Below, piece after piece: positions 1 through 47,800 of a stretch of 47,800 bases of DNA. The notes beneath the pieces are model-generated. The model was not told the DNA's origin. It saw only the letters and a program-made list of their open reading frames with translations, and ran no database searches. Every line of letters starts with the position of its first letter. Position 1 is the first letter of the stretch. The position numbers were made by a program, and so were the translations under genes. The DNA comes from Candidatus Woesebacteria bacterium (GTDB lineage Bacteria > Patescibacteriota > Microgenomatia > UBA12405). The DNA lies in NCBI GenBank assembly GCA_035402805.1, contig DAONDY010000002.1:1-47800 (forward strand). Direction: 5' to 3'.

Positions 1-380
1 AATTCCTAACTGCTGCCTTCCGTAGAAGTATGGGCCGTGTCTCAGTCCCATTGTGACGGACTCTCCGCTAAGAGCCGTTAACCGTCATCGCCTTGGTAGG
101 CCATTACCCCACCAACTAGCTGGTAGTTAGTACACTATTCTCTTCGCGACTTGCGTCTTTAACCCGTAGGTACTATAGGAAATTACTCCACCTTTCGGTG
201 GGCTATGTCCTACAAAGAGGCATATTTGTACTTTTTACTCACCCGTTTGCCGCTAAACTTATTATTTACACAGATTAATCCACTGTAAGGATCTCTCTGT
301 GTAAACAACAAATCCCGCTCGACTTGCATGTCTTAGGCACATCGCCAGCGTTCACCCTGAGCCACGATCAAACTCTTAGT
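1..380 (-). rRNA. rrs: 16S ribosomal RNA, 5' ~380 nt (gene continues beyond the left window edge)
   Basis: The reverse complement of 341-376 reads AGAGTTTGATCGTGGCTCAGGGTGAACGCTGGCGAT, the universal 16S 5' end. The reverse complement of 10-29 reads ACTTCTACGGAAGGCAGCAG, the 338-357 (E. coli numbering) block with 2 substitutions versus the usual ACTCCTACGGGAGGCAGCAG. The spacing of the two landmarks fits a 16S without a large insertion. Confidence 0.9.
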
Positions 381-593
381 ACTAACATTTCGAACAAAAT
401 TCGAAAACGATTGATTTAAATAATCAATCAAAAAATTTTTTGAAATTCTTTCTGGTACTAACAGCTTCTGGCTCTAAACGAATGTGAACTAAATTTTAAA
501 GATCAATTTTGCCTTCATTCAGGCAGTGAGGTTATTATATAGCACTAATTTCGTTTTTGCACTAGGTAAGTTGGGTTAAATTTAGTTAGATAA

Positions 594-621
594 TTGACAA
601 AACATAAATAGATGGTATTAT
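594..621 (+). promoter_or_regulatory. near-consensus sigma70-type promoter pointing into the non-coding 16S/recF spacer
   Basis: TTGACA (594-599), a 16-nt spacer ending in TGg (613-615), then TATTAT (616-621). This is a -35 plus extended -10 arrangement. No ORF of 60 aa or more lies downstream before recF (convergent). Confidence 0.35.
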
Positions 622-920
622 AGGCTTACTATTCGCAGAATATTTAATATCAATAACGATATTTTTAAATATTTTTAAGCGAAATCGCACATAAAAAGAT
701 TTAGGAGAAAGAAAATTGCCTTTATAGTCTGATCAACTAATCAGATATGAGCAAAAACTAAAACGCTCGGAAAGGAGGAATATTGATGTACACATCAGGA
801 TTTGTTTAACGCGAAAATATCGCAAATCCAAACGACTTCAGGTTTCCAAAACCACCATCAATCTTTTTTATCCCCCTGCTTTTTCATTTTTACCTACCAC
901 CTCTCCCTATCTCTTTACTC

Positions 921-1020
921 GCCGCCAAAATGAGGAAATAAAAATAAAATTGAATTAAAGGTTGTCCTGAGAGACAAATATTCGATTTTAACTTTACTCA
1001 TTCTTTGGCGGCACTTTTTT
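921..1020 (+). terminator. long-range stem plus T-run, possible plus-strand terminator or structured RNA end
   Basis: GCCGCCAAAATGAG (921-934) pairs with CTCATTCTTTGGCGGC (998-1012). The stem encloses an inner hairpin TTGTC...GACAA (962-977) and is followed by CAC + TTTTTT (1015-1020). It is larger than a canonical intrinsic terminator, hence the low confidence. Confidence 0.3.
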
Positions 1021-1029
1021 GGAAAAAAT

Positions 1030-2100
1030 TTAGAGCTGAATCACTTTAGCAGTAGATAAAATATTGATACTTTCTGGTTCGGCGGCAGTAAAAATAGTTT
1101 GATAGTTTTGGCATAAAGAAACAACTAATTTTTGATGGTCTGGATCAAGCTCAGAAAAAATATCATCTAAAAGCAGAACTGGTTTGTCATTATAAGTTTT
1201 TTCTAGATAATTAATTTGAGCCAATCTAACGGCTAAAACAGCTAATCTCTGTTGTCCGCGACTACCCCAAAAGGCTAAATTTTTATCTTCAGTTGAAAAT
1301 GTATTGTTATTAAAACTAAAATCATCGCGATGAATTCCAATTTGAGTACAACCACGATGCAAATCCAGTTGGTAATTTTTTTCTAATCTGTCCTCACTGA
1401 CAATCGAGGGATGATAATTTAAAAAAATAAGTTTGATTTGGGGATCAAAATGGTTTGAAAAAAAAGAATTAGCTGAACGGATAAAAGCAGTGCGAAAATC
1501 ATGAATAATGTTGGCATTTTTAATGAGAGTTTGATTCCAATAAAAAAGTTCCGATTTGGTTGAATGCACTTCTCTAATTTGATTAAGCAACTCATTTCGA
1601 TGATTAAGAGCTTTATGATATTGGGACAAGGCCTGGGTATAACGCCATTCTGTTTGAAGAAAAATTTCGTCCAAAAAATCACGACGGCGACCAGGAGAAC
1701 CGGCAACTAAACGAATATCGTCTGGATGAAAAATGACAGTTTTAAAAATACCAATATATTTTTTTCTAGTTTTTTCGACTTTTTCGATTAAAAACTTTCG
1801 AGAAACAGTATTACTGCGACCGGTTTGATCTTTAATTAATTTTATTTCGATATCATTGATTTCGTTTTTATTAGAAATAACCTTGGCTTGAATTGAAGTA
1901 AAAAAATCATTCCAATTTATAAGTTTTGATTGAGATGAAGATCTAAAACTTTTACCGGCGGCTAAAAAGAAAATAGCTTCTAATATATTAGTTTTACCAG
2001 AACCATTTGGACCAATAATTAAATTTAATTTGGAATCAAACTCTAAGAGTTGTTGGGTGTGCGAACGAAAATTTTGAAGAATAAGTTTGGAAAGATACAC
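1030..2100 (-). CDS. recF: DNA replication and repair protein RecF
   Basis: 356-aa ORF with N-terminal Walker A GPNGSGKTNILEAI, the SMC/RecF-type signature region and Walker B LLLDDIFSELD near the C-terminus. The length is typical of RecF. Confidence 0.9.
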   Translation of the reverse strand: MYLSKLILQNFRSHTQQLLEFDSKLNLIIGPNGSGKTNILEAIFFLAAGKSFRSSSQSKLINWNDFFTSIQAKVISNKNEINDIEIKLIKDQTGRSNTVSRKFLIEKVEKTRKKYIGIFKTVIFHPDDIRLVAGSPGRRRDFLDEIFLQTEWRYTQALSQYHKALNHRNELLNQIREVHSTKSELFYWNQTLIKNANIIHDFRTAFIRSANSFFSNHFDPQIKLIFLNYHPSIVSEDRLEKNYQLDLHRGCTQIGIHRDDFSFNNNTFSTEDKNLAFWGSRGQQRLAVLAVRLAQINYLEKTYNDKPVLLLDDIFSELDPDHQKLVVSLCQNYQTIFTAAEPESINILSTAKVIQL

Positions 2101-2120
2101 AAGAGAAGTATAACAAAATG

Positions 2121-2192
2121 TCCAGCGGGTTGGAGTTGAACCAACTTTACACAGTTTTACAGACTGACGCCTAACCGTCCGGCTCCCGCTGG
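2121..2192 (-). tRNA. tRNA-Tyr (anticodon GTA), class I (5-nt variable region), C1-G72 first pair, no encoded CCA
   Basis: The minus strand reads CCAGCGG-GA-GCCG-GACGGTT-AGGC-G-TCAGT-CTGTAAA-ACTGT-GTAAA-GTTGG-TTCAACT-CCAAC-CCGCTGG-A. It forms a cloverleaf with a 7-bp acceptor stem, a GG in the D-loop, a TTCAAxT T-loop and an anticodon loop CTGTAAA. Confidence 0.75.
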
Positions 2193-2224
2193 TTTTGTGG
2201 ATTTATTATAACAGAAAGATACCT

Positions 2225-3007
2225 TTACTCAATTCCCCAAAGAATGGAGAGATTGGCAGTAATATCCATTTGGCCACTGGAGATTGAACCAGCACCAGAG
2301 GCTTCATCTCGAGCGACAGAGGCTGACTTAAACTGAGCAACATTAGAGGTGTAATTAACAGGAGAAATATCATAAGTGCTATCAGAAATAGAAACTGGTT
2401 TGTCTAATTTCACTTTTGATAATTTAGCCAGTTCTTCGGCTTTTTGTTTGGCCTTATTAAAGGCTAATTCTCGAGCTTTAGAAAATAATTCAGTTTTATC
2501 TTCAATATCAAAATAAATACCATTCATTTGAAGATTATTAATGTTGGAAAGCTCGTCAATAATTTTGACGGCCTTGGTGGCCTTAGTATCAATTTTTTTA
2601 ATTTTGACTTCCAAAGTTTCTGAAGCTTGCTGACCAACAATTCGACGACTGCTACCGCTATAATCATATTCGGTATAAACGTTTAGATTGGAGGTGGTGA
2701 TATCGGAATCAGAAATACCATTATCTTTAAGGATTTTTATGGCAGAGTCAACTTTTGAATTAACTTTAGCAAGTGCTTCTTTACTAGTAGAAGCTTTTTC
2801 TTGAAAACCAATGTTTAATTGGACCATGTCTGGTTTGGCGGAAACTTTACCATCGCCAGAAACAGAAATCGTGTTGGAGATTTTACCGTTTGACTCAATA
2901 CCACCGGTGTTTTTAATATAAATTCCTGTTCGAGAAATGAAAAGCGCAGAAATAATTAAAGCAATGGAAATAATAATGTAGGGGTAGAATTGTTTGTCTA
3001 TTTTCAT
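2225..3007 (-). CDS. SIMPL (DUF541) domain-containing secreted/membrane-anchored protein
   Basis: 260-aa ORF with an N-terminal TM/signal anchor followed by the typical SIMPL layout (VSGDGKVSAKPD..., GISDSDITTSNLNVY..., C-terminal ITANLSILWGIE). Confidence 0.65.
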   Translation of the reverse strand: MKIDKQFYPYIIISIALIISALFISRTGIYIKNTGGIESNGKISNTISVSGDGKVSAKPDMVQLNIGFQEKASTSKEALAKVNSKVDSAIKILKDNGISDSDITTSNLNVYTEYDYSGSSRRIVGQQASETLEVKIKKIDTKATKAVKIIDELSNINNLQMNGIYFDIEDKTELFSKARELAFNKAKQKAEELAKLSKVKLDKPVSISDSTYDISPVNYTSNVAQFKSASVARDEASGAGSISSGQMDITANLSILWGIE

Positions 3008-3036
3008 ATCATCAGTTTACACTGTTAAAATAGTTT

Positions 3037-3810
3037 ATGAAAGTGAAAATAATTTCTTGGAACTTGGCCGGTATGAGAGCAGCGATAAAAAAGGGTTTGT
3101 GGCAGAAAATGAAAAAAATTGATGCAGATATATATTGTTTTCAGGAAGTTAAAGCCAAAATGGAACAGATTGATATTGATTTTGAATACCCAAATAATTA
3201 TTTAAACTATTGGAACCCAGCTGAAAAAGCGGGTTATTCTGGAGTGGCTACTTTCACTAAAATTGAACCTAAAAATGTAATTATTGGCGATAGAACGAAT
3301 GATTGGGATGATGAAGGAAGAGTTATTATTACCAAATTTGATGAATTTACACTTTTGAATGTTTACTTCCCTAATGGAAAGAGAGATAAAGGCAGGTTGG
3401 ATTATAAAATGAAATTTTATGATTATTTTTTGAAATATATAAATGAGTTAAGAGATAGAGGAGAAAAAATAGTTTTTTGCGGAGACATAAATACAGCTCA
3501 TAGGGAAATAGATTTGGCCAGACCTAAGGATAATGAGCTGGTTTCGGGATTTTTAGAAATAGAAAGAAAATGGATTGATAAAGTGATTAAAAATGGATAT
3601 TTGGATACTTTTAGAATGTTTAGTCCAAAAGAGACAGGACAATATTCTTGGTGGAACCAAAGGGGCGGAGCCAGAAAAAGGAATGTGGGTTGGAGAATCG
3701 ACTATGTTTTTGTGGATGAAAGTCTAAAATACAAAGTAAAATCGGCGTTTATTTTACCGGAAGTTGAAGGATCGGATCATTGTCCGGTGGGAATTGAAAT
3801 AGAAATTTAA
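3037..3810 (+). CDS. xth: exodeoxyribonuclease III (AP endonuclease, EEP family)
   Basis: 257 aa. Matches include N-terminal KIISWNLAG, QEVK, GDINTAHREIDL, WRIDYVF and C-terminal GSDHCPV, all hallmark Xth/APE1 motifs. Confidence 0.9.
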   Translation: MKVKIISWNLAGMRAAIKKGLWQKMKKIDADIYCFQEVKAKMEQIDIDFEYPNNYLNYWNPAEKAGYSGVATFTKIEPKNVIIGDRTNDWDDEGRVIITKFDEFTLLNVYFPNGKRDKGRLDYKMKFYDYFLKYINELRDRGEKIVFCGDINTAHREIDLARPKDNELVSGFLEIERKWIDKVIKNGYLDTFRMFSPKETGQYSWWNQRGGARKRNVGWRIDYVFVDESLKYKVKSAFILPEVEGSDHCPVGIEIEI

Positions 3811-4499
3811 AAAATAAGATGTTTAGTCCCCTGTTGTTTTAGCCAGAGATTGTGCTGTTTACAATCTGGATCATAAATTGTCAGTTGACTCCAAAATCGT
3901 TTAGAGTGATTTTTGATGTCAAGATGGGTTAACTCGTGTAATAAAATATGGCAAAATTGAGAATAAGGGAAAAAAATAATTTGCCAGTTGAAACTTAAAT
4001 TACCATGACCGGAACAAGAACCGTACCTAGAACTTTGATTACGAACAGTAACTTTTCCATATTTAAAATTAAATTTTTTAGACAAATTATCTAATTCTTT
4101 TTTAATTAATTTGAGGGCAAAAGGTCGAAGTTTAGCCTCTAAAACCTTTTTGACATGAGATTCATTAAATCGAGCCATATTTGAATAAATTTTTTGTTCA
4201 ACATCTTGAATAATTACCGAATCTCTTTGGGTTTTTATCCAGATAATTTCATAAGAATTATCCAATATTTTAATGGTTTTTAGACTTAAAATTGATTTTT
4301 TAGGACTAATTTTGACTGAATGATTAATAATCCAATCAGTATTGTTTTTAATAAATTTTTGAATTAAAAAATCGGGAGTTAAATAAGGACAAGAAATTTG
4401 AAGAGAGTTTTTGGAAATCAATCGCAGACGAATTGATCTAATCCCCTTACGGTTAACCTGATATTCGAATGGCTGGTTTTGAAGCAAAATGGTGGCCAT
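3807..4499 (-). CDS. YgjP-like M48/DUF45 family metal-dependent hydrolase
   Basis: 230 aa with C-terminal LLHELTHLDIKNHSKRFW (HExxH followed by NHS..FW), as in the YgjP/DUF45 family. Confidence 0.7.
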   Translation of the reverse strand: MATILLQNQPFEYQVNRKGIRSIRLRLISKNSLQISCPYLTPDFLIQKFIKNNTDWIINHSVKISPKKSILSLKTIKILDNSYEIIWIKTQRDSVIIQDVEQKIYSNMARFNESHVKKVLEAKLRPFALKLIKKELDNLSKKFNFKYGKVTVRNQSSRYGSCSGHGNLSFNWQIIFFPYSQFCHILLHELTHLDIKNHSKRFWSQLTIYDPDCKQHNLWLKQQGTKHLIF

Positions 4500-4515
4500 A
4501 ATGATATATTAAACT

Positions 4516-4971
4516 ATGAGCTTAATTTATGTTGCTAGTGATCACAGGGGTTTTAATTTTAAAGAGAAAGTGGTGGAATTTTTAAGGGAGTTGGATTACG
4601 AAGTAAAAGATTTGGGAGTAAAAACTTATGATGAAGATGATGATTATAATGAAATTTCGATAGAATTGGCAGAAAAAGTAGTCAGAGAAAATACAAAAGG
4701 AATATTGCTTTGTGGATCCGGAGTGGGAGTAAGTATAGCGGCTAATAAAGTTTTAGGGGCAAGAGCAGCGCTTTGTACAATTCCAAAACAAGCTAGATTA
4801 GCCAGAGAAGACAGTAACGCCAATGTTTTATGCCTAGCAGCTGATTTAATCAGTGAAGAAGATAATTTAGAGATAGTAAAAACTTTTTTGGAAACGGTTT
4901 TTGCCAGCGAAGAAAGATTTATTAGAAGAATTAATAAAATTAAAGAATATGAAAAGCTTAAACTCAGTTAA
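4516..4971 (+). CDS. rpiB: ribose-5-phosphate isomerase B
   Basis: 151 aa. Matches SDHRGF near the N-terminus, CGSGVGVSIAANK and ARLAREDSNANVLCL, typical of RpiB/LacAB. Confidence 0.85.
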   Translation: MSLIYVASDHRGFNFKEKVVEFLRELDYEVKDLGVKTYDEDDDYNEISIELAEKVVRENTKGILLCGSGVGVSIAANKVLGARAALCTIPKQARLAREDSNANVLCLAADLISEEDNLEIVKTFLETVFASEERFIRRINKIKEYEKLKLS

Positions 4972-5980
4972 GGAGATTGGTGAAAATAAAGTAGTAATTT
5001 TGAGAATGGATTTAGATTTGCCAATTAGTGATGGTGAAATTTTGGATAGTAGTCGGTTAATAAAATCCATTCCAACAATTAAATTACTATTGGCAAGAAA
5101 AAATAAAATAATAATTTTAGGACATTTGGGTAGACCTCAAAATAATGAAAGAAATTTAACCTTGAAACCAGTTTATTTGGAATTAATGGATATTTTAGAA
5201 ACATCATGTGGCGGTGATTGTGTAAAAAATGTTTTTATCGACGACATAAAAAATAAAGAAAAATTAAAACAGGCAATTGAAGAAAACGAGATAATTTTTG
5301 CTGAAAATTTAAGATTTTATCCAGAGGAAGAAAGTGGAGATACCTCTTTATTTTCCAAATTGAAAAAATACTCCCCAATTTTTGCGAATGACGCTTTTGC
5401 GGTGGCTCATCGAAATGCCGCATCGGTTTTATTACATAGAGAACTGGAAAGTTATTATGGTTTAAGTTTTGTGGAAGAATTTGAAAAAATAAGTTTAGTT
5501 TTAGAAAAGAAGGAAAATTTAGTAGTTATTTTGGGTGGAGCTAAAGAGGATAAATTAAAATATTTAAAAGAATTGAGTGAAAAAGCAGATTGGGTATTAG
5601 TGGGAGGAAAGCTGCCCAAGTTAGTTGAAAGTGAAAAGTTGAAAGTTGAAAGTGAGAAAATTTTGATTGCTAAATTGAGAGAAGACGGACTGGATTTAAG
5701 TGATGAAGACATTAAAGAATTTAAAGAAAAAATAAATCAAGCTAAAATAATTGTTTGGGCAGGGGCAATGGGATTTTATGAAAAAGAAAATTGTCGTAAG
5801 GGAACTGAAGAAATTGCCAAATCAGTGGCTAATTCAAATGCTTATAAAATAATCGCCGGAGGCGACACGACTGCTTCAATTGCAAGGCTAGGAATGGAGG
5901 ATAAAATTGATTTTATCTGTAGCGGTGGCGGAGTAATGCTGGAGTTTTTAATTAAGAGTAGCCTTCCGGCTTGGGAATAG
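4949..5980 (+). CDS. pgk: phosphoglycerate kinase
   Basis: PGK-like over its full length (RMDLDLP, ILGHLGRP, FANDAFAVAHR, GGAKEDK, GGGVMLEFL). The ORF is open from 4901. I chose the ATG at 4949 (MKSLNSVKEIG...) because the first 16 codons overlap the rpiB 3' end. The stop codon is TAG. Confidence 0.85.
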   Translation: MKSLNSVKEIGENKVVILRMDLDLPISDGEILDSSRLIKSIPTIKLLLARKNKIIILGHLGRPQNNERNLTLKPVYLELMDILETSCGGDCVKNVFIDDIKNKEKLKQAIEENEIIFAENLRFYPEEESGDTSLFSKLKKYSPIFANDAFAVAHRNAASVLLHRELESYYGLSFVEEFEKISLVLEKKENLVVILGGAKEDKLKYLKELSEKADWVLVGGKLPKLVESEKLKVESEKILIAKLREDGLDLSDEDIKEFKEKINQAKIIVWAGAMGFYEKENCRKGTEEIAKSVANSNAYKIIAGGDTTASIARLGMEDKIDFICSGGGVMLEFLIKSSLPAWE

Positions 5981-5993
5981 TATAAAATTAGTT

Positions 5994-7034
5994 ATGAAAA
6001 AAGATAAAAAAATAAGAATTGGAATTAATGGTTTTGGAAGAATTGGAAGTGTGGTTTTAAGGTCAATTTTAACAGAGAGATATGATGTGGAAGTAGCGGC
6101 AATTAATACTGATGGTCGATTTGATGTGGAAACTTTTGCGATGCAATTTAAGTATGATTCAGTTTATGGACGATCACCTTGGAAGGTGGAATTTTCTGGA
6201 CCACAAAAAGCGATGGAAATTGGCAGACTAGAAGTGGCTGATCAATCAATCCCCGTCTTTGGACAAATGGATCCGACTAAAATTCCTTGGAAAAACTATG
6301 ATGTGGATGTAGTTTTGGAATGTACTGGTGCTTTCACTGACAGTAAGGCCTTAGGACATATAAAAGCAGGAGCTAAAAAAGTAGTGATTAGCGCTCCGGC
6401 TAAAGATCCAAAAATTCCGGTTTATATATTAGGAGTAAACGGAGATAAATATAAGGGTGAAAAATTAATTTCCAATGGTTCTTGCACTACGAATTGTGTG
6501 GCACCAATAGTGAAGTTAATTGATGAAAAAATTGGGTTTCAAGAAGGAACGCTGACCACAATTCATGCTTATACTACAAATCAAAATTTAGTTGACGGAA
6601 ACTGTAAAGATCCACGACGCGGACGAGCAGCAGCTATTAATATAGTACCGACGACAACTGGAGCAGCAGAAGCAGTAATTGCTGCTTATCCTGAGGCTAA
6701 AGGAAGATTTGCTGGAACGGCAATTAGAGTACCAGTGATTTGCGGAAGCTATTCTGATTTGACTTTTAAGATGGTTAGAAAAACAACGATTGAAGAAATT
6801 AATTCTATTTTTGAAGAAGCTAGTTTAGAACCGGAACTAGTTGGTAAATTAAAAGTTTCTTACGAACCATTAGTATCTTCCGATATTATCGGCAATAACG
6901 GTTCTTGTATTATTGATGCGCGAATGACTAAAGTAATTTCTGATGACATGATTTCAATTGGGGCTTGGTATGATAACGAATATGGATACAGTTGCAGATT
7001 AATAGAAAATGCAATTGCGATATCAAATAAATGA
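5994..7034 (+). CDS. gap: glyceraldehyde-3-phosphate dehydrogenase
   Basis: 346 aa. Matches INGFGRIG (NAD-binding), the SNGSCTTNC active-site Cys and WYDNEYGYS at the C-terminus. Confidence 0.9.
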   Translation: MKKDKKIRIGINGFGRIGSVVLRSILTERYDVEVAAINTDGRFDVETFAMQFKYDSVYGRSPWKVEFSGPQKAMEIGRLEVADQSIPVFGQMDPTKIPWKNYDVDVVLECTGAFTDSKALGHIKAGAKKVVISAPAKDPKIPVYILGVNGDKYKGEKLISNGSCTTNCVAPIVKLIDEKIGFQEGTLTTIHAYTTNQNLVDGNCKDPRRGRAAAINIVPTTTGAAEAVIAAYPEAKGRFAGTAIRVPVICGSYSDLTFKMVRKTTIEEINSIFEEASLEPELVGKLKVSYEPLVSSDIIGNNGSCIIDARMTKVISDDMISIGAWYDNEYGYSCRLIENAIAISNK

Positions 7035-7675
7035 TAATAATACCAACAATTTTAGAAAAAGATTTCTCATTGGCGGAAATAAAAATTAAATTGATTAAAG
7101 ATAGGTGCCGATGGGTACAAATAGATGTGATTGATGGTTATTACTCCCCTGGAAAGAGTTTTGAGTTGGAATTATTAAATAAAATCGGTAAGGAAATACA
7201 GAATAATTTATTGGACATACATTTAATGGTTAAAGAACCAATAAAATGGATTGAAAAATGCAACTTTGTCGGGGCGAACAGAGTCATTGGCCAGGTGGAG
7301 ATGATGTCAGATGTGAATGAATTTGTGGAAAAAATTAAAGAAGCTGGATTGGAGGTGGGATTAGCCTTTGATACTGAAACAGAAGTCATAAATATCCCAA
7401 AGGAAACTGATTTAATATTATTAATGGGAAGAAAGTCTGGGTTTCAAAATGCTGATTTTGATGAAAAAATTTATGAAAAAATTAAAAAACTAGTAAAACT
7501 TAGAGATAATAAAAAAATGGATTTTAAAATTGGAGTTGATGGAGGAATAAATGAAGAGATAATCAAAAAGTTAAAAATTGAAGGAGTGGATATCGCCTAT
7601 TGCGGCGGGGCAATTTTTAATGGTATGGTAAATGATAATTTAGAAAAATTAAACTATGTTAGCGAAAACTTATAA
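7031..7675 (+). CDS. rpe: ribulose-phosphate 3-epimerase-like protein
   Basis: 214 aa TIM-barrel protein with QIDVIDG, DIHLMV and VDGGIN motifs in the RPE order. It is more diverged than the neighbouring genes. Confidence 0.7.
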   Translation: MIIIPTILEKDFSLAEIKIKLIKDRCRWVQIDVIDGYYSPGKSFELELLNKIGKEIQNNLLDIHLMVKEPIKWIEKCNFVGANRVIGQVEMMSDVNEFVEKIKEAGLEVGLAFDTETEVINIPKETDLILLMGRKSGFQNADFDEKIYEKIKKLVKLRDNKKMDFKIGVDGGINEEIIKKLKIEGVDIAYCGGAIFNGMVNDNLEKLNYVSENL

Positions 7676-8294
7676 AAAAATTAAAAGAGTTGCTTTTTAT
7701 GGCGACGCTGATGCTAAAGAAACAGATCAGCATTTTATTGATGCTTTTAATACCGCGAAATTACTGGCGGAAAATGGCTACATTATTGTTAATGGTGGTG
7801 GCCCAGGAATAATGTTAGCGGCAACATTAGGGGCAAAAGAAGGAAAAGGTAGAGTGGAAGTGGTAATAATGGATGAAAAAGTTGATATGGGTAAAAACTA
7901 TGAAGGAAGCACTTTCTTGAACAAAAAACAGGTTGATAAAATTTATAGAGCTGAAAATATTCAAGAAAGAACTGCTAAAGTCGTGGAAATCGCTGATGCT
8001 CATATCGTTTTTAAAGGTGGAACTGGAACAATGGCAGAACTGGCATTGGTATGGGAAAAAGCAAAGTTTGAATTTGGAAAGCATGAACCATTAATCTTCT
8101 TTGGTGACTGTTGGAAAAACACCATCGAAACCATGGTAGAAGATTTAAATTTTGACAAAATTGAAAGAAAAGTTTATGACTTTGCTGAAAATTCAGAAGA
8201 AGTTTTAAAAATAATTCAAGACAAAAAAAGCTTTAAAAAAACGGACAATGGCGGTTTTCTTGGTCGATTTAAAAAATTGATTGATAATTTTTGA
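7656..8294 (+). CDS. LOG / TIGR00730 family Rossmann-fold nucleotide-binding protein
   Basis: 212 aa with GGGPGIM and GGTGTMAEL motifs characteristic of the LOG (lysine decarboxylase-like) family. Confidence 0.7.
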   Translation: MLAKTYKKIKRVAFYGDADAKETDQHFIDAFNTAKLLAENGYIIVNGGGPGIMLAATLGAKEGKGRVEVVIMDEKVDMGKNYEGSTFLNKKQVDKIYRAENIQERTAKVVEIADAHIVFKGGTGTMAELALVWEKAKFEFGKHEPLIFFGDCWKNTIETMVEDLNFDKIERKVYDFAENSEEVLKIIQDKKSFKKTDNGGFLGRFKKLIDNF

Positions 8295-8308
8295 TAAACT
8301 AGAAAATA

Positions 8309-9100
8309 ATGTTAAAGAAATTTTTAATATTAATTTTGGCCTCAATTTTTTTGAGTAGCTGTAGTTTGAGTCCTAAAAAATCAGGACTAGAAATAATGAG
8401 TTTTCCGATCGCTAAGGTTTATATAAACAATAAGGAAATGGGGTCAACTCCTTATAAAAATATGAATTTAAAACCGGGAGAGAATGAAATAAAATTAGTT
8501 TCTCAAAATAAGGAATGGAAAAGAAAAGTAGATTTACAAAATAATATTAATACAGTGATAGATTGGCAATTTGGTGATGATTCTAGCCAGGACAGCGGAT
8601 ATATCCTCTATCTAGAAAAAACGGGTGATAAAAAGGCTTCCCTTTTGGTAAATACCAATCCAGATAAATCGATAATAAATATTGATGATGAAGTTAAAGG
8701 AACATCACCAATAAAAGTTAGTGAAATCAATGAAGGAGATAGACGATTGAAGGTTTCATTCCCGGGATACAAAGATGTAAATGTATTTATGAAAGCAATT
8801 AACGGATATCAATTAGTAGTAGATATAAAATTGGCAATTGAAAAAAATAATATTGAACAAATTATTAATTCTGAAAGTGAAATTAATAGTTCAAATGAAA
8901 TAAAAAAAATAATCGTAAAGGAAACAGAGACCGGATGGTTAAAGGTTAGAGAAGCAAGTTCCAGCTCGAGCAAAGAAATTACTAGAATTAAACCTGGCGA
9001 ACAATATACTTTATTAGAAGAAGGAACTGATTGGTACAAAATCGATTTGGGAAATGACAAGAATGGCTGGATATCGGCTAATTATGCTTCGAAAAATTAA
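8309..9100 (+). CDS. lipoprotein with PEGA repeats and C-terminal SH3b-like domain
   Basis: Lipobox-like LSSCS after a signal peptide. It has two PEGA-like segments (TPYKNMNLKPGENEIKL; SPIKVSEINEGDRRLKVSFPGYKD) and a C-terminal GWLKVREASS...WYKI...GWISANY resembling bacterial SH3. Confidence 0.55.
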   Translation: MLKKFLILILASIFLSSCSLSPKKSGLEIMSFPIAKVYINNKEMGSTPYKNMNLKPGENEIKLVSQNKEWKRKVDLQNNINTVIDWQFGDDSSQDSGYILYLEKTGDKKASLLVNTNPDKSIINIDDEVKGTSPIKVSEINEGDRRLKVSFPGYKDVNVFMKAINGYQLVVDIKLAIEKNNIEQIINSESEINSSNEIKKIIVKETETGWLKVREASSSSSKEITRIKPGEQYTLLEEGTDWYKIDLGNDKNGWISANYASKN

Positions 9101-10136
9101 TGAAAATACCAAAAATTAAGAAAGAACAGGCTAAAAAGAAATAGAGTTTTTGCTGACTATTAAGAAAAAGCGAGACGATACCAAGAATTAAACTTATTGC
9201 CCAATAAAAAATAGCAATCGAACGACGCGACCAGCCGGCTTTAAGAAGCTGGTGGTGAAAATGTTTTCCGTCGCCTAAATAAATAGGCTTTTTATTGATA
9301 ATCCTTCGAATAATAGTGTAAACGGCATCAAGCATGGGGATAAAGAGAAGGAAAATAAGAGTTGCTAGTTTAGCACCAGAAAGAATGGCTAACACAGCCA
9401 ACAAAAACCCTCCGAGGCTTTTACCGCTATAGCCCGGCATAATTGACTGCGGAAAAAAATTAAAGGGAAGAAAACCAAGATATGAACCACACACGGCACC
9501 GGCTAAAATGATGACTGGCCATTGGGTGATATCAGTAGAATAACGAAAAGCTAAAAGACCAATAAAAAAAGCAGAGATGGAAACAAAACCAGGAAGTTGA
9601 CCATCAACGCCAGTAGCCCAACCAACGATATTCATGCACCAGACTATCCAAATGACGGCCAAAATATCTGGAATTACCCAAATACTGTGCTGACCTAAAA
9701 AATTAAAATTTATTTTTAAAAAAGAAAGGTCAATAACTCCGTTACTTAAAGGATTGGAAATAAAGGCAATTCCAATACCGGAAGCAACAATTACCAAGGC
9801 CACAATAATATTGAAAAATAGCCTTACTTTAGGACTAATGTCTTTAATATCATCAAATAGACCAACAATTAAAGTTATTAAACTGGCAAGAAGAATACCA
9901 ATTAAATGTTTATCTATTGGCAAAAAAATGATTGAGGTGATTAAAACTGAGACAAAAATAGGAATTCCCCCACCCCGAGGAACAGAAGACAAAGCAGTGG
10001 CGTTATTGGTTTTCTTTTGTTTGTCTAATGGATTTTCAATCCAGTTTTTTTTAATAAAAAAATTTCTAATTAAGGGAGTAAGGATAAAGGATATCCCGGC
10101 TGAAATTAAAATGGCTAGAATAAAGGAAAATGACAT
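9078..10136 (-). CDS. glycosyltransferase family 4 (MraY/WecA-like polyprenyl-phosphate sugar-1-phosphate transferase)
   Basis: 352 aa, about 10 TM segments, with a FDDIKDISPK motif and a length and topology typical of WecA/MraY-family transferases. Confidence 0.8.
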   Translation of the reverse strand: MSFSFILAILISAGISFILTPLIRNFFIKKNWIENPLDKQKKTNNATALSSVPRGGGIPIFVSVLITSIIFLPIDKHLIGILLASLITLIVGLFDDIKDISPKVRLFFNIIVALVIVASGIGIAFISNPLSNGVIDLSFLKINFNFLGQHSIWVIPDILAVIWIVWCMNIVGWATGVDGQLPGFVSISAFFIGLLAFRYSTDITQWPVIILAGAVCGSYLGFLPFNFFPQSIMPGYSGKSLGGFLLAVLAILSGAKLATLIFLLFIPMLDAVYTIIRRIINKKPIYLGDGKHFHHQLLKAGWSRRSIAIFYWAISLILGIVSLFLNSQQKLYFFLACSFLIFGIFINFSKHN

Positions 10137-10137
10137 A

Positions 10138-10518
10138 TTAAGAAATTAAGGTAATAATTCTAGTGAGGGAAATAGCTGAAAGGAGACCAAAAACTAAAGA
10201 AAAAATTGTTAAAAGACGGGAGAATAAAGGGATTATTTTTAGGAAAAAAGTGGCAATTAAATTATTTAAAAGAAGAATAACGATGGAAAAAGTTGGTAAT
10301 AAAAAAAGAGAAGTGGCAGAAGCTAATTGGTCTTCACCCCAAGGAAGGGAATAATATAAAGGAACTTGTTCAGGTAGGCTATTAAATTTGAAAATTAAAA
10401 GACCTAACTGAAAAATAATCAAAATTAAATTCCACCTAAAGAGGCGGTAATTAATTTTCTCTTGCCAAAAACTACCAAGAAAGCCTATTTGAGAAAAAAA
10501 TGAATTAAAAAATGACAT
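10138..10518 (-). CDS. hypothetical small membrane protein
   Basis: 126 aa with 3-4 hydrophobic segments, packed 1 nt from the flanking genes on the same strand. Confidence 0.5.
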   Translation of the reverse strand: MSFFNSFFSQIGFLGSFWQEKINYRLFRWNLILIIFQLGLLIFKFNSLPEQVPLYYSLPWGEDQLASATSLFLLPTFSIVILLLNNLIATFFLKIIPLFSRLLTIFSLVFGLLSAISLTRIITLIS

Positions 10519-10519
10519 A

Positions 10520-11980
10520 TTATCTTAATTTAAAAATAGTGGCATTGCCGATAGCTTCGGTAACATAGTAATAATTTTTAAGAAAAAGGTCAAGAGAAGG
10601 GAAAGAACGTCCAGACATTGGATAATAAATAACAAATTTAGGTAAATCGGTCTTAATTTTATCCATGGTCAATTGATAGCCATTAAAATCAACAATGTGA
10701 TAGGCAACGGTATATTTTGAAGAAGGCAACCGTTTGGATAGGGCATAAATGTAAGGCTCGTCACCCCAAATGAAGATTTTGTCTTTAGGATCGGTGTTTG
10801 ATTTTATAAAATCAGAAATTTTATAAACATTACTGACTTGAGGTCCAAAAGAATTTTGATAATCAACAGTTGATTTTTTACCTAAATAATAGGAATAAAA
10901 GTTGTTGTAATATTTGAATACTGGATAAAAATAAAATTTAAATTTAAAAATAACTAAAGCAAAAAAGAAAAGTGAAAACAAGGACAGTAATTGATTTTTT
11001 TTGTCTTTGGGATTAAAAACTTGAACGATAATTAGAACTAAAGGGGGTAAAGCCTGAATTAGGTAATGAGGATAGGGACGACCAGAGAGAAGAACTCCAA
11101 AAATTGTGGCCGAGAACCAAAACAATAAAAAGGAAAAATTGGAAGAAATTATTTTTTTGGTTTTTAGTAAATAAATTAAAACCCAAGCAATTAATAGGAT
11201 TACAAATCTAATGATAATTCCCCCACTGGCCGGAGAAGAGGTTTGTGTTCCAGTGGACCAAGAAGAAATATAACCGAAATTTTGAAGGAGACTGGCAACT
11301 AAAAACGGTTTAAAAGCATTTTTAATATAAAAATAAACACCCCAAAGAATTATGGGAATTAAAAAAGCAACGGCAAAAAAAATGATGTTTTTGATATTTA
11401 AAAAAACTTTTTTTAAAGAAGTTAAATCATCAATAAAAATCCAAACACAAAGAAAGGCAAATTCGATAGCAACTGGAATTTTAATAGTAAAAGCTAACCC
11501 TAAAAGCAAACCGGAAATAATGATCTTATTAAAACGTGGTTTTGGTTTGATCAAAAGCAAAATACCAATAATAGTGGGTAAAAGCATAAAAACTTCGGCG
11601 TTGGCGATGTTGCCTTCAAACAAGGGAATTGATGTTAATATCAAAAAAATAAAAGTAGCAATTTTAGAAACTTTAATTGAAAAAAATTTTTGACTTAGAC
11701 GATAAAAGAAATAAATGGTAGGAATCATAAAAACCATGAGTAGGAGCCTAAAACCAAAAACAGTTTGAGAAAAAGCAGCAAGATAATAAAGACTTGGAGG
11801 TTTATTATCATGAATTTGACTGTAAAGGACGACTCCTTTCCTGATGGCCTGACCTAGAACTAGATAAATACCTTCGTCACCATACCAATATGGTTCAAAA
11901 AGTGAAGGTATTCTTAAAAAGAGAAAAACGAGAAATAAAACAATCCAATATCTAAATTTAGTTAAAGTTTTAAACATCAC
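10520..11980 (-). CDS. GT-C fold membrane glycosyltransferase (ArnT/PMT-like)
   Basis: 486 aa polytopic protein. It has a first periplasmic loop YWYGDEGIY (the DE motif of GT-C enzymes) and a soluble C-terminal domain. Confidence 0.6.
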   Translation of the reverse strand: MMFKTLTKFRYWIVLFLVFLFLRIPSLFEPYWYGDEGIYLVLGQAIRKGVVLYSQIHDNKPPSLYYLAAFSQTVFGFRLLLMVFMIPTIYFFYRLSQKFFSIKVSKIATFIFLILTSIPLFEGNIANAEVFMLLPTIIGILLLIKPKPRFNKIIISGLLLGLAFTIKIPVAIEFAFLCVWIFIDDLTSLKKVFLNIKNIIFFAVAFLIPIILWGVYFYIKNAFKPFLVASLLQNFGYISSWSTGTQTSSPASGGIIIRFVILLIAWVLIYLLKTKKIISSNFSFLLFWFSATIFGVLLSGRPYPHYLIQALPPLVLIIVQVFNPKDKKNQLLSLFSLFFFALVIFKFKFYFYPVFKYYNNFYSYYLGKKSTVDYQNSFGPQVSNVYKISDFIKSNTDPKDKIFIWGDEPYIYALSKRLPSSKYTVAYHIVDFNGYQLTMDKIKTDLPKFVIYYPMSGRSFPSLDLFLKNYYYVTEAIGNATIFKLR

Positions 11981-11992
11981 TTAAATGATACC

Positions 11993-13501
11993 TCAAACTG
12001 TAGGCTTTTTGCTGGTAGTTTTATATTCCAACCTCTTACCCAAAAGAAGTCTGGTGTGAGAATGGAGACCAGGAAGAACCGACATAGTTAGAGTGGCTAG
12101 AGGCATAAACGGCCACTGAAAAATATTCTTAACAATATTTTTAAAACCTTTTTTTTGATTAGCTGGACGAAGCTTCCAATCTAAGATAATTAAAATAAAC
12201 ATGGGAATTAAGCAAATAGTTAAAATTAAATTAGAAATTTTGGGAAGATTATAACCAACGGCAGTTTGAAAGAATTTTGGATTAAGAATAACCGGAAGAG
12301 AAGTTCCGAGAGTGAGAATAAACCAGTTACTAGACCAAATTAAATGAGTTTGAATTAATTTAAAAATTCTTAGGGCTCGGGTTATAAAAGGAATTTCTTT
12401 ATGGAATCTGGCTTGTTCGATAGCATAAGGAATATCAGTGGCACCCCAAGCATGACGAACACATTGACTGTAACGATTTTTCAGAGCAGAAATATAATTC
12501 TTACCATCTGGGGCATCAACTACAGTTGGTAAAAAGATAGGTTCAACTGCGGTTTTACCACCACTACTAAAAAATGTTTGTAAAAAGATATGCCAGTCTT
12601 CGGGAATCATGTCTGGATCCCAATAACCAGCTGAATCAATTAATTTATAAGAAGAAGAATAGCAAGAATAATTAAAGAACAAACCGTCAGGTTCCTGGAT
12701 GTTAGCGATATGAATAACATTACCCATAATTCCAATAATTCTTATCGGTCCCGGAACTTGGTTGATGTTGTTATGCCAAAAAATTGGCGATTGCCAAAAA
12801 CGAAAATAACGATTTGGATTTGAAGCAAAATTATAAGTTAAAGCCGAAAAATATTGAGGATTAAAAATAGTATCAACGTCACAACTAGTAAGAGTAAGAT
12901 CTTCTATTTTATATTTGCCACTATCAATAAATTCTTTTTTGAAATATTTAGCGGCCCAAGCTTCATTAGTATGTTTACCAGCAATTTCGTTTGGCAAATT
13001 GGCGGGGTGTTCTGTAAAAATTAAATTACCAAAAATGTTTTTGTATTTTTTAGAAAAATAATCGATAGTCTGCTGATTATTTTCTTTGCCAGCTCTAGCC
13101 TCCTGACCAAGGACAACATGAATATTTTTAAGATTGATATTAGTTTGAGCGGCCAAGCTACCAATAGCCATATCAATCACTTCATTTGGTTCTTTGTAGG
13201 AAGAAATGACAACAACGTGATTAATATCATTTCTTTTAAGCCAACTAGCCTTAAAATCTGATTGAAATTTTTCTTGCCAATTAGTGGCTTTGGCGGTTTG
13301 AATTTTGAAATAACCAATAACAGCTAAAATGGCTGATTTAAATGATTGATAAAGCCAATAAACTAAAAAAGCGATAACAAAATAAGCCACAGCCTTAGGA
13401 ACTACAAAAGCACCCCAAATTGGAAAAAGAATAATCATCCAAGCAAAAGAACCAGGAATCATTTCCCAAAGACGATAGATTTTGGAGTTTTTATTGATCA
13501 T
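11993..13501 (-). CDS. membrane-bound glycosyltransferase family 2-like protein
   Basis: N-terminal TM pair, a central GT-A-like region (VVISSYKEP..., CDVDT as DxD) and C-terminal TM helices. The ORF is open to 13603, but the first 34 codons would overlap the divergent gene, so I chose the ATG at 13501 (MINKNSKIY...). Confidence 0.55.
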   Translation of the reverse strand: MINKNSKIYRLWEMIPGSFAWMIILFPIWGAFVVPKAVAYFVIAFLVYWLYQSFKSAILAVIGYFKIQTAKATNWQEKFQSDFKASWLKRNDINHVVVISSYKEPNEVIDMAIGSLAAQTNINLKNIHVVLGQEARAGKENNQQTIDYFSKKYKNIFGNLIFTEHPANLPNEIAGKHTNEAWAAKYFKKEFIDSGKYKIEDLTLTSCDVDTIFNPQYFSALTYNFASNPNRYFRFWQSPIFWHNNINQVPGPIRIIGIMGNVIHIANIQEPDGLFFNYSCYSSSYKLIDSAGYWDPDMIPEDWHIFLQTFFSSGGKTAVEPIFLPTVVDAPDGKNYISALKNRYSQCVRHAWGATDIPYAIEQARFHKEIPFITRALRIFKLIQTHLIWSSNWFILTLGTSLPVILNPKFFQTAVGYNLPKISNLILTICLIPMFILIILDWKLRPANQKKGFKNIVKNIFQWPFMPLATLTMSVLPGLHSHTRLLLGKRLEYKTTSKKPTV

Positions 13502-13552
13502 TGAATGATTGATTATATCAAGAGAGAGGACTATTTGAGATAAAATAGGGAA

Positions 13553-14308
13553 ATGAGTATTTTGACTTCGATTAAAAAAACCATTAAATATAGCCAAAAA
13601 CACGGTGGTTTTCTAACAAAAGACCAATTATTTGAGAGGTTAATAAGCAATAAAATCTATAAAAGGAAAGAAATTTATAAGTTAATAAAGTTAAAAGTTT
13701 ATCAGGTTAAAAGTAAAAAAATTTTAGAAGATAAAATTAAAAAAGCGACCGATTTGGCCAAGATTATTGATCAAAAATTTAAGGATATCTTGTTTTTAGG
13801 AATCACGGGATCAGTGGCAGCTGGCTATCCTAAAAAAAATGATGACATAGATATTGTAATCATAACCAAAAAAAATAAACTGTGGATTAATAGGTTAAAA
13901 TTGAGATTTTTTATTGTCATTAATAAAATTCCCCACCGTAAATTTGGAAAAAAAGAAAAAAAGGATGAATTTTGTTTTAACCTATGGCTAGACGAAAAGG
14001 CTTTGGAAATAAAAGATAAAAAACAGAACTTAAAAAATGCTATGGATTTGATATTAATCAGGCCATTGATAAATAAAAATAAAACATACGAAAAATTTAT
14101 TTATATTAATGATTGGGCAAAAAAATGGGTAGCAACTGGATATAATGATAAAGTTAAAAAGTTTATAAATTTGAAAGTAACTAAAAGTTATAAAAATATT
14201 TTTGATATGGTAATTAATTGGTTGGTGTTTTGGCCACAGTTTTGGTATATGAAAAAGAAAATGAAAAAAGAAAAAGTTAACCTGCACCAGGCTTTCTTTC
14301 ATCGTTAA
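13553..14308 (+). CDS. hypothetical protein with nucleotidyltransferase-like motif
   Basis: 251 aa. GITGSVAAGYPKKNDDIDIVIIT resembles the GS-x(n)-DxD signature of Pol-beta-type nucleotidyltransferases. Confidence 0.45.
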   Translation: MSILTSIKKTIKYSQKHGGFLTKDQLFERLISNKIYKRKEIYKLIKLKVYQVKSKKILEDKIKKATDLAKIIDQKFKDILFLGITGSVAAGYPKKNDDIDIVIITKKNKLWINRLKLRFFIVINKIPHRKFGKKEKKDEFCFNLWLDEKALEIKDKKQNLKNAMDLILIRPLINKNKTYEKFIYINDWAKKWVATGYNDKVKKFINLKVTKSYKNIFDMVINWLVFWPQFWYMKKKMKKEKVNLHQAFFHR

Positions 14309-14318
14309 ATGGTATAAT

Positions 14319-14948
14319 GTGCTAATGGTTTCCCTGCCCAAAGAAAAAGTCTTAAAATATTTTGGCCGATTTTTTTTATTTTTAGTAGGTTTAGTTATTT
14401 TATTTGGATCTTTGATTTCGGCTGGCTTGGAAATTACAGCAAAGGATAAAAAAGAAAATAATTTAAGAAATGTTCCAATTGAATATATTGTGGAAATGCC
14501 AAATGGAGAAAAAATAACAAAAATTTATAAAGTACCAGAAAGTCGAATTGGACCAGAAAATAGTGAATATTTTATAAAAAAGATGAGAGATAAATTGTGG
14601 GTTGATTTAAGTAAAACATCTAAAGAAAAGGCAGAAGTTTGTTTGTTAATTGCAGATAAAAGGATGTTTGAAACAGTTGAATTAGTTAAAAAAAAGGGAG
14701 ACGAAGATTTAATTATAAAAACGCTAGATGAAACTATTTGGCATTTAAAGGAATCTAAAAAAATGCTGTCGGAAGAAAATAAAAAAGACTTGGAAATAGT
14801 AAAAATTGATCAGGAAATTAATTGGGCTGGTTTAGCTTATGAAGATATAGTAAAATCTTTCAATTACAAAAATGAAAAAATAAATGAGATCATCAAAGAC
14901 TTGGAAACATGGAACAAAAAAAACATTGAAAAACAGGAAGAAATCTAA
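14319..14948 (+). CDS. hypothetical membrane-anchored protein
   Basis: 209 aa with a single N-terminal TM and a charged helical remainder. No family recognised. Confidence 0.5.
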   Translation: MLMVSLPKEKVLKYFGRFFLFLVGLVILFGSLISAGLEITAKDKKENNLRNVPIEYIVEMPNGEKITKIYKVPESRIGPENSEYFIKKMRDKLWVDLSKTSKEKAEVCLLIADKRMFETVELVKKKGDEDLIIKTLDETIWHLKESKKMLSEENKKDLEIVKIDQEINWAGLAYEDIVKSFNYKNEKINEIIKDLETWNKKNIEKQEEI

Positions 14949-17085
14949 GAAATTTTTTTCTAAAAAACGCTTGATTTTATGGTCAATTTTATTATTAGTT
15001 ATTTTGATAATTTTTTATTTGGTTAGCGAGGTCCCGAATCCGACAAAGTTAAGCAGTAACGAATATCCTCAATCATCGAAAATATTCGATCGAAAAGGTC
15101 AATTATTATTTGAAATTTATTCTGAAAAAAGAAGGACACCAGTAACTCTCAGCGAAATACCTGATAATTTAAAAAAAGCAACTTTAGCAATTGAGGATGT
15201 TAATTTTTATAAGCATAATGGCTTTGATATTAAAGGAATATTAAGAGGTCTTTTTAGAACTGTATTTCAGGGAAGACTACAGGGTGGATCAACTTTAACT
15301 CAACAATTGGTAAAAAATGCGTTATTGACTCAAGAAAGAACTATATCAAGAAAAATTAAAGAAGCGATTTTAACTGTCGCAACCGAAATTCTTTATGGTA
15401 AAGACCAGATTTTAGAAATGTATTTTAACCAAACTCCTTATGGTGGAACGTTATGGGGGGCACAATCGGCAGCTAAAGGAATTTTTAATAAGGATGTTAA
15501 AGATCTGGATTTGGCCGAAGCAGCTTTAATTGCAGGATTGCCAGGATCACCAACAAAATATAATCCATTTAGTCACCCTGAAGCGGCTAAAGCAAGACAA
15601 GAAATAGTTTTGTCTAGAATGAATCAAGTCGGTTTTATTACTAAAGAGGAAATGGAAAAGGCTAAAAATGAAAAATTGGATTATTACCTAAATAAAACTG
15701 GAATTTTAGCTCCTCATTTTGTTTTTTATGTTAAGGAACAGTTGACGGAAAAATACGGTTTGAAAAAATTAAATGAGGGTGGTCTTAAGATTACAACTAC
15801 ATTGGATTTGGATATACAAAAATTATCAGAAACAATAGTGGCATCAGAAGTGGCAAAATTAAAAAAATCAAATGTAACCAATGGCGCGGCATTGGTGACA
15901 GAACCAGGAAGTGGTCAAATTTTGGCGATGGTGGGATCGATTGATTATTTTTCAAATGAAATAGATGGTAAATATAATGTGACAACAGCATTAAGACAAC
16001 CAGGTTCATCCATAAAACCATTAAATTATGCAACAGGATTGGAGCTGGGAAAAATAACCCCAGCATCGATAATAGATGATAATCCGACCTGTTTTGAACA
16101 AATAAACCAAAAACCATATTGTCCAACTAATTATGGAAATGCCTACTATGGACTGCAAACAGTTAGAAATTCTCTAGCTAATTCTTTGAATATTGGAGCA
16201 GTAAAAGTTTTAAAACTAAATGGTGTAGAAACTTTTATTGCCTCAGCTTCGGCAATGGGGTTAAAAACATTTAAAGATCCATCAAATTATGGCCTTTCTT
16301 TAACTTTGGGTGGAGGTGAAGTTTATATGACAGATATGTCTACAGCTTATGGAGTTTTCGCCAACATGGGAGTAAAACAAAATTTAACACCGATATTAAA
16401 AATTGAAGATAAAGATGGGAAAATTTTAGAAGAATTTAAAGAGAACCCAGGAGAAAGAGTATTGTCTCGAGAAACATCTTTTATAATCCAAAATATTTTG
16501 TCAGATGATGGAGCCAGAAGCATGGTTTTTGGAAGTGGATCTTTATTAAATATAAAAAAACACCCGGAGGTGGCAGTTAAAACTGGAACAACAAACGACT
16601 TGAGAGATAACTGGACTTATGGCTATACATCAGATTATGTGGTTGGAACTTGGGTGGGAAATAATGATAATTCAAGAATGAGAGGAGTGGTTTCAGGAAC
16701 TAGCGGTGCGGCCCCAATTTGGAACAAAATAATGACAGAAATACTAAAAGATAAAACCGTTAAAAAACCAATAATGCCAACAAATATTATCGGCATTAAT
16801 GTCTGTAATTTAACTGGGGGAATAATCCCAGAAGAAGGATGTCAGTCTCATTATGAATATTTTAATAAAGATTATTTACCAAATAAAACAACTACTAGAA
16901 TGAATGTTTTAATAAATAAAGACACTGGAAAAATTGTAGTTGATAATGAGGTGGCTCCTAATGCAGAGTGGCAAGATCATACTGTTGTAACTGATATCTC
17001 AGGGGTTAAAATATGTTTAGATTGCCCATTAGTAGGAGTGGGAGTTGGAGAAACAGGCAATAAAACTCCTACAACTGTTAATTAG
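14884..17085 (+). CDS. class A penicillin-binding protein (PBP1A-type transglycosylase/transpeptidase), copy 1
   Basis: 733 aa. GT51 motifs EDVNFYKHNG, GGSTLTQQLVKN and RKIKEA, plus transpeptidase SSIKP, SLN and KTGTTND. The stop codon is TAG. Confidence 0.85.
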   Translation: MRSSKTWKHGTKKTLKNRKKSKKFFSKKRLILWSILLLVILIIFYLVSEVPNPTKLSSNEYPQSSKIFDRKGQLLFEIYSEKRRTPVTLSEIPDNLKKATLAIEDVNFYKHNGFDIKGILRGLFRTVFQGRLQGGSTLTQQLVKNALLTQERTISRKIKEAILTVATEILYGKDQILEMYFNQTPYGGTLWGAQSAAKGIFNKDVKDLDLAEAALIAGLPGSPTKYNPFSHPEAAKARQEIVLSRMNQVGFITKEEMEKAKNEKLDYYLNKTGILAPHFVFYVKEQLTEKYGLKKLNEGGLKITTTLDLDIQKLSETIVASEVAKLKKSNVTNGAALVTEPGSGQILAMVGSIDYFSNEIDGKYNVTTALRQPGSSIKPLNYATGLELGKITPASIIDDNPTCFEQINQKPYCPTNYGNAYYGLQTVRNSLANSLNIGAVKVLKLNGVETFIASASAMGLKTFKDPSNYGLSLTLGGGEVYMTDMSTAYGVFANMGVKQNLTPILKIEDKDGKILEEFKENPGERVLSRETSFIIQNILSDDGARSMVFGSGSLLNIKKHPEVAVKTGTTNDLRDNWTYGYTSDYVVGTWVGNNDNSRMRGVVSGTSGAAPIWNKIMTEILKDKTVKKPIMPTNIIGINVCNLTGGIIPEEGCQSHYEYFNKDYLPNKTTTRMNVLINKDTGKIVVDNEVAPNAEWQDHTVVTDISGVKICLDCPLVGVGVGETGNKTPTTVN

Positions 17086-17086
17086 G

Positions 17087-19060
17087 ATGTCTTTTTTTGA
17101 ACTAATAATAAAAATCTTAATAACAACAGGAAGGCCAGTTTTTTGGATTTTAAAGAAAACGAAATATTTGTTAATATTGGGTGTTTTAATCGGAATTGTT
17201 TTTAATGTTTATCAATTTTTAAATAAGGAATTGCCGGATATAAATTTAATTTATAATCCGCCAAAATTATCGAGTAAAATATTTGATCGAAACGGAAACC
17301 TACTTTACAAATTTTATCAGGAAGAAAATAGAACTTGGGTAAGTTTGGATAAAATTCCCAAAAAATTCATTGAGGCGACTTTGGCAATTGAGGATAAGGA
17401 ATTTTATAAACATGGTGGTTTGTCTTTAAAAGGAATGGTCAAAGCAACTCTTTATAATTTGAAAAAATCTAAAGAAGATAAGCTAAGGGGCGGGTCAACA
17501 ATTACCCAACAATTAGTTAAAAATATATTTTTAACTAACGAAAAATCGTTTAAAAGAAAAATAAAAGAGGCAATTTTAACTTTAAAAATAGAAAAAAAAT
17601 TAAGTAAAAATGAAATTTTAGAAAGATATTTTAATCAGGTTTCCTATGGTGGTGAGGCCTACGGAGTTCAGGAAGCAGCTTGGAAATATTTTGGAAAAAA
17701 TATAGATGAATTAAATGAAGGTGAGATAACTTATTTAGCTGGATTACCAGCGGCACCAAGCTCTTATTCCCCTTTCTCTAATAATCCGGAATTAGGAATT
17801 TCCAGACAAAAAAGAGTATTAGAAGAAATGGTATCGGCAAAATATCTTAATAAAGATGAAGCAAAAAAAATATTAAATCAAAAATTGGTCTTTAAAAAAA
17901 GAAAAGGAAGAATAGAAGCTCCTCATTTTGTTTTTTACATTAAAAGCTTGTTGGAAAACAAATACGGTTATATTAATTTTGAAAAACAAGGATTAAATAT
18001 TTACACCAGTCTGGATTTAAACATTCAAAAAGAAACAGAAAAAATTGTAAGTCAGGAAGTGAAAAAGGTTAAAAAATTAAAAATATCAAATGGAGCAGCG
18101 CTGGTAATAGAGGTAAAAAATGGCGATATTATGGCAATGGTGGGATCAAAAGATTATGAAGCCGATGATATTGATGGAAATGTTAATGTAACAACAGCAT
18201 TAAGGCAACCAGGATCATCTATCAAACCCATAAATTATTTATTGGCTTTTCAAAATGGGAATGATCCTAATTCATATATAGAAGACAATCCAGTTAGTTA
18301 TTATGTGCCAGGACAAAAAGTCTATTCGCCTAAAAATTATAATGGCAAATATATGGGGAAAGTAAAATTAAAAACAGCTTTGGCATCGTCTTTAAATGTA
18401 CCATCGGTAAAACTTTTAGCCGAAAATGGAATAGATAATATGATTAATTTGGCTGAAAGTATGGGGATAACAACTTGGAAGGAAAGAAACCGATATGGAT
18501 TATCGCTGGCATTAGGAAGCGGTGAGGTTAGAATGACAGAAATGGCTCAAGCTTATAGCACTTTTGCTAATTTAGGAGAAAAAATAGAAATAAATCCGAT
18601 TTATAAAATAGATAATTATTTAGGAGAAAATATCTACGAAAAAGAAAATCAAAAGAAGAAAATATTTGATTCAAATTTAGCATTGATAATTAATGATATT
18701 TTAAGTGACGATAAGTTAAGATCCCCTATTTTTGGTTTAAATTCAAAATTAAAAATTCAGGGAAAAACAGTAGCGGTGAAAACCGGGACAACAAATAATT
18801 TAAAAGATAATTGGTGTATTGGATGGACTCCAAGTTATTTGGTGGCAACTTGGGTGGGAAATAATGACGGAACACCAATGAGTTGGGTGGCCTCAGGAGT
18901 GACAGGAGCAACTCCAATTTGGAATAAAATAATGACTAAAATTCTAGATAATAAAACAGACGAACAATGGTCTGATTTAGTGTCACTACCAAATGATAAA
19001 ATTATTTTTGAAGAGAATACCAATACAATTGATCAATTAGACCAGGAAGTAATTTTTTAG
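17087..19060 (+). CDS. class A penicillin-binding protein, copy 2 (tandem paralog)
   Basis: Same motif set as copy 1 (EDKEFYKHGG, GGSTITQQLVKN, SSIKP, SLN, KTGTTNN). I chose the ATG at 17087, directly after the copy-1 stop; the ORF is open from 17045. Confidence 0.85.
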   Translation: MSFFELIIKILITTGRPVFWILKKTKYLLILGVLIGIVFNVYQFLNKELPDINLIYNPPKLSSKIFDRNGNLLYKFYQEENRTWVSLDKIPKKFIEATLAIEDKEFYKHGGLSLKGMVKATLYNLKKSKEDKLRGGSTITQQLVKNIFLTNEKSFKRKIKEAILTLKIEKKLSKNEILERYFNQVSYGGEAYGVQEAAWKYFGKNIDELNEGEITYLAGLPAAPSSYSPFSNNPELGISRQKRVLEEMVSAKYLNKDEAKKILNQKLVFKKRKGRIEAPHFVFYIKSLLENKYGYINFEKQGLNIYTSLDLNIQKETEKIVSQEVKKVKKLKISNGAALVIEVKNGDIMAMVGSKDYEADDIDGNVNVTTALRQPGSSIKPINYLLAFQNGNDPNSYIEDNPVSYYVPGQKVYSPKNYNGKYMGKVKLKTALASSLNVPSVKLLAENGIDNMINLAESMGITTWKERNRYGLSLALGSGEVRMTEMAQAYSTFANLGEKIEINPIYKIDNYLGENIYEKENQKKKIFDSNLALIINDILSDDKLRSPIFGLNSKLKIQGKTVAVKTGTTNNLKDNWCIGWTPSYLVATWVGNNDGTPMSWVASGVTGATPIWNKIMTKILDNKTDEQWSDLVSLPNDKIIFEENTNTIDQLDQEVIF

Positions 19061-19595
19061 ATTGAGACAAATCAGAAGAATTGTCGACTTTTACAACTAA
19101 AAACAACTCCTGGCTAGGGGTAGTTATTTTTGATAAATAAGAAAAAGATTTTTCTGTTTCTTCCATCAGCTCTTTTGTCTTTAGACCCTCTGGAAGAGAA
19201 GAAGTATAAATACTGGAATTATTGAGTTTGGAATTATTTAATTTTTCGTCACTTAAAAGAAAATTTTCACTGCTTTGATAAATGATTAAATCTGGATTTA
19301 CTCTCTTTAAAAAAACAGACCAGACAGCACCGTCTTGAGGCAGATTGATATTATTATTTTTAGGAACGGAAACGGAAAAATTAAATTTCGGCATTTTAAA
19401 AGAAAAATCTATATTCCGAATTAACCTATAAATCCAAAAGAATAGACTTAAGCCAATGGTTAAAGCCATAGCGATATAAACAAATCTTCTTTTTTTAATA
19501 AGGCGTTCTTTTTCGTTTTCTTTGTCAAAAAGACCTGGTTGATCGCTGTTTTGATCTTCACTATTCTTTTTAATTTTTTCGACTTTGGGAAGCAT
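19002..19595 (-). CDS. hypothetical membrane-anchored protein
   Basis: 197 aa with one TM after a charged N-terminus. Its 3' end overlaps the convergent PBP gene by 59 nt. Confidence 0.45.
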   Translation of the reverse strand: MLPKVEKIKKNSEDQNSDQPGLFDKENEKERLIKKRRFVYIAMALTIGLSLFFWIYRLIRNIDFSFKMPKFNFSVSVPKNNNINLPQDGAVWSVFLKRVNPDLIIYQSSENFLLSDEKLNNSKLNNSSIYTSSLPEGLKTKELMEETEKSFSYLSKITTPSQELFLVVKVDNSSDLSQSKKLLPGLIDQLYWYSLQK

Positions 19596-19596
19596 A

Positions 19597-20517
19597 TTAT
19601 TTATTGATTTGTTTAAGAGTTAAAAGACAAGTTTTAGCACCTAGGCAAGAAACAACTGAAGCAGAGTTTTTAATGGCCCAATGAAGTGCTTCTGGAATTG
19701 ATTTTTTATAAATTAAGGCACTGACAAATGTAGAACCAAAAGCATCACCGGCACCAGTTTCATCAACAGGCTTGACTTTAATTATCGGAGAAAAATAATG
19801 TTTGCCATCAGCAAAAACAAAAGCACCATCATGACCACCAGTGACGGCAATGGTAGGCGGAGAAAGAGAGACTAATTTATTCCAAAAATCTTTATGATTA
19901 AAATTTAGTTCAACTAAAGTTTCTGATTCTGTTTTGTTTAAAAGAAGAAAATCGACTAATTTTAAAAGTGGTAAAAGTTTTTTTCTCTGGGCCAATTCAC
20001 GACTACCTGGATTTAAAGCAATTTTTATTTTATTTTCTTTGGCAAAACCAATTAATTCTTCTAATAAATCAAGATTGCCCTCGAGTGAAGAAATATAGAA
20101 CCATTTGGCTTTAGGAATTTTGTCCCAATTCAAATATTTTTCATCAAGACGAGTGGTTCCCCTATTGGTGAGAATAGAACGACCGCCATCTGGAGCAACT
20201 AAAATGACCGAAAAATCAGTGGCATCGTTTTTATTTTTAATCAAAAGATTAACAGCAACAGATTCTTTCTTAAGATCGTCGATGACATAATTATTTAAGT
20301 GGTCATCACCAATAAGAGAAAGACAGGCCGATTTTAAACCGAGGCGAGAAAATGAAACAGAAGAGTTTGTGGCACCACCTCCAGAAGAAATCAGACTTTG
20401 ACTAGTTTCGTTTTTCGAGGCGTATTCTAGGGAAAGTAAATTTTTATCAACAATAAATTGTTTAGATTTAACAAAAATATCGATAGTGGCAGCACCAATA
20501 CTGACAACATCAAGCAT
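19597..20517 (-). CDS. PfkB-family carbohydrate kinase
   Basis: 306 aa with N-terminal GAATIDIF, a GG dipeptide region, and C-terminal DETGAGDAFGSTFVSAL (the PfkB signature 2). Confidence 0.8.
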   Translation of the reverse strand: MLDVVSIGAATIDIFVKSKQFIVDKNLLSLEYASKNETSQSLISSGGGATNSSVSFSRLGLKSACLSLIGDDHLNNYVIDDLKKESVAVNLLIKNKNDATDFSVILVAPDGGRSILTNRGTTRLDEKYLNWDKIPKAKWFYISSLEGNLDLLEELIGFAKENKIKIALNPGSRELAQRKKLLPLLKLVDFLLLNKTESETLVELNFNHKDFWNKLVSLSPPTIAVTGGHDGAFVFADGKHYFSPIIKVKPVDETGAGDAFGSTFVSALIYKKSIPEALHWAIKNSASVVSCLGAKTCLLTLKQINK

Positions 20518-21355
20518 AATTAGAAGTGGAAAAAAGAAGTAATTTTGACTTAATAATATTTTTTAAATCATCGATGGCTGGAGAAAAATTTTCATAAATT
20601 TTTTGACTAAAATCTTTGGAATAGATTTGAAATAATGAATGATTGAAATTATTCCTTAACTCAGTATTAATATTAATCTTGATGACACCTAATTTAATGG
20701 CCTGTGAAAGCTGATCAGAATTAATACCAGAACCGCCATGGAGAGTAATAAATTTATCTTCTGGAATTTTATTTTTGATTTTAGAAAGGAGATCTAGGTC
20801 AATAACTTCCGGTAATTTTAAACTAACTCCATGGAGATTGCCGATAGAAACGGCCAAAAGATCGGCATTAGTTTGAGTCATAAAATCATAGGCTTTATTT
20901 GGGTCGGTGAAACTGCTTTTGGAAACTACACTGTCAACCAGATTAATTTTATCGAATTCAACCTCAAAAAGAGTTTCGGGGTAATGAATTTTTAAATTGC
21001 TAATAAATTTTTGGCTGATTTCGAGATTGGTAGAATAATCCATTTTAGAACCATCAAAATGAACCATATCAAAACCAAGACTAATTAATTTTTCTAGACG
21101 AAGTTGGTCTTGACCGTGGTCCATATTTAAATAAATCGGAAGACCATCAAACTGAGCTTTTTTAACTAAAATAAAAAGACGTTCAGCGTGAATAAATTTA
21201 TCCTCACCGGCAGAAAGTTGAACAATACAGGGTAAACCTGTTTCTTTAACTGAATCTTCGATAGCCTGATAGATTTCGAAAGAATCAATATTAAAAGCAG
21301 GAATAGCTTTACCAGTAGCTCGATATTCAATTAATATTTGATGTAAAGTTTTCAT
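20510..21355 (-). CDS. fba: class II fructose/ketose-bisphosphate aldolase
   Basis: 281 aa. Matches IPAFNI, LNMDHG, GNLHG and LHGGSG in the order typical of class II aldolases. Confidence 0.8.
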   Translation of the reverse strand: MKTLHQILIEYRATGKAIPAFNIDSFEIYQAIEDSVKETGLPCIVQLSAGEDKFIHAERLFILVKKAQFDGLPIYLNMDHGQDQLRLEKLISLGFDMVHFDGSKMDYSTNLEISQKFISNLKIHYPETLFEVEFDKINLVDSVVSKSSFTDPNKAYDFMTQTNADLLAVSIGNLHGVSLKLPEVIDLDLLSKIKNKIPEDKFITLHGGSGINSDQLSQAIKLGVIKININTELRNNFNHSLFQIYSKDFSQKIYENFSPAIDDLKNIIKSKLLLFSTSNYA

Positions 21356-22296
21356 AATATTTTTTTAACAGCAGAGAGAAGATCGGCAACTCCGATACCA
21401 TAATTATCATACAACTCCTGATAATTTTTAGCTGAACGACCAAATTTATCATCGACAGCTAAATGAATAAATTTACAAGGAAGATGATTGGATAAAATTA
21501 AAGAAGCGACGGCTTCCCCTAACCCGCCATTTTTTTGATGATCCTCAAGACAAATTAGACGACCAGTTTTTTTAATACTCTTTAAGAGAGTAATAATATC
21601 GAGAGGTTTTATTGAAGAACAATTAATAATTTCCAAAGAGATTTTTTTATATTTTGGATCTAAATTTAATTTAGCTTGAACATTGAAAGCCTCTTCGAGA
21701 ATAGGACCATGACCAACAATGGTGACATCTTTTCCTGATTGTAAACGATGAGATTTACCAATAGTAAAATCTAATTTTTGATCAAAAAAATTAGAAGTAT
21801 TTGGCCTAACCAAACGAATATAAGCTGGTTTTTTACTGAAAGCGATGGCTTTAATAATTTTGGCGGTTTCTAAAGCATCAACAGGCGAAAAAACTTCCAT
21901 ATTAGGGAGGCTGCGCATTAAAGCAATGTCTTCAAGCATTTGATGGGTGGCACCAAGATCGGTGCTAAGTAACCCAGCATGAGAACCGATAATTTTAACA
22001 TTTGAATTGTTGTAACAAATTGATTGTTTTATAGTGTTCCAATTAATAGCTGGGGAAAAACAAGCAAAGGAAGTTAAAAAAACAGTTTTACCTGTTTTAG
22101 CAAGACCGGCAGCAATTCCAGCGGCGTTAGTTTCAGAGACACCACATTCAATGAAACGTTTGGGAAATTTTTTAGCAAAATCATTTAAAAAGAGAGATGA
22201 TTTTAAATCAACATCAACCACATATATATTTTTATTAGTCTTAGCTAGTTTTAAAATTGTTTCTCCAAATGATTGACGAATAGAATTAATTATCAT
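21352..22296 (-). CDS. transketolase, C-terminal (pyrimidine-binding) subunit
   Basis: 314 aa. Matches ECGVSETNAAGIAAGLA and HAGLLSTDLGATHQ, typical of the split transketolase B subunit. It overlaps the N-terminal subunit gene by 4 nt. Confidence 0.85.
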   Translation of the reverse strand: MIINSIRQSFGETILKLAKTNKNIYVVDVDLKSSLFLNDFAKKFPKRFIECGVSETNAAGIAAGLAKTGKTVFLTSFACFSPAINWNTIKQSICYNNSNVKIIGSHAGLLSTDLGATHQMLEDIALMRSLPNMEVFSPVDALETAKIIKAIAFSKKPAYIRLVRPNTSNFFDQKLDFTIGKSHRLQSGKDVTIVGHGPILEEAFNVQAKLNLDPKYKKISLEIINCSSIKPLDIITLLKSIKKTGRLICLEDHQKNGGLGEAVASLILSNHLPCKFIHLAVDDKFGRSAKNYQELYDNYGIGVADLLSAVKKIL

Positions 22297-23072
22297 AATT
22301 CTGATTTAGCTCTTTGGTATAAGCTTTCTGATAGATTTTTAATATCGTGATAATGAAAATTGTTTTCCATAAAAGAGACCCCTTTGCCCAAAACTGTTTT
22401 AGCAATAATACAGGTGGGATAAATTGAATTTTTAGCATTTTTTAGGGCAGAAATTATTTGATTAAAATTGTGGCCATCAACAGTAGTGACAGTCCAGCCA
22501 AATTGAATATATTTACCAGCCAAATTGTCGAGAGGCATAATTTCGGAAGTGGATCCATCAATCTGCATTTGGTTGAAATCAACTATATTAATTAAGTTGC
22601 CTAATTTATATTTTTTAGCAAAAAGTAGTGATTCCCAAATTTGACCTTCTTGATGTTCACCATCACTAGTTAAACAAATAGTAGTTCTTTTTTTATCACC
22701 AAGAGCTAAACCACAGGCAAAAGAAAGCCCTTGACCAAGAGAACCAGAGGAATATTCAACTCCATTAACGTCACGAGAAACATGACCTTGTAAAAGAGAG
22801 TTAAAAGAAGAATAGTCGTCGAGAGAATTTTTAGGAAAATAACCAGCATTGGCCAGAACAACATAAAGAGCTGGAGCTAGATGTCCAGCAGATAAAACAA
22901 AATGATCTTTTTTAAAATTAAATAAATTTCCAAAATAAACCGCAGTAATTAAATCGAGTGAAGAAAGAGAACCACCTATGTGTCCCCCATTTTTATAAAC
23001 CATATCCAATAAATCATGGCGAAGATTTTGACTTACAATTTGAAGTGGATGCGTTTTAATAAACGAGAGCAT
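22293..23072 (-). CDS. transketolase, N-terminal (TPP-binding) subunit
   Basis: 259 aa. Matches GGHIGGSLS, SAGH, GSLGQGLS and TSDGEHQEG. Confidence 0.85.
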   Translation of the reverse strand: MLSFIKTHPLQIVSQNLRHDLLDMVYKNGGHIGGSLSSLDLITAVYFGNLFNFKKDHFVLSAGHLAPALYVVLANAGYFPKNSLDDYSSFNSLLQGHVSRDVNGVEYSSGSLGQGLSFACGLALGDKKRTTICLTSDGEHQEGQIWESLLFAKKYKLGNLINIVDFNQMQIDGSTSEIMPLDNLAGKYIQFGWTVTTVDGHNFNQIISALKNAKNSIYPTCIIAKTVLGKGVSFMENNFHYHDIKNLSESLYQRAKSEL

Positions 23073-23120
23073 TAATTAAGTATAAAGCAAAAAGCCGCTG
23101 AGATATAATAGGCAATAGGA

Positions 23121-23621
23121 ATGGATGGTTTTTATAAAAAATATTATCTAGGGATAAGAAAATTCGTAAGTCAAAAAATCGATGATGAAGGAATTGTTGA
23201 CGAATTGACTAACGACATTATGATGGCGGCGATGATGTGCAGATCAAATTTTAATGGTAAGTGTAACGAATTTAGTTGGATATGCAGTATTGCTAAACAC
23301 AAAATTGTTGATTATTACCGAAAAAAAAAGATAAAAACGATTTTATTCTCAGTATCTCCAAGCTTTGAAGAAATTGCTGATAAAGCCTTAACACCAGAAA
23401 GAGACGCTCTTAAAAATGAATTAAAAGAAGAAATAATAAAAACTTTAAAAGAATTAGGCAAAGGTTATAAAGAAATATTACGACTTAAATATATAGAAGG
23501 AATGAAAATTAGCGAAATTGCCAAAAATTTGAAATTAACGATTAAGGCAGTGGAGTCTAAATTAATAAGAGCTAAAAAGAAATTTAGAGAAGTTTGGATT
23601 TATGATCAAAAAAAGAATTAA
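23121..23621 (+). CDS. ECF-type RNA polymerase sigma-70 family factor
   Basis: 166 aa. Region 2 (FSWICSIAKHKIVDYYRKKK) and a region 4 HTH (YKEILRLKYIEGMKISEIAKNLKLTIKAVESKLIRAKKKF). Confidence 0.8.
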   Translation: MDGFYKKYYLGIRKFVSQKIDDEGIVDELTNDIMMAAMMCRSNFNGKCNEFSWICSIAKHKIVDYYRKKKIKTILFSVSPSFEEIADKALTPERDALKNELKEEIIKTLKELGKGYKEILRLKYIEGMKISEIAKNLKLTIKAVESKLIRAKKKFREVWIYDQKKN

Positions 23622-23946
23622 AAAAATAGGTGAATTAATATTTTTGATAACAGTAAGACAAGTTTGGAAATTGTTATGTAATTTATACAATATTATCGAG
23701 CAACCATTTTTGACCTTAAAAAAACTGATAATTAAAGATAAAGATAAATCACAGATTTTTTTGGTGGGATTAATGGTAATAATGCCAGCACTCTTATATA
23801 TGAGTGCCCGAATAGTTTGGGATAATTATAATTACGGTTTTGTTTTAAATTCAGTGGGACGAGTATTTTTAATTATTTTAATAATAGAAACAATTATTTT
23901 GGGATATTTAGGATTTTGGATTTGGAAAATTTTTAGAAAAAGATAG
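23602..23946 (+). CDS. small membrane protein, possibly the cognate anti-sigma partner
   Basis: 114 aa with 3 TM segments, overlapping the sigma gene by 20 nt on the same strand. The anti-sigma role is inferred from position only. Confidence 0.35.
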   Translation: MIKKRIKKIGELIFLITVRQVWKLLCNLYNIIEQPFLTLKKLIIKDKDKSQIFLVGLMVIMPALLYMSARIVWDNYNYGFVLNSVGRVFLIILIIETIILGYLGFWIWKIFRKR

Positions 23947-23983
23947 GAATGTATTTTTAAAAACCCTCGACTAAATTATTACT

Positions 23984-24436
23984 ATGATTAAAAACACGAC
24001 TATTGATTTTCAAAGTAAAAAACAATTAGCATTTAAAGATATTACCGATGAAGTGGAGAAAATCGTTGAAAAAACAAAAATAAAAAAAGGAAATGTTTTA
24101 GTTTTTTCAACTCATACTACTCTGGCAATTTGTATAAATGAAAAAGAAAAAGGGATAGTTAAAGATTTTAGAAACTTGATTAATCGATTAATCCCAAAAG
24201 ATGCGTATTATTATCATAATGATTTAAATGTCAGAACTGAAAATTTAGTGTGTCAATCAGCCGCATCTGATTGTTTAAACGGGCATTCTCACTGTGCTCA
24301 CCTGTTGATGAGAAATTCAGAAACTATTCCCATTATTGACGGAAAAATGGCTTTGGGAATTTGGCAAAGGATTTTTGCAATTGAGCTTGATTGTTGCCGA
24401 AAAAGAAAAATAATAGTTCAAGTTACGGGCGAGTAA
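23984..24436 (+). CDS. YjbQ family (UPF0047) secondary thiamine-phosphate synthase-like protein
   Basis: 150 aa. Matches STHTTLAICINE and NGHSHCAHLL, as in the YjbQ family. Confidence 0.7.
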   Translation: MIKNTTIDFQSKKQLAFKDITDEVEKIVEKTKIKKGNVLVFSTHTTLAICINEKEKGIVKDFRNLINRLIPKDAYYYHNDLNVRTENLVCQSAASDCLNGHSHCAHLLMRNSETIPIIDGKMALGIWQRIFAIELDCCRKRKIIVQVTGE

Positions 24437-25280
24437 TTTCGGTAATTCTTTGAACAACTTCCTCTAAAATTGACTCAGGAGTACTGGCACCAGAACTGAC
24501 GGCAATATTTTTTTGATTAGAGAACCATTTGGGATCGATTTCTAAAGCATTATCGATAATATGGCTGATGGCACCGCAAGATTCGGCTACTTTTTGTAAA
24601 CTATTGGAATTAGCACTAGTTGGCGAACCAACAATTATGACTAAAGTACAAGTTTTAGCTAATTCAATAACAGCATTTTGCCGATCGGTGGTAGCTTGGC
24701 AAATGTGGGGCATGATGGTAATTTGAGGATATTTGCTTTTAAGAAAATCTAAAGCATCTTTAGTTTCCAATGTGGAAAGAGTGGTTTGAGTCATGACAAT
24801 ATAATTTTGAGGGTCATCGATATTTAAGGTGGTAACATCATCGATAACAACCGGAGTGACAATGTAAGGGTCTTCGCCGACAACGCCAACTGTTTCATCG
24901 TGGGTAATGCTATTACATAAAAATATTATTTTTTTATTCTGACCACTAAATCTGCTGACTGTTTGGTGAGACTTTAAAACGAGAGGACAGCTAGCATCAA
25001 TAATTGTTAAACCCTTAGCAACGGCTTGGTTAAATGTTTGAGGCGGAGCACCATGAGCTCGAATAATAACGACAGAACCACGAGGAATTTGATCAATAGA
25101 TTGAACTGTTTTTATGTTTAACTCTGATTCCAACCAATCAACAACGTGCTGATTATGAACTAACTCCCCTAAAAAATAAATATTTTCCTTGTATTTTTCG
25201 CGCGTTTCTTTGGCTAAATCAATAGCTCGATTAATGCCAAAACAAAAACCATGAGGACAGGCAATAGAAATATTGGCCAT
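24423..25280 (-). CDS. ispH: 4-hydroxy-3-methylbut-2-enyl diphosphate reductase
   Basis: 285 aa with GFCFGINRAI at the N-terminus, IRAHG, conserved Cys positions and SGASTPE at the C-terminus. Confidence 0.85.
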   Translation of the reverse strand: MANISIACPHGFCFGINRAIDLAKETREKYKENIYFLGELVHNQHVVDWLESELNIKTVQSIDQIPRGSVVIIRAHGAPPQTFNQAVAKGLTIIDASCPLVLKSHQTVSRFSGQNKKIIFLCNSITHDETVGVVGEDPYIVTPVVIDDVTTLNIDDPQNYIVMTQTTLSTLETKDALDFLKSKYPQITIMPHICQATTDRQNAVIELAKTCTLVIIVGSPTSANSNSLQKVAESCGAISHIIDNALEIDPKWFSNQKNIAVSSGASTPESILEEVVQRITEITRP

Positions 25281-25354
25281 AGCTGATTTTAACCTAAAAA
25301 GAATCTAATTACTTAAGAAAAAATAGTTTTTCTGTGATTAAATGAAGTTTACTA

Positions 25355-26305
25355 ATGATAGTAAGACAAAAAATTTTTGATACTTATTGGAAATTTGCTG
25401 CCGAAAGACAGAAAATTTTTTTTAAAAAACTTAAAGGAAGCTCAGCCCCCTACTCAGATGATGAAATTTTAAATAATTATAAATTTTGCAATGCTTATCG
25501 AGCCAGTGATAGAGTATCTCAATTTTTGATAAAGGAGGTAATTTATAAAGGAAACTTTAGCAAATTAGATACCCTCTTTAGAATATTTTTGTTTAGGTTA
25601 TTAAATAAAAATGAAAGTTGGATAAGTTTAGAAAGAAAAGTTGGGGAAATTTCTATTAAGAATTTTGGCTTTGAAAAATATGAAAAGGCAATAGAAGATA
25701 TTATTAAAGAAAATGGAGTTTTTTATGGAAATGCTTTTATTCTCTGTGCTAATAAAGTTTATGGTTATGATGAAAAATACAAAAACCATTTGGCTTTATT
25801 AAGTGAAATTTTTATAAAAAGTAATAAAGGTTTAGATTTATTAGAATCAAAAAGCCTAAAAGAATTATTCGAAAAATTAATTAAAATGCCGTTGATTGGG
25901 AAATTTATGGCATATCAAATTGCCATTGATTTTAATTATTCTGAAGTTTTTGATTTTGATGAAGATGATTTTACTTGTGCCGGACCAGGAGCTATCAGAG
26001 GAATTAATAAATGTTTTAAAACCTTAGGAAATAAAAGTTATGAAGAAATAATTTTATGGATGGTGAAAAATCAGGACAAAGAATTTAAAAGATTAAAAAT
26101 CAATTTTAAAGATCTATTTGGAAGAAAACTACATGCAATTGATTGTCAAAATTTATTTTGTGAAACTGATAAATATTGCCGGGTTAAGTTTCCAAAATTA
26201 AAAAGTAATAGAAGTAAAATTAAGTCTGTTTACAGGGAAAATAAGGGAAAAATCGAATACTTTTACCCACCAAAATGGGGTATAAATAAAAAAGTTAGAT
26301 CTTGA
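25355..26305 (+). CDS. putative DNA base hypermodification protein (aGPT-Pplase / 5-hmdU DNA kinase helical-domain family)
   Basis: 316 aa. The N-terminal pattern ERQKIFFKK...PYSDDEILNNYKFCNAYRASDRVSQFLI, plus FMAYQIAIDFNY, GPGAIRG and IDCQNLFCETDKYCR, matches my memory of proteins annotated in this family. The call is based on recollection only, not a search. Confidence 0.45.
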   Translation: MIVRQKIFDTYWKFAAERQKIFFKKLKGSSAPYSDDEILNNYKFCNAYRASDRVSQFLIKEVIYKGNFSKLDTLFRIFLFRLLNKNESWISLERKVGEISIKNFGFEKYEKAIEDIIKENGVFYGNAFILCANKVYGYDEKYKNHLALLSEIFIKSNKGLDLLESKSLKELFEKLIKMPLIGKFMAYQIAIDFNYSEVFDFDEDDFTCAGPGAIRGINKCFKTLGNKSYEEIILWMVKNQDKEFKRLKINFKDLFGRKLHAIDCQNLFCETDKYCRVKFPKLKSNRSKIKSVYRENKGKIEYFYPPKWGINKKVRS

Positions 26306-26375
26306 GACGCGGATGGGAGTTGAACCCATCTATACGGTTTTGCAGACCGCTGTCTAACCGCTTGACTACCGCGTC
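26305..26375 (-). tRNA. tRNA-Cys (anticodon GCA), no encoded CCA
   Basis: The minus strand reads GACGCGG-TA-GTCA-AGCGGTTA-GAC-A-GCGGT-CTGCAAA-ACCGT-ATAGA-TGGGT-TCAACTC-CCATC(C)GCGTC-T. The anticodon loop is CTGCAAA and the discriminator is U73, as expected for tRNA-Cys. Confidence 0.85.
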
Positions 26376-26400
26376 ATTTAGAAAAGTAATGTATTTTATC

Positions 26401-26424
26401 AAAAAACCCTCCGATTAGGGAGGG
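26401..26424 (-). terminator. rho-independent terminator downstream of groEL
   Basis: CCCTCC (26407-26412) and GGAGGG (26419-26424) form the stem. An A6 run on the plus strand (26401-26406) gives a U-run on the minus strand. A second hairpin, ATCGGCC-AGA-GGCCGAT, lies at about 26440-26456. Confidence 0.6.
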
Positions 26425-26467
26425 TTTTAGGATTTGTTTATCGGCCAGAGGCCGATGAGCCTTTGGC

Positions 26468-28123
<1,656 letters not shown>

Positions 28124-28158
28124 TTAGTAATTTAGTTAATTAGTAAGTAGTAATTAGT

Positions 28159-28458
28159 TTATTTGATAATTGCCATGATGTCATCGAATTTTAAGAGCAG
28201 TAGTTCGACATCATTTTCTTTATATTCTTTACCACCCCATTCTCGATAAATAACAATATCGCCAATTTGACAGGGAGATTTGATTTCATGGCCATCGTCA
28301 AAAATGGAATTGCCAACGGCTAAAACTTTGCCCTGTTGAGGCTTGTCTTGGTGAGATTCCGGCAAGACTATTCCGGACGCAGTAGTTTTTTCTTGTTTTT
28401 GCGGTTCTACTAAAAGATAACCGGCAACTGGATTAATTTTGGTCATAGATTTAATCAA
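28159..28458 (-). CDS. groS: co-chaperonin GroES
   Basis: 99 aa, immediately upstream of groEL on the same strand. It has the mobile loop TASGIVLPE and the typical GroES length. Confidence 0.9.
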   Translation of the reverse strand: MIKSMTKINPVAGYLLVEPQKQEKTTASGIVLPESHQDKPQQGKVLAVGNSIFDDGHEIKSPCQIGDIVIYREWGGKEYKENDVELLLLKFDDIMAIIK

Positions 28459-28472
28459 TAATTAATTAATAA

Positions 28473-28499
28473 TTATCAGTCAAAATGACCGACTGCTAA
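28473..28499 (-). promoter_or_regulatory. CIRCE-like inverted repeat (putative HrcA operator) upstream of groES
   Basis: TTATCAGTC-N9-GACTGCTAA, compared with the canonical CIRCE TTAGCACTC-N9-GAGTGCTAA. It is a 9-nt-spaced inverted repeat with one arm mismatch, 15 nt upstream of the groES start. Confidence 0.55.
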
Positions 28500-28559
28500 T
28501 ATTATAACCAGACTTAGGTGTACGTCAAGTATTTTAAATTGATAAAATTAGATAATTGA

Positions 28560-29414
28560 ATGAAACTAAATAAAGCTAAAGTTTTTGGAAAATATACATT
28601 TTATTATTTACCGGAAGATAAATATATTGGTCAAAGAATTGCATTGGAAAAATACGAACCGTATGAAACTAATTTAATTCAAAGACAGGTTAAAAATGGA
28701 GATGTGGTGGTAGATGTAGGGGCAAATATCGGCTATTACACGGTGTTGTTGGCTCAAAAGGCAAAAAAAGTTTATGCTTTTGAACCTGATTCAGTTAATT
28801 TTGAAATTTTAGAAAAAAATATTAAAGCAAATAATTTAAAAAATGTAGTGGCAGTAAAAGCAGCGGTGGGAAGTAAAAATGGAGAACTAAATTTATATAA
28901 ATCAGAGGAAAATTTAGGAGACCATAAGTTATTTAAAATCCCTCTCGGCTCCGCCGCATCTCCCTTTGACAAAAGGGAGAAGATAAAAGTTGTTAAATTG
29001 GATGATTTTATAAAAGAACCTGTTGATTTGATTAAAATTGATACCCAAGGATGGGAGCCGGAAGTGATTGAAGGGGCAAAAAAAACAATTAAAAATTGTA
29101 AACCTATTTTGTTTATGGAGTACTCCTCGTCCAGTTATAAACTGGCAAAATTAAATGAAAATAAAATGATGGAATTTTTGAAAAGTATTTATAAAAAATT
29201 TTTTTGGATTGATGAATGGCTGTATATATATAAAGTATTGGATAAGAATAAAATTGATAAAATTTGTAGTTCAAACAAGACTGGTTATGCCGATTTATGG
29301 ATGAAAAAAAATATAAGTTTTAAAGATATAATTGGTCAATTTAGAGATTTAAAAATTAAAAAATGGCTGAAGAAAATCATTTTGGGATATAATGGGTTTG
29401 TATGTCAAAAATAA
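28560..29414 (+). CDS. FkbM family methyltransferase
   Basis: 284 aa with the SAM-binding VVDVGANIGYYT motif, FEP, and the IKIDTQGWEPEVIEGA region typical of FkbM-family enzymes. Confidence 0.75.
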   Translation: MKLNKAKVFGKYTFYYLPEDKYIGQRIALEKYEPYETNLIQRQVKNGDVVVDVGANIGYYTVLLAQKAKKVYAFEPDSVNFEILEKNIKANNLKNVVAVKAAVGSKNGELNLYKSEENLGDHKLFKIPLGSAASPFDKREKIKVVKLDDFIKEPVDLIKIDTQGWEPEVIEGAKKTIKNCKPILFMEYSSSSYKLAKLNENKMMEFLKSIYKKFFWIDEWLYIYKVLDKNKIDKICSSNKTGYADLWMKKNISFKDIIGQFRDLKIKKWLKKIILGYNGFVCQK

Positions 29415-30673
29415 AAAACATTTATGCCCGAGAAATTTTGGCTAGCGGCGGAGCCCCAAGTTTAGAAGTTACCGTCACACTAGAATCTGGAGTAATCGGT
29501 GAAGCATCGGTAAGTTATGGTGCATCAGCCGGATCAAAAGAAGCAACGGTTTTATTAGATGGAGATAAATCACGTTATAACGGAAAAGGAATGTTAACTG
29601 CCATTTATAATATAAATAACCAAATTAAAAATGCATTAGTGGGAATGGAAGCGGCTAACCAAAGAGAAATTGATAACAAAATGATTGAATTGGATGGAAC
29701 TGTTAATAAAGCAGTGTTGGGTGGAAATGCCATGTTGGGAGTGAGTTTGGCGGTGTGTAGAGCCCAAGCGAATGAAGAAAAAATGCCACTTTATAAATAT
29801 TTAAGAAAAACTTATGGGGTTGGAGAGATTGGATGGAAATTACCAAAACCAATGATTGTGATGATTGAAGGAGGAAAACATGCTGATGAAACTACTGATT
29901 TACAAGAATTTATGGTGGGGGCTATGGGCGATAAAACTGCAGCCGAAAATGTCCGAATGGAAATGGAAATTTATAGTGCCTTAAAAAACATTTTAAAAAC
30001 AGAAAAATTATCAACTAATGTGGGAAATGAGGGTGCTTTTGCTCCAAATGGAATTTCTTCAAATGAAAAACCAATGGAATATTTGACTCAAGCAATAATT
30101 AACGCTGGATATACTCCAGGGGTTGACGCTGGAGTGGGAATTGATGCAGCAGCATCGGAATTTTATAATGAAGAAACTAAAAAATATATCTTAAAACTGG
30201 AAGGAAAAGAATTAACATCTGAAGAATTAATCGCCTATTACAAACCATGGATTGAAAAATATAAAATTGCCACAATGGAAGATATGTTATCTGAATTTGA
30301 TTGGGATAATTGGCCAAAAATGGTAGAAGCTATCGGAGGAAAATTTCCATTAATCGCCGATGATTTAACTGTAACTAACACTAAACTTTGGCAAAAAGCG
30401 ATTGAGATGAAAGCGGCGACAGCAATTTTAATTAAATTAAATCAAGCTGGAACTTTAACCGAAACCGTTGACTGCTGTTTATTGGCAAATGAACACGGAC
30501 TAATGACCATGCCTTCACACCGCGGCGGCGGAGAAACCAATGACACATTCTTGGTTGATTTAGCGGTAGCAGTTAATTCGGCTTATATAAAAGTCGGACC
30601 AACTAGGGGTGAAAGAGTTTGTAAATATAATAGATTGATGAAAATTGAAGAAGAATTAGGAGGAAAACAATAA
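29402..30673 (+). CDS. eno: enolase
   Basis: 423 aa. Matches REILASGGAPSLEV, LIKLNQAGTLTET, SHRGGETND and YNRLMKIEEELG. Confidence 0.9.
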   Translation: MSKIKNIYAREILASGGAPSLEVTVTLESGVIGEASVSYGASAGSKEATVLLDGDKSRYNGKGMLTAIYNINNQIKNALVGMEAANQREIDNKMIELDGTVNKAVLGGNAMLGVSLAVCRAQANEEKMPLYKYLRKTYGVGEIGWKLPKPMIVMIEGGKHADETTDLQEFMVGAMGDKTAAENVRMEMEIYSALKNILKTEKLSTNVGNEGAFAPNGISSNEKPMEYLTQAIINAGYTPGVDAGVGIDAAASEFYNEETKKYILKLEGKELTSEELIAYYKPWIEKYKIATMEDMLSEFDWDNWPKMVEAIGGKFPLIADDLTVTNTKLWQKAIEMKAATAILIKLNQAGTLTETVDCCLLANEHGLMTMPSHRGGGETNDTFLVDLAVAVNSAYIKVGPTRGERVCKYNRLMKIEEELGGKQ

Positions 30674-31239
30674 TGGCAAAAATATATTTATTTAGACATG
30701 GACAATCAGAATTTAATTTAAAAAAAATATTTACTGGCTGGATGGATGCCAAATTAACCGAATTAGGAATTGAACAGGCCAAAAATTTAGGAGAGATGTT
30801 AAAAGATAAAAAAATAGAAGTGGCTTATGTCTCGAGATTATCTCGAGCTAAGGATACTTTAACTGAAGTTTTAAAATTCCATCCAGAATGTAAAGAAATT
30901 ATTGTTGATGACCGAATGATTGAAAGATCATATGGAAGTTTGGCCGGGTTAGGGCACGAGGATACAATTGCTAAATACGGTCAAGAGCAATTTGATAAAT
31001 GGCACCGAGGCTGGAATGATCGACCACCAGAGGGTGAATGTTTTGCTGATGTAGAAATAAGAGTGCAATCTTTTATTGATGATTTAAAAGCAAAATATGG
31101 GTCTAAAGATGTTGGAATCGCGATTTCGGCTCATGGAAATTCAATCAGACTTTTTAGAAAAATAATGGAAAAGGCCAGTATTGAAGAAGCTTGTGGCTGG
31201 ACGATTCCTTATGACCAATATTTTGAATACGAAATATAG
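30673..31239 (+). CDS. histidine phosphatase family protein (phosphoglycerate mutase-like)
   Basis: 188 aa. The RHGQSEFN catalytic motif is at the N-terminus and a SAHGNSIR second histidine motif follows. It sits directly after eno. Confidence 0.75.
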   Translation: MAKIYLFRHGQSEFNLKKIFTGWMDAKLTELGIEQAKNLGEMLKDKKIEVAYVSRLSRAKDTLTEVLKFHPECKEIIVDDRMIERSYGSLAGLGHEDTIAKYGQEQFDKWHRGWNDRPPEGECFADVEIRVQSFIDDLKAKYGSKDVGIAISAHGNSIRLFRKIMEKASIEEACGWTIPYDQYFEYEI

Positions 31240-31271
31240 AGAAATAAAAAAGTTTCGGGTATAATTCGGGT

Positions 31272-32159
31272 GTGGAGATTGAAGAAATAAAAATTAAAAA
31301 GGCTTTAAATAGACTGCATAGTAATTTTTTACCCTATAAATGGGACTTAAATGTTTATCGTGGATGCAGTCATAGATGCCAATATTGTTACGCCCTTTAT
31401 TCACATAAATATTTAGAAAACGGAAAGAATTTTTTTGACACAATTTATGTAAAAACGAATATTGTTGAGGCTTTGGAAAAAGAATTATCGAGTAAAAGAT
31501 GGAAACATGAAGTGATTAATTTAGGAGGGGTAACTGACAGTTATCAATTAATCGAAGAAAAATATGGATTAATGAGGGAAGTTTTGAAATTGATGATTAA
31601 ATACAAAACACCGATAGTAATCTCAACTAAATCTGATTTAATTTTGAGAGATATGGATTTATTAGAAGAACTAGCAAAAGTGACCAGCGTAAATGTGGCG
31701 GTGACAATCATCACTATGGATGAAAATATTAGAAAACAAATTGAACCGGGAGCCAGACCAAGTGAAAAAAGATTGGAGGTTTTAAAACAATTGGCAGGAA
31801 AAAATATTGGTTTAGGATTGCATCTGATGCCGATTTTACCAATGATTACTGATAGTGAAGAAAATATCGAAAATATTTTTAGAGAAGTTTCCAAAATACC
31901 GATTGATTATGCAATTTGCGGATTTTTAAATTTAAGATCGGCAACGAGAGTTAATTTTTTGGATTTTATAAAACTAAATTTTCCAAATTTGTTTGATGAT
32001 TATTTGAAACTTTATCAATCCCCTTTTATTAAAAAAGAATATGCCAGAAATGTTTATGAAAAAATTTGGAGACTAAAAAGAAAATATAATATTAAAAGTG
32101 ACTATAAAAAAGTTTTACCTAAAAATAATTCTTCTCAGTTAAAGTTATTTATCTCTTAA
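31272..32159 (+). CDS. radical SAM protein (SPL / DNA-photolyase-like COG1533 type)
   Basis: 295 aa with the CSHRCQYCYA (CxxxCxxC) cluster near the N-terminus. It uses a GTG start at 31272. Confidence 0.7.
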   Translation: MEIEEIKIKKALNRLHSNFLPYKWDLNVYRGCSHRCQYCYALYSHKYLENGKNFFDTIYVKTNIVEALEKELSSKRWKHEVINLGGVTDSYQLIEEKYGLMREVLKLMIKYKTPIVISTKSDLILRDMDLLEELAKVTSVNVAVTIITMDENIRKQIEPGARPSEKRLEVLKQLAGKNIGLGLHLMPILPMITDSEENIENIFREVSKIPIDYAICGFLNLRSATRVNFLDFIKLNFPNLFDDYLKLYQSPFIKKEYARNVYEKIWRLKRKYNIKSDYKKVLPKNNSSQLKLFIS

Positions 32160-32540
32160 ATAAATTTGGGTGATGGCTTTAATAGCTGTAGCGCCAAGCA
32201 AAATACCAATAAAAATTGGATCCACCATCTGTCTAATAAAAGCCCAAATTATAAGTCCGAAGAGAAGAAACCATAAAGCATTTCTATCAGCAACGGCCTC
32301 GTGAAGTCGTTCTCTCTCGTCTTTTTTGATTTGAGACATTATATGGAGAGTGTCAATTAATAAGACAGCAACGATGATAATACTAAAAATATTTTTTAAA
32401 TTTGGATTAATGTTTAAATTGGAGATAAACGCTACGGGAATAATAAAGGCAAAGATATAAGCCCATCCTTGCCAACAATTTGGAGTTAATCCCCAACCGC
32501 TATATTTTCTAATGTTAAACCATTTTGTATTTCCGATCAT
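32145..32540 (-). CDS. hypothetical membrane protein
   Basis: 131 aa with 4 hydrophobic segments, downstream of the XRE regulator on the same strand. Confidence 0.5.
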   Translation of the reverse strand: MIGNTKWFNIRKYSGWGLTPNCWQGWAYIFAFIIPVAFISNLNINPNLKNIFSIIIVAVLLIDTLHIMSQIKKDERERLHEAVADRNALWFLLFGLIIWAFIRQMVDPIFIGILLGATAIKAITQIYLRDK

Positions 32541-32576
32541 ATTTTTTAGTTAATTATTAAATAGTAATTAGTAATT

Positions 32577-32765
32577 TTAGAAACTAAATAATTTATCAAT
32601 TGATGTTTTTAGAACAACGGCAACGTCATGAGCCAATTTTAAACTGGGGTTGTATTTCCCCTGTTCTAAAAAAACAATAGTTTCGCGTCGAACACCAACT
32701 AAATTAGCCAATTGGTCTTGAGTTAGATTTAATTTGGCTCGGTACTCTTTAATTTTAGTTTGCAT
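32577..32765 (-). CDS. XRE-family helix-turn-helix transcriptional regulator (YozG-like, 62 aa)
   Basis: [38 protein letters not shown] is a canonical Cro/C1-type HTH. Confidence 0.85.
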
Positions 32766-32807
32766 AGTTTATTTACAGATAATTTTTGGAGCCTCGAAAG
32801 AAGGCTT

Positions 32808-33314
32808 TCAATGTTTAACCCATTGACCGTTTTGGCAAACCCAATTATCCTCTCCAGAAAATAATCGAAGGCTAAAAATGGCACCAAAAAGAGATAAAAC
32901 AACTACTAAAATAATAAATTTTGTTTTTGAGTTAGAAAATTTAACTTTGTTTTGAAATTTAAAAAACAAACTATAAATTAACATTAAAGTACAAGTGGAA
33001 TAGGCTAAAGTTATGGCAATCGGCTCATAGGTTGGATTCAAATTTTTAAAAGCATAAAGAATAAACATCATTACAACAGCAATCCAAGAATAGACCTGAA
33101 TGGCCCAAGAGGCTGATTTACCAGCATTAAGGTAATCACGTTCATCAGCAACCACTTCTTTAACTCGACGACGAAGTAGAATTAAAATTAATGATGAAAC
33201 AACTAAAGTGGCTAGTGGAATTAAATAATTTTGATAGATAATTGCCTGACTAAAAATGATGGCAATAACCACCACGATAATTAATTTGATGTTTTGATAT
33301 TTTTTTAGAGTCAT
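32808..33314 (-). CDS. DUF2178-like membrane protein
   Basis: 168 aa with 4 TM segments. It occupies the usual position upstream of a short XRE regulator, as seen for DUF2178 proteins. Confidence 0.5.
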   Translation of the reverse strand: MTLKKYQNIKLIIVVVIAIIFSQAIIYQNYLIPLATLVVSSLILILLRRRVKEVVADERDYLNAGKSASWAIQVYSWIAVVMMFILYAFKNLNPTYEPIAITLAYSTCTLMLIYSLFFKFQNKVKFSNSKTKFIILVVVLSLFGAIFSLRLFSGEDNWVCQNGQWVKH

Positions 33315-33408
33315 TTTTTTTGTTAATTATTTCTAACTATATGTTAGATCTAGATAACTTATTTGTCAAGTAATAAATTATAAAAATTGAAGTTGCTATA
33401 ATCACCTT

Positions 33409-34209
33409 ATGAAAAATGATAAAAAAATTGGGTTGGCTTTAGGTTCCGGAGGAGGAAGAGGTTTAGCTCACATTGGAGTGATTAAATCATTGGTAAAAAA
33501 TAATATTCCGATAGATTTTATTGCTGGAAGCAGTATCGGGGCAATTATTGGCGGACTATATGCCGCCACGGGCAGTGTAGAAAAATTAGAAAAGATCGCC
33601 AATAGTGTTAATTTTAAAAACTTACTAAAAACCATTTTTAAAAAAAGTTCTGGTAAAAATTCTTTATTTGATAAAAAATTTAATCTTTTTTTTGAAAAAA
33701 TCATTGGGGATGTAAAAATTGAAGATTTAAAGATTCCCTATTGCGCGGTGGGAAGTGACTTAATAACTGGAAAAGTGGTGATTTTGAATAAAGGCAGCTT
33801 AATAAACGCCATGAAGGCAAGTTGTGCTATTCCTATAATTTTTAAACCAGTCAAAATTGACGATAAATATATCTTTGACGGAGGAATGATATCCCCTGTT
33901 CCGGTGGAGATTGTTAAACAAACGGGAGCAGGAAAAATAATTGGAGTGAGTCTATACGGGGGAATTTTCCCTATAAAATTGGCAAAAGATAAAAGAATGT
34001 CAAAAATTAAGGCTGGAATTATTTCGAGATTTTTGTCTTTAAAAAGATTGGCTGATGTTGATTTATCATCGGCTGATGTATCAATAGAATTAAATATTCC
34101 CGAGGATGATTATAGATTTTTTTCAAAATTTATAAAAAATCGAGGGTTAATTGATTGCGGGTTTAAAGAAACTGAAAAAATGATTGGAAAAATAAAGAAG
34201 ATAATCTAA
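33409..34209 (+). CDS. patatin-like phospholipase
   Basis: 266 aa. Contains the GSGGGRG oxyanion motif, the GSSIG nucleophile elbow (GxSxG) and the catalytic Asp motif FDGG. Confidence 0.8.
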   Translation: MKNDKKIGLALGSGGGRGLAHIGVIKSLVKNNIPIDFIAGSSIGAIIGGLYAATGSVEKLEKIANSVNFKNLLKTIFKKSSGKNSLFDKKFNLFFEKIIGDVKIEDLKIPYCAVGSDLITGKVVILNKGSLINAMKASCAIPIIFKPVKIDDKYIFDGGMISPVPVEIVKQTGAGKIIGVSLYGGIFPIKLAKDKRMSKIKAGIISRFLSLKRLADVDLSSADVSIELNIPEDDYRFFSKFIKNRGLIDCGFKETEKMIGKIKKII

Positions 34210-34255
34210 GTTAAAGTGACAATACTGGAAAAAATAGACTAAAAACAGAAAGGAT

Positions 34256-34283
34256 GGGTCTGGAATTTATATGTCCTTATAAC
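34256..34283 (+). repeat. 28-nt direct repeat, copy A (GGGTCTGGAATTTATATGTCCTTATAAC)
   Basis: Matches 35877-35904 at 24 of 28 positions in the same orientation. It lies 47 nt after the patatin stop, at the left edge of the accessory region. Confidence 0.8.
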
Positions 34284-34419
34284 TCCCCTTATTAGAATTT
34301 GTTTTTATTAAAAAATCATTATATTGCTGTATATTTTTATATTAAATTTGGTCTATTTTTTGGCATTAATTATATTTTGTGTTAGAATAAATGGTTTCTA
34401 TTTTATTTAGGAGGTAATA

Positions 34420-35565
34420 ATGAAAATACTTACTAATATCTAGACTTCACAATTAGGAGGGATTGGCCAGACTTTTGAAAATTTGATAAATTTTCTTCAA
34501 CAAAAAAATTTATCAAAAATCCAAATTGTTGGTATTGATGCCACTAAAGAACCAAATTCATCAAATAAAGGTACTTCCTATGAAGTCATTGATAATTCTA
34601 TTTTAAGAGTTATTCCAATAGACGTTGATTGTCCACATTTCAGCGATGTAATTAAAAGCGTTTCTACGGTAAACGAAATTAAAGAGACGTATTCAAAACT
34701 AATTGATAACTACATTAAAATAATTAGACAAGAAAAGCCAGATTTAATTCTTTTGAATGGTACTTACTTTGTTCCTTGGTCCCTTTTCCAAGCCGGAAGT
34801 ATAGAGAAAATACCCATGGTTCTTCACTATCATGGAATTTTAACTAAAGAAACTTCTCAATATGACCCTTCTGTAAGAGATTTAATTCACAAAATGGAAA
34901 CAACTTTTGATAATGACAGTCTCCTTTATATTTTCCCATCAAAACTAGCTCAAAAAACTGTTGAAGAAGAAGTTTTCGGACATCAAATTTCTCGATCTGT
35001 CGTTATACCTAACCCAATTCCTAACTATTTTTTTGAAACAAAAGGCGTTAACTCTCAAAAAGAAATAGCTTTTGTTGGTCGTTGGTCTAATATAAAAAAT
35101 CCTAAATTTATAAAAAAATTTATAAAATATAATCAAAATAAGTTAAGTGACTATCGAATTAATATTGTTTCTGATAAAGAAAAGGCTTCTAAAGACCTTT
35201 TAGATTACGCAAATTCCGTTAAATTTTACTCTCCAATGGAAAATAAAAAATTAGCCAATTTCTATGGCAAAATGGGTATAGTAATAAGCCCTTCTTTCTT
35301 TGAAACTTACGGTAACGTTGCTCAAGAATCAATCGCCAGCGGAACACCGGCTTTAGTAGGTCCCAATATGGGTGTTTCCGAAATTTTTAGGCAAGTTGGA
35401 CTTTCCGATTTTATTGTTGATTTCAGTTCGACCAAAAATGTTTATTATAAAATCAAAAAATTTAGTGGTCGACCAATTGACAAAAAAGTTAAAGATATGC
35501 TCAAATATAACCTTACCCCAAATATTATCAGCGAAAAACTAATTAAAGCTTTAAAATCGGCTTAA
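34420..35565 (+). pseudogene. GT4-family (group 1) glycosyltransferase interrupted by an in-frame TAG at codon 8
   Basis: AGGAGG (34409-34414) is followed 5 nt later by ATG 34420, encoding MKILTNI-TAG(34441-34443)-TSQLGGIGQTFENL..., in frame with the 360-aa ORF listed from the TTG at 34483. The C-terminal half has the GT4 signature FFETYGNVAQESIASGTPAL. The N-terminal MKIL...GG(I/V)G segment is normally part of the fold. Confidence 0.6.
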
Positions 35566-35615
35566 TACAATCCATTGCCAAGGAGATTGTGGATCGAAAA
35601 AATTTACAAAATCTA

Positions 35616-35861
35616 TTAATTTAATAAATCTTCACTATAAAGATTAGGTGGCCAGTTCAATTTTTTGATTTGTCCTGATTCAGTAGCAATTTTTGCGGCC
35701 ATAATTCGATCAACAAAATCACCCGAATCAGTTACAAAACCTTGTTCGCCTTTGATTGGTAATTTCAAACCATAATTTTCCACCATGTCTTTAATAATTA
35801 AATCGTGTCTCTTCCCGGTATAAATTTTATTTTCTTGTCTAATAGCTGCTTCTTTAATCAT
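35616..35861 (-). CDS. hypothetical 81-aa protein
   Basis: Clean ORF MIKEAAIRQENKIYTGKRHDLIIKDMVENYG...QGFVTDSGDFVDRIMAAKIATESGQI. The pattern AIR..(x)..TG.RH..II....G......QGF.T..G.FVDR..A..IA...GQI resembles small proteins I associate with phage/mobile contexts (recollection only). No SD. Confidence 0.55.
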   Translation of the reverse strand: MIKEAAIRQENKIYTGKRHDLIIKDMVENYGLKLPIKGEQGFVTDSGDFVDRIMAAKIATESGQIKKLNWPPNLYSEDLLN

Positions 35862-35876
35862 TTTAGCGGAGCATTG

Positions 35877-35904
35877 GGGTCTGGAACCTTTCTGTCCTTA
35901 TAAC
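35877..35904 (+). repeat. 28-nt direct repeat, copy B (GGGTCTGGAACCTTTCTGTCCTTATAAC)
   Basis: Matches 34256-34283 at 24/28. It lies 16-43 nt upstream of the 81-aa gene start (minus strand) and is followed by two more TGTCC cores (35907-35911, 35920-35924). Confidence 0.8.
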
Positions 35905-35984
35905 ACTGTCCCCAACCTCTGTCCTATTCTACCAGTCTTTTGTGCCTAAATGAGACAAATGAGACAGTATAAAAAAGGAGTGTC

Positions 35985-37640
35985 TCAAAATGATGATATG
36001 TTTTGAATTTGAGGGTGACAGGTACTACTACAAAAATTACATCTAGGGCAAATGAGTTTGCCACAAACATCACACGTCTTATCTTTCCCAAATACTAGAG
36101 GAATGTTTGCGCAAGGTTTGCTTCCAGACAGCGTAGTTACCCAGCCACCACAATATGCGATTAAAGTCGTCCACTGAGGATCTGTTTGATTAATTTTCCC
36201 CCGCAAGATATTAAAACCTTGAAGTTCAAACACATGAAAATTATTTAATTCTGTTGTTTTTTTACTCCAAAGAATTGAAAGACATTCGATTAGAGAATTA
36301 ATAGTTTTTAGAGGGTCATACAAAAATAAAGGTCTAGTCAAATCTGTTGTAGGATAAACTAATATCCGATAATCATTAGGACTATAAGGTCCGTTAGATT
36401 TGCTAGATAACTGTATTAAAAAATCTTCCAACATTGACAAAAATACGGTAGCGAGTGTTAGACCAATTTTTGTTTTTCTTAATTGGAGTTTCTTGACAAA
36501 TTCTTTTTGGCTGATTGAGAGAAGTAATTGAGGATCGAAATTATATTCTAAACCTGAAACAATATAAGCAGGGAGTGGATTGATTTTTGCTTCATAACAT
36601 AATCTCCAGTCAGGATAAGGCATCTTCTTTAACTTAACAACTAAGTCATCATAAGATTTATATAAATTAGATGAATATTTAAACAACCATGGTGGCAAAA
36701 AATTATTGTTATTACTACTTGCGTTTTGAAAATATATTTTTAATGGACCATGTTCAAATTCAGAGATGAGATTGGCAATGTACACTTTTGTTGTTGTCCC
36801 TAAATATAATACGGACCTGTTTCCAGATTGCATTTCCGAAAGCGGAAGCCAAGGAGAAAGAACTCCAGCGATGGTGACTGATTCTAAATTACGATTTTCT
36901 TTAAAGCGAGTAATACAATGATTGACATATCTTTCATGATTATATTGAGATTGTCTTGCGTTTTTAATATCGACTGGTTGTCCTTCTACTAATAGGTCGT
37001 AACTTTTCCAATTATTATTATTCGGGTTTATCTGTGAGATAGAAACATCCTCAACGGTATATCCTTCTTGTCTATAAAATTTTGACATGGCAGTTTCTGC
37101 CAATCTAGCAGACAATAATCGCCTTTCGTTCCCCTCACTAGTATTATGTTCGTCTGCTATCCACAGTTTTACAAGTTTTAAATCATCTGAAGTTGGACAA
37201 GGAGAGGTGATGTCAACTTTTTTTGCTATCGAATCATTTAGAACATCTAAAACTAAATCAATATAATCTTTAACTTTTAATAATCGTTTACGAGCCGCTT
37301 CGAGTTCTAAATATTGTTTTAATTTTATTTCTTCGTCTTCTTTTCTTTTTTGTTCTAACTGTTTAAGACGATCAATTTCTTTTTCTTTTTCCTCTTTTAA
37401 TATTTTAGTTTCCCACTCATTTATATCTTTTGGATAACATAGTTTTGTGAAATCTTCGATAAAAAAATCATGGGATATATTTCCAGTACTCTTGCTCCTA
37501 GGTGAAGTGACTTTAATAGTTTTATCGACTATATCAACGACGGTAAGATTTCCTAATCCAGGATGTTTTATTGTTTTACCAACTAACGACCTGCTTGATA
37601 AACACCACTTTGCTAAAAGCTGATTATAAACATCATTCAT
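35985..37640 (-). CDS. orphan 551-aa protein: N-terminal small beta-barrel-like segment, coiled coil, PD-(D/E)xK-like nuclease motif, C-terminal Cys-rich zinc-ribbon-like tail
   Basis: Long uninterrupted ORF with a TGA stop. Residues ~21-45 are GKTIKHPGLGNLTVVDIVDKTIKV. Residues ~78-125 are a charged heptad-like EEKEKEIDRLKQLEQKRKEDEEIKLKQYLELEAARKR. Residues 178-227 are ARLAETAMSKFYRQEGY...WKSYD(215)LLVEGQPVD(224)IK(226)N. The tail is C523-x2-C-x4-C-x2-C-x2-C-x3-C541. The ~290 residues between fit no family I recognise. Confidence 0.7.
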   Translation of the reverse strand: MNDVYNQLLAKWCLSSRSLVGKTIKHPGLGNLTVVDIVDKTIKVTSPRSKSTGNISHDFFIEDFTKLCYPKDINEWETKILKEEKEKEIDRLKQLEQKRKEDEEIKLKQYLELEAARKRLLKVKDYIDLVLDVLNDSIAKKVDITSPCPTSDDLKLVKLWIADEHNTSEGNERRLLSARLAETAMSKFYRQEGYTVEDVSISQINPNNNNWKSYDLLVEGQPVDIKNARQSQYNHERYVNHCITRFKENRNLESVTIAGVLSPWLPLSEMQSGNRSVLYLGTTTKVYIANLISEFEHGPLKIYFQNASSNNNNFLPPWLFKYSSNLYKSYDDLVVKLKKMPYPDWRLCYEAKINPLPAYIVSGLEYNFDPQLLLSISQKEFVKKLQLRKTKIGLTLATVFLSMLEDFLIQLSSKSNGPYSPNDYRILVYPTTDLTRPLFLYDPLKTINSLIECLSILWSKKTTELNNFHVFELQGFNILRGKINQTDPQWTTLIAYCGGWVTTLSGSKPCANIPLVFGKDKTCDVCGKLICPRCNFCSSTCHPQIQNISSF

Positions 37641-37659
37641 AAAAAATTTCTAAAAAAAA

Positions 37660-37679
37660 TTGTTACTCATTGATAACAA
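37660..37679 (-). promoter_or_regulatory. inverted repeat TTGTTA-N8-TAACAA just upstream of the 551-aa gene (possible operator)
   Basis: TTGTTACTCATTGATAACAA lies 20-39 nt upstream of the ATG at 37640. It has perfect 6-bp arms. Confidence 0.3.
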
Positions 37680-37686
37680 CATATCC

Positions 37687-37867
37687 CTCAAATGGATCTA
37701 TATTTTTGCCTATTTTTGTCCTTCGACGACAACATATTGTAGTAAAATCCTACATTTTGTCCTCTGAACCATAATACGTCATCGTTATTATCCTCTTAAC
37801 GTGCCTTGAGAGGATAATAATGATGTCATAGGTTGATATTAGCCCCTTGGTGGAAGTAGATACTTCT
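37687..37867. repeat. structured repeat element, copy R1
   Basis: Shares near-identical blocks with 41518-41753 in the same order and orientation: TCTATATTTT[T/A]GCCTATTTT, GAACCA[T/C]AATACGTCATC, AACGTGCCTTGAG[A/T]GGATAATAATGATG and CCTTGG[T/C]GG. It contains a 17-bp hairpin (37780-37796 pairs with 37809-37825; loop TAACGTGCCTTG). Confidence 0.75.
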
Positions 37868-37877
37868 GGATTCCTGT

Positions 37878-38206
37878 TTATGCAAACCATTTATTTGCTA
37901 AGTTCTGTCTACTCTTTTCTTTATAATTCACTTCTTGAGATAGTCTTAATATTCCTTTTGTTGGATCATAATGATCACTTAACTTACCTCTTGAAAGTTC
38001 AATTGGTATATTTTGCAAACCATGTTGATCTAATAATCTTCTTGCAACTTGAACTCCTGTATATCCTCTATTTGTTGGTACTCTCAAGTATTTGTTAAAG
38101 TTTGATTGTACCTTACTTTGAGCATAAATCGTTAAAATACTGCCGGAATTAAAATAATCATGGTTGGATCAAATCTAAAATAACTAAAAGGATAAAACAT
38201 TGTCAT
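37878..38206 (-). pseudogene. pseudogene: N-terminal third of a neutral zinc metallopeptidase (Zn_peptidase_2-type), frameshifted and 3'-truncated
   Basis: AAGGAG SD followed by ATG 38206 gives MTMFYPFSYFRFDPTMIILIPAVF. A 1-nt frameshift occurs in a T-run near 38132-38139. The sequence then continues TIYAQSKVQSNFNKYLRVPTNRGYTGVQVARRLLDQHGLQNIPIELSRGKLSDHYDPTKGILRLSQEV. Homology stops before the expected HExxH region at about 37915. Confidence 0.7.
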
Positions 38207-38226
38207 CACTCCTTGATTTAAAGTTT

Positions 38227-39591
38227 TTAGTAATCCAGTTCCCTTAATACGCTTTTAAACTGAATAGTAAATAGTATACTGGTTACTGTAACAGCAATAA
38301 TATCAGCTATTGGCTCTGCTAAAAATACTGCATTTACCTTATTTTGCAAAAATAAAGGTAATATATATATTAGTGGGATTAAAAGGAGTATTTTACGCAA
38401 AATAGCTAAAAATACAGATGTCTTTGCATTTCCCAGTGCAATAAAAGTTTGTTGACAACTGATTTGAATTCCAAATAGCAAAGAAGCAGCCATATAAATT
38501 CTCATTGTTTTAATAGAAATATTAATCAACTCAGCATCTTTAGTAAAAATTCTAGCAAATACTTGTGGAGATAACATTGCAATTGCCCACAATCCTATTG
38601 AATAAATTAGAGATAACTTAAGTAGTAACAAAAATGTTTCCTTAACCCGCTTACTATGACGTGCTCCATAGTTAAAACTAATAATTGGTGTAGCACCTTG
38701 GGTAAGTCCCATTAAGGGAAGCATAGAAAATTGCATAACACTTGATAGAATCGTCATTGACCCAACTGCTAAATCTCCACCGTATTTGAGTAAAGATGTA
38801 TTAAATGATATAGCTAAAATACTTTCTGTTGATTGCATAATAAATGGTGATAATCCAAGGGCAATACAAGGTAATAACACCTTAAAATCTATCCTTAAAT
38901 ATTTTTTCTTGATTTTTAATAAGGTCTTATCTCCTGTAAGAAACTTCATAACCCATAATGCAGAAACTCCTTGTGATATTATAGTTGCTAAAGCTGCACC
39001 TTTTACTCCCATATTAAATACAAAAATGAAAATAGGGTCTAGTATAATGTTTAATATTGCCCCAACTAGTACTGTAAGCATACTTGTTTTGGCAAATCCT
39101 TGTGCAGTAATAAATGCATTTAGACCTAAAGCGAGTTGTACAAATAGTGTTCCATAAGCATAGATATTTAAATAATCCAATGCATAGTTTATAGTATTTT
39201 CACTGGCACCAAATGTCATTAACATTTTCTCTCCAAATATAAGAACCACAGCTGTTAATGCAATTGAAATAAACACTAATGCACTTGTACAGTTTCCAAG
39301 TATTTTCTCAGCAGTATCCTTATCTCCTTTTCCCATCATAATTGAAGAACGTGGCGCACCACCCATACTAACTAAAGCAGCAAATGCTGATATAACCATA
39401 ATGATTGGCATGGTCACACCAACTGCTGTTAAGGCAGTAGCCCCTACATTAGGAATATGTCCAATATACATTCTATCTACCATATTGTACAAAAGGTTAA
39501 TAATCTGTGCTGTAATTGCAGGAATAGCCATACTAAAAAGTAACTTACTTATATTTTTTGTCCCTAATTCATTTTGTTGTTTATTTTCCAT
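38227..39591 (-). CDS. MATE family efflux transporter
   Basis: About 454 aa and 12 TM segments, with the typical N-terminal ...LLFSMAIPAITAQIINLLYNMVDRMYIGH. I chose the start at ATG 39591 (MENKQQ...), which is preceded by AGGGAG. The ORF is open to 39627 but would then overlap marR. Confidence 0.85.
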   Translation of the reverse strand: MENKQQNELGTKNISKLLFSMAIPAITAQIINLLYNMVDRMYIGHIPNVGATALTAVGVTMPIIMVISAFAALVSMGGAPRSSIMMGKGDKDTAEKILGNCTSALVFISIALTAVVLIFGEKMLMTFGASENTINYALDYLNIYAYGTLFVQLALGLNAFITAQGFAKTSMLTVLVGAILNIILDPIFIFVFNMGVKGAALATIISQGVSALWVMKFLTGDKTLLKIKKKYLRIDFKVLLPCIALGLSPFIMQSTESILAISFNTSLLKYGGDLAVGSMTILSSVMQFSMLPLMGLTQGATPIISFNYGARHSKRVKETFLLLLKLSLIYSIGLWAIAMLSPQVFARIFTKDAELINISIKTMRIYMAASLLFGIQISCQQTFIALGNAKTSVFLAILRKILLLIPLIYILPLFLQNKVNAVFLAEPIADIIAVTVTSILFTIQFKSVLRELDY

Positions 39592-39607
39592 CTCTTCTGT
39601 CTCCCTT

Positions 39608-40063
39608 TCATTCTTCAAATTGATCAATGATATTTTGATTCATTTTATTTAATACTGTTTCCATTGCTTGATATTCCTCCTCAGTAATATTATAAGTAAG
39701 AATATAAAAAAATTCTTTCTGAGCATCATGTAATTTTCCTACAATTGGAATAGCAACTGGTTCAATTTTTAGATGAATACATCTTTTGTCTATTTCATCT
39801 ATCTCATATGATAAATAACCTTTTCTATATAAAGAGTCTACGGACTTTGATATCATAGACTTTGACATAGCACGATATCTAGCTATATCCCTTGCGGTGT
39901 CAAGTGGACTATTATTATACAAAAATAAAAGTACATCAATTTCATTTTGGGTCAATTGTAATTCCTCAGTTAGTTGATAAAACATCTTTTCATACACTTT
40001 TTTTAACTTCCAATTAAATACTAAAAAAATACTGTTTTTATTATTAACTAATTCACTTTTCAT
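39608..40063 (-). CDS. MarR family transcriptional regulator
   Basis: 151 aa with a winged HTH (LTQNEIDVLLFLYNN..., ARDIARYRAMSKSMISKSVDSLYRKGYL, DKRCIHLKI). GAGGTG SD. It lies immediately upstream of the MATE gene. Confidence 0.85.
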   Translation of the reverse strand: MKSELVNNKNSIFLVFNWKLKKVYEKMFYQLTEELQLTQNEIDVLLFLYNNSPLDTARDIARYRAMSKSMISKSVDSLYRKGYLSYEIDEIDKRCIHLKIEPVAIPIVGKLHDAQKEFFYILTYNITEEEYQAMETVLNKMNQNIIDQFEE

Positions 40064-40086
40064 TTAAATTCACCTCATTTCTCAAT

Positions 40087-40106
40087 ATAGTTCATTATTG
40101 AACTAT
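40087..40106. promoter_or_regulatory. perfect palindrome ATAGTTCA-TTAT-TGAACTAT upstream of marR (probable MarR operator)
   Basis: 8-bp perfect arms, 24-43 nt upstream of the marR start codon. Confidence 0.5.
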
Positions 40107-40561
40107 GTTAACATATTTATTTCCCTTTTTCAATACAAATTCCAGTAGTACCATGCCTATCATTAACTAAAAACCTTTATAACTTTGTATTTTACATAAA
40201 ACTTAACATAAAGATTTTTCTTAACTTTTATTTTTGGCATAAAAAAAGCGAGTTTTCTAGGTTCATTGTTTACCTAAAGATCGCTTCTTTGTTTTAATTA
40301 TTAAATTTTAGATGTATATACTATTTTCCCTATTTCTTATCTTTTACAACTTTCATGTTTGAAATATCTATACTTACTGATTAGAAATCATTGTATCCCT
40401 TTTATATTTTCTTTCTCCTCTCCTATCTAATCTAAAAGAAAGGAAAACAAATAATATAATCACTACTTTACAGAAGGTATTCTAAAAACAAGGTAATCTT
40501 AGATAAAAAACCGATGATTATCTTTTTATATACGGAGACTTTACCTTCCTGAACTTTATCA

Positions 40562-40762
40562 TTATATATAAGAATAATCTTTATCTATAATTAAACTCTT
40601 ATTTAAATCTACTTGAACATTTTCCTTTAACTGTTCTGTAAATTCCCGACTTGAAATGACTACCATAGACTCACTGTTTATATAGCTACTTCTTGCATCA
40701 AAATTAAAAGATCCTATCACACTTATAGTATCATCGAATATATACGTTTTGCTGTGGATTGA
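40562..40762 (-). pseudogene. gene fragment: C-terminal HKD motif region of a phospholipase D / cardiolipin synthase-like protein
   Basis: The minus frame reads SIHSKTYIFDDTISVIGSFNFDARSSYINSESMVVISSREFTEQLKENVQVDLNKSLIIDKDYSYI-stop. It carries HxK(x)4D...GSxN, but a stop codon sits immediately upstream (40763-40765), so only about 66 codons remain. Confidence 0.6.
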
Positions 40763-40867
40763 TTATTTCAATGTATTCAAATCTTTATTATATCTTTATA
40801 GTTCTCTACTTTGCAAATAGTTTTTAAACTTTTCTGCTCATATTGCATTGAATTGTCTTAAAAGTAG

Positions 40868-41334
40868 CTATTGTATTCCACCTGAACGGACAGCTTTTAT
40901 GAATTCTGGCGGATTAATAAAATGAAGCCCTTTATCGTTAATCCAGCTAGTTTCAGAAAGGAGATTCTTCATAGTGTCTGCGTCTAATTCAGGATTTACC
41001 TGCCAACCAAGTGCCAGTACACCACATATGGAACAGCCCAACTTTGGCCTCCAACTCCATCATAACGATAGCAATAATCACCTTCAACAAGTCCTTGGGC
41101 TAATGTTCGAAAAGATGCTGGTGCATAAATCATATTTTTTGCACTTTCATGTGTAAAGTCCATATCATACCTTGCTGGGTACCCAGGGTTACACTTAGAT
41201 ACATTATTTGGATCAGATATATCATAATATGATGAAAACACAAAATCAGTATGCTCATTTGTAGGACAGTCAATAACCATTATCCCATCTTCTTCGGCTT
41301 CAAAAACAGCATTCTCCCACAATTCTCCATTTTT
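40868..41334 (-). pseudogene. gene fragment: C-terminal part of a serine-peptidase-like protein, 5'-truncated and frameshifted
   Basis: The frame is open only from about 41334 (no plausible N-terminus). It reads ...YDGVGGQSWAVPYV, then shifts frame near 41000-41010 and continues LALGWQVNPELDADTMKNLLSETSWINDKGLHFINPPEFIKAVRSGGIQ-TAG. The G-x-S-x-A-x-P-x-V pattern resembles the subtilase Ser motif, but the family call is tentative. Confidence 0.4.
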
Positions 41335-41517
41335 AAACCAACATCTTTAAGTTTTACAAACCAAGACATTAAAAAGCACCTTAATAATTTCATTCTAAAT
41401 CAATATAAATTATTTAGGGAATCTTAGCTTCACACTTATCTACTGATGTTCATCTATAGTATCTTATTCAACCATTCATTTATCAACCTGATTTTCCTAC
41501 TTTTGTCCTTGCCATCA

Positions 41518-41753
41518 CTCAAATTATCCAATGTCATCTATATTTTAGCCTATTTTCAAGGGTCAAAAAACGGTGTTCTTCTACCGTTTTTTGACCCTTA
41601 TTTCGTCTTCAAACCACTACATGTTGTGGTCAACTTCTATTTCTTGCTTTCCGAACCACAATACGTCATCAGAATTATACTCTCAACGTGCCTTGAGTGG
41701 ATAATAATGATGACGCTTCAAGCTGGTTATTCCTTGGCGGCAGGATACCTTTC
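41518..41753. repeat. structured repeat element, copy R2 (with inserted 14-bp hairpin)
   Basis: Same conserved blocks as R1. The long imperfect hairpin pairs 41664-41686 with 41693-41716. Relative to R1 it carries an extra GGGTCAAAAAACGG/CCGTTTTTTGACCC hairpin. Confidence 0.75.
41570..41607. terminator. 14-bp perfect hairpin with internal A6/T6 runs (bidirectional terminator-like)
   Basis: GGGTCAAAAAACGG (41570-41583), a 10-nt loop, then CCGTTTTTTGACCC (41594-41607). Confidence 0.45.
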
Positions 41754-41981
41754 TAAAAAAGATAAACGACAGTTTTGATTATTATTTTAAAGCTGCCGCT
41801 ATGGTAAATATCTGTCATTTAGATATAACAAAGTGTCCTTCGCAGCGCAGCAACTATTTTTTCTTTTACCGTCATGAGGGTGGACATCGCTTTTTCAATT
41901 TTAGTTCATCTACTTCGGACACCATTTCCCGAGGTGACCCCAATAGCCCAAAAAGATGAAGGAGAGAAAACGTTGATACTC

Positions 41982-42833
41982 TTAGTCAATATATTTCTGG
42001 TCTATCATTAGATCATTCGCTGATATATACGGATTATGATACAGCTTCCTTTTATCTGGAAGTTTCATCATACGCATAAATGGTGTATTGATTTTTTCAA
42101 GCTGTTCAGGCGGTAAATGATACTTGATTGCTTTTTCCGGACAGAAAGAAACACACGCCATACAACAACTGCAATTATGCAAAAATAGGGGGTGTAAGTT
42201 CTCCATTGTAATATTTTTCTTCGGGCAAATTTTTGAGCAAATCCCACAGGAAATACAATCATCGGAAACAGAAAACCCTTTATCCACTTCTGCTTGTATA
42301 GCCCGATATTTCGGCATCATCTTCGGATAGATCAGCCTTGTCAGCCACCCAGCTTTCGCATAGGTGTTCGTCGCTTTCTTCTGAATCATGCCAGATATCT
42401 TTGCAATCTTCCGCTCTGTTGCAGGAACACGCAGTTTTGGAAAGGGAAATGGAGGATAAACAATACAGAGATTTGCAACAGAAAATATCCTTTTTCCGTA
42501 TTGCAATCTTGCACCTTTCTCTTTTAGGAGTTTATCCAGTACTTCAAAAGAAAACCCGTTGATAAAGCTGGGTGTTGAAACAGCAAAAATATAGGCATTG
42601 GGATTGATTTCCAGATCAGAAACAAACTCCTGTATGGCTTCACATATAGTCCAGTGGTACACTGGAAAAACAAATCCAACTATATCCGAATTGATAGCTG
42701 GAACATCCGATGGATTGCACCGCATAGAAATGATTTCAGTATTCCCTAGCACTTGTGCAATAACAATTGCTGCTCTCATGCTGTTTCCAGTTCCTGAAAA
42801 ATAGAAGATTCTATTCTTCATACCTGACTGCAT
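41982..42833 (-). CDS. EFR1-like ferredoxin (flavodoxin-like domain plus two 4Fe-4S motifs)
   Basis: I chose the start at ATG 42833 (MQSGMKNRIFYFSGTGNS...), 8 nt after GGGAGGTG. It contains CISCGICSKICP and CSCCMACVSFCP ferredoxin motifs. The ORF is open to 42926. Confidence 0.75.
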   Translation of the reverse strand: MQSGMKNRIFYFSGTGNSMRAAIVIAQVLGNTEIISMRCNPSDVPAINSDIVGFVFPVYHWTICEAIQEFVSDLEINPNAYIFAVSTPSFINGFSFEVLDKLLKEKGARLQYGKRIFSVANLCIVYPPFPFPKLRVPATERKIAKISGMIQKKATNTYAKAGWLTRLIYPKMMPKYRAIQAEVDKGFSVSDDCISCGICSKICPKKNITMENLHPLFLHNCSCCMACVSFCPEKAIKYHLPPEQLEKINTPFMRMMKLPDKRKLYHNPYISANDLMIDQKYID

Positions 42834-42854
42834 AATATCTTCACCTCCCATCCT

Positions 42855-42870
42855 TGTCACACTTGTGACA
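42855..42870. promoter_or_regulatory. palindrome TGTCACA-CT-TGTGACA in the divergent TetR/EFR1 intergenic region (probable TetR operator)
   Basis: Perfect 7-bp arms. A further TGTGACAC half-site lies at 42947-42954. Confidence 0.5.
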
Positions 42871-42973
42871 TTTTGTATTTTTAAGTATAATTGATTTAAG
42901 ACAGATTGACAAGGTACGCAGCACAAGTGCTACAAAACATCTGATTTGTGACACTGAATAGAGGAGGCGGCTC

Positions 42974-43525
42974 ATGATACAAGAAATTACTAACCCTATT
43001 GCTATCCAGTCCCGGGAATGGTTAACAAACGCTTTGCTTGTTTTAATGGAAGAAAAAGAATTTAAGAACATAAGCATAACAGAAATTGCGACAAAAGCTG
43101 ATTTATCCCGGCGAACATTTTATCGCATTTTTGAGACCAAAGAAGATATTTTAGTATACTACACGGATAAATTGTTCAGTGAATTTTTGCAATTACTAAA
43201 TCAAGAATCAGATCATCACTTTGCTGTTACCATCAGGCTTTATTTTCAATTTTGGTATGAGCATAGAAATTTCTTGGAACTATTAAGACGAAATGAAATG
43301 CTTCCATTTATTATGAACCAATATTCAAGGTTGTTCCCTGAAGTTTTTCAAATCATAAAAGGAAATCATCCACTCGCTCACAATACCGAGGCATTGTCCT
43401 ATGCCATGGCTTTTAGCGCAGGTGGCCTATTGAGTATTCTCTTAAAGTGGGCGGAAGGTGGAATGGATAAGACTCCCGAAGAAATAATGCAACTTATGGA
43501 GTTCGTGTTTCCATATTCTCTATAA
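42974..43525 (+). CDS. TetR/AcrR family transcriptional regulator
   Basis: 183 aa with an N-terminal HTH (FKNISITEIATKADLSRRTFYRIFETKEDIL). GAGGAGG SD. Confidence 0.85.
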   Translation: MIQEITNPIAIQSREWLTNALLVLMEEKEFKNISITEIATKADLSRRTFYRIFETKEDILVYYTDKLFSEFLQLLNQESDHHFAVTIRLYFQFWYEHRNFLELLRRNEMLPFIMNQYSRLFPEVFQIIKGNHPLAHNTEALSYAMAFSAGGLLSILLKWAEGGMDKTPEEIMQLMEFVFPYSL

Positions 43526-44089
43526 CTCTTTCAAAGATCGATTTGTATTTCGTACATTTGCATCCTACTTCAAAGCTACCATCTGGATAATGTATATGAA
43601 TGAAAAAAATGTCCATATAATTCACCCCATTTGGGGCAACGATATGTTTCATAACCGTGTCCGTCTGCAATAATTGCGTCATTTTTCTCTATCAGATTTC
43701 TTAATAAAGATCACCCCACTTCTTCTTGGCATAAGCCCCGTAACAAAAATTTCCCTAAGCTCATCGCCTAAGAAAACAAAAACATATTTGCATATTCACT
43801 TAAAATCCTCCAGATTATTTTGAATATCGCCACATTCATTTCTTCTGTAGATGCGGGGAAAGAGGGGGCTGAATAGCCGCAGGGTTTGCAGTTCAGTTTT
43901 CATGGTGCATCTATCCTTTCTTTTTGATTTCAGGCAACAAAAAAGCGGCTTTGTTTTTCAGTTACGAAGAACACAGCCGCTTTAAATTGCCCTACAGGGT
44001 ATTGGCTTTATGAAATTGTCTGCCGGATTGATTCCGGCCTAAAAAAAGAAACATCCCACTTTCTTCTAAAAAAGTAGAGTGCATCTATG

Positions 44090-44128
44090 AAAAACGAGGG
44101 TTCTGAATTTCTCATTCAAAACCCTCGT
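44090..44128 (-). terminator. rho-independent terminator downstream of tRNA-Ser(GCU)
   Basis: ACGAGGGTT (44094-44102) pairs with AACCCTCGT (44120-44128). The plus-strand A-run at 44090-44094 gives a U-run after the stem on the minus strand. Confidence 0.5.
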
Positions 44129-44183
44129 CAGGCCGCATAAATACTGGGTTTTTCAGCCCTGCATCTATTTTGACCTAATCTTC

Positions 44184-44271
44184 TGGCGGAAGGAGTGGGA
44201 GTCGAACCCACATGCCATTTTATTGACGCAGGTTTAGCAAACCTGTGGCTTACCATTCGCCGCATCCTTCC
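44184..44271 (-). tRNA. tRNA-Ser (anticodon GCT) with genomically encoded CCA
   Basis: The minus strand reads GGAAGGA-TG-...-CAGGT-TTGCTAA-ACCTG-(long variable arm GTCA-ATAAAA-TGGC)-GTGGG-TTCGACT-CCCAC-TCCTTCC-G-CCA. Confidence 0.85.
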
Positions 44272-44324
44272 TTTTTGGTGCTTAAGTATATCAAATTTTT
44301 GCCAAATGCTTTATTATTATATTA

Positions 44325-44849
44325 ATGGCGGAAGTTGATAATATCATAAAAAATACTAATGAAGAGAAAGTCCTGTTTGAATGGGAGGCTCCAGAAAGAT
44401 CATTTAAAAAAAGAGATAAAGATTTTTGGATTACAGTGATTGCAATTTTAGTGTTATTTTCGGTAGTTTTGATTTTTATCAAAGAATTTTTCTTAGTGGT
44501 GGCCTTAGTGTCTATTTTGTTTTTATATTATGTTTTATCGACAGTTCCCCCACAAAATATTAGAAATAAAATAACTAATAGAGGGGTTCATTTTGGCGGA
44601 TCTAAATATGAATGGGGTTTATTGTTAAGATTTTGGTTTAGAAAAAGTTTAAACAATGAACTTTTGGAATTTGAGACTAATTTGAGAGTTCCTAGACAAA
44701 TTTCGTTGGTGATTAACGAGACCGATAAGGGAAAAATTAAAGAAATAGTTTTGAAAAAACTGCCATTAGTGGAATCTTCGCCTAATTTTGTTGATAAATT
44801 AACAAAATGGTTTATAAACAGATTACCTTTGGAAAAGCGGGAAAAATAG
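44325..44849 (+). CDS. hypothetical membrane protein
   Basis: 174 aa with two adjacent TM helices followed by a soluble domain. No SD. Confidence 0.55.
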   Translation: MAEVDNIIKNTNEEKVLFEWEAPERSFKKRDKDFWITVIAILVLFSVVLIFIKEFFLVVALVSILFLYYVLSTVPPQNIRNKITNRGVHFGGSKYEWGLLLRFWFRKSLNNELLEFETNLRVPRQISLVINETDKGKIKEIVLKKLPLVESSPNFVDKLTKWFINRLPLEKREK

Positions 44850-44880
44850 ACTTTTTTTGGTATAATTCATTGTTTTACTA

Positions 44881-44952
44881 GCGCCTATAGTTTAATGGAT
44901 AGAATAGCGGTTTGCGGAACCGTTGATCCGGGTTCGATTCCCAGTGGGCGCA
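44881..44952 (+). tRNA. tRNA-Arg (anticodon GCG), no encoded CCA
   Basis: GCGCCTA-TA-GTTT-AATGGATA-GAAT-A-GCGGT-TTGCGGA-ACCGT-TGAT-CCGGG-TTCGATT-CCCAG-TGGGCGC-A. There is one C-A mismatch in the T-stem. Confidence 0.75.
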
Positions 44953-44960
44953 CATGATTT

Positions 44961-45044
44961 GGTGGGATGCGCCGAATTGGTAAGGCAGCGACCTCGAAAG
45001 TCGCCGTCCGCAAGGACTTGGGGGTCCGAGTCCCTCTCCCACCG
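44961..45044 (+). tRNA. tRNA-Ser (anticodon CGA), no encoded CCA
   Basis: GGTGGGA acceptor, anticodon arm GCGAC-CTCGAAA-GTCGC, long variable arm GTCC-GCAA-GGAC, T-arm GGGGG-TCCGAGT-CCCTC, and 3' acceptor TCCCACC-G. Confidence 0.75.
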
Positions 45045-45050
45045 CTTAAA

Positions 45051-45725
45051 ATGAAAGCTAAAAACTGTATCAGCTGGATGATTCTAATTTTGGAAATAGT
45101 GGTTATTGTGGTGATGGTAAAAAATCTAAATCAATTAAGAGAAATTATTAGCCCGAGAGCCAATGTAATAATTGAGGAAATAAAAATTTTACCAACGGTA
45201 ATTTTAACACCAACAGCGATACCGACACCTACGGTGGCTCCAAAAAGATATAAGCCGACACCGACGGTGGATAATGAGCCATGGGGGGTATCTAAACAAA
45301 TTGATGAAGTGACTTGGACAATGAAAGTAGGACAAGATGAAAAAATGGCAACTGCTAAAGATATATACGAGGCTTTAAATGAATATCGAAAAGTTCATGG
45401 TTCTCAAATATTGATTTTGGATGAAAAATTGGCAAATTATGCCCAAGAAAGGGCAAAATACCTAAACGAAATTAAATCGGTTGATAAACATCAAGGATTC
45501 AACGATTTTCTAGAAAACGAGGACGGATTTAATAAATTAGGGTTTACAGCATTGGGAGAAAATATTAGTTATGGATATAAATTAAATGGAGTCCATATAA
45601 TTGAATGGATGTATGCCGGAGATAAACCTCACGATGATAACCAACTAGATAATAGGTGGGATCATGTGGGAATCGGTGTTGATGGATTGGCGACTTGTAT
45701 AATTTTTGGGGCAGGAAAATTTTAG
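45051..45725 (+). CDS. CAP/SCP (cysteine-rich secretory protein) domain protein with N-terminal TM and Pro/Thr linker
   Basis: The start is set at ATG 45051, just after tRNA-Ser, because the listed ORF from 44967 runs through the tRNA. The C-terminal region has ...YAQERAKYL..., GENISYGY and WDHVGIG, typical of CAP domains. The stop codon is TAG. Confidence 0.65.
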   Translation: MKAKNCISWMILILEIVVIVVMVKNLNQLREIISPRANVIIEEIKILPTVILTPTAIPTPTVAPKRYKPTPTVDNEPWGVSKQIDEVTWTMKVGQDEKMATAKDIYEALNEYRKVHGSQILILDEKLANYAQERAKYLNEIKSVDKHQGFNDFLENEDGFNKLGFTALGENISYGYKLNGVHIIEWMYAGDKPHDDNQLDNRWDHVGIGVDGLATCIIFGAGKF

Positions 45726-46045
45726 TTGGATTTCTTCTTAAAAATCGAAAGAAAATAAGAAAGATGCCAAAAGGTATGTACAAAGGCAACCAAGGCCATA
45801 ACGATTCCAAATTCGACATGAAACCAAAGTGCGGTTTTATACCACGAAATTGACCACTTCAAATCAATAAATATAGCTATAATTAATCCCAAGATTCCTG
45901 AAATTAATAAAGAAATGAGTAAAATGATATTCCAAAATCGACGATTGGAAATAAAAGATATTTTTTTAACTTTAACTAAATAATTAGAAAAAAAATAAAA
46001 ACCAAAAATTAAAAAAAATAAAATAACAAAATGATAACTATTCAT
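45722..46045 (-). CDS. small membrane protein (DUF4405-like)
   Basis: 107 aa with 3 TM segments and a C-terminal WFHVEFGIVMALVAFVHTFWH pattern. Confidence 0.45.
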   Translation of the reverse strand: MNSYHFVILFFLIFGFYFFSNYLVKVKKISFISNRRFWNIILLISLLISGILGLIIAIFIDLKWSISWYKTALWFHVEFGIVMALVAFVHTFWHLSYFLSIFKKKSN

Positions 46046-46048
46046 AAA

Positions 46049-46393
46049 TTATTCTAAAATTATTGCTTGGGATGGGCAATTGTTGATAGCAATGGCTAAT
46101 TTAGAAGAATCTAAGTTAATGGATGAAATAATAGTAGCAACCCGACCCTGCATTTCAAAATGTAAAGGATCAATTTGAACACAACGACCACAACCACGAC
46201 AACGATTACCTAAAACAGAGAGCTGTTGAAATTGATTGGTAGAATTTAATTCATCAGTAAGATTACTGTTAATTTCATTGGAATTAGTGGAATTACTAGT
46301 AACAGAAACAGAATCATTTTTAATTTGAAATAAGACGAGAGCTGATGAGGAGACCAAAACGATAGGTAAAATTATTTTTAATTTATTATTCAT
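46049..46393 (-). CDS. membrane-anchored ferredoxin-like protein
   Basis: 114 aa with an N-terminal TM. It carries CRGCGRC...CP (CxxCxxC ... C-P), as in single-cluster 4Fe-4S ferredoxins. Confidence 0.5.
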   Translation of the reverse strand: MNNKLKIILPIVLVSSSALVLFQIKNDSVSVTSNSTNSNEINSNLTDELNSTNQFQQLSVLGNRCRGCGRCVQIDPLHFEMQGRVATIISSINLDSSKLAIAINNCPSQAIILE

Positions 46394-46430
46394 AATTAAT
46401 ATGATATTAAATATATCTGAAAATAAACTT

Positions 46431-46456
46431 AAAAAAGCCCTGAATAAATCAGGGCT
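46431..46456 (-). terminator. rho-independent terminator
   Basis: AGCCCTGA (46436-46443) pairs with TCAGGGCT (46449-46456), preceded on the plus strand by A6 (a U-run on the minus strand). It lies downstream of the 46476-46922 gene. Confidence 0.6.
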
Positions 46457-46475
46457 TAATTAAAATTTTGAATAA

Positions 46476-46922
46476 TTAATTTATAGAAATAGTTTTACCA
46501 GTAATACTACCGTCTGTACCGGCTTCACCATCAACTATAATTTGACTACCGACTTGAAGTTTAGACTTGTCAGTATCCATAAGTTGTTTATAGATAGTGG
46601 AACCAGAAATCATAATTAATTTAGAGCCACCATTTTGAGTTTTAATAGTGATGGAAGAATCATCTATTTTGATAACTTCCCCACTGGCATTGTTTTGGCC
46701 AGATGGGCCACCCTTTTGAAATCCAAGATTGGTTCCGTTGGTTCTATCACCTAATTGACGAGTACCTGTTTGAAACTGTTGTCCATTGGTAGTTCTAAAA
46801 TTAGGACGTTTATTTCTTTGGACAAGGGTGCCAATTGTAAAACCAAGCCCAAGGGCAACTAAGACAAGAACGATGACAATAGACAGATTGATTTTTTTAG
46901 TTTCTTTTTTTGTTTCTGACAT
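46476..46922 (-). CDS. hypothetical secreted/membrane-anchored protein
   Basis: 148 aa with an N-terminal TM, a Gly/Asn/Gln-rich linker and a C-terminal beta-rich domain. Confidence 0.5.
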   Translation of the reverse strand: MSETKKETKKINLSIVIVLVLVALGLGFTIGTLVQRNKRPNFRTTNGQQFQTGTRQLGDRTNGTNLGFQKGGPSGQNNASGEVIKIDDSSITIKTQNGGSKLIMISGSTIYKQLMDTDKSKLQVGSQIIVDGEAGTDGSITGKTISIN

Positions 46923-46981
46923 AAATTTAATTAATTATTAATCTAGATAATGATATAAATTAATTCTGAAAAACAACTGAA

Positions 46982-47800
46982 TTACTCATAACGAAGGGCT
47001 TCAATTGGTTGAAGGCTGGCGGCTTTTCGGGAAGGATACCAGCCAAAAATAATCCCAATACCAACAGAAACAAGAAAAGCTAAAAGAACAGAAGAAATAG
47101 ATATTGTAAAAGCAGAGGAATTAATTTTGGCATAGCCATAAGAAGTGGCTACACCAATAATAATACCTAAAATTCCACCAATAAATGTTAAAATGACTGA
47201 TTCGGTTAAAAATTGAGCAATAATAGTTTTCCTTTTGGCACCAAGAGCTTTACGAAGGCCAATCTCTCGGGTTCGTTCAGTGACAGTAACTAACATAATA
47301 TTCATAATGCCAATACCACCAACAACTAAAGAAATGGCAGCAACGCCAGAAAGTAAGGCAGTAAAAGTTCCGGTGACGCTAGAAGCTGTTTCAAGCATTT
47401 CTTCGGAAGATCGAATGCGAAAATCGGCCTTGGACGGATCGGAAATTTTGTGACGAGCAAGTAAGAAATAACCAACTTGATTTTGAGCTCGAATAATAAC
47501 ATCACTATCAACAGATTCGACTGCAATTGAAGTTAGATAACTGACTCCAAAAAGTTGTTTTTGAGCAGTAGATAAGGGAACATAAATAGCTTCATCAGCA
47601 GAGCTACTACTAGAGGACGACCCTTTGGCAACAGAAATACCAATGATAGTAAAAGTTTGTCCACCAATACGAATAGTTTCGCCAATACAATTGTAATCAG
47701 AACTGCCGTAAAGATCTTCAACAGCAGTAGGGCCGAGAACAGCAACATGAGCGTTAGAGTTGTAATCACTATCGGTGATAAAACGTCCACCGCTGATTTG
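46982..47800 (-). CDS. MacB/FtsX-type ABC transporter permease (5' end beyond the right window edge)
   Basis: The listed 138-aa ORF (46982-47398) is the FtsX C-terminal domain (TERTREIGLRKALGA..., PSRKAASLQPIEALRYE). Translating the same frame upstream shows it stays open to position 47800 (QISGGRFITDSDYNSNAHVAVLGPTAVEDLYG...), which is the MacB periplasmic domain. Confidence 0.8.
   Translation of the reverse strand, partial: QISGGRFITDSDYNSNAHVAVLGPTAVEDLYGSSDYNCIGETIRIGGQTFTIIGISVAKGSSSSSSSADEAIYVPLSTAQKQLFGVSYLTSIAVESVDSDVIIRAQNQVGYFLLARHKISDPSKADFRIRSSEEMLETASSVTGTFTALLSGVAAISLVVGGIGIMNIMLVTVTERTREIGLRKALGAKRKTIIAQFLTESVILTFIGGILGIIIGVATSYGYAKINSSAFTISISSVLLAFLVSVGIGIIFGWYPSRKAASLQPIEALRYE

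Follow-up and report, generated by a model that had tools for sequence, protein, structure and literature searches.

The locus raises the question of what kind of protein its 551-aa gene encodes, how the gene came to stand in this chromosome, and what it may do there. The window, by which is meant the whole analysed stretch of 47,800 nt from a Candidatus Woesebacteria bacterium, had earlier been given a sequence-only reading in which the product was described as an orphan and as a candidate undescribed defence or mobile-element nuclease. The first part of that description was wrong: a word-indexed search recovered 54 homologs, and an exhaustive search returned 788 representative clusters at 50% identity. 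The hosts include CPR bacteria, Poribacteria, Latescibacterota, Chloroflexota, Cyanobacteria, plasmids of Proteobacteria and one archaeon; the spread is patchy and takes in plasmids. Searches with the single sequence and with profiles gave zero matches in Pfam, NCBIfam, PADLOC, PHROGs and PDB sequences (0 families in PADLOC-DB v2 at E up to 1), and no description of the family was found in the literature. Together, these searches indicate a large, widespread, uncurated and undescribed family. The proposal that its member here is a phage gene was rejected, as searches of IMG/VR viral contigs and of GenBank phage records turned up no family member, and there is therefore no direct phage link.

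The architecture of the protein, as far as it could be read from conservation and from an AF2 model of the full length (pLDDT 88, pTM 0.79), comprises the following features:

35985 to 37640, minus strand: the 551-aa gene (ORF list, ATG start, intact reading frame)
37473 to 37580, minus strand: SH3/Tudor-like barrel, residues 21-56 (model strands 23-26, 30-38, 41-45 and 52-56)
37278 to 37433, minus strand: long charged helix, residues 70-121 (AF2 model, charge content)
36711 to 37199, minus strand: predicted PD-(D/E)xK nuclease domain, residues 148-310 (E182, D198, D215, D224 and K226)
36261 to 36683, minus strand: helical domain, residues 320-460 (model helices 324-458, family conservation)
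36018 to 36233, minus strand: beta-rich, putative metal-binding Cys8 module, residues 470-541 (Cys conservation, model beta-hairpins 470-517)

Evidence for the nuclease domain came from both conservation and predicted fold. Residues E182, D198, D215, D224 and K226 were unchanged in 127 of 127 aligned family sequences, and the arrangement E182...D215...D224-x-K226 was also invariant in family sets of 31 and 66 members; the E...D...(D/E)xK motif proposed earlier is thus present in the protein and its residues are invariant among the homologs. R179 of the same domain is likewise invariant. When modelled in isolation (pLDDT 90.4, pTM 0.85) as well as within the full-length protein, residues 169-303 were predicted to form the alpha-beta-beta-beta-alpha-beta core (DSSP order H169-191, E216-218, E221-230, E256-262, H267-272, E276-283), with the acidic residues and the lysine placed on core helix 1 and strands 1-2, as the superfamily requires. 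A Foldseek search of the PDB with the isolated domain bore out the predicted core, 50 of the top 50 hits being PD-(D/E)xK nucleases. These fold matches were weak overall (best E=0.01, TM at most 0.42, identity 9-21%), the best being the homing endonuclease I-Ssp6803I (PDB 2ost; E=0.01-0.06, TM 0.33-0.40). None of the Pfam PDDEXK models matches the 551-aa protein at E up to 1; phage proteins match the nuclease domain, down to E=1.5e-6. On the models, residues 148-310 belong to the PD-(D/E)xK fold class and constitute a predicted nuclease. Between the gene and a 96.5%-identical copy, dN/dS was 0.25, a value that is mostly donor-lineage signal, and the invariant sites carried zero substitutions; the 551-aa gene is an intact family member under purifying selection.

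The part of the protein beyond the nuclease domain was found to be conserved in places and to lack recognizable relatives. An invariant tryptophan, W318, stands just ahead of the helical domain, and an invariant aspartate, D442, lies inside it; searches of Pfam and of PDB sequences for relatives of this domain were empty for every family member searched. The earlier remark that residues ~230-520 match nothing recognizable held up in that neither a curated family nor a PDB sequence was found for them. The tail had been described as carrying six cysteines within its last 30 residues, which is correct as a count, but the conserved set numbers eight (C497, C510, C523, C526, C531, C534, C537 and C541), with C497 and C510 belonging to it as well. 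Each of the eight is conserved in at least 90% of 127 sequences; in the 66-sequence set, seven are invariant and C526 is kept in at least 90%. The last four are arranged as C-x2-C-x2-C-x3-C, a ferredoxin-like spacing, and the metal of the module may be Zn or an Fe-S cluster. Without a known relative, these ~230 residues of helical domain and Cys8 module may be a fold not described before, with a role in regulation or in the binding of nucleic acids. Conservation across the family points to a constant unit of the C-terminal ~400 residues, made up of the predicted PD-(D/E)xK nuclease, the helical domain and the Cys8 module, and core-only members of about 380-420 aa exist.

The N-terminus varies across the family, in which a cold-shock domain (CSD), a PcrA/UvrD-type Tudor domain, WD40, TPR or LRR repeats, or nothing at all precedes the core. 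The CSD, present in 12 of 66 long members, is the commonest, and WD40, TPR and LRR were each seen in single members. The family is modular, with an N-terminus that is exchangeable on a fixed C-terminal core. For the Tudor type, homolog P0036 matched PF21196 (PcrA_UvrD_tudor) at E=3.6e-7 with 30.4 bits (cut-off 23.9), and P0025, P0026 and P0028 matched it below the cut-off, P0025 with a weak CarD_TRCF_RID match in addition. The barrel of the window protein shares alignment columns with P0036 and carries the motif H-x-x-L-G-x-L-x-V. The resemblance to a UvrD/PcrA-type barrel suggested earlier survived in part: a four-stranded barrel was modelled at residues 23-56 and its fold matches, though weak, were to SH3/Tudor domains, but the protein's own N-terminus gave no match to Pfam Tudor. 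Similarly, the predicted coiled coil proved to be a long and highly charged helix (58% D/E/K/R over residues 70-121, with 13 i/i+4 opposite-charge pairs) lacking a clear heptad register, and the coiled coil itself is not established; the segment looks like an ER/K-type spacer or a weak coiled coil. WD40 proteins encoded just downstream at homolog loci L015 and L016 were considered as tandem paralogs with another reader, and the comparison rejected this.

How the gene reached its present position could be followed to the junction itself, for which the relevant features are:

35946 to 37706, minus strand: transferred segment of 1761 nt (blastn, 100% to contig L026 and 96.5% to contig L006)
37663 to 37706, minus strand: relic of the upstream donor-type gene, its last 14 codons (NIDPFEGYVVINE) and stop (L026 ORF 9091-9978)
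37696 to 37706, no strand: 11-nt microhomology (ATCTATATTTT) at the upstream junction (repeat family D7, three-way alignment)
37709 to 37830, no strand: chromosomal repeat element R1, abutting the junction, containing a 25-nt inverted repeat and recurring at 41596-41712
35616 to 35861, minus strand: phage-like 81-aa neighbour

The 1761-nt segment carries the 551-aa gene alone, and its context in L026 is unrelated to the window locus; on its downstream side it extends at least to 35946, the point at which both foreign contigs run out. The upstream gene of the L026-type locus is itself missing from the window, and since the copy here keeps the last 14 codons of that gene, the chromosomal copy must have been acquired recently. 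The gene was recently transferred into this chromosome. The sequence ATCTATATTTT is common to the donor-type sequence and to R1. A copy of ~1.76 kb of an L026-type locus was inserted here, the 11-nt microhomology beside the chromosomal repeat element being the point of joining. For the biology of CPR bacteria, this is a very recent gene gain traced to its junction sequence in an otherwise streamlined genome. The gene does lie between a 28-nt repeat (copy at 35877-35904) and the hairpin-bearing R1, as had been noted, and an Rfam search of 35500-38300, which holds only one R1 copy, gave nothing credible. The inverted repeat TTGTTA-N8-TAACAA remarked upon ahead of the start is present at 37660-37679; it was picked after the fact and spans the stop codon of the donor-type upstream gene. 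Its candidacy as an operator found no independent support and was rejected.

In both L026 and L006, the 551-aa gene closes a compact series of genes on the same strand (DUF3142, 716 aa, 295 aa, 551 aa). Searches of PADLOC and PHROGs with the genes immediately upstream in L026 (716 aa, 295 aa and DUF3142) were empty, and a 564-aa protein of that contig matches the HTH portion of MzaA/PglW, the only PADLOC/PHROGs match there; limited to that portion, the match does not allow the donor locus to be called a known defence system. Across 28 loci of homologs, an all-vs-all comparison of neighbours found no conserved partner gene, but only lineage-specific synteny, and the search for a conserved adjacent small antitoxin gene at these loci was negative. 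Homologs often, although not universally, adjoin defence, toxin-antitoxin or transposase genes. One neighbourhood holds HsdR/GAPS4/PIN_12 and another Mrr_cat/AspBHI_N; PhdYeFM and HicB-like antitoxins, a PIN protein and a faint MazE match represent the toxin-antitoxin type, and DDE, Y1 and IS630 the transposases. A homolog on a Sinorhizobium plasmid has an ATP-binding and UvrD-helicase pair nearby, and one on a Synechocystis plasmid lies, decayed, in a region rich in toxin-antitoxin genes. Several loci, in Poribacteria and Latescibacterota especially, stand between ordinary metabolic genes, some have housekeeping flanks (rpoA/ribosomal genes, AlaRS), and some are syntenic in related genomes. 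A single syntenic housekeeping context, which would have spoken against a conflict role, does not hold the homologs together.

Comparison with known systems placed the protein within a superfamily and close to none of its families. The order of strands and helices and the placement of the motif are like those of I-Ssp6803I, EcoRV, the N-terminal domain of Eco15I, Hjc and influenza PA-N, but no specific PD-(D/E)xK family is close, and the protein differs from the superfamily in adding, after the nuclease domain, the ~230 conserved residues described above. I-Ssp6803I is an enzyme of ~150 aa, against 551 here. In Cas4, AddB and RecB-family nucleases, four cysteines that ligate an Fe-S cluster clamp the nuclease domain from its flanks. 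The 551-aa protein also pairs a PD-(D/E)xK nuclease with conserved cysteines, but its own (497-541) sit in a module of beta-hairpins ~200 residues past that domain, and no Cas4/RecB-type (PDDEXK_1-type) Pfam profile matched it at E up to 1. Like the present protein in concept are the END nucleases, which join a type IIS-like nuclease to an inactive endonuclease III serving as sensor; they defend on their own, with no methyltransferase, and have separate modules for cleavage and sensing (PMC12191111). The variable module of the 551-aa family, in contrast, is N-terminal and of the CSD/Tudor/WD40/TPR/LRR type. Neither the window protein nor any of 66 members gave a Pfam match to HhH-GPD/EndoIII, and EndoIII/MutY were absent among the fold hits listed. 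McrC and CnuC, the nucleases of the McrBC and CoCoNuT type IV systems, share an overlapping repertoire of PD-(D/E)xK nuclease, zinc-ribbon-like Cys module, long helices and cold-shock-like domains (PMC11090510), but the domain order differs. DUF2357, the N-terminal domain of McrC, gave no Pfam match, and a McrB-type GTPase (AAA_5-type) gene was absent from the annotated neighbourhoods examined. Membership in either class was rejected because the defining domains and partners are absent: the HhH-GPD sensor in the case of END, DUF2357 and the McrB-type GTPase in that of CoCoNuT/McrC. The PcrA/UvrD C-terminal Tudor domain and the CarD/TRCF RID are RNA-polymerase-binding barrels matched by P0036 and, weakly, by P0025, respectively; the barrel here differs in being N-terminal and borne on a nuclease rather than a helicase.

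The reading we favour, with a probability of about 0.5, is that the protein would be a stand-alone, single-gene conflict nuclease, directed against phages or mobile elements and equipped with swappable sensors, both its activity and its part in defence being presumed. Residues E182, D215, D224 and K226 would form the catalytic set of a predicted metal-dependent nuclease, and the reader, here a Tudor/SH3-like barrel probably carried on the long charged helix, may respond to a cue, either nucleic acid or protein, and so position or license the nuclease to cut nucleic acid. The direct evidence of recent mobility fits the notion of a defence or mobile-element nuclease. Of the original proposal, then, the fold, the motif and the mobility stood, the orphan status and the six-Cys tail did not, and the coiled coil and a Tudor domain of the protein's own are unproven. 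If it is a defence nuclease, its 788 clusters at 50% identity, ranging over CPR bacteria, sponge symbionts, cyanobacteria, proteobacterial plasmids and an archaeon, would make it a widespread single-gene addition to the anti-phage repertoire, and the natural swapping of readers on a fixed nuclease core would offer a ready-made experiment on how sensing is coupled to cutting. A bolder version, which we regard as speculative and doubtful, would see in the family a new class of single-protein immune nucleases whose readers gate the nuclease through the helical and Cys8 (possibly Fe-S) module. Tudor domains would then read RNA polymerase, CSDs single-stranded RNA or DNA, and WD40, TPR and LRR repeats proteins, with the Tudor subfamily riding RNA polymerase and firing when a phage takes over transcription.

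An unlikely alternative to the conflict nuclease is a selfish gene of the homing type, which would cut a specific chromosomal site and copy itself into the break. A unit of 1761 nt with only the 551-aa gene, 100% identical in two unrelated contexts, would be expected of such a gene; its best PDB fold match is a PD-(D/E)xK homing endonuclease, and a GIY-YIG gene and transposases adjoin relatives. The match to I-Ssp6803I is, however, weak (E=0.01, TM 0.33-0.40), and the relic of the donor gene together with the 11-nt microhomology makes the junction look like illegitimate recombination and not precise homing. Moreover, the gene is intergenic, with neither an intron or intein setting nor a conserved target gene, and its length of 551 aa and the WD40, TPR, LRR and CSD readers of its relatives are unlike known homing enzymes.

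That the gene is a silent passenger here, a fragment that lacks a promoter, stems from a multi-gene locus and would need its former neighbours there or co-transcription with them, we consider quite improbable. The transfer took only the last gene of the packed series seen in L026 and L006, a scan for promoter-like and terminator sites around the window copy returned matches no better than chance and no identifiable promoter, and pseudogene fragments such as Zn_peptidase_2 lie in the surrounding region. Against this, the reading frame is intact, and the identical protein occurs on 15 contigs, the six places listed being six different samples. The family gene stands alone elsewhere, the nearest subfamily members are without L026-type neighbours, and the dN/dS of 0.25, though mostly from the donor lineage, also speaks against a passenger.

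Least probable is a cellular nucleic-acid-processing or transcription-linked factor, whose barrel would dock on RNA polymerase and whose nuclease would process stalled complexes, R-loops or RNA: the match of P0036 above the PF21196 threshold and the sub-threshold PF21196 and CarD_TRCF_RID matches of P0025, the binding of single-stranded nucleic acid by the CSD as commonest N-terminal domain, the RNA-cutting enzymes among the fold matches (PA-N, TSEN) and the rpoA/ribosomal and AlaRS flanks would suit it, but the patchy spread, presence on plasmids and unfixed synteny, the recent horizontal transfer of the 551-aa gene, the decay of copies such as that on the Synechocystis plasmid, and the WD40, TPR and LRR readers clash with a single housekeeping role.

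The 81-aa gene next door had been credited with a phage-like feel, and this impression was supported by matches to phrog_839 (E=8e-14) and, in precomputed annotation, to PF26092 (T4_Y16D). It lies beyond the documented shared DNA, which reaches down to 35946.

The 551-aa protein is read here, at a probability of about 0.5, as a stand-alone, modular, single-gene conflict nuclease, in which a fixed core of PD-(D/E)xK nuclease, helical domain and Cys8 module would carry an exchangeable N-terminal reader, attached in this instance through a long charged helix. This reading draws on the pairing of a fixed effector with swapped readers, a patchy phylogenetic spread and presence on plasmids, together with frequent defence, TA and IS neighbours, the decay of some copies and a recent transfer. 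The family and its architecture are classed as undescribed, but both the enzyme superfamily and the functional theme to which they belong are well known. Specialists would find a modular PD-(D/E)xK nuclease in a mobile or defence setting no great surprise; what stands out is a family that is large, unnamed and open to experiment, and a transfer event resolved in unusual detail.

The gene is real, and the flanking elements that the sequence-only reading had placed beside it were each located.

Features at the 551-aa gene
35985-37640, minus strand: 551-aa gene, intact ORF with an ATG start
35877-35904: one copy of a 28-nt repeat, from a repeat search of the window
37660-37679: inverted repeat TTGTTA-N8-TAACAA
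37709-37830: R1, a repeated element containing a 25-nt inverted repeat

Alignments of 31, 66 and 127 family members identified W160, A178, R179, E182, D198, D215, D224, K226, G281, W318, D442, C497 and P514 as invariant, among them the E182/D215/D224-x-K226 arrangement first noticed from the sequence alone. Six Cys do lie in the last 30 residues, as had been claimed, but eight are at least 90% conserved (497, 510, 523, 526, 531, 534, 537 and 541), and hence the putative metal-binding module is a Cys8 rather than a Cys6 one. The last four have a ferredoxin-like C-x2-C-x2-C-x3-C spacing, and in the AlphaFold2 model they sit in beta-hairpins in zinc-ribbon fashion; the metal would be zinc or Fe-S.

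In the full-length model (pLDDT 88.1, pTM 0.79), residues 169-303 follow the alpha-beta-beta-beta-alpha-beta order expected of the proposed nuclease core; E182 lies on the first helix, strand 1 carries D215 and strand 2 carries D224-x-K226. Its matches to the PDB were weak (best E=0.2), led by the PD-(D/E)xK nucleases influenza PA-N and NaeI, while its N-terminus matched SH3 and Tudor barrels. When residues 148-310 were modelled in isolation (pLDDT 90.4, pTM 0.85), all of the best 50 PDB matches were PD-(D/E)xK-fold nucleases, including I-Ssp6803I (E=0.01, probability 0.94), tRNA-splicing endonuclease subunits, EcoRV, the Eco15I N-domain, PA-N and Hjc, with low TM-scores of 0.23-0.42. Among predicted viral structures, the best matches, at E=1.5e-6, were phage proteins of 160-190 aa that are uncharacterised; a T4-type endonuclease IV matched weakly. 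Fold order and catalytic motif thus support membership of the predicted domain in the PD-(D/E)xK superfamily; no specific family fitted in the searches of PDB and predicted viral structures. The C-terminal ~230 residues gave no match in any sequence search, and the listed fold matches, which carry no aligned ranges, are not assignable to them.

Comparison with specific known systems was negative. McrC/CnuC proteins are defined by DUF2357 and an McrB neighbour (PMC11090510), neither of which was found in the protein or the annotated neighbourhoods examined, and the inactive EndoIII domain of END nucleases is also lacking (PMC12191111). The protein failed the defining tests for Cas4/RecB-type Fe-S nucleases, homing endonucleases and TA toxins, and every PADLOC model of known defence systems.

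The window is chromosomal and carries the start of a 16S rRNA gene and five tRNAs; its genome was judged from a GroEL cluster at at least 90% identity to be Candidatus Shapirobacteria (CPR). The identical protein occurs on 15 contigs, in most places shown within the window's context (MarR, MATE, a Zn_peptidase_2 fragment, the 551-aa gene, the 81-aa gene, GT4 and patatin). Contig L026 differs in that the gene is the last of a same-strand series encoding proteins of 75, 218 and 616 aa, a 564-aa protein with RNAP-alpha-CTD and sigma70-r4 matches, DUF2130, DUF3142, and proteins of 716 and 295 aa, with a DNA methylase gene upstream on the opposite strand. From 37706 to 35946, the window is 100% identical to L026 over 1761 nt (blastn), a minimum downstream because L026 and a second such contig, L006, end 35-39 nt past the stop codon. 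The 295-aa gene of L026 ends within the shared segment (...NIDPFEGYVVINE*), and the window retains those last 14 codons (NIDPFEGYVVINE) without the remainder. L006 has the same context and upstream boundary at 96.5% identity (blastn); the two contigs are colinear across 5.6 kb, with upstream genes 70-93% identical and a 96-98% block beginning ~640 nt before the window's junction. Judged from the shared segment, the 14-codon relic and this colinearity, the L026-type locus is the older home and the chromosome the recipient, which recently gained a ~1.76-kb fragment. L026 and the window share a GC content of 0.32, which suggests that the donor was related.

The upstream junction lies within an 11-nt microhomology (ATCTATATTTT) to R1, whose second copy is near 41536-41712. 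Such a junction speaks for illegitimate recombination and against precise homing. A selfish homing-type nuclease is unlikely, given this imprecise junction and a family architecture that does not suit it. Unlikely too is a silent, promoter-less passenger in the window genome: the ORF is intact on 15 contigs and family members habitually stand alone. The gene is under purifying selection: dN/dS measured against the copy in L006 is 0.25, and all 26 substitutions lie outside the invariant sites.

Separately, L026 (Logan SRR31966185, 1-9978) comprises tightly packed same-strand genes, mostly of unknown function, adjoining the methylase; its 564-aa protein has PADLOC matches to the HTH portions of MzaA (E=1e-10) and PglW (E=1e-7), and the locus may be an undescribed methylation-associated system.

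The protein had been called an orphan, and neither it in Pfam, NCBIfam, PADLOC, PHROGs and PDB sequences, nor the family profile in PDB sequences, found a match. That label nonetheless fell: a word-indexed search returned 54 homologs, and an exhaustive one 788 representative clusters at E<=1e-3 (451 at E<=1e-30). Those with a source name are all "hypothetical" except one, named for its cold-shock domain. Matches always span query residues ~150-545 and are always C-terminal in the matched protein. N-termini vary: of 66 long members, 12 carry a cold-shock domain, and WD40, TPR or LRR occurs in single members; a PcrA/UvrD Tudor (PF21196) passes threshold in homolog P0036 and gives sub-threshold matches in P0025, P0026 and P0028, the first of which matches CarD_TRCF_RID as well. 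Core-only members of ~380-420 aa exist. The stretch previously likened to a UvrD/PcrA-type barrel is seen in the model as a small beta-barrel (residues 23-56) aligning in the Tudor columns of the family, but the N-terminal sequence itself reached no Pfam threshold. Residues 70-121 form one long, strongly charged helix (AlphaFold2; 58% D/E/K/R) that lacks a heptad register, leaving "coiled coil" unproven; it may be an ER/K-type single-helix spacer.

Hosts named in records include Candidatus Poribacteria, Latescibacterota and Chloroflexota MAGs and one Thermoplasmatota archaeon, and members occur on plasmids of Synechocystis, Variovorax, Roseomonas, Sinorhizobium and Microvirga; none was found in the viral contigs and phage records searched. 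With so patchy and mobile a distribution, a transcription-linked or RNA-processing factor using a Tudor or cold-shock reader is an unlikely alternative.

Across 28 loci, no neighbour family was conserved, recurring neighbours being confined to sets of related genomes, and no fixed syntenic context emerged. Defence, toxin-antitoxin or transposase genes lay close by in many.

Neighbours at relatives' loci
Type I HsdR, GAPS4, PIN_12
Mrr_cat/AspBHI_N
PhdYeFM, HicB-like, DUF4926, DUF6883
PIN protein
DDE transposase and a faint MazE match
DDE transposase, elsewhere
Y1 transposase; IS630
Sinorhizobium plasmid: ATP-binding protein and UvrD-helicase protein, Gabija-like from annotation alone
Synechocystis plasmid: TA-rich region, family copy split
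Schlafen/AlbA_2-HATPase_c_4

Other loci are flanked by ordinary genes (AlaRS, TPP enzyme, BatA, HAD hydrolase, an rpoA/ribosomal cluster). By inspection, the neighbours are suggestive of an association with defence genes. Probably a decaying copy, the member on Synechocystis sp. B12 plasmid CP101712.1 (6956-8334 of locus L036) is split into two "hypothetical protein" ORFs and lies among VapC, DUF433/DUF5615 PIN-like, DUF3883 and DUF1156 genes.

Within the window, the 81-aa neighbour proved phage-like, as proposed (phrog_839, E=8e-14; precomputed PF26092, T4_Y16D). Together with a glycosyltransferase gene (34483-35565; weak Pfam match "GT4-conflict"), it is flanked exactly by 28-nt direct repeats (34256-34283 and 35877-35904, 86% identical), which suggests that this pair, too, arrived as a single insertion. 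R1 has two direct-orientation copies (37696-37830 and 41492-41712, 76% identical over 117 nt), the second with an additional ~44-nt palindromic insert; Rfam gave no match in a scan of 35500-38300, covering the first copy, and R1 is perhaps a MITE-like element or one prone to recombination. The copies enclose the Zn_peptidase_2 fragment, the genes for MATE and MarR, and a series of short ORF fragments. In the Zn_peptidase_2 (PF04298) pseudogene (37878-38198, minus strand), a stop ends the first ~22 codons, and the 69-aa ORF that follows spans profile positions 28-84 of 218; reading the adjoining stretches by eye showed no ORF continuing the family. This broken state indicates a rearrangement or deletion adjoining the inserted nuclease gene. 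Short ORFs of 52-108 aa cluster on the minus strand at 40500-41400, with MarR on one side and the second R1 copy on the other; they resemble remnants of decayed genes. At 25355-26305 (plus strand), a 316-aa protein adjoining tRNA-Cys and GroEL has a precomputed match to PF18723 (HMUDK_hel), the helical domain of 5-hydroxymethyluracil DNA kinase; as this is an enzyme of phage thymidine-hypermodification pathways, its presence in a CPR chromosome is unexpected.
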